From: a virus
Taxonomy: Duplodnaviria > Heunggongvirae > Uroviricota > Caudoviricetes
Strand: one strand, 5' to 3'
DNA length: 6,930 bases
IMG/VR virus record: IMGVR_UViG_2778261572_000009
Location: 1-6,930 of that record
Part shown: positions 1 through 6,930 of the stretch, one piece after another
Position numbering within the stretch: the stretch's first letter is position 1
Layout of the letters: each line of letters opens with the position of its first letter
Made by a program: the position numbers and the translations under genes
The notes under the pieces: generated by a model
Seen by the model: the letters and a program-made list of their open reading frames with translations, nothing else
Databases searched by the model: none
What the model was told of the DNA's origin: nothing

Positions 1-90
<90 letters not shown>

Positions 91-136
91 CTGTCATCGG
101 TTTCAGGCTAAATGAATCTGCCTTTTTCCGAAATCA

Positions 137-1099
137 TTAATACAGTTTTTTCGCGCAGTCCAGCCAGTCGCCTTTGAACGGACGCTTCATGTTTTCGATA
201 GCGTCGATGATGTCGTGGTGAACCAACTGTTCGTTCTGGATACCTACGCAACGACCGCCGTAACCTGCCAGCAGCAGATCGATAGCGTAAGCGCCCATAC
301 GGGAAGCCAGAATACGGTCGTAAGGCACCGGAGAACCACCGCGCTGGATGTGGCCCAGCACAGTTGCGCGGGTTTCACGACCGGTTTCTTTCTCGATGAA
401 ATGCGCCAGTTCGTCAACATCACACATATGTTCGGTAATCGCCACGATCGCGTGTTTTTTACCTTTCGCGATACCCGCTTTGATTTCATTTACCAGGTCT
501 TCACGGCTGAATTCAACTTCCGGAACCACAACGAATTCACAGCCACCGGCAATGGCCGCAGCCAGCGTCAGATCGCCACAATAACGGCCCATCACTTCCA
601 CCACGGAAATACGCTGGTGAGAAGAAGAGGTGTCACGCAGACGGTCGATCGCTTCTACAACGGTGCTCAGCGCAGTGAAGAAACCGATAGTGTAGTCAGT
701 GCCTTTGATGTCGTTGTCGATAGTGCCCGGCAGACCGATGCACGGGAAGCCCATTTCGGTCAGACGCATTGCACCCATGTAGGAACCGTCACCGCCGATA
801 ACCACCAGCGCGTCGATACCACGTTTTTTCAGGTTTTCGATAGCCACGGCGCGGATGTTCTCGTCGCGGAATTCCGGGAAGCGCGCAGAACCGAGGAACG
901 TACCGCCACGGTTGATCATGTCAGAAACGCTGTAACGGTCTAGCTGTACCATACGGTCTTCATACAGACCCAGATAGCCGTCATAAATGCCCATTACTTC
1001 CAGACCTTCTGTCAGCGCAGAACGAACAACCCCGCGAATTGCGGCGTTCATGCCTGGCGCATCACCGCCGCTTGTCAACACACCGATTTTCTTAATCAT
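137..1099 (-). CDS. pfkA: ATP-dependent 6-phosphofructokinase I
   Basis: The 352-aa minus-strand ORF contains the E. coli PfkA sequence from [23 protein letters not shown] to the C-terminal [13 protein letters not shown] place the start at the internal ATG (complement of 1097-1099), which gives 320 aa and is preceded by GAGG (revcomp of 1104-1107). The 32 codons upstream in the ORF track are an artefactual extension. Stop TAA at 137-139. Confidence 0.95.
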
Positions 1100-1185
1100 G
1101 ACTACCTCTGAACTTTGGAATGCAAAATAAAATCTGTTGCCGGAAGTCTTCTTGCACATCGAAGTGATCCAACGAATGTGCAAAT

Positions 1186-1214
1186 AGTATAACAATCACT
1201 TCCTGCTGAATTGA
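1186..1214 (-). promoter_or_regulatory. Candidate sigma70 promoter for pfkA (-10 TATACT, weak -35 TCAATT)
   Basis: On the minus strand, TATACT (complement of 1186-1191) with a possible -35 TCAATT (complement of 1209-1214) at 17-bp spacing. The -35 overlaps the Cra-like box. Hexamer match only. Confidence 0.3.
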
Positions 1215-1220
1215 TTCAGG
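1205..1220. promoter_or_regulatory. Candidate Cra (FruR) operator in the pfkA upstream region
   Basis: GCTGAATTGATTCAGG is an imperfect palindrome (TGAATT|GATTCA) resembling the Cra half-site consensus TGAAWC. It lies about 105-120 bp upstream of the pfkA ATG; pfkA is a known Cra-repressed gene. Confidence 0.5.
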
Positions 1221-1279
1221 TCAGGCCAAATGGCGGTATTTTATACACAAAATGCGGGTCTGGCTCTCTTTTATACTGA

Positions 1280-2182
1280 TTATGAAAGCATAGACCGTTT
1301 ACCCTCCCTGGGTACGACGGAACAGGGGTCCTGATGGATAATTACATCCGATCCCGGAAAACGCCGTAAAATAGCCTGCTCTACCTGATCCGCCACCATA
1401 TGTGCCTGAACCAAAGGCAGAGAGTCTTCCATTTCCAAATGAATCTGAATAAAGCGGGTCGGCCCTGACTGCCGCGTGCGAAGATCGTGAGCGCCGCTAA
1501 CACCCGGCCAGGAAGTCACGATATCAATAATTTCTTGCCGTTCCTCATCAGGCAATGCGCGATCCAGTAATGACTGTACCGCCTCATATCCCATGCGTAA
1601 CGCGCTATATAAAATATAGATGCCGATTCCCAATGCAAACAGAGCATCGGCGCGATGCCAGCCGTACCAGGACAACCCCAGCGCCAGCAGAATTGCGCCG
1701 TTCATCATAACATCAGACTGGTAATGTAGCATATCAGCCCGCACCGCCTGGCTTTGCGTCCGGCGCACCACCCAACGCTGAAACGAGACAAGGATAATCG
1801 TACAAATTAGCGCCACAATTGTCACGATAACCCCGACGCCTGGATCTGTCATCGGTGTTGGAGATATCAGATGTTGAATACCCGTCAAAAACAGGAATAG
1901 TGCCGAACCGGAGATAAACATACTTTGCGCCAGCGCCGCGAGGGACTCTGCTTTACCGTGACCAAACGAGTGATTATCGTCGGCAGGTTGCAGGGAATAT
2001 CGCACCACCAGTAAATTCGTCAACGACGCGCCGATATCCACCAGCGAATCCACCAGCGCGGCGAGAATACTCACCGACCCGGTATACCACCATGCAAAAA
2101 TTTTAATCAGCAATAGCAACGAAGCCATCGCCGTCGCAGCAATCGCCGCCCGACTGACCAGCCGTCCATAAGATTGATTCAT
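1280..2182 (-). CDS. fieF: Cation diffusion facilitator family metal (Fe2+/Zn2+) efflux pump FieF/YiiP
   Basis: Translation from [25 protein letters not shown] to [10 protein letters not shown] matches FieF (YiiP), 300 aa, with the hydrophobic TM segments and HSFGHGKAE motif typical of CDF transporters. Start is ATG at complement 2180-2182, preceded by GGGAG. The ORF-track start at 2200 is a TTG-initiated extension. The fieF-pfkA adjacency matches E. coli gene order. Confidence 0.93.
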
Positions 2183-2263
2183 AAATACTCCCGCTATCAA
2201 CTGACGCTAGTATAACGGAAGCAAATCATCTGCAATGCATTAAGCAGCAGGCAAATTGAGGAT

Positions 2264-2290
2264 AAAAAAAACCCCCACATCATGTGGGGG
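2264..2290 (-). terminator. Rho-independent terminator candidate upstream of fieF
   Basis: Stem CCCCCAC (2272-2278) / GTGGGGG (2284-2290) with a 5-nt loop. On the plus strand it is preceded by A8 (2264-2271), so on the minus strand it is a GC-rich hairpin followed by U8. Confidence 0.55.
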
Positions 2291-2328
2291 AAGACAGGGA
2301 TGGTGTCACAAAAAAGCACCTAACCTGA

Positions 2329-2350
2329 TGATATAAATGGATTTATATCA
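2329..2350. repeat. Perfect AT-rich palindrome (10-bp arms, 2-bp spacer) in the prophage/chromosome junction region
   Basis: TGATATAAAT (2329-2338), GG, ATTTATATCA (2341-2350); the arms are exact reverse complements. Its nature (protein-binding site or recombination-related) is unknown. Confidence 0.4.
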
Positions 2351-2380
2351 ACCACTGTCCACATAGCGTCCACATCGACC

Positions 2381-2416
2381 ATAAATAAGCCCCTCAACTG
2401 AGGGGCTATTTTTGTG
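2381..2416. terminator. GC-rich hairpin immediately downstream of ogr; candidate ogr terminator, possibly bidirectional, and possibly overlapping the prophage att core
   Basis: Perfect 8-bp inverted repeat AGCCCCTC (2388-2395) / GAGGGGCT (2400-2407) with a 4-nt loop. It is flanked by ATTTTT on the plus strand (2408-2413) and by TATTTAT when read on the minus strand (revcomp of 2381-2387). It starts 11 nt after the ogr stop. Confidence 0.45.
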
Positions 2417-2417
2417 A

Positions 2418-2636
2418 TCACATCCACATAATTTGCTGCCCTGACGGCAACGGGTGCGGCCTCACGGCGTGGACTTCTCCCGGCTTCACGATGTATCTCT
2501 GTACCGACTCATAAGTGATGAACGTGGCGCTGCAATTCACGTTCTGGCACTGGTGATAACGCTCTTTTGTCGTGTCAGTGATATAGCGGCTTGTACGCGC
2601 ATGTGCGGCATGCTGGCATAAAGGACAATGAAACAT
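2418..2636 (-). CDS. ogr: P2-type late gene transcriptional activator Ogr (zinc-finger, Ogr/Delta family)
   Basis: The 72-aa product MFHCPLCQHAAHARTSRYITDTTKERYHQCQNVNCSATFITYESVQRYIVKPGEVHAVRPHPLPSGQQIMWM matches P2 Ogr as I remember it, with the CxxC...CxxxxC zinc-binding arrangement. Start is the internal ATG (complement 2634-2636) preceded by AGAGG; the 21-codon extension in the ORF track is rejected. It lies directly downstream of the gpD-like ORF, as in P2 (D-ogr-att). Confidence 0.85.
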   Translation of the reverse strand: MFHCPLCQHAAHARTSRYITDTTKERYHQCQNVNCSATFITYESVQRYIVKPGEVHAVRPHPLPSGQQIMWM

Positions 2637-2670
2637 CGCGAGCACCTCTTCCGGTTTTGTTGATGGTGCC

Positions 2671-2699
2671 ATTTTAGTTAAATTACCCTTATAAAACAA
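2671..2699 (-). promoter_or_regulatory. Candidate sigma70 promoter for ogr (-35 TTGTTT, 17 bp, -10 TAAAAT)
   Basis: On the minus strand, TTGTTT (complement of 2694-2699) and TAAAAT (complement of 2671-2676) are separated by 17 nt, inside the 81-bp D-ogr intergenic region and about 35 nt upstream of the ogr ATG. Confidence 0.35.
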
Positions 2700-2717
2700 A
2701 TAGATAAATAAAACACA

Positions 2718-4178
2718 TCACTCATCATCTTCTGTTTCGTACTCCACATCAGAAAGCCTGACCTCAAGCTCTAAGGACGTCGTGAAGCCGCTATTATTCA
2801 GAAAATGTGTCACCTTAGTGATTGTCCAGTCCTGCTCGTCTATGACGCGCTTAAAGCCTGACACTTTAACCGGTGTTTCCGTGTAAATATCTGCCCGACC
2901 GGTAGCCAGGCTGATGGAAAACTCCGCGACGCCCCGTTGCAGTTTGTCCCACTTCGCCTGAGCGGCGCGCATGGCCTGCGCTTTCGTGGCATATACCGTG
3001 GTCAGTGCAAAAACGTTGTCAGCCTCACCGGCCATGTATTCACCTTCGCGCGCTTCCGGTACTTTAGGCGCTTTCTTCTGCGTGACTGGTTTCGCTTTCG
3101 GGTGCTCCAGTGCGCGCAGGTGTTTCTCTTTCTTTTTGCGTTTCAGTTTTACCTTCTGCTTTTGCGGCTTCGGGTCTTTGGTGTGTAACCACTTTGCCGT
3201 TACGCCGGTATAGGCTCCACGGTCAGCAATCGCAAAATGATGACGGTCACCGTCGCTGCGGGTGAGGGTAATCTGCGGGATTTTTTTACCGCTGGCAGTC
3301 ACCCCCTGCCCCGCTTTGAGAAACAGCAGTTTTCCCATTTTTACCGACACCTCACCGCCGTTGCGTTCAGCAAGACGGGTCAGGAATTTCGCATCAGACT
3401 CCTGCGACTGGTCGATGTGCGGGATTTTAATTCCGGCCAGTGACGGAGCGACACTGGCTTTCAGCCTGTTACGGGTGGCCACCCCGACATTGGACAGCGT
3501 TTTATGCCAGCCCTGCTCCTGGTCGATTCTGGCACGCAGACCCAGCGCACGGGCGGTGGCATACGCGGTGGCGGTGGTGCTGGTGACCGTATCCCATGCG
3601 AGGAAATCCGGCCAGATGACCATCAGCTCACGCTGGCTGAAATTCTGGCGGTAGGCTTTCACCTCGGAAATGGTCTTACAGCCCCATGCGCTGATATACC
3701 CGAAAGCGCGCAGCTTCTGACAGACGGATACCAGTGCAACAGCCACCTCTTTGGTGTCCAGTCCCGGCACACCGAGAATACGCGGTTTAACACCGGTTAC
3801 CGACTCCGCCGCCAGCAGGGCTTTCAGTCCGGTGTACTGACCGTTTTCGTCGGTGGTGCCGATGATATTGGAAACGGTCTGCGCAAGTTTCGTTTCCTCG
3901 TCGTCGCCGGTGCCGTCTTCCACACGCACGACAACGGTGACCGGTTTTGACTGGTCGGCGATGGCCTGCAACGATGCCGCCAGCGTGCCTTTTTTACCGG
4001 CCTTTGCAATTGCGCTCTGCACATTGGTAATCAGCACTGGTTTATTGAGGGGGAAGATTTCCGCATCCGCATCGCTGGCCGTGCAGACCATGCCAACAAT
4101 GGCGGTGGATACGGTGGAAATGACGCGGGTGCCGTCGTTAATCTCCAGCACCTGCACGCCGTGATGATAGTCACTCAT
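2718..4178 (-). CDS. Chimeric ORF: N-terminal ~233 aa of P2-like tail sheath protein (gpFI) fused in frame to C-terminal ~250 aa of P2-like tail protein D (gpD); deletion remnant, probably non-functional
   Basis: Residues 1-233 (MSDYHHGVQVLEINDGTRVISTVSTAIVGM ... GWHKTLSNVGV) match the N-terminus of P2-family tail sheath proteins from memory. From about residue 234 (ATRNRLKASVAPSLAGIKIPHIDQSQESDAKFLTRLAERNGG ... VRLSDVEYETEDDE) the sequence matches the C-terminal part of P2 gpD. The RBS GGAG (revcomp of 4187-4190) lies 8 nt upstream of the ATG at 4176-4178. The ORF is intact, but the FI C-terminus, FII, E/E', T, U and the D N-terminus expected between these halves are absent. Confidence 0.8.
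   Translation of the reverse strand: MSDYHHGVQVLEINDGTRVISTVSTAIVGMVCTASDADAEIFPLNKPVLITNVQSAIAKAGKKGTLAASLQAIADQSKPVTVVVRVEDGTGDDEETKLAQTVSNIIGTTDENGQYTGLKALLAAESVTGVKPRILGVPGLDTKEVAVALVSVCQKLRAFGYISAWGCKTISEVKAYRQNFSQRELMVIWPDFLAWDTVTSTTATAYATARALGLRARIDQEQGWHKTLSNVGVATRNRLKASVAPSLAGIKIPHIDQSQESDAKFLTRLAERNGGEVSVKMGKLLFLKAGQGVTASGKKIPQITLTRSDGDRHHFAIADRGAYTGVTAKWLHTKDPKPQKQKVKLKRKKKEKHLRALEHPKAKPVTQKKAPKVPEAREGEYMAGEADNVFALTTVYATKAQAMRAAQAKWDKLQRGVAEFSISLATGRADIYTETPVKVSGFKRVIDEQDWTITKVTHFLNNSGFTTSLELEVRLSDVEYETEDDE
3470..3490 (-). other. Deletion junction inside the FI::D fusion ORF (novel joint between sheath and gpD coding sequence)
   Basis: The sheath-like sequence ends at codon 233 (GTG, complement of 3480-3482) and the gpD-like sequence begins at codon 234 (GCC, complement of 3477-3479). 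The exact breakpoint cannot be fixed without the parental sequences. Confidence 0.6.
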
Positions 4179-4270
4179 CCGTTTAACTCCGTGGTTAATG
4201 GGTGCAACTATTTTCTGTTGGGCAGTGCATGAGACGCTATTTGACCTGGCTGGTCAGTGGATGAAACAAC

Positions 4271-4305
4271 AGATAAAGAAAAGGCAGGCAATTCGCCCGC
4301 CTGTC
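4271..4305 (-). terminator. Weak terminator-like hairpin plus T-rich tract between the orphan ORF and the FI::D ORF
   Basis: On the minus strand, GACAGGC-GGGCGAATT-GCCTGCC (revcomp of 4283-4305; 6 of 7 stem positions pair) is followed by TTTTCTTTATCT (revcomp of 4271-4282). Confidence 0.3.
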
Positions 4306-4497
4306 CTGATTTGTACTCACTCATTTTCCGACTGACAATTTACATAGCCAAAACGCTATCAAATCTGACAGTCTGCTTTGAGCGAGGAGCAGAGGTTAGT
4401 TTTAGTTAACCAAAATGATAAAAAGCAGTAGAAAAATCCGCTCATTACGTTATGGTTATAAGCCGCACATAATCATCCGAGCCAAATCCTCTTGATT

Positions 4498-5397
4498 TCA
4501 AAGAATTAGCACTTGCTCTTCACTAGAAACTATGGTTCTGACTTCACGCTCAAATATTGGATCCATTATCATTTTTCTATTTGTTGGAATAGTAAATTTA
4601 CCGAGTACCATGACAATGCTACTCAACGGAAATAATTTTGGAGTAACATTTCCTAATTGAATCGTAGGATATATATTAAAGCCCCCTTTTATCCTCATTG
4701 GCGAACCTTCAATGAAGTGTCGATAATTAAATTTCGCCATAGGGATTCTCGCCACATGCACTTTCATAATTACAGCAACCTGAGCTATTTTTACTTTCTG
4801 GAGGTAAGTTGACAATCGTTCTAACTGCGTTGTTTCATAGAAAAAATCAGACCACGTTACAGTACTTGTTCCAGTAACAATTTTTATGCTGTTTCTCTTG
4901 TTGGGGTGAGCTTTTCCATATTCATAGATCTCCCGTAAGCTATCCATGTTCTTCACATAAGGGGCTTTCCGACCTCTCTTGACATAAACGCGGTCTGTAG
5001 TATCAGAAGGTGGATTTGCCTGCATAGCTGCAGCTTTTCTGCTTAATTTAGAGATATCATCTTCATCGAGTATATGTATACGGAATATATTATTACCTGT
5101 GGCAAGCGCACGGCTGATATCATGACTGGAATCACTTGCATAAATTGTATTCAATCCTGAAGTTCCATACTGGCATAATTTGTCATGCGTGAAATTTTTT
5201 TCCAGTCTAAAGAAGGCGGGGATATGCAAGGTTTTATTAAAACTCCGACGAATATGGCTTTTGACATACACCAAATGAGCAGAGCAATTTGGGTCAGGAC
5301 ATTTGAGTGGATAGGGATTAACACTATAATTAAAAGTATTTACATTTACTAAAATCTGATTGTTATCAATAGCCTGAGTTATACGAATACCACTCAT
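4498..5397 (-). CDS. Hypothetical protein, 299 aa, AT-rich cargo gene in the prophage G-FI (Z/fun) variable slot; function unknown, candidate defence or lysogenic-conversion factor
   Basis: A 900-bp uninterrupted ORF with ATG at complement 5395-5397 preceded by GGAGGAG (revcomp of 5401-5407) at good spacing. Hand-counted GC is about 30-38% on sample lines, versus about 70% in the adjacent sheath/D ORF. It is flanked by 215-bp and 319-bp spacers with no convincing ORFs. I recognise no protein family in it. Confidence 0.75.
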   Translation of the reverse strand: MSGIRITQAIDNNQILVNVNTFNYSVNPYPLKCPDPNCSAHLVYVKSHIRRSFNKTLHIPAFFRLEKNFTHDKLCQYGTSGLNTIYASDSSHDISRALATGNNIFRIHILDEDDISKLSRKAAAMQANPPSDTTDRVYVKRGRKAPYVKNMDSLREIYEYGKAHPNKRNSIKIVTGTSTVTWSDFFYETTQLERLSTYLQKVKIAQVAVIMKVHVARIPMAKFNYRHFIEGSPMRIKGGFNIYPTIQLGNVTPKLFPLSSIVMVLGKFTIPTNRKMIMDPIFEREVRTIVSSEEQVLIL

Positions 5398-5536
5398 TAC
5401 TCCTCCATAAAGATAGGCGCAAGCATTTAGTAATAAACCATTAACATGCCGAGATCATACCCGATCATTGAAATGTAAACACTCCCCTAAGACGGCTGCT
5501 GGCATAATATTTTATGACATCAGCAATGCCCACCTC

Positions 5537-5578
5537 TGGCACAGAGTGGACTGTCAGATTAGGCTTTACTCTGTGCCA
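5537..5578. repeat. 11-bp perfect inverted repeat with 20-nt spacer between gene G and the orphan ORF
   Basis: TGGCACAGAGT (5537-5547) / ACTCTGTGCCA (5568-5578). It lies 35 nt downstream of the G stop and about 140 nt upstream of the orphan ORF start on the minus strand. No adjacent U-tract. Confidence 0.4.
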
Positions 5579-5612
5579 TAGATATGTAAGCCCACACTAG
5601 AGCTCATACAAC

Positions 5613-6140
5613 TTATTGCGGCATTTCCGGCCATTCAGGATTTGCAGGATCCACACGACTGACCAGAACACTATAGCGTTCCCATGCCTCCAGTCGACTA
5701 CGCTCCTCATCTGTTGCCATATTCAGCCTGACCGCGCGCTCCAGCGGCAAAATCACGGATTCAGCTTCGGAAAGCAAAGCTGCCTTATGTAATTCCGCCA
5801 GTTTCTGCTGTTCGTCTGCCGTATAAATCCGCTTAATCACGGCACCATCCTTAAACATCCATTTACCTGAGTCGTCAGCACGTCGGTTGGAGGTAATATC
5901 AGGAACCTCAACAACGCTAAAACCTTCAGGATTAAGCGTTGAAGCATCTCTGGTGATAGCGACAATAATATTATTTTCATCGTAAACAATCTTTATTGTG
6001 TCTGGCTGAAAGTTCTTCACTTCCTCATACCAGTTTTTTCCGTCCTCAGAGTAAAGCCAGATAACTCCGTGTTTCTTTGTTAACTCATACTGTTCCAGTG
6101 TTTTAGCGTTACCCGCTTTTATGTTCTTTAAGTGCATCAT
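5613..6140 (-). CDS. G: Tail fibre assembly protein (P2 gpG-like Tfa chaperone)
   Basis: The 175-aa product begins [23 protein letters not shown]...[20 protein letters not shown]...[34 protein letters not shown], matching the conserved N-terminal domain of P2 gpG tail-fibre assembly proteins. Its start lies 1 nt after the TAA of the upstream tail-fibre ORF, the usual fibre-chaperone coupling. Confidence 0.85.
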
Positions 6141-6141
6141 A

Positions 6142-6888
6142 TTAAACGCTCGCTACATTATACCAGGTGCCATTTATATACTTTTGAACGGGTCTGTAAT
6201 AAACGCCCGCTATATTATCGGCAGAGTTGGACCCTGTATCCTGAACATTAATACCAGACAATACATGACCTGACGGGCACTGGAAATTCCATGTTTGCCA
6301 GTTGTTCACTCCATAATATTGCTGTGACCCAAGTCGAACATCTTTCACATATCTGGAATCAAAATTGCCATAGTTGCCAGGAATAACTTGCGAGCCACAA
6401 AGCCAGTTACCGTTATTATCCATGTACGCCTGACCATCGGTGCCATTGGCTGTCCTTGAGTTATTAATCATGTAGATGCCAAATTGCTTGTTCCCCAGTC
6501 CACCTATCATGAACTTGCGGTCAGCGTGATTCTGGCGAAGCAACGCCTGAGCGCTATCAGTGTTAACTATATTTTTCCCAAAGATAGCGTTGTTATCGCG
6601 CATCTGAATCCACATACCATTACTGCTGTTAATAGCAAAACGGTCTGAAAGCGTCTCCCCTGAAACATTAAGGCCACGCCCCATCGAAACAGCGCCAGTA
6701 GCGTTATTAATCCATAATGGCCTTAATCCGTTATAAGTCCCCATGTTGTCACCGGAGTTTGTCAACATGAAGTATGTATTTGAACCATCATTACGAATAA
6801 AGAATCCGTAATTACCATAAGCAATACGTAGGCCGTTTGCTGATTTTGATATGACTTCGCCATTTACAATGGCATTGCGTATTTTCAT
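6142..6888 (-). CDS. Tail fibre protein, C-terminal receptor-binding module (gpH-like distal part), encoded as a separate 248-aa ORF
   Basis: The translation contains motifs I associate with distal tail-fibre domains ([18 protein letters not shown]...[17 protein letters not shown]) and sits immediately upstream of the cognate assembly gene G. The first ATG (complement 6886-6888) is preceded 4 codons upstream by an in-frame TGA and has only a weak Shine-Dalgarno sequence. Confidence 0.7.

Positions 6889-6930: not shown

Follow-up and report, generated by a model that had tools for sequence, protein, structure and literature searches.

The stretch of DNA analysed here (the window, 6,930 bp) is the entire contig NLMV01000115.1 of the draft assembly GCA_002229415.1, so that any attL, integrase and cox of the same genome would lie outside it. 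Its genes follow one another in the order pfkA, fieF, ogr, a 486-aa open reading frame (ORF), a 299-aa ORF, a tail-fibre assembly gene and a partial tail-fibre gene. The chromosomal side of the window carries pfkA (137-1099, minus strand) and, as the chromosomal flank, fieF (1280-2182, minus strand), which was identified from the list of ORFs together with the RefSeq annotation of an identical region (L001, L002). The last phage gene before the junction is ogr (2418-2636, minus strand), which codes for a late-gene activator (Pfam Ogr_Delta, E = 1.1e-21; ogrK in RefSeq). An earlier note, made from the letters of this DNA, had fieF starting at 2182 and ogr ending at 2418, and the RefSeq annotation of identical DNA gives the same boundaries.

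Beyond ogr, the 486-aa ORF (2718-4178, minus strand) was found by Pfam and by BLAST comparison with a full prophage (L001) to be an in-frame fusion of tail sheath and gpD. Matches to Phage_sheath_1 (residues 113-237) and Phage_GPD (residues 234-463) identify it as a sheath N-terminus joined to a gpD C-terminus, and the comparison with L001 revealed the 4,842-bp internal deletion, with its junction at 3479/3480, that created the fusion. The exact fusion protein is on record on two contigs only; the sheath breakpoint is shared by 69 complete genomes, all of which have lost more of D. This fusion marks the prophage as defective.

The 299-aa ORF (4498-5397, minus strand) is a cargo gene of low GC content (35-39%), which lies in a slot with the tail-fibre assembly gene on one side and the sheath gene on the other. 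Its product is a homologue of gp44 of phage WΦ (99.7% identical) and falls into phrog_7195, a group with no assigned function; no sequence match to it was found in Pfam, NCBIfam, PADLOC or PDB. By analogy with P2, which carries the cargo genes Z/fun at the same slot, this ORF may be a candidate defence or exclusion gene. At the far end of the contig, the last 55 bp (6876-6930) are identical to DNA flanking a copy of the IS21-family element ISEc12 in another genome (L008 34102-34156). The contig probably ends in an insertion sequence (IS) that truncates the tail-fibre gene, in which case the ATG at 6888 would not be a real start.

Position of the junction and the 47-bp att core

The interval between fieF and ogr (2183-2417) was searched against 5,426 complete E. 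coli genomes. All 5,426 matched positions 2183-2307, and the whole interval was matched in 790 of them. In an alignment with an empty, K-12-like cpxP-fieF site (L002), identity extended up to 2307 and broke thereafter; phage genomes, including those of WΦ, fiAA91-ss and L-413C, matched the window from 2261 rightwards. We then brought attB (L002), attR (the window, L001 and L004), attP (phage WΦ, L005) and attL (L003, L004) into a single register, and in this alignment 2261-2307 emerged as a 47-bp core, GATAAAAAAAACCCCCACATCATGTGGGGGAAGACAGGGATGGTGTC, common to all four kinds of site, with attR composed of the left part of attB and the right part of attP, and attL of the left part of attP and the right part of attB. 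The WΦ attP (NC_005056), the attR of the window and both ends of complete prophages elsewhere in E. coli have an identical core, from which the empty K-12 site deviates by one loop base. Its second copy lies at the int-cpxP junction of related prophages (L003, L004, L008), and complete prophages read fieF-attR-ogr-D-...-cox-C-int-attL-cpxP. Over 2261-2388 the window is 100% identical to the WΦ attP, after which there is a 1-nt indel.

The interval can be divided accordingly into a chromosomal arm of attR (2183-2260), which is the intergenic DNA upstream of fieF, just as at the empty K-12-like site; the att core (2261-2307), delimited in the register alignment by the start of the phage matches and the end of chromosomal identity; and the phage P arm of attP kept in attR (2308-2417), recognised by its identity to the WΦ attP and its alignment with P2 sites. 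These limits confirm the proposal of the earlier note that an attR junction lies within 2201-2417. Set against the prophage-free cpxP-fieF region and phage attP, as it had suggested, 2201-2417 yielded the core and was not continuous with the empty chromosome, and the matching attL, with an integrase gene at the other prophage end, is present in related genomes (L003, L004, L008). Several short direct repeats within the window (D1-D6, for example CATAAATACTCCC / CATAAATAAGCCC) were set aside as chance 8-13-mers, the true partner copy of the core lying outside the window.

The original description of WΦ reportedly gave a 47-nt identity at 88.6 min, a length that the register alignment bears out. 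The WΦ integration site has been placed at MG1655 coordinate 4104392 (PMC3448106), and the E. coli W genome paper lists a Wphi1 (P2) prophage at cpxP-fieF (PMC3032704). The earlier note had stated that cpxP lies directly upstream of fieF in K-12 and that the site is empty there; this is what is seen in K-12-like genomes. Its implication that a prophage here would occupy an unusual site did not hold, as this is the published WΦ site and is occupied in the 790 complete genomes counted above. The junction is thus one of an already known kind at an already known site. Given the junction alignments, the identity to the WΦ attP and the identity of the cargo protein to gp44, the element can be assigned to the WΦ-type prophages at the published WΦ site, and we are highly confident that 2201-2417 is the attR (P-O-B' in lambda nomenclature) of a defective WΦ-type prophage (Peduovirus, P2 family) at the 3' end of cpxP/CpxQ.

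The loop base that distinguishes phage and host cores also bears on where the strands are exchanged. At position 2280, in the terminator loop, every phage core seen has T, and K-12-like chromosomes have G. Using synthetic queries, we found exact G-allele attR sites in at least ~92 lysogens and no exact G-allele attL among 262 + 530 attL sites (queried with two P'-arm variants); strain M217 carries G at its attR and T at its attL. Position 2280 therefore stays with the fieF-side arm, which places the strand exchange (overlap) interval within 2281-2307. Natural polymorphism in this way confines the strand exchange of WΦ to 27 bp. For the majority of other phage lineages, host identity starts two bases further in, at a boundary between CA and CCATCCC that corresponds to window position 2305, so that the overlap is expected within 2281-2305. 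One candidate for the overlap itself would be the 7-bp GGGATGG (2297-2303), which is flanked by GACA/TGTC within a dyad at 2293-2307.

The core and the 3' end of CpxQ

The core contains a hairpin with fully complementary 9-bp arms (2272-2280 and 2282-2290; 100%) that is followed on the minus strand by U8 (2264-2271), so that the terminator-like element described in the earlier note at 2264-2290 is present at those coordinates. Three terminator-like sites were counted in 2000-2800 against 0.8 +/- 1.0 in shuffled sequences, and the stretch 2256-2330 has a folding z-score of -3.0. At the empty site, counting downstream from the cpxP stop codon, this hairpin occupies nt 32-50 and the U8 nt 51-58, and the cpxP 3' UTR, taken from that codon as far as the last U of the run, measures about 58-67 nt. 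On the minus strand, window 2264-2307 corresponds to the 3' ~44 nt of this UTR, including the terminator, with one loop base different in K-12. The stem-loop (2272-2290) and U8 are thus the rho-independent terminator of the host cpxP (2264-2290, minus strand) and the CpxQ 3' end, in a 5'-truncated copy that is cut off from cpxP.

CpxQ is an Hfq-dependent sRNA of ~60 nt that is cut by RNase E from the cpxP mRNA and comprises nearly its whole 3' UTR (PMC9438474); it begins with U, and its U7 pairs with nhaB (PMC10250213). The att core takes in the last ~44 nt of CpxQ, at its 3' end, and 3 nt past the U-run. As a result, the window copy shares with CpxQ the terminator hairpin, the U-tract and the conserved body that precedes them, but is without the 5' ~14 nt that include U7, and it does not lie downstream of cpxP, since phage DNA precedes it from 2308 onward. 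The place of this 5' seed, UUUUCCUUGCCAUA, is taken by the phage sequence ...GGUGCUUUUUUGU. For the ~14-nt extent of the seed we assume a CpxQ 5' end that is in part deduced from the published ~60-nt length, U start and U7. Judged by these features, the window copy is a 5'-truncated CpxQ and not an intact CpxQ gene, the intact gene lying at attL.

These data suggest a mechanism in which the phage integrated by tyrosine-integrase site-specific recombination into the cpxP transcript's 3' end (CpxQ). The WΦ attP carries a 47-bp copy of the CpxQ 3' end, reaching from inside the sRNA body through the hairpin and U8, and strand exchange in the cpxP-proximal 27 bp leads to duplication of the core on integration. 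At attL, the phage copy rebuilds an intact CpxQ and cpxP terminator, the host 5' ~14 nt being rejoined to the phage-borne copy. At attR, the other copy of the core, without the CpxQ 5' end, sits between the phage and the undisturbed fieF upstream region, where the duplicated terminator is placed to stop ogr/late-operon read-through ahead of fieF and might act as an insulator.

No paper that ties CpxQ to a prophage att site came up in a literature search, and we regard the CpxQ link of the WΦ core as a modest addition to a known site. Rfam gave no family at gathering score in the window, and no match to CpxQ by name was found in Rfam 15. Matches to STnc100 and anti-hemB in the window were dismissed as mere terminator look-alikes. 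On the plus strand there are sub-threshold matches to Hrs1 (RF02628, 'Hfq-regulated sRNA 1'), with 31.8 bits at window 2264-2330 and 41.4 bits at the empty site (L002 3082-3154), which, against a gathering score of 56.4, were not counted as evidence. The Hrs1 model starts with A7 and a hairpin and resembles the reverse complement of CpxQ, which suggests that this family may represent the opposite strand of the cpxP 3' UTR region.

The P arm, its conserved sites and alternative readings

In the P2 record (NC_001895) the order of elements is ogr, rho-independent terminator, Int P arm, IHF, attP core, Cox, Int P' arm and int. Read from ogr, the window aligns with P2 one element after another, over the terminator, then the arm repeats and then the stretch protected by IHF, and the two sequences diverge exactly at their cores. 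Adjoining ogr is a hairpin at 2388-2407 with an 8-bp stem (6 GC pairs) and folding z-scores of -6.2 and -5.6, which is terminator-like on both strands and is the homologue of the P2 'rho-independent terminator for ogr transcript and F operon'. The GC-rich hairpin with T-tracts on both strands that had been noted beside ogr (2381-2416) is therefore real, and we annotate it as a bidirectional terminator hairpin. Both this hairpin and that at 2264-2290 are predicted intrinsic terminators by virtue of their GC-rich stem-loops and U-runs. The ogr hairpin (window 2388-2416; loci L011-L090, downstream of ogr) has its T-run asymmetry reversed between the two types of arm: in WΦ-type arms there is an interrupted U-run, UUAUUUAU, in the ogr direction and a T5 in the int direction, whereas in P2-type arms the hairpin has U6 in the ogr direction. 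This asymmetry mirrors the orientation of the host sRNA terminator: that of CpxQ is oriented like ogr, and that of CyaR against it.

Further towards the core lie two Int arm-type repeats (2356-2374, minus strand), TGTGGACA (2356-2363) and TGTGGACG (2367-2374), 11 bp apart and homologous to the Int P arm of P2. Their shared TGTGGAC fits the published arm consensus of P2-type integrases, tgTGGaCa (PMC3448106), with a bare pattern count that is not above chance. They are followed by a putative IHF site (2321-2350, minus strand), assigned as the positional homologue of the protein_bind feature for IHF in P2, in which the consensus-like TATCATCAGGTTA (2321-2333) overlaps an AT-rich dyad (2329-2350). 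The match of TATCATCAGGTTA to the IHF consensus has one mismatch, and the 7 such matches in the window, compared with 8 expected, are not above chance. Because neither pattern count exceeds chance, the assignment of the IHF site and arm repeats rests on P2 homology and conserved position. The layout is constant across 50 distinct P arms that we anchored on the core: in the majority the arm repeats occupy positions -71/-60 relative to it, the AT-rich dyad spans about -47 to -26, and a hairpin adjoins ogr. IHF and Int would be expected to bind at these P-arm sites, so that the P arm to the right of the core could provide the accessory sites of an intasome, namely the AT-rich dyad or IHF-type bending site and the two Int arm-type repeats, along with the ogr terminator.

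The sequence AAATAAGCCC at 2383-2392, which the earlier note likened to the P2 attP core, is indeed an exact 10-nt sub-string of the 27-bp P2 core AAAAAATAAGCCCGTGTAAGGGAGATT, and this resemblance would favour a crossover at the ogr-adjoining hairpin, as in P2, with the fieF-proximal hairpin merely a neighbouring terminator. We consider such an arrangement, which the junction alignments refute, extremely improbable. Chromosomal identity stops at 2307, 76 bp short of AAATAAGCCC; the sequence duplicated at attL is 2261-2307 and not the ogr hairpin; and AAATAAGCCC aligns with the ogr terminator of P2 rather than with the P2 core, in the opposite orientation relative to ogr. The 27-bp P2 core was not found at the phage/host boundary, the window sharing 10 nt of it only. 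Lying in the stem of the ogr terminator, 76 bp into the phage DNA and oppositely oriented, AAATAAGCCC can be put down to a chance resemblance that does not mark the core. The AT-rich dyad of the P arm is the perfect palindrome reported previously at 2329-2350, TGATATAAAT-GG-ATTTATATCA, with 10-bp arms and a folding z-score of -2.6. Across 64 P arms (alignment A3, columns 36-57) it is paired in 87% of cells, compared with 35-48% in slid controls; compensatory double changes affect 5 of its 10 pairs, and its covariation score was reached by none of 500 shuffles, although the ~31 haplotypes that keep the symmetry are related sequences, representing few independent compensatory events. The symmetry of the dyad is kept by compensatory changes, and, as IHF recognition does not need dyad symmetry, an IHF site alone is an insufficient explanation for it. 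This leaves a tentative and on balance unlikely role for the palindrome as a separate element with functional dyad symmetry, not simply an IHF site, which could be either a transcript hairpin across attP or the site of a symmetric dimer. Against this, the homologous stretch of P2 is marked as IHF-protected, and the layout of an A-tract, 8 nt and a WATCAA-like element resembles the H' site of lambda. A strand-bias test for an RNA hairpin was likewise not convincing (about 6 A.C versus 3 G.T events). A possible second dyad at the second arm repeat was dropped, as it pairs in different registers in different lineages (alignment A3).

A further alternative concerns what the interval does now. It may be an inert scar, in which attR no longer recombines and the hairpins and repeats only terminate transcription, a state that we think quite possible while leaning somewhat towards the opposite. 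The sheath::gpD fusion with its 4.8-kb deletion, the IS that probably interrupts the tail-fibre gene at the contig end, and the loss of capsid, terminase and replication genes in related remnants all point in this direction. However, the core and P arm are 100% identical over 2261-2388 to those of the functional phage WΦ, and a remnant with the same sheath breakpoint (L004, one of the 69 genomes) has kept int, C, cox and attL intact. Since such remnants keep these elements, excision would still be possible without particle formation. Inertness would concern present activity and not identity, and is compatible with the interval being a WΦ-type attR, the explanation that we adopt in what follows.

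Related lineages and comparison with known systems

Scanning viral contigs for an 18-mer of the CpxQ body identified 116 loci from many P2-family lineages. Protein identities across these loci range from 30 to 100% for Ogr and from 39 to 100% for gpD (compared with the window), and from 65 to 100% for Int (compared with that of WΦ), while the host fieF is between 100% and ~77% identical, apart from a single locus at 49%. The layout is always gpD-ogr-P arm-core-fieF or cpxP-core-P' arm-int. On the fieF side, identity between phage and host stops at the end of the U-run, and the phages therefore carry the RNA 3' end and no more. The flank of one viral contig is the reverse complement of a primer from a study of Salmonella Infantis, which described a 31.7-kb insertion between fieF and cpxP. 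These sequence comparisons show that the CpxQ 3' end serves a clade of P2-family integrases as attB in hosts, Salmonella among them, whose fieF has diverged.

In some WΦ-type prophages the ogr terminator is separated from the Int arm repeats by additional DNA, and at several loci ogr lies ~840 nt from the core, compared with ~333 nt. In strain M217 (L008 956-3111) this place is taken by a hypothetical gene and IS150. Such additional DNA resembles a further cargo slot within the att region. A third type of att was seen among contigs with identical Ogr (L030, L060, L067), in which the same P arm is followed by ...ATATCAAAAAATGTCACCAATAACTGACATTGCGG..., itself with the look of a convergent terminator, and for which no Rfam family was found at gathering score.

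For annotation, the value of these results is that the prophage boundary is fixed to the base and that the window is recognised as holding a decayed WΦ-type element at its canonical site, where the P2-core motif is not the junction. They also link the conservation of the CpxQ sequence to its targeting by phages, in parallel with P2 and CyaR. The CpxQ link, the exchange region narrowed by a single-nucleotide polymorphism and the covarying dyad are modest additions to the known picture. It is improbable, in our view, that WΦ-type lysogeny goes further and rewires the Cpx envelope-stress response by way of the att core, the 3' two-thirds of CpxQ. If it did, one route would start from the phage and attR copy, in which the CpxQ body and its Hfq-binding terminator are fused to a lineage-specific phage 5' end, and which ogr/late read-through transcripts could yield as a chimeric sRNA akin to CpxQ or a competitor for Hfq; another would be for C-int transcripts at attL, which meet no terminator on their own strand, to run antisense into CpxQ and cpxP. 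The structural premise of both routes, the use of the CpxQ 3' end as attB, is firm, whereas the regulatory consequences for the Cpx response would be purely conjectural.

The closest known system is the attP/attB pair of phage WΦ, with which the window shares an identical 47-bp core, a match of 100% over 2261-2388, the same host site, the order gpD-ogr-att and a cargo protein 99.7% identical to gp44. The window differs from WΦ in that its prophage is decayed, with a sheath::gpD fusion, a probable IS at the contig end and a one-base indel in the flank of the ogr terminator. With the attP of P2 it has in common the order and spacing of the ogr terminator, the TGTGGAC arm repeats and the AT-rich, IHF-protected dyad, together with an integrase of the same family. 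The cores, however, are different: the 27-bp core of P2 is the 3' end of the sRNA CyaR (an Rfam CyaR match of 100.7 bits lies directly after the P arm in a P2-type junction), and its terminator is directed against ogr, whereas that of CpxQ has the orientation of ogr. More generally, temperate phages and islands are known to carry the 3' end of an RNA gene from the crossover to the transcript end, and so to rebuild the gene (PMC3448106). Such 3'-end integrations include those of 186 in tRNA-Ile, Fels-2 and SopEΦ in ssrA, and P2-like phages at cyaR and rybB (PMC3448106; site list in PMC3032704). The WΦ-type junction follows the same principle of RNA rebuilding as these tRNA, tmRNA and sRNA integrations, but its target is a 3'-UTR-derived sRNA that has no dedicated promoter and is cleaved out of the cpxP mRNA.

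Follow-up and report, generated by a model that had tools for sequence, protein, structure and literature searches.

The 6,930-bp window analysed here, which is the whole of a draft contig from one E. coli isolate (GCA_002229415.1), very probably contains part of a defective prophage in which a spontaneous deletion of 4,842 bp has fused the tail sheath gene FI to the baseplate-hub gene D and in which the tail-fibre gene H is cut by the insertion sequence ISEc12. The fusion is a case of ordinary prophage decay and not special.

As judged from its sequence, the window covers that end of a P2-like (Peduovirus) prophage which adjoins fieF, the element being integrated at the fieF/cpxP attachment site. 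The host genes pfkA (137..1099; 6-phosphofructokinase) and fieF (1280..2182; a cation-efflux transporter flanking the prophage) are ORFs that are annotated as such in two collinear loci, L001 and L019, and like all genes and signals of the window described below they lie on the minus strand. Phage homology starts at 2261 with a 47-nt att core (attR, 2261..2307), and the same 47 nt are repeated with 100% identity at the opposite end of the intact E. coli 14EC020 prophage, between int and cpxP (L019, 37846..37892). The contig itself covers this repeat at the right end only, the int-proximal end falling beyond it. Apart from the deletion, the order ogr-D-...-FI-(cargo)-G-H and a nucleotide identity of 97–99.8% to P2-like references identify the element as P2-like. 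Insertion sequence ends are found at both contig borders. The left one (1..53, downstream of pfkA) belongs to an IS110-family element and is missing at the pfkA flank in other E. coli, where the alignments begin at 54. This stretch is present in multiple copies (12,990 places in 2,233 genomes), one of which, in strain E2863, adjoins an IS110-family transposase pseudogene.

The fused ORF (2718..4178) encodes 486 amino acids and consists of FI codons 1–233 (3480..4178; FI nt 1–699, 99.1% nucleotide identity) followed in frame by D codons 135–387 plus the stop codon (2718..3479; D nt 403–1164, 96.9% nucleotide identity). A preliminary description of this DNA had proposed a fusion of tail sheath and gpD with a joint near 3479/3480, and Pfam, BLASTP and blastn bear this out to the base. 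When the two parts were submitted to BLASTP separately, as had been suggested there, residues 1–233 matched residues 1–233 of FI of phage NC_070904.1 with 232 of 233 positions identical, and residues 234–486 matched D residues 135–387 of the same phage with six mismatches. Both megablast and blastn switch from D to FI exactly at 3479|3480. On the N-terminal side Pfam recognizes Gp18_domIII_N (residues 26–86) and Phage_sheath_1 (residues 113–237; profile positions 1–130 of 168), on the C-terminal side Phage_GPD (residues 234–463; profile positions 105–304 of 305). Neither half is a complete protein: the fused ORF has no match to Phage_sheath_1C (PF17482), a domain carried by intact FI relatives, and the match to Phage_GPD (PF05954) is partial in that D residues 1–134 are absent. 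The database label of the protein (WP_089653473.1) reads "phage tail sheath subtilisin-like domain-containing protein". An in-frame joint alone would be expected by chance in one of three cases; with each half nearly identical to a known gene, however, the joint is not a chance pattern.

The deletion was measured against two intact references: one is the Peduovirus phage NC_070904.1, the other the prophage that E. coli 14EC020 (NZ_CP024138.1) carries at fieF/cpxP. They share with the window the gene order, the attachment site and a 299-aa cargo ORF, and differ from it in having the 4,842 bp that are absent here and in lacking ISEc12 in H. Positions 3480..6877 are 99.8% and positions 2261..3479 (ogr to the D fragment) 97.1% identical to NC_070904.1, and the arm from the flank to the D fragment is 98.3% identical to 14EC020. 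The prophage of the latter strain is arranged ogrK-D-U-T-E'-E-FII-FI-orf299-G-H...int-cpxP, and the window is collinear with it except for the 4,842 bp missing between the two phage-matching segments, which comprise FI codons 234–396, FII, E/E', T, U and D codons 1–134. The alignment to intact P2-like elements for which the preliminary description had called thus places both endpoints, and its list of deleted genes (FII, E/E', T and U) agrees with both references. Its further statement that none of these genes is present holds for the 6.9-kb contig, where a tblastn search using the complete set of late proteins from the intact phage returned no match for FII, E, T or U; it does not extend beyond the contig, where a second P2-like prophage might complement them.

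We propose that FI nt 699 and D nt 403 were brought together in a single event of illegitimate (homology-independent) recombination. This event would have removed the C-terminal domain of the sheath, the FII tube, the E/E' chaperones, the T tape measure, U and D codons 1–134, and the joint would have fallen in frame by accident, leaving the 486-aa ORF behind the sheath ribosome-binding site. Alignment of both parental sites revealed 0 nt of microhomology at 3479|3480. A palindrome of 12 nt arises at the joint; it requires the Thr136 allele of D, which is found in intact D genes, and may be a coincidence.

Since the window is a short contig of a short-read draft, the junction rests on assemblies. 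One therefore has to consider an assembly artefact, that is, a chimeric contig wrongly joining D and FI of one intact or of two prophages. The small size of the contig, the IS repeats at both of its ends and the rarity of the junction would fit such an origin: the junction is found in one NCBI assembly (GCA_002229415.1) and one Logan assembly (SRR3989759), is missing from all 5,426 complete E. coli genomes searched, and its 36-mer is absent from metagenome, IMG/VR and GTDB-representative collections. However, the NCBI and Logan assemblies agree base for base over the joint and are 100% identical over positions 2278..6905 of the window. Moreover, graph assemblers mis-join through shared k-mers only and the two sides have no common sequence at the joint, and closed genomes as well as a 5-Mb contig contain deletions of the same kind. 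We consider an artefact very unlikely.

The second lesion lies in H, which is cut at 6877|6878. Homology to H stops at 6877, so that a 3' fragment encoding residues 428–673 of 673 is left (6142..6877), with an in-frame stop upstream; the remaining 53 nt up to the right contig border (6878..6930) are the left terminus of ISEc12 (IS21 family). Chromosomes and plasmids contain this 53-mer at 5,050 places, and in strain M217 it is located about 140 bp upstream of the ISEc12 gene istA. By contrast, ogr (2418..2636), encoding a zinc-finger activator of P2 late promoters (Pfam Ogr_Delta, E=2e-21), and G (5613..6140), encoding a tail-fibre assembly protein (Pfam Caudo_TAP), are intact and identical to NC_070904.1 in 72 of 72 and 175 of 175 residues, respectively. 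The view that ogr, G, the orphan cargo gene and the fibre module had all escaped damage therefore needs amendment: it is correct for the first three, whose products match their counterparts in the intact phage at 100% identity, and incorrect for the fibre module. The conclusion that the prophage is defective was not only upheld but strengthened, since H is cut as well. With FII, E, T and U unmatched, FI and D truncated and H interrupted, the element falls short of a functional prophage, and on its sequence this copy is unable to build tails by itself because of the tail-gene deletion together with the ISEc12 cut in H. The complete identity of ogr, G and the 299-aa ORF to the intact phage suggests that both damage events are recent.

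Transcription and translation signals of the sheath gene appear to have survived. Within 4179..4270 is the ribosome-binding site of the sheath gene (GGAG, 4187..4190), which precedes the ATG of the fused ORF by 8 nt, and the whole region falls inside the 99.8% match to the intact phage; retention of this site, of the upstream region and of the reading frame is thus as previously stated. The sheath operon is transcribed from an Ogr-dependent late promoter (PMC3931495). An exact TGT-N12-ACA motif is absent upstream of the truncated FI, the best candidate being a match in five of six positions (4251..4268), and such five-of-six matches are no commoner than in shuffled sequences. As the motif match does not exceed chance, assignment of a PF promoter to this region rests on identity to the intact phage, which points to a presumed, Ogr-dependent function. 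A terminator-like hairpin follows the cargo ORF at 4282..4302. It is possible, then, that the 486-aa chimeric protein is made. The predicted product lacks the C-terminal domain of the sheath and the N-terminal third of the hub and, for this reason, is probably a non-functional by-product.

The ORF being open, its ribosome-binding site and upstream region being kept, an intact ogr being adjacent and in-frame FI::D fusions being recurrent, one may ask whether the chimera has been selected for a function, for instance as an Ogr-induced dominant-negative decoy against P2-like phages or P4 satellites (superinfection exclusion). Its distribution argues against this. The full-length protein does not belong to a single natural family, an outcome that the preliminary description had named as counting against a fusion; among about 15 billion proteins it stands alone in its cluster at 90% identity. 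The joint differs in the roughly 20 other FI::D proteins, nearly every one of which is likewise a singleton, as expected of neutral accidents of which one-third fall in frame. The 486-aa protein was accordingly not assigned to a natural family of sheath-hub fusions, in which many proteins would share one architecture and one joint. More generally, P2-like prophages contain more than 30 independent in-frame fusions created by tail-gene deletions, nearly all of them singletons. Finally, the common form at the fieF locus is an out-of-frame equivalent (L001, see below). A selected function of the chimera is therefore highly improbable, even more so than an assembly artefact.

Degraded remnants comparable to the spontaneous deletion proposed here are found at two chromosomal sites. 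At the fieF locus, 69 complete genomes cover at least 80% of the window. Like the window, this remnant (e.g. NIPH17_0036, L001) combines the same locus with ogrK, orf299, G and a truncated sheath gene beside the end of D. Unlike the window, L001 has FI nt 1–817 joined to D nt 1127–1164 with 8 nt of microhomology, the two parts are not in the same frame, the annotation lists a pseudogene, and V and the portal gene are partial. This structure was derived from one genome, and the best 30 of the 69 show the same two-piece match. By sequence, the deletions of L001 and of the window are independent, neither being derivable from the other. At the yegQ locus, strain S3 likewise contains an ogr-proximal P2-like remnant with a deletion extending from the sheath gene towards D; it represents an intermediate form of the cryptic remnant at this locus and differs from the window in its chromosomal site, in the completeness of D and in its joint, which connects FI nt 756 with U nt 360. 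The yegQ-locus remnant of E. coli K-12 presumably consists of ogrK and a D fragment, yegZ. The two halves of the fusion also align with components of R-type pyocins, residues 4–231 with residues 3–224 of 386 of the sheath PA0622 (PDB 3j9q) and residues 217–329 with residues 103–215 of 329 of a hub-like protein (6u5h chain C). An R-type tailocin was ruled out: complete sheath, tube, tape-measure and hub genes would be expected, but exactly those tail genes are deleted.

According to a recent survey, defective P2 elements pair pseudogenised mobility genes with nearly unchanged cargo or defence genes and have accessory-gene hotspots inside tail genes, there is no consistently inactivated core gene, and recurrent breakpoints are not described there (NAR 2026, PMC13586616). 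The window differs from these elements in that its cargo ORF is no recognised defence gene. This orphan ORF (4498..5397; 299 aa) is located between G and FI, has a low G+C content (0.35–0.40), is identical in 299 of 299 residues to its counterpart in the intact phage and belongs to a small conserved family. It matches PHROG 7195, a family without functional annotation, and had no match in Pfam or among the PADLOC defence models, and it was accordingly not assigned to a known anti-phage defence system. Its AlphaFold model is poor (pLDDT 51.5, from a 12-sequence alignment), and with this poor model Foldseek returned weak OB-fold-like matches in the PDB (best E = 5e-3).

Comparison of the fusions indicated that their endpoints recur. 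D nt 403 (codon 135) is the right breakpoint for at least six different left partners at at least three chromosomal loci; these partners are FI233 (the window), FI127, V121, T203, gpL, and a site in the early region next to the integrase and a small neighbouring ORF. Three or four partners share FI codon 275, and two each share FI127, FI233, FI251, FI256/257 and FI353, so that the joint of the window uses two recurrent sites, FI 699 and D 403. Coincident endpoint pairs number 11 in FI against 1.9 expected (p about 4e-5) and nine in D against 1.2 expected (p about 8e-5). This sample consists of in-frame events only, most endpoints were inferred at codon level from proteins, and the motifs described below were found post hoc. 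In our proposal, the break on the D side would have been favoured by a local stable hairpin, GAGGC-GATA-GCCTC, with D nt 403 at the boundary between its loop and its 3' arm, a position that is the end point of many independent deletions. A search of metagenome and viral collections with the pattern GGTAGCCWCCCGTAACA for more D403 junctions gave 30 chance matches, none of them with D homology.

Illegitimate recombination mediated by microhomology is indicated as the general process by the raised identity of parental sites just around the junctions (0.45–0.77 versus 0.25). Most other fusions show 2–9 nt of microhomology, unlike the joint of the window. The reuse of D nt 403, FI codon 275 and other sites and the excess of coincident endpoints would also be explained by a sequence-specific process, with a nuclease, a recombinase or hairpin-stalled replication targeting a small set of preferred sites, D nt 403 foremost among them. 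In keeping with this idea, D403 and FI826 each rank among the top 0.5% most stable single-stranded DNA windows of their own gene, and of the six GGTRANCG sites that occur from V to D, four serve as left breakpoints (the motif is carried by FI nt 826, 381 and 699 and by V nt 363). However, ordinary short microhomology is present at most junctions, folding energies at the remaining reused sites are unremarkable, and the hotspots could simply be the best combinations of microhomology and hairpin among very many prophages. Besides the sampling and post hoc limits mentioned above, no enzyme is tied to the motif: Xer/dif, invertase gix and BstEII-type sites were unconvincing, and so was a scan of the A gene, made with a view to nicking by P2 A protein at pseudo-origins. 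We take a sequence-specific process seriously while judging it improbable on balance.

Several specific candidates were set aside. Slippage on the direct repeat GGTGTTA was dropped because the motif belongs to the deleted side and was lost. For XerCD/dif-like, gix/cix-like invertase and secondary P2 Int att sites, whose consensus sequences were compared with the breakpoint contexts, the breaks are not at the cut positions. BstEII-type GGTNACC sites are absent at D403, and a topoisomerase rule ('C at -4') was post hoc and inconsistent. Common descent of the three fieF-locus D403 variants was rejected since the haplotypes of their D fragments differ beside the joint and their structures are not mutually derivable.

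For annotation, our analysis means that WP_089653473.1 is a two-gene deletion chimera and that the locus is to be treated as a defective prophage that retains ogr together with an uncharacterised cargo gene. Deletion endpoints of prophages are recorded at no extra cost by the in-frame chimeras that protein databases contain, and those of P2-like phages are strongly non-random. Should this hold in a full census, it would provide a tractable system for studying site choice in illegitimate recombination and the fixation of prophages as remnants. More doubtful, and slightly less likely than a sequence-specific process as such, is the tentative proposal that inactivation of P2-like prophages by tail-gene deletion is partly deterministic, with a few short sites being reused at different loci. 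If true, it would imply a defined mechanism of prophage 'grounding', for example hairpin-stalled replication with template switching or, alternatively, a nuclease of phage or host that nicks and rejoins the DNA.

The window corresponds to the whole contig NLMV01000115.1 (6,930 bases) of the E. coli draft assembly GCA_002229415.1, which is bounded at both ends by IS copies or repeats: the end of an IS110-family element at the left (1..53), downstream of pfkA and beside REP-like sequence, and the left terminus of ISEc12 (IS21 family; 6878..6930) at the right. All genes lie on the minus strand, beginning with the host genes pfkA (137..1099) and fieF (1280..2182). A 47-nt segment at 2261..2307 is repeated exactly at the int end of the intact prophage of E. 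coli 14EC020 and thus represents the att core, which places the right end of the prophage here. Within this core, at 2272..2290 of the minus strand, a G+C hairpin precedes a run of T. The prophage genes comprise ogr (2418..2636), the 486-aa ORF (2718..4178), an orphan ORF of 299 aa located between G and FI (4498..5397), the tail-fibre assembly gene G (5613..6140) and the 3' part of the tail-fibre gene H (6142..6877).

The 486-aa protein had been described as a P2-type sheath joined near 3479/3480 to the tail protein gpD, and coordinates, domain split and joint turned out to be exact to the base. Pfam assigns Gp18_domIII_N (residues 26–86) and Phage_sheath_1 (113–237; profile positions 1–130 of 168) to the sheath part, and Phage_GPD (234–463; profile positions 105–304 of 305) to the hub part. 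When the two portions were compared separately with the intact P2-like phage NC_070904.1, both proved near-identical to its proteins: 232 of residues 1–233 match FI 1–233, and residues 234–486 equal D 135–387 apart from six substitutions. DNA identity is 99.8% over 3480..6877 and 97.1% over 2261..3479, with the switch exactly at 3479/3480. Mapping of the endpoints against the 14EC020 prophage (NZ_CP024138.1), which is of the same type and occupies the same site (pfkA-fieF-[ogrK-D-U-T-E'-E-FII-FI-orf299-G-H-I-J-W-V ... int]-cpxP), showed that the window is collinear with it (54..3479, 98.3%; 3480..6877, 99.8%) apart from 4,842 missing bases. These comprise FI codons 234–396, FII, E/E', T, U and D codons 1–134. 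The proposal of a multi-kb, in-frame internal deletion in a defective P2-like prophage was largely right. The reported loss of FII, E/E', T and U likewise holds for this contig, to which the absence applies: with all late proteins of the intact phage as tblastn queries, FII, E, T, U, I, J, W and V found no match in the window.

The joint reads GTCGGGGTG on the FI side and GCCACCCGT on the D side, and alignment to the parental sites revealed no microhomology with either parental continuation. It creates a perfect 12-nt palindrome, GGGTGGCCACCC, at 3471..3482 of the plus strand, centred one base off the junction. Only with the Thr136 allele of D does this palindrome form, and since intact D genes carry that allele too, it may be a coincidence. 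That the joint arose as an assembly artefact is very improbable: the Logan assembly SRR3989759, possibly made from reads of the same isolate, is 100% identical over 2278..6905 including the joint, no k-mer common to both sides could have misled a graph assembler, and deletions of the same kind are carried by closed genomes. The Logan contig terminates at 2278, within the att core at 2261..2307.

A second inactivating lesion is found in H. Homology to this gene stops at 6877 and is followed by an in-frame stop and 53 bases of the ISEc12 terminus, so that only residues 428–673 of 673 are kept in the window. The fibre module, which the preliminary description had considered intact, is thus incomplete, and the prophage is more defective than first described; this defect is read from a contig in which the visible part of the prophage ends in an IS at the contig edge. 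The corresponding claim for ogr, G and the orphan cargo gene was borne out, as their products are identical to those of NC_070904.1 (72/72, 175/175 and 299/299 residues, respectively). Given this identity and the 7 mismatches in the 3,398 bases of the FI'-to-H' arm, both lesions look recent, judged from sequence divergence.

The chimera has kept the sheath RBS (GGAG, 8 nt before the ATG) and an upstream region like that of the intact phage. Ogr-dependent promoters with the consensus TGT-N12-ACA drive the P2 late operons, FI-FII-E-E'-T-U-D among them (PMC3931495); the region upstream of the chimera contains only a 5/6 match (4251..4268), a pattern that does not exceed chance. As the protein lacks both the conserved C-terminal domain of the sheath and the N-terminal third of the hub, we infer a by-product without function. 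In keeping with this, the protein is rare: its 90%-identity cluster has a single member among approximately 15 billion proteins, none of 5,426 complete E. coli genomes carries the joint, and the 36-mer spanning the junction gave no match in metagenome, viral and representative-genome collections. Nothing points to selection on the chimera, which is a rare accident.

With the full chimera as query, a homology search that could have exposed a single natural family yielded no conserved sheath-hub family. It retrieved about 20 FI::D chimeras with other joints and further types (FI::T, FI::FII, T::D, V::D, I::D, J::D, L::D and H::FI), almost all of them singletons. Tail-gene chimeras are a common outcome of prophage decay, a recurrent accident and not a family. 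At 31 joints the identity of the two parental sites right around the break is 0.45–0.77 compared with 0.25 by chance, a sequence signature indicative of microhomology-mediated illegitimate recombination.

Four independent variants occur at the fieF locus alone: the window (FI codon 233 joined to D codon 135), L007 (FI127 to D135), L014, in a 5-Mb contig (V121 to D135), and the L001 type. L001 (NZ_AP024561.1, 10366..21981) stems from a related P2-like prophage and is a separate remnant in a more advanced state of decay: FI nt 1–817 are joined out of frame, via 8 nt of microhomology, to the 38 nt that end D (from nt 1127), and V and the portal gene survive in part. Among complete E. coli genomes, 69 cover 80% or more of the window; the best 30 of the 69 share the two-piece match of L001, whose structure was examined at this one locus. 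In L007 (GCA_029998075.1), too, a P2-like phage occupies the fieF site; immediately upstream of its FI'::'D chimera, at 2348..2941, lie a gene for a resolvase/invertase and a fibre-assembly gene in inverted orientation, which is how an invertible tail-fibre segment is laid out. The yegQ/ogrK locus of strain S3 (L005; NZ_CP010228.1, 6039..12896) carries ogrK, complete D, FI nt 1–756 joined to U nt 360, an IS3 and fibre-gene fragments in scrambled order; it resembles an intermediate form of the cryptic P2 remnant at this locus. In the extreme remnant L018 (Logan SRR29421605_78, 3468..5873), integrase and an adjacent 82-aa ORF are joined directly to D nt 403 (ATCGGTA/GCCTCC); nearly all phage DNA in between is deleted and a 290-aa ORF runs into D'.

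Defective P2 elements with near-intact cargo genes were reported in a recent survey (PMC13586616). The orphan ORF has a G+C fraction of 0.35–0.40, compared with about 0.55 in its neighbours, falls in PHROG 7195 (unknown function), and gave no domain or defence match in Pfam or PADLOC. Its small family (12 clusters, nearly all of 299 aa, 65–100% identical) is conserved in Enterobacterales, five named sources being E. coli, Serratia, Morganella, Leclercia and Proteus, and C33, C38, H58, H71 and C75 are among the invariant residues. The predicted structure is of low quality (pLDDT 51.5) outside residues ~150–270, and these gave only weak OB-fold-like matches. The ORF could be a candidate anti-phage cargo gene.

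Deletion endpoints were compared among joint 3479/3480, loci L007, L009, L010, L011, L014, L016, L017 and L018, and proteins P0017–P0132. D nt 403 (codon 135) is the right endpoint for at least six different left partners (FI233, FI127, V121, T203, gpL, and an early-region site beside integrase and its adjacent small ORF), at a minimum of three chromosomal sites and with differing D haplotypes. The sheath-side end in the window, FI nt 699, is shared within 1–5 nt by an FI::T chimera; FI codon 275 recurs with three to four partners and another five FI sites with two each. In this sample, which consists of in-frame events from a protein database with endpoints mostly inferred at codon level, 11 coincident FI pairs were observed vs 1.9 expected (p about 4e-5) and 9 coincident D pairs vs 1.2 (maximum multiplicity 4; p about 8e-5) under a uniform null. 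Endpoint reuse in independent prophages is far above uniform expectation (p about 1e-4) and hence non-random. D nt 394–407 form a hairpin (GAGGC-GATA-GCCTC) with the break at the boundary between loop and 3' arm, and by ssDNA folding energy the 60-nt stretch around D403 ranks among the top 0.5% within D, as FI nt 826 does within FI; the remaining sites are unremarkable. Motifs recognized post hoc include CG(G/A)T(A/G), with which left partners tend to end and which resembles the CGATA of D itself, and GGTRANCG, which coincides with a breakpoint at four of its six sites between V and D. No enzyme could be tied to the endpoint pattern. In the simplest model, the hairpin would promote stalling, and the template would switch onto imperfect microhomology. 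The non-random reuse of deletion endpoints is the one thing worth following up.

Follow-up and report, generated by a model that had tools for sequence, protein, structure and literature searches.

The window analyzed here (the whole stretch of 6,930 nucleotides) contains, on the minus strand, the cargo gene orf44 inserted between the tail-fibre assembly gene G and the sheath gene FI of a P2-like prophage (Table 1). Exact copies of the orf44 protein, which matches nothing in Pfam or PADLOC, were encountered in P2-like prophages alone, always at the G-FI position. The FI ORF encodes sheath domains at its N-terminus; in this prophage, which is defective, FI is fused to D (FI::D). The stop codon of orf44 and the ATG of FI are separated by 319 nt (4179-4497), a sequence that is 99.6-100% identical to sequenced phages. 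The only minus-strand ORFs listed in this spacer comprise 38, 28 and 27 codons, in agreement with the earlier statement that no credible ORF is present. A small protein encoded by the 38-codon ORF (4208-4324) was considered and discarded: the ORF is not preceded by a Shine-Dalgarno sequence and runs across both the terminator and the promoter/activator site. The length of the spacer, which the preliminary description deemed unusual, is in fact typical for P2-like phages with cargo between G and FI. P2 itself has 390 bp between fun(Z) and FI, and in about 40 P2-like loci with cargo the distance from the end of the last cargo ORF to the FI ATG ranges from 244 to 602 nt; only in cargo-less relatives are G and FI as close as 128 nt. 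Searching the entire window against Rfam (E <= 1) produced no match in the spacer. A sigma-70 promoter scan detected no site on either strand of the conserved block 4312-4398 and a single match in the spacer (4501-4472), which is the chance rate. The spacer is very likely a mosaic of four adjoining DNA elements, namely the orf44-specific tail, the right terminal inverted repeat (TIR-R) of the cassette of a transposase-less transposon, an intrinsic terminator and the late promoter pF; none of the four would be a gene product of its own. Taken by itself, the spacer is ordinary, consisting of a canonical P2 late-promoter region, a terminator and a transposon end.

Table 1. Features of the cassette and of the adjoining G and FI ends in the window
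Feature	Positions	Strand	Remarks
FI ribosome-binding site and start codon	4176..4190	-	GGAG 4190-4187, ATG 4178-4176; read from the sequence
pF core	4205..4215	-	-10-like GAAAAT 4215-4210, predicted transcription start ~4207-4205; P2 homology
Predicted Ogr/activator site of pF	4245..4271	-	dyad TGT (4268-4266)-N12-CCA (4253-4251)
Intrinsic terminator	4272..4303	-	stem-loop 4302-4282, T-tract 4281-4272; terminator scan and folding
Right copy of the 7-bp target-site duplication	4305..4311	-	AATCAGG; compared with the left copy
Right terminal inverted repeat (TIR-R, 'type 2' end)	4312..4398	+	tip TGTA 4312-4315, inward on +
orf44-specific 3' tail, 99 nt	4399..4497	-	no recognizable element
Cargo gene orf44, 299 aa	4498..5397	-	gp44 in the annotation of phage Wphi
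Left terminal inverted repeat (TIR-L, 'type 1' end)	5524..5610	-	tip TGTA 5610-5607, inward on -
Left copy of the 7-bp target-site duplication	5611..5617	-	AATAAGT; overlaps the G stop codon TAA 5615-5613

The FI-proximal ~220 nt of the spacer are homologous to the fun(Z)-FI region of P2 (NC_001895, 17262-17651), which occupies the same place between cargo and FI; the ribosome-binding site and the FI start are homologous as well, with an overall gap of 390 bp in P2 versus 319 bp here. Alignment to the annotated pF of P2 bore out the expectation that the late promoter of the sheath gene resides in the spacer. Positions 4271-4179 align with P2 17555-17651, a segment that includes the annotated activator site, the start site and the FI ATG, and 4271-4245 align base for base with the P2 'activator binding site; activation of pF promoter' (17555-17583, GGTGGTTGTGCTGTCGATTAGCCAACCGG), the window allele differing from that of P2 at ~30% of the positions. 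The transcription start is predicted at ~4206, a position homologous to the transcription start of the P2 F operon (17626-17628), with the centre of the dyad ~53-54 nt upstream. The GAAAAT motif is nearly invariant across P2-like loci, and the FI ribosome-binding site and start are invariant among 68 distinct upstream sequences of such loci. The promoter is located immediately 5' of FI, with which the FI-FII-E-T-U-D operon begins (for the late-promoter consensus and operon structure, see PMC3931495). The exact TGT-N12-ACA dyad, which in Ogr-dependent late promoters is centred near -55 and which the preliminary description could not find by eye, is also absent from the spacer in a pattern search. 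This absence is no anomaly because the annotated pF site of P2 itself is TGT-N12-CCA, so that pF does not require the exact consensus. The window contains the same one-mismatch variant at 4268-4251; given that copies with one mismatch to TGT-N12-ACA occur at chance frequency (31 observed vs 35 expected), the motif alone proves nothing. The ogr gene, encoding the cognate zinc-finger activator, is intact in the window (ORF 2418-2699, minus strand; Pfam Ogr_Delta, E = 2e-21). Judging from the homology with P2, pF is presumably active in this strain and, in an Ogr-dependent manner, would drive expression of the FI::D fusion.

The hairpin and T-tract noted previously on the minus strand are indeed present and form a predicted intrinsic terminator, a G+C-rich stem-loop to which the T-tract is directly attached (hairpin tail TTTCTTTATC), but the description of the hairpin as weak does not hold: its dG is -17.9 kcal/mol, with z = -3.4 against shuffled sequences. 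The terminator is conserved among 30 sequence variants and its stem is preserved in 19, with one compensatory pair. In four cargo-less loci (L013, L025, L044 and L051), the terminator begins ~10 nt past the stop codon of G. Originally, it would have been located directly 3' of G, the cassette now being positioned between the two. The terminator, assigned by homology and folding, is presumably active in this strain and would stop the V-W-J-I-H-G/cargo transcript initiated at the late promoter P_V before the next operon, just short of pF. The V-operon terminator given in the P2 record is a different hairpin, internal to the cargo.

TIR-L is located directly after the stop codon of G, and everything between the two TIRs is cargo. 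With a profile of 97 repeat units, nhmmer recovers TIR-R at E = 1.5e-24 and TIR-L at E = 1.5e-22, and a search of the window for inverted repeats pairs TIR-R with 5536-5560. When the left consensus is compared with the reverse-complemented right consensus, the score is 63, compared to 21 +/- 4 for shuffled sequences (none of 2000 reach 63) and 23 for the control in direct orientation. Each TIR contains a TGTA tip, two subterminal motifs that each contain CTGACAG, and an inner 8-8-8 palindrome (GTCTGCTT-TGAGCGAG-GAGCAGAG in TIR-R and GTCCGCTC-TGTGCCAG-GAGCGGAC in TIR-L), the spacer of which is TGTGCCAr at one end and TGAGCGAr at the other, a consistent difference between the end types. The inner boundary of the TIRs is sharp, falls just beyond the palindrome and adjoins 36 cargo classes, and it is the same beside unrelated cargo in either orientation. 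Both repeats are also present in P2 (profile matches with E = 1e-22 to 1e-24, at 15264-15361 and 17428-17526), where the cargo, fun(Z), is antisense whereas orf44 is in the sense orientation. The preliminary description suggested that the extra length of the spacer might accommodate a long 3' UTR, a small RNA or a degraded cargo remnant. This proposal survives insofar as the extra sequence is non-coding DNA associated with cargo; the conserved element is the right TIR of the cassette rather than a small RNA, and the idea of a 3' tail or remnant applies to the distal 99 nt only, which are orf44-specific, and not to the rest of the spacer. Only records that contain orf44 have this tail: of the 1025 E. 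coli genomes with a match, 117 do, as do phage Wphi and a small number of other records. According to the same description, an end-to-end alignment of the spacer with the P2 FI promoter region of related prophages, free of any extra conserved element, would speak against its proposal; the spacer does contain such an element, the right TIR.

Several further interpretations of the repeats were tried and rejected. An RNA or single-stranded DNA hairpin at the inner palindrome was considered because the window copy seemed to show a compensatory change, which is not general: among 76 distinct units, the arms show no covariation, with 504 of the 608 cells paired vs 506 +/- 4 after shuffling. For a promoter directed from the TIRs into the cargo, only poor hexamers with 19-nt spacing could be discerned by eye, and the scan was negative. 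Motifs resembling the cTATGTTAAT of a dif/Xer-like site just inward of TIR-L were seen by eye in a few loci and are absent from most cargos, and the similarity to ERIC/IRU repeats comes down to two unsupported resemblances of 10-11 nt.

The TIRs appear to be transposon ends that function at the DNA level, presumably bound by a transposase supplied in trans. The target-site duplication around the window cassette is degenerate, with the left and right copies matching at 5 of the 7 positions; the empty site in the cargo-less locus L013 is AATAAAT. The element would once have inserted into this 7-mer, which overlaps the stop codon of G. Because of the degenerate duplication and because the outer 45 nt of TIR-R are only 60% identical to the family consensus, the window cassette is probably a fossil copy. 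More generally, the P2-like cassette seems to be old and immobilised, with a decayed outer half and a degenerate duplication, and its cargo would have been exchanged repeatedly, the most probable route being recombination inside the repeats with further members of the same family. Between cargo classes, the inner half of the TIR differs by 15.9% and the outer half by 9.7%, values that are confounded by phage relatedness (the downstream region differs by 19.9%). The conserved inner half of TIR-R could also reflect another function.

Beyond P2-like phages, the repeats define an Enterobacterales family of transposons that apparently lack a transposase. In 18 of the 19 genome stretches with the motif, neither FI nor G is nearby; of 5426 E. 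coli genomes, 1827 yield repeat matches, as do 79 plasmids, and the settings range from a tRNA-Leu and a tRNA-Ser island to a lambdoid prophage and intergenic sites on chromosomes. Perfect 7-bp duplications, which differ in sequence from one another, flank at least 26 distinct insertions, of which 13 come from metagenome loci and 13 from viral or genome loci. A 6.7-kb CBASS element is present in two loci (L290 and L271) as copies that are 98.7% identical and have unrelated flanks, with the duplications CATCACC and CTTTATC at the two sites. Altogether, the different cargos enclosed by such ends elsewhere, in other phages as well as on plasmids, in islands and in chromosomes, number at least 107; the sample of 107 distinct cargos encodes 111 protein clusters, with many defence genes. 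No recurring transposase candidate is found among the 111 clusters, and no autonomous copy or transposase by cargo clustering, Pfam and PADLOC searches with the 111 representatives, or inspection of the largest elements and annotated neighbourhoods. Of the 70 Pfam families in the cargo, the 25 most frequent include neither a transposase nor an integrase domain; a lone element with its own transposase might have escaped this survey. On a Pantoea plasmid, one copy of the repeat is truncated by an adjacent IS66 transposase, which is unrelated, and the ends of IS100 (IS21 family) do not match the repeat profile. Because no transposase was found, mobility in trans is deduced only from the target duplications and from the occurrence of one element at two sites; the mechanism would be of the DDE type.

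These observations can be combined, tentatively and with considerable doubt, into a scheme under which the G-FI (Z/fun) cargo lies inside a fossil member of a still-active family of transposase-less transposons of Enterobacterales, defined by ~87-bp TIRs, two end types and 7-bp target duplications. Under this scheme, the elements would carry CBASS, Shedu-like, Mrr-STAND, GmrSD, TIR and other systems together with accessory genes, would ferry them among P2-like and lambdoid prophages, integrase-borne islands, plasmids and chromosomes, and would preferentially land at intrinsic terminators.

An alternative, which we consider unlikely, is that a tyrosine or serine recombinase uses the inverted repeats as target sites and swaps cassettes at the inner palindrome; according to the citation in PMC8987985, Nilsson et al. 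2004 interpreted the repeats as enabling site-specific recombination. The inner ends do resemble core sites, with arms of 8-11 bp around an 8-bp spacer that differs consistently, and the sharp cargo boundary just past the palindrome in 36 cargo classes would be compatible with exchange at this point, as would the back-to-back arrays of the palindrome alone on a Pantoea plasmid and the integrase genes that adjoin two of the copies. However, the flanking 7-mers vary between insertions and are duplicated, which is the signature of transposition with a staggered cut and not of a fixed core; furthermore, the entire ~87-nt unit with its TGTA tip, rather than the palindrome alone, is conserved across genera, and no recombinase gene is consistently found nearby, the neighbours being heterogeneous. 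The two processes are compatible, in that the element could arrive by transposition and have its cargo exchanged through recombination at or inside the repeats.

It is very unlikely that the ~90-nt block together with the terminator constitutes a small RNA, or a conserved 3' UTR with a regulatory role, that is read in the FI sense and ends at the hairpin. The block does end exactly at an intrinsic terminator and, in the comparison with P2, is better conserved than the adjoining promoter; with sense cargo such as orf44, it is inevitably part of the mRNA 3' end. Nevertheless, apart from the negative Rfam and sigma-70 scans described above, the block also occurs inverted on the other side of the cargo, where there is no terminator, and many genomes carry it in both orientations relative to the neighbouring genes. 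The inverted pairing, the lack of covariation in the palindrome arms and the 7-bp target duplications flanking the unit pairs thus fit a DNA end and not an RNA gene. Finally, a neutral, decaying cargo remnant kept by recent ancestry and hitch-hiking with FI would be in line with the 99-nt tail that travels only with orf44, with the decayed outer half of TIR-R and degenerate duplication, and with the many small remnants in P2 and P4 hotspots (PMC13586616), but is an extremely improbable explanation given the identical inner boundary beside 36 unrelated cargo classes in either orientation and a family that is spread over many genera, plasmids and other types of phage, retains intact duplications and has transposed recently.

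Cassette ends that bracket the variable cargo between the tail-fibre and sheath genes, here taken to be the ends of a transposase-less transposon, bear on the question of how defence and accessory genes reach phage hotspots. In a large 2026 survey, transposable elements were almost absent from the P2 and P4 hotspots, and the mechanism by which these exchange genes with other mobile elements was left open (PMC13586616), a gap that a transposase-less element would fill. With no transposase inside, such an element is invisible to gene-based transposon finders. If the G-FI cargo indeed belongs to a still-active family, the hotspot exchanges that this survey could not attribute to transposable elements would be explained, and the repeats would serve as portable homology arms via which unrelated mobile elements could swap cargo. 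On the practical side, the repeat profile provides a handle for harvesting candidate defence genes, with the inner boundaries marking the exact limits of the cargo. A full-text literature search for the repeat sequence returned nothing relevant, and the cassette family may be under-described.

Among the closest known cases is the pair of inverted repeats that surround the foreign G-FI DNA of P2-like coliphages, the Z/fun locus, found in phage and bacterial genomes by Nilsson et al. 2004 (as cited in PMC8987985), which are almost certainly the same as the repeats in the window. Beyond that report, as it is cited, the present analysis adds the 7-bp duplications, the two end types, the TGTA tip, the 107 cargos and the lambdoid, island and plasmid contexts, which together indicate transposition; apart from the 2004 note on inverted repeats, so far as its content is cited, such a family and its transposase may be undescribed.

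Among characterized elements, the cassette is similar to mobile insertion cassettes and cargo-carrying MITE-like elements in possessing TIRs, target duplications and passenger genes and, apparently, in lacking an internal transposase. In MIC231 of Bacillus cereus, TIRs and target duplications surround passenger genes, and the transposase is provided in trans by IS231; the repeat sequences and host range of the cassette are different, and it has long, ~87-bp repeats with two end types. By description, the cassette also resembles transposons with Mu/Tn7/Tn552-type ends, which are characterized by a TG(T) tip, long ends, repeated subterminal motifs and distinct left and right ends. Mu and Tn7 generate 5-bp duplications, in contrast to the 7 bp observed here, whereas Tn552 has ~116-bp repeats and duplications of 6-7 bp; no TnsB- or MuA-like gene is present in or near any of the elements. 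Defence genes are frequent cargo of Tn7-like elements. Some features are shared with integron cassettes, namely passenger genes that are promoter-less or self-contained, imperfect palindromes and, on the Pantoea plasmid, arrays. Unlike integron cassettes, the elements show neither an attC signature nor an adjoining integron integrase, and the repeats form inverted pairs associated with target duplications whereas attC sites are single and direct.

Nothing about the spacer between the orphan gene orf44 and the sheath gene FI is out of the ordinary, and every part of it can be assigned: an orf44-specific tail, a transposon end, a single copy of a target duplication, a predicted operon terminator and the predicted late promoter (pF) of the FI operon. 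Of interest is the cassette family to which its conserved block belongs, rather than the spacer itself. On the minus strand, the window runs from the right end of a P2-like prophage into host DNA. The ORF beginning with FI joins the FI N-terminus (sheath domains, aa 26-237) in-frame to the gpD C-terminus (Phage_GPD, aa 234-463); the prophage thus lacks FII, E, T and U and is defective. The same remnant lies beside ogr, fieF and pfkA in several E. coli assemblies (L108, L114, L116). The orf44 product has no Pfam or PADLOC match. At the ogr-fieF junction (2264-2330, plus strand), the Rfam model of the Hrs1 sRNA matches weakly (31.8 bits against a gathering score of 56.4; E = 0.003), probably by chance.

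Features of the window around the G-FI junction and in the adjoining host DNA
Feature	Coordinates	Strand	Remark
Tail-fibre H, C-terminus	6142-6888	minus	
Tail-fibre assembly G	5613-6140	minus	
Left inverted repeat	5610-5524		type 1 end
orf44	4498-5397	minus	orphan gene, 299 aa
Spacer	4179-4497	minus	
Right inverted repeat	4398-4312		type 2 end
ORF beginning with FI	2718-4178	minus	FI::D fusion
ogr	2418-2699	minus	intact
Host fieF	1280-2200	minus	
Host pfkA	137-1195	minus	

The preliminary description gave the size of the spacer (319 nt) correctly and rightly saw no credible ORF in it (the minus-strand ORFs have only 38, 28 and 27 codons), but the spacer is not unusually long. The corresponding fun(Z)-FI distance in P2 is 390 bp, and the last cargo ORF lies 244-602 nt from the FI ATG in about 40 cargo-bearing relatives; a short G-FI gap (128 nt) is found only in cargo-less relatives. 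Together, the spacer and its flanks match one "Peduovirus P2" record at 100% identity and phage Wphi, in which the orphan gene is orf44, at 99.6%. By megablast, the FI-proximal ~215 nt are present in 1,025 of 5,426 complete E. coli genomes and the distal ~100 nt only in 117, all of which also carry orf44. Among 80 P2-like loci retrieved via the FI N-terminus, roughly 50 distinct sequences lose homology to the spacer at about 4385-4404, four do so at 4302-4304, and 17 with a different upstream gene at 4269. These end points, together with the link of the distal part to orf44, divide the spacer into a cargo-specific portion (4497-4399) and a shared one (4398-4179).

The shared portion includes a minus-strand hairpin (4302-4282) followed by a T-tract (tail TTTCTTTATC), directly upstream of the activator site. 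Both had been noted before, the hairpin as a weak one, which it is not (dG -17.9 kcal/mol, z = -3.4). The terminator is found in 30 sequence variants that retain the stem, with one compensatory G-C to A-U change. The L020 variant, about 118 nt before the FI ATG, has GACGGGC...GCCCGTC in place of GGCGGGC...GCCCGCC, a compensatory double change that speaks for selection on the hairpin. In L013, L025, L044 and L051, which lack cargo, the terminator starts about 10 nt past the G stop codon. We read it as the predicted original terminator of the V-W-J-I-H-G operon, which in the window would also end orf44 transcripts.

In P2, PV drives VWJIHG and PF drives FI-FII-E-E'-T-U-D (PMC3931495). In the reference record of P2, positions 17555-17583 are labelled "activator binding site; activation of pF promoter", the F operon starts at 17626-17628 and the FI start codon lies at 17652; these align to window positions 4271-4245, about 4207-4205, and 4178, respectively. 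The exact TGT-N12-ACA dyad, the published consensus of the four Ogr-dependent late promoters (PMC3931495), is indeed missing from the spacer, as previously remarked. This is expected for pF because the annotated P2 site, GGTGGTTGTGCTGTCGATTAGCCAACCGG, is itself TGT-N12-CCA, as is its window counterpart TGTTGTTTCATCCACTGACCAGCCAGG (4268-4251), whose centre lies ~53-54 nt upstream of the inferred start. A motif this short carries no significance by itself (31 one-mismatch TGT-N12-ACA matches observed against 35 expected), so the assignment of a predicted pF to the spacer rests on positional homology to P2. Seventeen P2-like loci (L011, L017, L019, L029 and 13 others) have neither repeats nor terminator; they carry a third activator-site allele along with a ~199-aa ORF, at -659 to -60 from the FI ATG, whose C-terminus resembles, by eye, a Hin/Gin-type DNA invertase.

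The block at about 4398-4306, between cargo and terminator, is more conserved relative to P2 than the promoter, and the same loci contain a second conserved block after the G stop codon. A repeat search identified the two as imperfect inverted repeats (arms 4362-4386 and 5536-5560). The left consensus aligns to the reverse-complemented right consensus with a score of 63 (shuffles 21 +/- 4, none of 2000 reaching 63; direct-orientation control 23). The left inner boundary reads ...AATCTGACA-GTCCGCTC-TGTGCCAG-GAGCGGAC-rTT and its right counterpart has the spacer TGAGCGAG; the cargo in about 30 distinct contexts (36 classes) abuts this identical boundary, with cargo genes in both orientations. The existence of the repeats is already in the literature, judging from the summary of the work of Nilsson et al. 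(2004) by Benler and Koonin (PMC8987985). The target duplication in the window is degenerate (AATAAGT, 5617-5611, overlapping the G stop, versus AATCAGG, 4311-4305); the empty site in cargo-less relatives is AATAAAT. The junction is common to all P2-like loci, which implies a single ancestral insertion, with cargo diversity arising later.

The inner palindrome is hairpin-like, and its left copy in the window seemingly contains a compensatory change, but the arms do not covary over a set of 76 distinct units (pairing in 504 of 608 cells versus 506 +/- 4 when arms are shuffled among units). An Rfam scan of the block gave no match, a promoter scan no promoter-like site, and the unit occurs in either orientation relative to neighbouring genes. 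On these grounds, the small-RNA reading is rejected and the block is read as a putative protein-binding DNA end; when the cargo is sense-oriented, it is still part of the 3' UTR by default.

The repeats are not confined to P2-like phages. A degenerate pattern of the inner end detects the unit in 19 stretches of species-representative genomes (genera include Yersinia, Morganella, Pantoea, Xenorhabdus, Edwardsiella, Citrobacter, Enterobacter, Lelliottia and Yokenella), with FI or G nearby in only one; in these genomes, the full ~87-nt unit is conserved from the TGTA tip to ...GCGGACrTT. By blastn, it is present in 1,827 of 5,426 E. coli genomes and 79 plasmids. Its contexts include a tRNA-Leu island of O157:H7 (beside the integrase), a tRNA-Ser island, ordinary chromosomal intergenic sites and a Qin-like lambdoid prophage in which a pair brackets a TolA-like accessory gene. 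A 97-unit profile matches both repeats of the window (4298-4398, E = 1.5e-24; 5624-5524, E = 1.5e-22) as well as P2 at the two sites expected. In pairs of facing units, the 7 nt beyond both TGTA tips are directly duplicated, perfectly so in 13 distinct viral and genome cases (e.g., CACTATT, CATAAAT, GCTAACT, ACTGAAT, CTATATC, TATTAGC, AATAATT, TTTCATG) and 13 more from metagenome loci; the chance probability of a single 7/7 match is about 6e-5. The elements measure about 520 bp to 6.7 kb, and in each of them a type 1 end (spacer TGTGCCAr) is paired with a type 2 end (spacer TGAGCGAr). Features of this kind would suit a non-autonomous transposon mobilised in trans. Insertions tend toward intrinsic terminators, in a hairpin loop (L088, 1582/7838), in a U-tract (L271, 4447) or, in the window (4305-4311) and all P2-like loci, just 5' of the hairpin, a possible target preference.

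A 6.7-kb element is 98.7% identical end to end at two unrelated metagenome sites (L290, 6598-13308; L271, 4447-11154), with different, perfect 7-bp duplications (CATCACC, CTTTATC), which indicates recent transposition of a defence island without its own transposase. Its genes comprise a type II CBASS operon (SMODS cyclase, ThiF-type E1/E2, JAB, HNH-SAVED effector) and those for an Mrr-like nuclease and an exonuclease. None of the proteins from the 107 distinct cargos (111 protein clusters) recurs as a transposase candidate. The Pfam/PADLOC families seen most often are of the defence type (Mrr, HNH, GmrSD, TIR, CBASS parts; also Shedu SduA, PD-T7-1, PD-T4-2 and candidate PDC systems), alongside transporters and regulators. 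The smallest common member (616 bp; L104, 6000-6630, and 6 similar viral loci, e.g., L118 and L141) carries a 131-aa TolA-C-terminal-like gene; in many E. coli genomes, it adjoins the lysis genes of Qin-like lambdoid prophages.

At the G-FI site, incoming family members that recombine with an immobilised resident element within the repeats would replace its cargo. The right repeat of the window shares 93% identity with the family consensus in its inner 42 nt but only 60% in its outer 45 nt; between cargo classes of P2-like loci, the inner half differs by 15.9% versus 9.7% for the outer half, a comparison confounded by overall relatedness. This pattern fits such swapping. Site-specific exchange at the palindrome, the 2004 interpretation of Nilsson et al. 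as summarised in PMC8987985, is a less likely route. The Pantoea allii plasmid pB (L098, 1845-1910 and 2609-2674) carries only the 24-bp inner palindrome GTCCGCTn-N8-nAGCGGAC, in back-to-back pairs of both spacer types about 700-900 bp apart that resemble a small cassette array and could support a recombination role of the palindrome.

In P2 and P4 hotspots, transposable elements are almost nonexistent according to a 2026 survey, which left open the route of exchange with other mobile elements (PMC13586616); a transposase-less element would be missed by gene-based detection. Directly downstream of the island integrase gene, a unit is found in E. coli O157:H7 (tRNA-Leu island; L103, 5996-6088) and in L097 (5334-5428). 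P4-like satellites have their known defence hotspot in this position, and cassettes of the family may thus supply it as well. The ends of IS100 do not match the repeat profile; the repeat ends may resemble those of the Mu, Tn7 or Tn552 type.

What the first reader, a model, noticed from the sequence alone, without database searches (positions are those of the whole stretch)
4498..5397. AT-rich 299-aa orphan gene in the P2 G-FI (Z/fun) cargo slot: candidate undescribed anti-phage or lysogenic-conversion factor
Seen in sequence: a 299-codon ORF with a strong RBS (GGAGGAG), about 30-38% GC versus about 70% in the neighbouring sheath/D ORF, insulated by 215-bp and 319-bp noncoding spacers, co-oriented with the late genes but apparently a separate unit. 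Established knowledge: in P2 the slot between tail-fibre assembly gene G and sheath gene FI holds the non-essential Z/fun gene (which blocks T5), and this slot has been reported as a variable cargo hotspot carrying diverse anti-phage genes in P2-like prophages. Inference: this gene was horizontally acquired cargo, and its intact state in an otherwise decaying prophage suggests selection for a host-beneficial function. I cannot assign it to any family from memory.
Basis: partly seen in the sequence, partly recalled or inferred. Interest (0 to 1): 0.85.

Follow-up and report, generated by a model that had tools for sequence, protein, structure and literature searches.

The report
Uncharacterised zinc/OB-fold cargo gene in P2
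The 299-codon gene is real, horizontally acquired cargo in the P2 "Z/fun" slot. It is already catalogued as phage WPhi orf44 with no known function, and it belongs to an unstudied family of basic zinc-binding, OB-fold proteins that often sit beside known anti-phage systems, so it is a reasonable but untested candidate phage-exclusion gene.

Summary
The ORF (window 4498-5397, minus strand) is confirmed: 299 aa, GGAGGAG RBS, 37% GC, 215- and 319-bp spacers, between P2 genes G and FI. The neighbouring FI'-'D ORF is 56% GC, not ~70%.

It is not a true orphan. It is WP_000014361.1, which is phage WPhi orf44/gp44 and PHROG 7195 (function unknown), and it occurs in 117 of 5426 complete E. coli genomes.

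It is unrelated to P2 Fun(Z) or Tin. It has no Pfam, NCBIfam, PADLOC or PDB sequence match, and I found no paper on it.

An exhaustive profile search found 152 relatives (Enterobacterales, Aeromonas, Vibrio, Bacillus). All carry an invariant C-x4-C...H-x3-C site, conserved Arg and aromatic residues, and no conserved acidic residue.

Orthologues are under purifying selection (dN/dS 0.07-0.23). They are always solitary and move between mobile-element cargo sites, repeatedly next to type I R-M, retrons, Gabija, AbiTii and AbiH.

Best reading: a stand-alone nucleic-acid-binding phage-exclusion protein. This is plausible but unproven, and its expression in the lysogen is doubtful.

The parts
4498..5397 (-). 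299-aa ORF (34 kDa, pI 9.8). It is WP_000014361.1 = phage WPhi orf44/gp44 = PHROG 7195. Predicted layout: beta-rich N-terminal region with a CCHC zinc site (C33, C38, H71, C75), an alpha/beta middle region, and a C-terminal OB fold (about residues 200-299).
5400..5406 (-). Shine-Dalgarno GGAGGAG, two bases upstream of the ATG at 5397.
   Evidence: read directly from the sequence
4402..5536 (.). The mobile cargo cassette: the ORF plus about 139 bp upstream and about 96 bp downstream. It is bounded by the breaks in P2 homology. The same flanks travel with the 88%-identical copy in a lambdoid phage contig (L020).
5537..5578 (-). Hairpin with an 11-bp stem (GGCACAGAGU...ACUCUGUGCC) and no U-run, in P2-shared DNA. 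It ends exactly at the cargo boundary and is not a convincing terminator.
5504..5532 (-). The only sigma-70-like site upstream of the ORF on its own strand (TGGGCA-17-TATTAT, 9 of 12 matches). It is weak.
4418..4448 (-). Weak hairpin followed by a U-rich tract, 50-80 nt after the stop codon and inside the cassette. Possibly a weak terminator.
4272..4302 (-). Strong intrinsic-terminator-like hairpin (AGGCGGGCGAATTGCCTGCCT plus a T-run) in DNA shared with P2, immediately upstream of the pF activator site. It is the likely 3' end of the transcript.
4200..4271 (-). P2 late promoter pF. The Ogr/activator binding site maps to about 4271-4246 and the transcription start to about 4203, by alignment to the annotated P2 record. 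This accounts for part of the 319-bp 'spacer'.
5613..6140 (-). Upstream flank: P2 gene G, the tail-fibre assembly protein (Caudo_TAP).
2718..4178 (-). Downstream flank: an in-frame FI'-'D fusion ORF. A 4.8-kb deletion removed the FI C-terminus, FII, E, T, U and the D N-terminus. The junction lies at 3479/3480.

Best explanation
The gene is a self-contained, horizontally mobile cargo ('moron') gene. It encodes a soluble, strongly basic 34-kDa protein with three parts: a CCHC zinc-binding beta module, an alpha/beta middle region and a C-terminal OB fold. No catalytic fold or catalytic motif was detected.

I infer that it is a single-protein phage-exclusion factor that works by binding rather than by catalysis. 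It would recognise a single-stranded nucleic acid, or a nucleic-acid/protein complex, made by a superinfecting phage, such as replication or recombination intermediates or a specific RNA. It would then block that phage stoichiometrically or after oligomerising. The logic resembles P2 Tin poisoning the T-even single-strand-binding protein, or HK022 Nun binding nut RNA.

Shown: the cargo status, the family, the conserved zinc site, the fold prediction, purifying selection, the solitary arrangement and the neighbourhood of defence genes.

Inferred: nucleic-acid binding, anti-phage activity, the target, and expression in the lysogen.
For: 1. Location. The gene sits in the P2 Z/fun slot with sharp cassette boundaries. 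This slot has experimentally validated defence cargo in other P2-like phages (PMC9519451).

2. Mobility as a single gene. Close orthologues (65-88% identity) occur in:
- a lambdoid phage, between a GIY-YIG and an HNH gene;
- a Serratia island downstream of type I R-M genes;
- the att-int cargo slot of a Morganella prophage, beside a type I-B retron (RT_I-B 3e-91, ATPase-Toprim_I-B 2e-225);
- a P4/P2-type remnant with an RT-Toprim I-C retron (1e-198).
More distant members sit next to Gabija GajA/GajB (E 6e-262 and 3e-288), AbiTii and AbiH. No partner gene is conserved across these contexts.

3. Selection. dN/dS is 0.07-0.23 in 27 of 28 pairwise comparisons among eight orthologues; the last could not be computed because dS was saturated. 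The gene is AT-rich (33-41% GC) in every host.

4. Protein features.
- C33, C38, H71 and C75 are invariant in 121 sequences.
- Conserved residues are Arg (50, 64, 106), aromatic (63, 77, 147, 182, 185-187) and Q295. No acidic residue is conserved.
- pI is 9.8, the family median is 9.1, and there is no transmembrane segment.

Against: 1. No experiment exists, and I found no literature on this protein.

2. Expression in the lysogen is uncertain.
- Only a 9/12 promoter-like site remains upstream.
- No terminator separates the ORF from the late V-G operon.
- P2-borne copies lack a ~105-bp segment that holds the best promoter-like site (10/12) in the closest relative.
The gene may therefore be expressed mainly late in lytic growth, which would fit a phage-benefiting role better.

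3. Several contexts carry no recognisable defence gene: a Proteus bacteriocin cluster, a Leclercia island, a Bacillus plasmid, a relaxase-adjacent copy, and L025.

4. The association was read from about 15 hand-inspected loci. It is not a statistical defence score.

Confidence: 0.42

Rival explanations
1. A function that benefits the mobile element rather than the host. It could be an anti-defence protein, or an accessory single-strand-binding/DNA-protection protein made during lytic growth (or plasmid/ICE entry) that shields the element's DNA or titrates a host nuclease or immune sensor.
For: - The gene is present in plaque-forming phages (WPhi, Yersinia phage HQ103).
- It is co-oriented with the late V-G operon with no intervening terminator and only a weak promoter of its own.
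- It has an OB/SSB-like fold.
- One distant member lies directly after a 1224-aa relaxase on a conjugative element.
Against: - Orthologues lie in chromosomal islands without phage or transfer genes nearby, beside R-M, Gabija and Abi genes. This is where defence genes, not anti-defence genes, usually accumulate.
- The gene is kept full length in about 70 of 117 E. coli carriers whose prophage has lost tail genes.
- It is very rare on plasmids (6 of 72,556 records).
Confidence: 0.2
2. A lysogenic-conversion or regulatory factor unrelated to phage conflict: a zinc/OB-fold DNA- or RNA-binding regulator (transcriptional, post-transcriptional or nucleoid-associated) that alters host physiology.
For: - The protein is basic and lacks an enzyme signature.
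- Family members outside Enterobacterales sit among ordinary chromosomal or plasmid genes: Aeromonas near eno/pyrG/relA, L025 next to lgt genes, and a Bacillus plasmid.
- A conserved upstream non-coding block in non-P2 contexts could be an operator.
Against: - No helix-turn-helix or other classical regulator domain was found.
- The patchy, mobile-element-borne, single-gene distribution with frequent defence neighbours is not typical of a host regulator.
Confidence: 0.2
3. One component of a larger system whose partner went unrecognised, for example a toxin paired with a small RNA or small-protein antitoxin encoded in the long upstream intergenic region, or a sensor that uses a host-encoded effector.
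For: - Orthologues have unusually long upstream intergenic regions (338-1855 bp) with a partly conserved ~100-bp block.
- Two distant members follow a RelE/HTH or MqsA-like HTH pair.
Against: - No protein-coding neighbour is conserved across about 15 contexts.
- There is no Rfam match in the cassette.
- The P2-borne copy has lost the conserved upstream block yet the ORF stays intact in 115 of 117 genomes.
Confidence: 0.12
4. A non-functional or decaying reading frame that merely survives in a cryptic prophage.
For: The window's prophage is heavily deleted (FI'-'D fusion, truncated H). Two of the 117 E. coli copies are partial, and the Vibrio plasmid copy is split.
Against: - dN/dS is 0.07-0.23 across genera.
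- The gene is conserved full length from residue 1 to 299.
- The family holds 152 clusters with four invariant metal ligands.
- The fold prediction is confident.
Confidence: 0.02

Closest known systems
P2 Fun(Z) (NP_046777.1), the reference cargo of the same slot
   Same: It occupies the same G-FI cargo slot. It is non-essential, AT-rich, a single gene, and flanked by the same P2 DNA.
   Different: There is no sequence similarity (BLASTP E 3.6). Fun(Z) is 528 aa against 299 aa. It lies on the opposite strand to the late genes and has a bidirectional terminator, whereas this gene is co-oriented and has no terminator upstream.
P2 Tin (NP_046797.1), a non-enzymatic exclusion protein reported to block T-even phages
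   Same: It is the proposed analogue in logic: a small, stand-alone, prophage-encoded protein that excludes other phages by interfering with single-strand-DNA-binding functions rather than by degrading DNA. That mechanism is recalled from the literature. The P2 record itself notes only 'blocks growth of T-even phages'.
   Different: There is no detectable homology (hhalign probability 0.1%). Tin lies in a different hotspot (A-Q), and its structure and target have no demonstrated relation to this protein.
Zinc-bearing OB-fold nucleic-acid binders (MCM N-terminal domain, MCM10 internal domain, RPA70 DBD-C, AspRS/AsnRS anticodon-binding domain)
   Different: Sequence identity is 7-15%. No sequence-level relation was found. 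The zinc ligands lie in a separate N-terminal module (C-x4-C...H-x3-C) rather than inserted in the OB fold. There is no helicase, synthetase or other catalytic partner domain.
Validated single-gene or small systems from P2 hotspots (PD-T4-5, PD-T4-10, PD-lambda-5, CmdTAC, Rst_DUF4238, DprA-PRTase)
   Same: They share the genomic niche and the discovery logic (PMC9519451, PMC9122126).
   Different: None of their PADLOC models matches this protein or any of the 121 family members consistently.
PHROG 7195 / phage WPhi gp44
   Same: Identical family. The match is full length at E 1e-217, and 118 of 121 family members hit it. The WPhi protein is 99.7% identical.
   Different: Nothing differs, but the PHROG carries no functional annotation.

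Membership tests
PHROG 7195 / WPhi orf44 family | Full-length profile match | tested here: met
   E 9.9e-218 over residues 1-299 of 299. 118 of 121 relatives also match. The WPhi gp44 protein is 99.7% identical.
P2 Fun(Z) | Sequence homology to NP_046777.1 | tested here: not met
   BLASTP best E 3.6 over 31 residues.
P2 Fun(Z) | Location between G and FI of a P2-like genome | tested here: met
   The flanks are 88-90% identical to P2, and the cassette is swapped between window 5537 and 4401.
P2 Tin | Sequence or profile homology | tested here: not met
   hhalign probability 0.1%, E 0.65.
Known or candidate defence families (PADLOC-DB v2.0.0) | Match to any of 5027 defence-protein HMMs | tested here: not met
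   No hit at E<=1 for the protein. Among the 121 relatives there were only two unrelated single hits at E about 4e-4. DefenseFinder and databases later than 2023 were not available.
Anti-phage defence gene (functional class) | Recurrent placement in mobile-element cargo hotspots or defence islands next to known systems | tested here: inconclusive
   Type I R-M, retron I-B, retron I-C, Gabija, AbiTii or AbiH lie within about 5 kb in 6 of about 14 non-P2 contexts. The other contexts show none. No genome-wide statistic was computed.
Anti-phage defence gene (functional class) | Reduces plating or replication of at least one phage when expressed | not testable with these tools
   This needs plaque assays. 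No published test was found.
OB-fold nucleic-acid-binding proteins (fold class) | Five-stranded OB beta-barrel topology | tested here: met
OB-fold nucleic-acid-binding proteins (fold class) | Binds single-stranded DNA or RNA | not testable with these tools
   Only indirect support: pI 9.8, and conserved Arg and aromatic residues.
Zinc-ribbon / CCHC metal-binding module | Four conserved Cys/His ligands in two knuckles | tested here: met
   C33-x4-C38 and H71-x3-C75 are invariant in 121 of 121 sequences. They flank a four-strand beta meander (residues 41-65) in the model. Metal content was not testable.
Pfam / NCBIfam / PDB sequence families | Any significant profile match | tested here: not met
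   Pfam: none for the protein and none shared among the 121 relatives. NCBIfam: none. PDB: none with the single sequence or the profile.

The most novel reading that the evidence does not exclude
WPhi orf44 is the founding, experimentally tractable member of a new family of single-protein, non-enzymatic anti-phage factors. They would have a zinc module plus an OB fold, occur from Enterobacterales to Bacillus, and sense and sequester a phage nucleic-acid intermediate directly. This would be a minimal binder-only immunity protein distinct from every catalogued defence system.
Probability: 0.3. Interest if true: 0.7.

Novelty: new variant of a known kind. Interest (0 to 1): 0.55.

Why it matters
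The P2 Z/fun slot and similar hotspots are proven reservoirs of defence genes, and most of their cargo is still annotated as hypothetical.

This gene is a well-defined candidate: one gene of 900 bp, present in a cultivable phage (WPhi) and in 2% of complete E. coli genomes. Its family is conserved across phyla, the structure prediction is confident, and the invariant residues can be mutated directly.

If it protects against phages, it would add a defence family with no recognisable enzyme. That would bear on how a binder-only protein tells foreign nucleic acid from self.

If it instead serves the phage late in infection, it would be a cautionary example that cargo in 'defence hotspots' is not always defensive.

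Tried and rejected
- Fun(Z) or Tin homologue: rejected.
- Known defence family: PADLOC v2 gave nothing for the protein or its relatives.
- Pfam, NCBIfam and PDB sequence searches, with the single sequence and with the 121-sequence profile: nothing.
- Tandem-OB internal duplication: hhalign of the N-terminal half against the C-terminal half found nothing.
- Informative domain fusions in longer relatives (354-467 aa): none. One NeuB/SAF 'fusion' looks like a metagenomic artefact.
- The first AlphaFold run with 12 close sequences failed for residues 1-150 (pLDDT 51.5). It was superseded by the 121-sequence run.
- The search for homologous proteins with the profile added only three sequences.
- The genome-contig scan with A1 found no locus.
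- The afdb50 fold library was unavailable, so the N-terminal 200 residues could not be searched on their own.
- Rfam and tRNA scans of the window found no RNA gene in the cassette.
- Literature and supplement searches for the accession or the peptide found nothing.
- 'Junk ORF' was rejected on dN/dS and family depth.

Full report
**1. The observation**

The window holds, all on the minus strand:
- pfkA (137-1099) and fieF (1280-2182);
- a P2-type ogr (2418-2636);
- a 486-aa ORF whose N-terminal half is tail sheath FI and whose C-terminal half is gpD (2718-4178);
- the 299-aa ORF of the finding (4498-5397);
- tail-fibre assembly gene G (5613-6140);
- the C-terminal part of tail-fibre gene H (6142-6888).

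The ORF has GGAGGAG two bases before its ATG.

The ORF is 37.0% GC, with GC3 31.7%. The sheath/D ORF is 56.0% GC, not about 70%. G and H are 45% and 43%.

**2. The slot and the cassette**

Aligned to P2 (NC_001895), homology stops at window 5537, 76 bp past the G stop. It resumes at 4401, 97 bp past the ORF stop. A 1135-bp cassette therefore replaces P2's 2076-bp cassette. In P2 that cassette holds the V-operon terminator and fun(Z), a 528-aa gene on the opposite strand.

Much of the 319-bp downstream 'spacer' is ordinary P2 DNA:
- a strong terminator-like hairpin at 4302-4282;
- the pF activator site, mapped to about 4271-4246;
- the pF transcription start, at about 4203.

**3. Not an orphan**

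- The protein is 99.7-100% identical to orf44/gp44 of phage WPhi, to a hypothetical protein of Yersinia phage HQ103, and to one in a record labelled Peduovirus P2.
- It is RefSeq WP_000014361.1, present at >=99% identity in 117 of 5426 complete E. coli genomes, always chromosomal.
- It matches PHROG 7195 (function unknown) end to end.
- It has no hit in Pfam, NCBIfam, PADLOC v2 or the PDB by sequence.
- It shows no similarity to Fun(Z) or Tin.
- No paper or held supplement mentions the accession or the peptide.

The Z/fun slot itself is an established hotspot (PMC9519451; bioRxiv 10.1101/2024.10.15.618418; PMC13586616). The hotspot analysed by Rousset et al. is the other one, between A and Q (PMC9122126).

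**4. The family**

The word-indexed search found only 12 clusters, all at least 65% identical and all 299-307 aa. The five that carry a source name come from E. coli, Serratia, Morganella, Leclercia and Proteus.

An exhaustive HMMER profile search of 1.84 billion representatives found 152 proteins at E<=1e-3 and 47 at E<=1e-10. Most are 295-330 aa.

Named members come from Photorhabdus, Yersinia, Aeromonas and Bacillus, plus Vibrio and Pseudoalteromonas plasmid copies. All are annotated 'hypothetical'.

In a 121-sequence alignment with mean column identity 21%:
- C33, C38, H71 and C75 are invariant;
- R106, Y147, W182, F185 and Q295 are near-invariant;
- R50, R64 and several aromatic residues are conserved by class;
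- no acidic residue is conserved.

The protein is basic (pI 9.8; family median 9.1) and has no hydrophobic segment. None of the 121 members has a consistent Pfam or PADLOC hit. The longer relatives reveal no informative fusion.

**5. Structure**

With 12 close sequences AlphaFold failed (pLDDT 51.5). With the 121-sequence alignment it gave pLDDT 93.4 and pTM 0.75.

The model has three parts:
- a beta-rich N-terminal region, where the two metal knuckles flank a four-strand meander (residues 41-65);
- an alpha/beta middle region (about residues 82-200);
- a C-terminal beta-barrel.

- RPA, Teb1, Ten1 and HIN domains.

The first about 200 residues could not be searched on their own. This is the main gap in the analysis.

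**6. Selection and mobility**

Among eight orthologues, dN/dS is 0.07-0.23 in 27 of 28 pairwise comparisons; the last could not be computed because dS was saturated. The gene is 33-41% GC in every host, always below the local GC.

The gene is always solitary, and its neighbours differ in every context:

| Context | Neighbours |
|---|---|
| Lambdoid phage contig L020 (88% identity) | between a GIY-YIG and an HNH gene; shares the cassette flanks |
| Serratia island | type I R-M genes and an integrase |
| Morganella prophage, att-int slot | type I-B retron |
| P4/P2-type remnant near smpB | RT-Toprim retron (type I-C) |
| Photorhabdus | Gabija (GajA/GajB) |
| Metagenome contig (L035) | AbiTii |
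| Vibrio plasmid (copy split) | AbiH |
| Leclercia island, Proteus bacteriocin cluster, relaxase-adjacent copy, RelE/HTH-adjacent copy, Aeromonas, L025, Bacillus plasmid | no recognised defence gene adjacent |

This is suggestive guilt by association. It comes from hand-inspected loci, not from a statistic.

**7. State in E. coli**

Of about 117 carriers, 47 have intact FI-FII next to the gene. The rest have a truncated sheath gene.

At least three different deletion architectures exist:
- the window, with an in-frame FI'-'D fusion (junction 3479/3480) at the fieF site;
- strain NIPH17_0036, also at fieF;
- strain E4, at the trhP/yegP site.

The window's exact arrangement is in none of the 5426 genomes. 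All copies are >=99% identical, and G and ogr are also intact. Survival in remnants therefore says little by itself.

**8. Expression caveat**

- On the gene's strand the upstream spacer has only a 9/12 promoter-like site, at 5532-5504.
- It has no terminator. The hairpin with an 11-bp stem at 5578-5537 lacks a U-run.
- The P2-borne copies lack a ~105-bp upstream segment that is present in the lambdoid copy and in the other genera.
- In the lambdoid copy that segment holds the best promoter-like site, TTGGCA-17-TATACT, 10 of 12 matches.

In P2-like phages the gene may therefore be read through from the Ogr-dependent late pV operon. This weakens the assumption that it is expressed in the lysogen.

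**9. Interpretation**

The best-supported reading is a mobile, stand-alone, non-catalytic nucleic-acid-binding protein (zinc module plus OB fold) that acts as a phage-exclusion factor. My confidence is about 0.4.

The rivals are:
- a function that benefits the phage or other mobile element, such as anti-defence or DNA protection (0.2);
- a regulator or lysogenic-conversion factor unrelated to phages (0.2);
- one part of a system with an unrecognised partner (0.12);
- a non-functional ORF (0.02, effectively excluded).

**10. Novelty and score**

The sequence has long been in databases. The slot is a known hotspot, and uncharacterised cargo there is common.

The new elements are the family definition, the invariant CCHC site, the zinc/OB-fold architecture without a recognisable enzyme, and the recurrent defence neighbourhood. 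Together they make this a concrete, easily testable candidate for a new defence family.

Interest: 0.55.

Noticed in passing
window 2718-4178 (junction 3479/3480): A 4.8-kb deletion fuses the N-terminal ~233 codons of sheath gene FI in frame to the C-terminal part of gene D, giving a 486-aa chimeric ORF. FII, E, T and U are gone. This exact arrangement occurs in none of 5426 complete E. coli genomes.
   Followed up: yes
window 6878-6930: Homology to tail-fibre gene H stops at 6877. The last 53 bp match, at 100% identity, a short repeat found on many E. coli chromosomes and plasmids. In strain 1303 that repeat lies ~240 bp downstream of a reverse-transcriptase-domain gene. This suggests H is interrupted by a group II intron or a similar mobile element. 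Rfam gave no hit on the short stretch.
   Followed up: partly
window 5398-5536 versus L020 9860-9965: P2-borne copies of the cassette lack a ~105-bp upstream segment that is present in the lambdoid copy and, in diverged form, in Serratia, Morganella, Proteus and Leclercia. In L020 the segment holds the best promoter-like site (TTGGCA-17-TATACT). The native promoter may have been lost in the P2 lineage.
   Followed up: partly
window 5537-5578 (minus strand): A hairpin with an 11-bp stem and no U-run sits in P2-shared DNA and ends exactly at the cargo boundary. It could mark the recombination point for cassette exchange.
   Followed up: no
window 4100-5700: Sigma-70-like sites are over-represented in the AT-rich cassette on both strands (10 found versus 4.4 +/- 2.1 in shuffles), including a 10/12 antisense site at 5303-5330. 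This is typical of AT-rich foreign DNA and hints at H-NS silencing or spurious intragenic transcription.
   Followed up: no
window 2264-2330 (+): A sub-threshold Rfam match to the sRNA family Hrs1 (31.8 bits versus a gathering score of 56.4, E 0.003) lies in the fieF-ogr intergenic region, at the prophage/chromosome junction. It is probably chance.
   Followed up: no
L041 7001-7900 (Vibrio tubiashii plasmid pFP31): The family member there appears split into two short ORFs (a likely pseudogene). It lies in an island with AbiH, a GIY-YIG nuclease and large AAA/P-loop NTPase genes.
   Followed up: no
L035 8996-9997, L010 9311-12445 and L004 5740-7663: Unannotated genes with no Pfam or PADLOC hit lie directly beside family members in islands: a 333-aa gene after the AbiTii-adjacent copy, a 1044-aa gene in Proteus, and 268- and 370-aa genes after the type I R-M genes in Serratia. 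They may be further uncharacterised defence candidates.
   Followed up: partly

What the first reader, a model, noticed from the sequence alone, without database searches (positions are those of the whole stretch)
5173..5301. Cys/His cluster near the N-terminus of the orphan protein (possible metal-binding or nuclease-like motif)
Residues C33, C38, H41, H48, H58, H71 and C75 (CPDPNCSAHLVYVKSHIRRSFNKTLHIPAFFRLEKNFTHDKLC) form a compact Cys/His-rich segment, followed by an acidic stretch (HILDEDDISK) and a very basic stretch (RVYVKRGRKAPYVKNMDSLREIYEYGKAHPNKRNSIK). This could be a zinc-ribbon or treble-clef element, or a nuclease active site (HNH-, PD-(D/E)xK- or HEPN-like), but the spacing matches no canonical motif I can state with confidence. 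It does give concrete residues to mutate.
Basis: inference. Interest (0 to 1): 0.5.

Follow-up and report, generated by a model that had tools for sequence, protein, structure and literature searches.

The report
Zinc-binding site in prophage cargo protein
The Cys/His cluster is real, but only four of its seven residues matter: they look like a structural zinc-binding site, not a nuclease centre, in an uncharacterised and probably nucleic-acid-binding protein that P2-like prophages and other mobile elements carry in their cargo slots.

Summary
The segment 5173-5301 (minus strand) encodes exactly the peptide quoted, with the stated residue numbers. The protein is the 299-aa ORF 4498-5397 (-), which is phage Wphi orf44/gp44, RefSeq WP_000014361.1 and phrog_7195. 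It sits in a 1.14-kb low-GC cassette that replaces fun(Z) in the gpG/gpFI cargo slot of a decayed P2-like prophage.

An exhaustive profile search found 152 relatives. In 138 full-length members (mean column identity 19%), C33, C38, H71 and C75 are effectively universal. The pattern is C-x2/4-C...H-x3-C. H41 and H58 are not conserved, and H48 is only an aromatic position. The 'DEDD' stretch is conserved only in the close clade.

No nuclease signature (HNH, PD-(D/E)xK, HEPN) survives testing. Relatives are solitary genes in phages, conjugative elements, plasmids and defence-island-like contexts.

Verdict: a structural Cys3His zinc site in a probable nucleic-acid-binding cargo protein. A defence role is plausible but untested.

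The parts
5173..5301 (-). Cys3His zinc-knuckle segment (residues 33-75). Ligands are C33 (5299-5301), C38 (5284-5286), H71 (5185-5187) and C75 (5173-5175).
   Evidence: Translation. Family-wide invariance. Spacing is C-x2-C (65 members) or C-x4-C (66 members), and H-x3-C in 133/138.
5158..5310 (-). Conserved zinc module (residues 30-80). It is a predicted short-strand beta meander (strands 41-45, 48-52, 55-59, 62-65) flanked by the two knuckles. It carries conserved Y44, H/Y48, R50, F62, F63, R64 and Y77.
   Evidence: DSSP of model m314ab514bcc3, block pLDDT 85-96. It is the most conserved region of the protein: mean pairwise identity 0.30 against 0.19 for the OB region.
4789..5157 (-). Middle alpha/beta domain (residues 81-203). 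It carries the conserved S90, R106, Y147, T/S150, W182, F185-Y187 and E/D188, and includes the clade-specific 'DEDD' (111-114) at the N-cap of helix 112-127.
   Evidence: No structural or sequence family could be assigned.
4501..4788 (-). C-terminal OB-fold domain (residues 204-299), the most variable part of the family.
4498..5397 (-). Whole gene: 299-aa protein, equal to Wphi orf44/gp44, WP_000014361.1 and phrog_7195.
4398..5536 (.). Swapped-in cargo cassette in the P2 gpG/gpFI (Z/fun) slot, with low GC (0.35-0.39).
   Evidence: Homology to canonical P2 ends at 4397 and resumes at 5537. P2 has fun(Z) here on the opposite strand. Composition.
5504..5532 (-). Sigma-70-like promoter candidate (TGGGCA-17-TATTAT) at the cassette edge. 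A GGAGGAG Shine-Dalgarno lies just before the ATG at 5397.
   Evidence: This is a consensus match only, and function is inferred.
4282..4302 (-). Terminator-like GC hairpin plus T-run downstream of the gene, upstream of the PF late promoter region.
   Evidence: This is a consensus match only.

Best explanation
C33, C38, H71 and C75 form a structural tetrahedral Zn(II) site of the Cys3His type. It is built from two knuckles, C-x2/4-C and H-x3-C, and it staples a small all-beta module at the N-terminus of the protein. That module is the most conserved part of a roughly 300-aa family (phrog_7195). It displays conserved aromatic and basic side chains (Y44, H/Y48, R50, F62, F63, R64, Y77). An alpha/beta domain follows, then a variable C-terminal OB fold, and the whole protein is strongly basic. 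The protein is therefore most likely a non-catalytic nucleic-acid-binding factor for ssDNA or RNA, in which the zinc module and the OB fold supply the binding surfaces. It is carried as an autonomous cargo ('moron') cassette in the P2 Z/fun slot. Its relatives are solitary cargo genes on other phages, conjugative elements and plasmids. Its likeliest biological role is in conflict between mobile elements: exclusion of, or defence against, incoming phage by binding a replication or recombination intermediate or an RNA. Status of each step: ligand conservation, the fold class of the OB domain, and the cargo context are shown. Zinc binding, nucleic-acid binding and the defence role are inferred.
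Against: The three-dimensional proximity of the four ligands could not be measured, because model coordinates are not exposed. No metal or binding data exist. The conserved non-ligand residues (R106, Y147, W182, F185, Q295) could be purely structural, or could form an unrecognised active site. The OB domain, which should be a binding surface, has no conserved aromatic or basic positions. The N-terminal 200 residues have no assigned fold, so an enzymatic core cannot be excluded. No PADLOC model matches, and no experiment links the gene to phage resistance. Six of 138 members give weak ThsB/TIR-like hits that I could not place.
Confidence: 0.6

Rival explanations
1. The segment, together with the DEDD stretch, is a nuclease active site of the HNH, PD-(D/E)xK or HEPN type, and the protein kills phage or host nucleic acid.
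For: In the close Enterobacterales clade, H108, D111, D113 and D114 are invariant. An acidic pair at 113-114 persists down to about 29% identity. R64-x6-H71 fits the HEPN R-x4-6-H pattern in 86/138 members. Many hotspot cargo genes are nucleases (PMC9122126).
Confidence: 0.08
2. The four residues do bind zinc, but the module is a protein-interaction or oligomerisation element (BIR/zf-C3HC-like). The protein would then work by binding a phage or host protein rather than nucleic acid, as P2 Tin targets T4 gp32.
For: The ligand pattern C-x2-C...H-x3-C is that of zf-C3HC (NuBaID, BIR-like), which gives the most recurrent weak Pfam hit (10/138; P0080 E = 0.0023). OB folds also mediate protein binding. 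The OB domain lacks conserved basic or aromatic residues. The precedent of P2 Tin is from general knowledge.
Against: All zf-C3HC scores are below the gathering cut-off (best 18.4 against 22.2 bits). The segment is predicted all-beta, not a BIR-type alpha/beta fold. The protein is strongly basic throughout, and the zinc module carries conserved Arg and aromatic residues typical of nucleic-acid surfaces.
Confidence: 0.17
3. The conserved N-terminal 200 residues are an unrecognised enzyme or signalling domain (for example a degenerate TIR-like or Rossmannoid fold). The zinc module would be an accessory and the OB fold a variable sensor.
For: The middle domain has a beta-alpha-beta-alpha repeat topology. 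Six of 138 members hit PADLOC ThsB1 (TIR-like), best E = 3.3e-4, and this is the only PADLOC model matched by more than one member. A conserved core with a variable C-terminus is the usual effector/sensor layout of immune proteins. S90, R106, Y147, T150 and E/D188 are conserved polar positions.
Confidence: 0.12
4. The cluster is a chance concentration of Cys and His with no specific role, or the ORF is not a real gene.
For: Within the single sequence the enrichment is only modest (P = 0.013 and 0.053). Three of the seven listed residues are indeed not conserved.
Against: The four ligand columns are universal in a family with 19% mean identity. The gene has a strong Shine-Dalgarno sequence. It is full-length in 115 complete E. 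coli genomes. phrog_7195 recognises 135/138 members. The deep alignment yields a pLDDT 92 model.
Confidence: 0.02

Closest known systems
OB-fold plus zinc-module DNA binders: MCM10 internal domain, MCM/MCM8/MCM9 N-terminal domains, RPA70 DBD-C
   Different: There is no sequence similarity. Here the zinc module is N-terminal and separated from the OB fold by an alpha/beta domain of about 120 residues, rather than inserted in or abutting the OB fold. The ligand set is Cys3His with H-x3-C. The context is mobile-element cargo, not replication machinery.
Anticodon-binding OB domain of class IIb aminoacyl-tRNA synthetases (AspRS, AsnRS, LysRS; tRNA_anti-like)
   Different: Only about a third of the query is matched (TMq 0.2-0.25). 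There is no synthetase catalytic domain, and no Pfam tRNA_anti match.
P2 lysogenic-conversion genes fun(Z), tin and old
   Same: The cargo slot is the same as that of fun(Z), between gpG and gpFI. It is a single gene with its own expression signals and foreign base composition. The slot is a documented hotspot for defence-like cargo (10.1101/2024.10.15.618418; PMC13586616).
   Different: Fun(Z) is 528 aa and on the opposite strand, and the P2 DNA in that slot shows no similarity to this cassette. No phenotype is known for this protein, whereas the cloned fun(Z) gene blocks T5 growth according to the P2 record's annotation; the published exclusion phenotypes of old and tin are from general knowledge.
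zf-C3HC / NuBaID BIR-like zinc finger (PF07967)
   Same: It has the same ligand pattern, C-x2-C...H-x3-C. It is the most recurrent weak Pfam hit (10/138 members, plus P0080).
   Different: Every score is below the gathering cut-off. The region is predicted all-beta/coil rather than a BIR fold.
CoiA N-terminal zinc finger (C-x2-C...P-H-F-x-H...C). Recalled from memory and not tested.
   Same: There is a superficially similar layout: a C-x-x-C knuckle, a beta-hairpin, a 'P-x-F-x-[HR]' strand (here V-P-A-F-F-R-L), and then a distal Cys.
   Different: There is no CoiA Pfam hit in any of the 138 members. CoiA continues into a PD-(D/E)xK nuclease domain whose motifs are absent here. This is a lead only.

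Membership tests
phrog_7195 (PHROGs, unknown function) | Full-length match to the family profile | tested here: met
   E = 9.9e-218 over residues 1-299 of a 299-position profile. 135 of 138 relatives also match.
Structural zinc site of zinc-ribbon / treble-clef type | Four Cys/His ligands in two short knuckles, conserved across the family | tested here: met
   The pattern is C-x2/4-C ... H-x3-C. H71 and C75 are present in 138/138. C33 and C38 are present in 134/138, and the rest are truncated.
Structural zinc site of zinc-ribbon / treble-clef type | Knuckles located at beta-hairpin turns or the start of a helix | tested here: inconclusive
   The DSSP string shows the first knuckle between a bridge at 30-31 and strand 41-45. 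The second lies in coil between strands 62-65 and 81-89. Strand pairing is not reported.
Structural zinc site of zinc-ribbon / treble-clef type | Four ligand atoms within bonding distance of one centre; zinc present | not testable with these tools
   Model coordinates are not exposed, and there is no metal analysis.
OB fold | Five-stranded barrel with a helix between beta3 and beta4, and structural similarity to known OB domains | tested here: met
HNH nuclease | Beta-beta-alpha-metal fold with conserved His...Asn...His/Asn | tested here: not met
   No Asn or His column reaches 50% within 38 residues after H71. There is no helix before residue 94, and no Pfam HNH hit.
PD-(D/E)xK nuclease | Conserved D ... 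(D/E)-x-K catalytic triad | tested here: not met
   No acidic column reaches 80% family-wide. D111, D113 and D114 occur in 24, 20 and 19 of 138 members. There are no Pfam or PADLOC hits.
HEPN RNase | R-x4-6-H motif in an all-alpha four-helix bundle | tested here: not met
   R64-x6-H71 holds in 86/138 members only. Arg is replaced or the spacing is 7-11 in the others. The region is predicted as strand and coil, and H71 is paired with C75.
Known anti-phage defence systems (PADLOC-DB 2.0) | Significant match to any defence-protein model | tested here: not met
   The window protein has 0 hits at E up to 10. Among 138 relatives there are only scattered weak hits, of which ThsB1 in 6 members (best 3.3e-4) is the only repeated one.
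Thoeris ThsB / TIR-like | Flavodoxin-like TIR fold with a catalytic Glu | tested here: inconclusive
   Six of 138 members give weak hits. There is no invariant Glu, no TIR among the listed structural hits, and no betaA signature. The middle domain could not be searched on its own.
P2 hotspot cargo ('moron') | Non-homologous insert between conserved phage genes, with foreign composition and its own expression signals | tested here: met
   The boundaries are 4397 and 5537 against P2. fun(Z) occupies the slot in P2. GC is 0.35-0.39 against roughly 0.45-0.59 in the flanking prophage and chromosomal DNA. Promoter-like and terminator-like sites are present, but these are consensus matches only.

The most novel reading that the evidence does not exclude
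phrog_7195 is a previously unrecognised, widespread single-gene system for conflict between mobile elements (anti-phage or anti-plasmid). It would have no enzymatic effector. A conserved zinc-stapled N-terminal core plus a rapidly diverging OB-fold 'reader' would bind a nucleic-acid intermediate of the invader and block its replication. P2-like phages carry it in the classical Z/fun slot, and it is retained after the prophage decays.
Probability: 0.3. Interest if true: 0.65.

Novelty: new variant of a known kind. Interest (0 to 1): 0.4.

Why it matters
The finding turns an 'orphan with a curious Cys/His patch' into a defined target. It is a family of at least 152 clusters, found in Pseudomonadota and Bacillota and on phages, conjugative elements and plasmids. 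It now has a confident structural model, four specific zinc ligands and a short list of conserved surface residues to mutate. It sits in one of the best-known lysogenic-conversion slots of phage P2, and it matches no Pfam, NCBIfam or PADLOC model. If it does protect against phage, it would add a non-enzymatic, nucleic-acid-binding type of single-gene defence. It would also explain why the gene survives intact in decayed prophage remnants in about 2% of complete E. coli genomes. If it does not, it is simply one more zinc-plus-OB DNA/RNA binder of unknown role.

Tried and rejected
1. Sequence searches of the window protein alone against Pfam, NCBIfam, PADLOC and PDB gave nothing.

2. AlphaFold with the shallow 12-sequence alignment gave a useless model for residues 34-152 (pLDDT below 50). 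It was replaced by the 138-sequence run.

3. The word-indexed homologue search reaches only relatives at 65% identity or above. It adds almost nothing even with the deep profile.

5. The AFDB50 fold library was unavailable.

6. A profile search of PDB sequences returned only a chance C2H2 finger at E = 9.7.

7. Longer family members were examined for informative fusions. None was found. P0088's NeuB/SAF tail looks like a chimeric or mis-called gene, and P0079 and P0080 have an extra 140-aa domain with no Pfam match.

8. A possible downstream partner gene (333-379 aa in three loci) was rejected, because the three proteins are unrelated.

9. Literature searches for Wphi orf44, the RefSeq accession, OB plus zinc single-gene defences, and the DefensePredictor main text and supplements found no mention of this protein.

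10. A TIR-like betaA signature was looked for at the start of the middle domain and not found.

11. Fe-S or redox readings were considered and set aside. The site has only three Cys plus one His in classical zinc-knuckle spacing, and there is no CDGSH-type or other cluster motif. This is inference.

Full report
**1. What is at the coordinates**

The window is an Escherichia chromosomal segment. It contains pfkA at about 137-1100 (-) and fieF at 1280-2200 (-), followed by the stump of a P2-like prophage. The prophage genes are ogr at 2418-2699 (-), a chimeric ORF at 2718-4178 (-), the 'orphan' at 4498-5397 (-), the tail-fibre assembly gene gpG at 5613-6140 (-), and the C-terminus of tail fibre gpH at 6142-6888 (-). 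The chimeric ORF joins the N-terminus of the sheath protein FI to the C-terminus of gpD.

The finding's coordinates 5173-5301 on the minus strand translate exactly to the quoted peptide. The residue numbers are right: Cys at 33, 38 and 75, and His at 41, 48, 58 and 71. These three Cys are the only ones in the protein.

Within this single sequence the clustering is only mildly unusual. Seven Cys/His in 43 residues gives a shuffle P of 0.013. All three Cys in 43 residues gives P of 0.053.

**2. The gene and its setting**

The gene is identical or at least 99.7% identical to orf44/gp44 of phage Wphi, and to 'hypothetical proteins' of two other P2-like phages. It is RefSeq WP_000014361.1 and a full-length member of phrog_7195, function unknown.

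Homology to canonical P2 stops at window 4397 and resumes at 5537. The intervening 1.14 kb has 35-39% GC, against roughly 45-59% in the flanking prophage and chromosomal DNA. In P2 the same slot, between gpG and gpFI, holds the lysogenic-conversion gene fun(Z), which is 528 aa and on the opposite strand.

This slot is a documented cargo hotspot of P2-like phages (PMC9122126; 10.1101/2024.10.15.618418; PMC13586616).

The cassette has a promoter-like site at its edge (5532-5504), a GGAGGAG ribosome-binding site, and a terminator-like hairpin downstream (4302-4282). These are consensus matches only.

The gene is in 117 of 5,426 complete E. coli genomes, always at 99% identity or above. In 69 of those genomes it lies in this same decayed remnant next to fieF. 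In the closest chromosome the sheath and baseplate-V genes are pseudogenes while this gene is intact.

**3. It is not an orphan**

The word-indexed search found only 12 clusters at 65% identity or above, all in Enterobacterales. An exhaustive HMM search of 1.84 billion representatives with that alignment found 152 proteins at E of 1e-3 or below. Nearly all are 290-330 aa.

I aligned 138 full-length members (A2, mean column identity 19%). phrog_7195 recognises 135 of them, so this is one coherent family.

No member matches a Pfam, NCBIfam or PADLOC family above threshold.

**4. The conservation test of the cluster**

In A2 only two columns are invariant, H71 and C75. Seven more are at least 90% conserved: C33, C38, R106, Y147, W182, F185 and Q295. 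The four sequences without C33/C38 are N-terminally truncated gene calls of 265-276 aa.

The first knuckle is C-x2-C in 65 members and C-x4-C in 66. The second is H-x3-C in 133 of 138. The linker between the knuckles is 26-38 residues, with a mode of 32. Of 825 Cys in the family, 406 sit in the three ligand columns.

H41 is 8% conserved and H58 is 12%. H48 is an aromatic H/Y/F position.

The pattern C-x2/4-C...H-x3-C, with two residues per knuckle, is the signature of a structural Cys3His zinc site. The only recurrent weak Pfam signals across the family are zinc modules: zf-C3HC in 10 members, plus PyrI_C, zf-Mss51 and two Zn ribbons. All are below threshold.

**5. The acidic and basic stretches**

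D111, D113 and D114 are invariant in the 12 close homologues. An acidic pair at 113-114 persists down to about 29% identity. Family-wide, however, these positions are acidic in only 24, 20 and 19 of 138 members. In the model they form the N-cap of helix 112-127.

No acidic column reaches 80% anywhere in the protein.

The basic stretch contains the conserved Y138, G142 and Y147.

**6. Structure**

With the 12-sequence alignment, AlphaFold failed on residues 34-152. With A2 it gave mean pLDDT 92.3 and pTM 0.86, with no segment below 50.

The model divides into four parts:
- Residues 1-29: a short N-terminal hairpin.
- Residues 30-80: the first knuckle, four short strands (41-45, 48-52, 55-59, 62-65), and then the H-x3-C knuckle in coil.
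- Residues 81-203: an alternating beta/alpha domain.
- Residues 204-299: beta1-beta3, a short helix, then beta4-beta5, which is the OB-fold order.

The fold searches agree on the OB class:
- Foldseek against the PDB returns AspRS anticodon-binding domains, SSBs, RPA/CST subunits, MCM10 and MCM N-terminal domains (best E = 1.7e-4, probability 1.0).
- The viral structure library gives AsnRS and phage SSBs.

TM-scores normalised to the query are 0.2-0.28, so about one third of the protein is matched. Assigning these hits to residues 204-299 is my inference from the strand order, because the tool prints no residue mapping.

OB hits fill the lists, so nothing can be said about the fold of the first 200 residues. 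I could not measure ligand distances either, because coordinates are not exposed.

**7. Where conservation and charge lie**

The zinc segment is the best-conserved region. Mean pairwise identity among distant members is 0.30, against 0.24 for the middle domain and 0.19 for the OB domain. Most distant profile hits align only over residues 3-200.

Conserved aromatic or basic positions in the zinc module are Y44, H/Y48, R50, F62, F63, R64 and Y77. Further ones are R106, Y147, W182 and F185-Y187.

Each region is net positive (+5, +5 and +6 in the window protein).

**8. Nuclease hypotheses tested**

- HNH: no Asn or His column reaches 50% in the 38 residues after H71, and there is no helix before residue 94.
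- PD-(D/E)xK: there are no conserved carboxylates.
- HEPN: R64-x6-H71 fits the R-x4-6-H pattern in 86 of 138 members. In the rest the Arg is replaced or the spacing is 7-11. The region is strand and coil rather than a helical bundle.
- No nuclease family or nuclease structure is hit.

**9. Context of relatives**

- One relative follows the integrase of a different P2-like phage, beside a GmrSD_N gene.
- One lies between an AbiTii gene and an unknown gene, near umuDC.
- One is near a GAPS4-type PD-(D/E)xK gene and an integrase.
- One follows a relaxase-like gene.
- One lies among Gram-positive conjugation genes: PrgI, a TraG-type ATPase, CHAP, sortase, MobC and Fic.
- Others are on a Bacillus paranthracis plasmid near a recombinase and NucA, and on a Pseudoalteromonas megaplasmid beside IS3 and DUF3265.

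The downstream neighbours are unrelated to each other. The family therefore behaves as a solitary cargo gene of mobile elements in at least two phyla.

**10. Interpretation**

The shown facts are a universal Cys3His tetrad in two knuckles, an OB fold, a basic protein, no conserved catalytic residues, and cargo status.

The inferred mechanism has three parts:
- The tetrad binds a structural zinc ion that holds the small beta module together.
- That module and the OB fold bind single-stranded DNA or RNA.
- The protein acts in conflicts between mobile elements, most likely by excluding incoming phage.

I put about 0.85 on the zinc site and about 0.6 on nucleic-acid binding. I put about 0.4-0.5 on a defence or exclusion role, and 0.6 on the explanation as a whole.

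Three rivals remain open:
- A protein-binding zinc module.
- An unrecognised enzymatic core in residues 81-203. Six of 138 members give weak ThsB/TIR-like hits that I could not place.
- A clade-specific nuclease, which is much less likely.

**11. Comparison and novelty**

The protein works like the OB-plus-zinc DNA binders (MCM10 internal domain, MCM N-terminal domain, RPA70 DBD-C). It is not a member of any of them. There is no sequence similarity, the domain order differs, and the ligand set is different.

It occupies the slot of P2 fun(Z) without being related to it.

No publication in the searchable library mentions it. Brenes & Laub 2025 is not held there and was not checked.

The zinc site itself is ordinary. 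The family is an undescribed combination of known parts, in a place where defence genes are expected. I score interest at 0.4 and rate novelty as a new variant of a known kind.

Noticed in passing
window 2718-4178 (-): An in-frame chimeric ORF of 486 aa joins the N-terminal ~233 residues of the P2 sheath protein FI (Pfam Phage_sheath_1) to the C-terminal part of gpD (Phage_GPD 234-463). Homology to the Wphi/P2 FI gene stops at window 3480. A deletion has therefore removed FII, E, T, U and the start of D.
   Followed up: partly
window 2756-3479, versus L020 (NZ_AP024561.1): The closest complete E. coli chromosomes lack this 724-bp gpD' piece as well, and carry further pseudogenes (sheath, baseplate V). 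They keep the 299-aa gene intact. No genome in the collection covers more than 85% of the window, so the window represents an intermediate stage of decay.
   Followed up: partly
window ~5536-5575 (-): A 10-bp perfect inverted repeat, GGCACAGAGT ... ACTCTGTGCC, with a 20-nt loop lies just after the gpG stop codon, inside P2-homologous DNA at the cassette boundary. It has no T-run, so it is not a typical intrinsic terminator. It could mark the recombination boundary of the cargo slot.
   Followed up: no
A2 alignment, family N-terminus (window residues 1-9; 5371-5397): The extreme N-terminus is strongly conserved across the family: M-G-I-K-M-x-x-A (G 70%, K/R about 80%, A 84%), and M-S-G-I-R-I-T-Q-A in the window clade. 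This is unusual for a protein's first residues and is unexplained.
   Followed up: no
A2 members (not located): Six of 138 family members give weak PADLOC ThsB1 (TIR-like) hits, best E = 3.3e-4. This is the only defence model matched by more than one member. I could not locate the region, and found no supporting structural or motif evidence.
   Followed up: partly
L015 7001-7951; L018 7001-7957; L019 6920-7852: Distant family members occur inside a Gram-positive conjugative element (PrgI, TraG-like ATPase, CHAP, sortase, MobC, Fic). They also occur on a Bacillus paranthracis plasmid, and on a Pseudoalteromonas megaplasmid next to a DUF3265 gene and IS3. From memory, DUF3265 is typical of integron cassettes.
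   Followed up: partly
P0079, P0080 (L007 107-1510): Two family members carry an extra C-terminal domain of about 140 aa with no Pfam match, followed by an overlapping 151-aa ORF. This may be an add-on module.
   Followed up: no
window 6142-6888 (-): The tail-fibre gpH C-terminus contains a T4 gp34-like trimerisation domain (PF21446, E = 1.2e-25). This fits the tail-fibre module swapping reported at this same hotspot.
   Followed up: no

Follow-up and report, generated by a model that had tools for sequence, protein, structure and literature searches.

What is the exact inverted repeat that lies between the tail-fibre-assembly gene G of a P2-like prophage and the unrelated gene behind it, and does it act in RNA, as an operator or as a DNA site? 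The window (the whole stretch of 6930 bases analysed) holds a P2-like (Wphi-type) prophage remnant adjoining fieF and pfkA, and every gene listed for it runs on the minus strand. Phage genes are H (C-terminal fragment of the tail fibre, 6142-6888), G (5613-6140, a Caudo_TAP protein of 175 aa equal to P2 gene G), the cargo gene Wphi orf44/gp44 (4498-5397, 299 aa), a 486-aa ORF in which N-terminal tail-sheath (FI) domains are fused to C-terminal gpD (2718-4178), and ogr (2418-2699), the last phage gene ahead of the chromosomal fieF (1280-2200) and pfkA (137-1195). The junction of prophage and chromosome (attR) must fall within about 2200-2418. An internal deletion has apparently taken out FII-E-T-U, so that the prophage is defective. 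The Caudo_TAP family match and the Wphi-type genes agree with the sequence-only reading, which had named G, an orphan gene and a P2-like prophage. The gp44 protein has no Pfam or PADLOC match, and its gene has a G+C content of about 37% as compared with about 55% in neighbouring phage genes. In sister phages the gp44 slot is filled by Shedu, HNH-nuclease and other defence genes.

The repeat consists of 5537-5547 (TGGCACAGAGT) and 5568-5578 (ACTCTGTGCCA), and direct complementarity confirmed the perfect 11-bp dyad with a 20-nt loop that had been noticed from the letters. Read in the sense of G (minus strand), the arm proximal to G (5568-5578) is TGGCACAGAGT and the distal arm (5537-5547) is ACTCTGTGCCA, or TGGCACAGAGT on the plus strand. 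The dyad begins 35 nt past the G stop codon, inside the 215-bp spacer between that codon and the 299-aa ORF (5398-5612), and stretches to 14 nt if one mismatch is allowed (5534-5547/5568-5581). No other perfect 11-bp inverted repeat whose loop is 3-40 nt long occurs in the window. One or more such repeats arose in 98 of 2000 dinucleotide-preserving shuffles of the whole window (P~0.05) and in 50 of 20000 of the 215-bp spacer (P~0.0025).

A G+C-containing stem-loop soon after a stop codon resembles a Rho-independent terminator, but the dyad differs in its 20-nt loop, has no T-run on either strand and drew no call from the terminator scan at 5537-5578, in line with the earlier view that it is no classical intrinsic terminator. 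In the G-sense just one strong terminator of that kind is present, at 4302-4282 (minus strand, AGGCGGGCGAATTGCCTGCCT then TTTCTTT), ahead of the FI promoter region. A sigma-54 promoter (TGGCAC-N5-TTGCW) was considered and rejected, since neither strand has TTGC at the required spacing: after TGGCAC the plus strand continues with AGAGTGGACT and the minus strand with AGAGTAAAGC. The dyad could nevertheless form a stem-loop in the 3' UTR of the late V-W-J-I-H-G transcript that would protect its 3' end from exonucleases or partially shield the cargo from read-through of late transcription. The distance from the G stop codon suits such a role, as does the predicted stability of the hairpin in G-sense RNA (-21.6 kcal/mol). 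The values are -25.3 kcal/mol for RNA of the other strand and about -12 for single-stranded DNA. Against it stand the missing U-tract and terminator call, the unremarkable folding of the G-sense spacer (z = -1.12), the putative V-operon terminator that the P2 record places 365 nt further on, and the lack of a match to Rfam covariance models at E <= 1 on both strands of 4100-6200. We return to this RNA reading below.

To see the repeat in other genomic contexts, loci were sampled by the G protein or the 3' end of G as anchor, not by the dyad. The block that contains the dyad is present in 162 of 167 G-anchored P2-like loci, ahead of at least 52 unrelated cargoes; in three of the 167, G is directly followed by a terminator. 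When each of the 52 cargoes is represented once, columns stay at 90% identity or more from the G stop codon through the distal dyad arm, and homology collapses 9-15 nt past that arm, through GGAGCGGAC-RTT to background. Conservation at G-cargo boundaries with different cargo thus holds, and among the three roles that had been proposed (transcript end, operator, boundary site) the site marking the cargo boundary comes closest. However, such conservation carries no information when P2-like phages are the only ones compared, since their G genes are themselves at least 90% identical. Phage Wphi and two other phage records share the 215-bp spacer at 100% identity. Of 5426 complete E. coli genomes, 712 hold the block and 117 the spacer in full; in about 600 others, as in about 90 phage records, the match covers just the G-proximal 75-90 nt, and many of these partial matches start at query position 140, i.e. 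window position 5537, the outer edge of the dyad. Canonical P2 carries the identical 11-bp dyad, likewise 35 nt after G.

These counts bear directly on the proposal that the dyad is an operator or other regulatory site for gp44. It does share the strand of gp44, whose start lies 140-180 nt downstream, and a sigma-70-like promoter match faces the cargo just beyond the dyad (5504-5532, minus strand; a consensus match only), with its -35 TGGGCA in the inner end of the left arm described below and its -10 TATTAT in the cargo. However, at least 52 unrelated cargoes follow this very dyad, with genes in either orientation (P2 fun(Z), for one, lies on the opposite strand), which effectively rules out a gp44-specific operator. 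Plasmid cassettes with unrelated genes carry the same dyad as well, and no regulator gene is linked to it. We therefore drop control of the orphan gene and regard a regulatory role towards gp44 as extremely improbable. The junction motif RTTGCTAAC of L-type arms is semi-conserved and -35-like, with a perfect TTGACA in one locus (L244); judged from these matches, an arm may provide half a promoter to any cargo downstream.

Other contexts of G were also seen. Among the matches listed, a search of genome contigs with the G protein returned distant tail-fibre-assembly homologues only. About a third of the close G homologues (90-93% identical; viral contigs L024, L026, L029-L042 and others) have a different context, in which G is followed by AAATTAAGGCCCGnTAnCGGGCCTT and a terminator-like hairpin, with no arms; this is presumably the tail-fibre module of another phage type.

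The stretch is already annotated in public records. In GenBank AJ512676-AJ512685 ('proviral Z-region'; Nilsson, Karlsson and Haggard-Ljungquist) it bears the label 'left inverted repeat'; the 'right inverted repeat' (AJ512680) covers 91 bp in front of FI. The window spacer is 87-95% identical to the annotated repeat_regions (AJ512676, AJ512680). The block of the Z/fun locus of P2-like coliphages is the same, directly 3' of G with its partner before FI, and we found no difference between the window feature and the Z-region left inverted repeat: the former is that repeat. The title of the accompanying paper (Nilsson, Karlsson and Haggard-Ljungquist, Mol Biol Evol 2004, doi 10.1093/molbev/msg223) invokes site-specific recombination. 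Articles citing Nilsson et al. 2004 or Odegrip et al. 2006 gave no detail on the repeats, a literature search with arm motif strings returned no relevant paper, and a 2024 survey of MITEs common to viruses and hosts does not mention the element.

The dyad does not stand as a feature of its own but is an internal piece of a terminal repeat of about 83 bp; its part as a boundary marker is retained. This left, L-type arm spans 5528-5610 (minus strand), from the outer terminus TGTATGAGCTC at 5610 to the inner end GTGGGC at 5528-5533 (consensus GCGGAC). Its inverted partner sits 1.2 kb from the dyad's arm at the other cargo boundary, an R-type terminal repeat at 4312-4394 (plus strand) with the outer terminus TGTACTCACTC from 4312. 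Read from the outer to the inner end, the two arms align over their full length with each other and with the canonical arms introduced below. Those of the window have in common the outer terminus, the inner 24-bp palindrome and the core motif AATCTGACAGTC, which in the left arm occupies the dyad loop (5549-5560, minus strand; AATCTGACAGTC in G-sense, GACTGTCAGATT on the plus strand). The core motif is common to left- and right-type arms, and its columns are nearly invariant in alignments A2 and A3. R-type arms have no dyad, which is confined to left-type arms; the right arm of the window has its own internal hairpin instead, with the AATCTGACAGTC motif forming one strand. The inner palindrome of the left arm, GTCCAC-N12-GTGGGC (5528-5551, minus strand; consensus GTCCGC-N12-GCGGAC), is an alternative fold that overlaps the distal dyad arm, its spacer, and ends at the cargo junction. 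Across arms it is 71.7% paired, with five pairs changed on both sides. The flanks of the cassette are AATAAGT on the left (5611-5617, minus strand), which takes in the G stop codon and is a degenerate target-site duplication, and AATCAGG on the right (4305-4311, minus strand), identical to the left flank at 5 of 7 positions. The terminator noted above (4282-4302) lies just outside the cassette.

Arms are not restricted to P2-like phages. The left block has matches between genes on plasmids of Klebsiella, Salmonella, Yersinia, Serratia, Providencia, Rahnella and Pantoea, and queries made from better-preserved copies matched 153 (L-type) and 65 (R-type) plasmid records, always in intergenic position; further copies occur in metagenomes and other prophages. 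The better-preserved copies begin TGTATTAGCTCAGAyTTGAyCTGAC, with TGTATTAGCTC termini, and these canonical arms form inverted L/R pairs with 0.5-6.7 kb between them. The outer terminus of the inverted repeats thus differs between canonical copies (TGTATTAGCTC) and the window (TGTATGAGCTC/TGTACTCACTC). Twenty-six distinct canonical pairs were inspected for 7-bp direct repeats at their flanks, which were perfect (7/7) in 14 and matched at 6/7 in four; none of 104 shifted controls exceeded 4/7. Canonical pairs hence carry a target-site duplication of fixed length, although some (L221, L224) lack a clean one, and the window copy reaches only 5/7 (AATAAGT/AATCAGG).

An empty site is found in three P2-like loci (L066, L068, L069) in which the order is G, terminator, FI, and whose G and FI match those of the window at 90% and 99% identity. 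They read ...CAC-AATAAAT-ACAGGCGGGC... and have no arms, and AATAAAT followed by ACAGGCGGGC is the predicted unoccupied target, matching the occupied site of the window. In these phages a classical terminator directly follows G, a further point against the dyad as the 3'-end structure of the G transcript. Among the 167 P2-like loci there was no cargo-free L+R palindrome.

Two other targets hold the same insertion with varying cargo size, CTATATC (L348, L351, L364, L366) and GATAAAG (L277, L289, L295), and these prophage or chromosomal loci repeat the behaviour of the P2 hotspot. In distant P2-like phages (G about 35%, FI about 65% identical), arms with canonical termini follow the G homologue or precede FI (L373, about 7368-7931; L365, 4186-6232; L376, 2682-3518). 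A further locus, L260, raised the question of a remote P2-like phage carrying canonical termini at the target seen in the window, but it has no G or FI homologues; its AATAAG flank probably indicates a shared target preference.

The diverged copies allowed us to ask whether pairing within the dyad is maintained. Across 45 diverged L-type arms the distal dyad arm (columns 43-53 of alignment A2) is kept, and 88.5% of dyad pair cells are standard pairs as compared with 23-49% in slid registers. Six of the 11 pairs have changes on both sides, with compensated examples in Salmonella plasmids (GACC/GGTC) and single pairs in L105, L257, L297 and L327. Seventeen additional pair types were observed versus 12.4+-1.4 in shuffles, none of 500 of which reached 17, while the covariation score was matched by 7 of 500; related sequences inflate such measures. 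The outermost two pairs are often open (broken in 13 and 11 of the 45 sequences). In a third arm subtype (L229, L272, L277, L289, L295, L311, L321, L329) the distal arm is changed to CTCAGTGCCA; the changed arm (CAGTGCCA) pairs with a shifted partner, TGGCACTG, lying upstream and giving a longer loop. Taken together, the alignments indicate that the inverted symmetry of the dyad is maintained across diverged copies, with moderate support from covariation. Such symmetry fits a hairpin or cruciform and the binding of a dimeric protein alike, in DNA or RNA.

Plasmid and metagenome copies keep the pairing although their overall identity is down to about 76%, and they show several independent two-sided changes. 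This, the pair-type diversity that none of the 500 shuffles reached and the rebuilt TGGCACTG/CAGTGCCA pairing of the third subtype all argue against the dyad being a functionless relic, a palindrome kept by descent and hitch-hiking only, even in active copies. That reading can draw on the near identity of P2-like copies through recent ancestry, on variants in P2-like phages that mostly break pairs without compensation and on the modest covariation statistics, but we consider it very unlikely. The same 45 arms speak to the RNA reading. A Serratia copy had hinted at pairing of G-sense RNA by G.U wobbles, an idea dropped when one-sided changes proved to comprise 29 G.U and 28 A.C cells, i.e. no strand bias. 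The L-type arm is nonetheless always on the G side in P2-like phages, and in a Klebsiella plasmid an arm directly follows a CDS on the same strand. An RNA 3'-end structure for the G transcript therefore stays a live rival, albeit one to which we give a low probability.

The interior of the window cassette holds gp44 only. No transposase was found inside cassettes and no recurrent protein family among bounded elements, and a search for an autonomous copy (clustering of ORFs inside or beside arms, partial matching of the outer terminus, an extra viral scan) gave no cognate transposase or recombinase in about 380 loci. Cargo ranges over CBASS, ars, cupin, SDR, GNAT and HTH genes, with Shedu and HNH-nuclease among the P2-type cargoes. 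Two 6.7-kb elements with perfect 7-bp duplications (L321, 6598-13308; L289, 4447-11154) carry a full type II CBASS with cyclase, E1-E2, JAB and a SAVED-HNH effector, plus a DEDDh exonuclease and an Mrr-like nuclease, and on a Providencia rettgeri plasmid an arm pair encloses an operon of arsR, arsB, arsC and arsH (L346, 4501-7628). From its arms, duplications and empty site, the G-cargo-FI 'moron' unit reads as a non-autonomous, transposon-like cassette. By the same sequence features the P2/Wphi copy appears as an old, degenerate insertion, and the window copy as a fossil that carries gp44.

Within P2-like phages, one cargo is found behind several outer-arm variants. As one target also occurs with different cargo, cargo must turn over between resident arms. 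The inner ~33 bp of the arms are nearly identical between phage and plasmid copies, and the turnover fits either homologous exchange via the 83-95-bp arms or site-specific exchange at the inner palindrome. In the latter case, GTCCGC-N12-GCGGAC would be an att-like crossover for cargo cassettes served by a dedicated recombinase. The junction is sharp, always after GCGGAC on the left and before GTCCGC on the right, but this is expected anyway, as the arms end there. Bare tandem palindromes that end a passenger region in L222, IS110-family elements beside an arm (L220, L301), the replacement of GCGGAC by ATAGTCATTCGAAC in several copies, one target with different cargo at three loci and the title of Nilsson et al. 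2004, which speaks of site-specific recombination, are all compatible with such a crossover. No locus examined has a recombinase gene linked to the arms, however, and homologous exchange via the arms predicts the same pattern; we rate a dedicated crossover site as improbable. An integron attC site was rejected as well, since the junction of GCGGAC with RTTGCTAAC is unlike GTTRRRY and the loci examined contain no integrase.

The palindrome and its surroundings vary in several ways. In L222 (8523-8640) the two bare palindromes, GTCCGC-agatcgctcata-GCGGAC and GTCCGC-tctgtgccaaaa-GCGGAC, are 17 nt apart with no remaining arm; the module of ~45 nt after them (GTTGCTTGCATCATGGAATGTTAGTTT...GAGCAGGCCA) also follows the left arm in several P2-like cargoes. 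The inner GCGGAC is swapped for the same ATAGTCATTCGAACCCTGAGAGTTACAC sequence in several arms (L214, L297, the R arm of L288 and L202 among the loci listed), and an IS110-family transposase gene adjoins an arm in two independent loci (L220, 2531-4076; L301), which suggests an IS110-type element targeting the inner palindrome. With respect to an autonomous copy, the IS110-family gene of these two loci looks like a secondary insertion.

A second insertion sequence family needed to be separated from the arms. On two plasmids the start of an L-type arm coincides with the final codons of an IS66-family tnpC. The idea that the arm is the IS66 right end, with GTTGTATGA as the last tnpC codons, was rejected because the IS66 IRR and 8-bp duplication lie 2.6 kb further on; another IS66 copy without an arm also counters it. 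The element on K. pneumoniae p1155IKP_1 (L223, 2385-7691) is a 5.3-kb member of the IS66 family with an 8-bp duplication, GACCTGAT, and its terminal repeats (GTAAGCG...) enclose tnpA-tnpB-tnpC, an L-type arm and the passenger fhuE, a siderophore receptor gene. With the IS66 repeats and duplication outside it, the arm in L223 is internal and not an IS end; most likely a cassette inserted into this IS66 lineage, in which a right-arm remnant is suggestive. L222, a related element from Pantoea, has permease, GNAT and LysR genes. The arms are accordingly no members of the IS66-family terminal repeats, having TGTAT termini and a 7-bp duplication as opposed to GTAAGCG and 8 bp.

The reading that we favour, and hold to be probable if by no great measure, is that the dyad is the left-end-specific internal repeat of the terminal repeat of a non-autonomous cassette (4312-5610) and a putative DNA recognition or architectural element. 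The cassette would have inserted between the stop codon of the tail-fibre-assembly gene G and the terminator and FI promoter of a P2-like phage. The role of the dyad in active elements would be to mark the left end for a putative transposition or recombination machinery, either as two symmetric half-sites about three helical turns apart or as an extruded hairpin. The arms, chiefly their inner ~33 bp ending in GTCCGC-N12-GCGGAC, may serve as portable homology for cargo exchange, which would explain fixed arms with variable cargo. The window copy would then be an immobile fossil in a defective prophage whose sole present effect is to offer such homology. As no transposase or recombinase for these ends was found in the loci examined, the mechanistic role of the dyad is one that we infer, and so are the enzyme, the DNA-level role and the route of exchange.

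More tentatively, and with somewhat less than even confidence, we propose that the G-FI (Z/fun) hotspot is one fixed insertion of an uncharacterised cargo-transposon family, in which the dyad would be the left-end signature for a possibly new enzyme. The proposed family has asymmetric terminal repeats of ~90 bp with TGTATTAGCTC termini and a 7-bp target duplication, and is spread over plasmids and prophages of Enterobacterales. What may be new beyond the GenBank annotation is to read the repeat as an end of cargo transposons that form one widespread family and have 7-bp duplications. If true, defence systems (CBASS and Shedu), resistance operons and small enzymes all travel with the family, which would be a testable vehicle for gene movement between phages and plasmids and whose arms offer a simple sequence handle to mine further cargo. 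A sizeable share of E. coli genomes contains P2-like prophages, and the variable loci of these are known reservoirs of anti-phage and virulence genes. The question of the dyad itself is narrowed to a DNA signal for a left-end enzyme versus an RNA 3'-end structure.

Among known systems, the cassette can be compared with non-autonomous cargo transposons, namely the mobile insertion cassettes (MIC231 of Bacillus cereus) and Tn3-derived TIMEs, described in part in PMC4133298. These likewise have terminal inverted repeats, a target-site duplication and passenger genes, no internal transposase, scattered copies and matching empty sites. Unlike them, the present arms are long (83-95 bp) and asymmetric, with the dyad in the L-type only, the duplication measures 7 bp, no parental IS or transposase bearing such termini turned up in the loci examined and cargo turns over between fixed arms at a given site. 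A second comparison is with Tn7, Mu and Tn552, which have TG...CA termini and long ends (about 90 bp and upwards) that contain internal motifs and differ between left and right; duplications are 5 bp in Tn7 and Mu, and 6-7 bp have been reported for Tn552. No TnsB- or MuA-like gene is linked to the arms, and their resemblance to the Tn7, Mu and Tn552 ends is one of layout, not of established sequence similarity.
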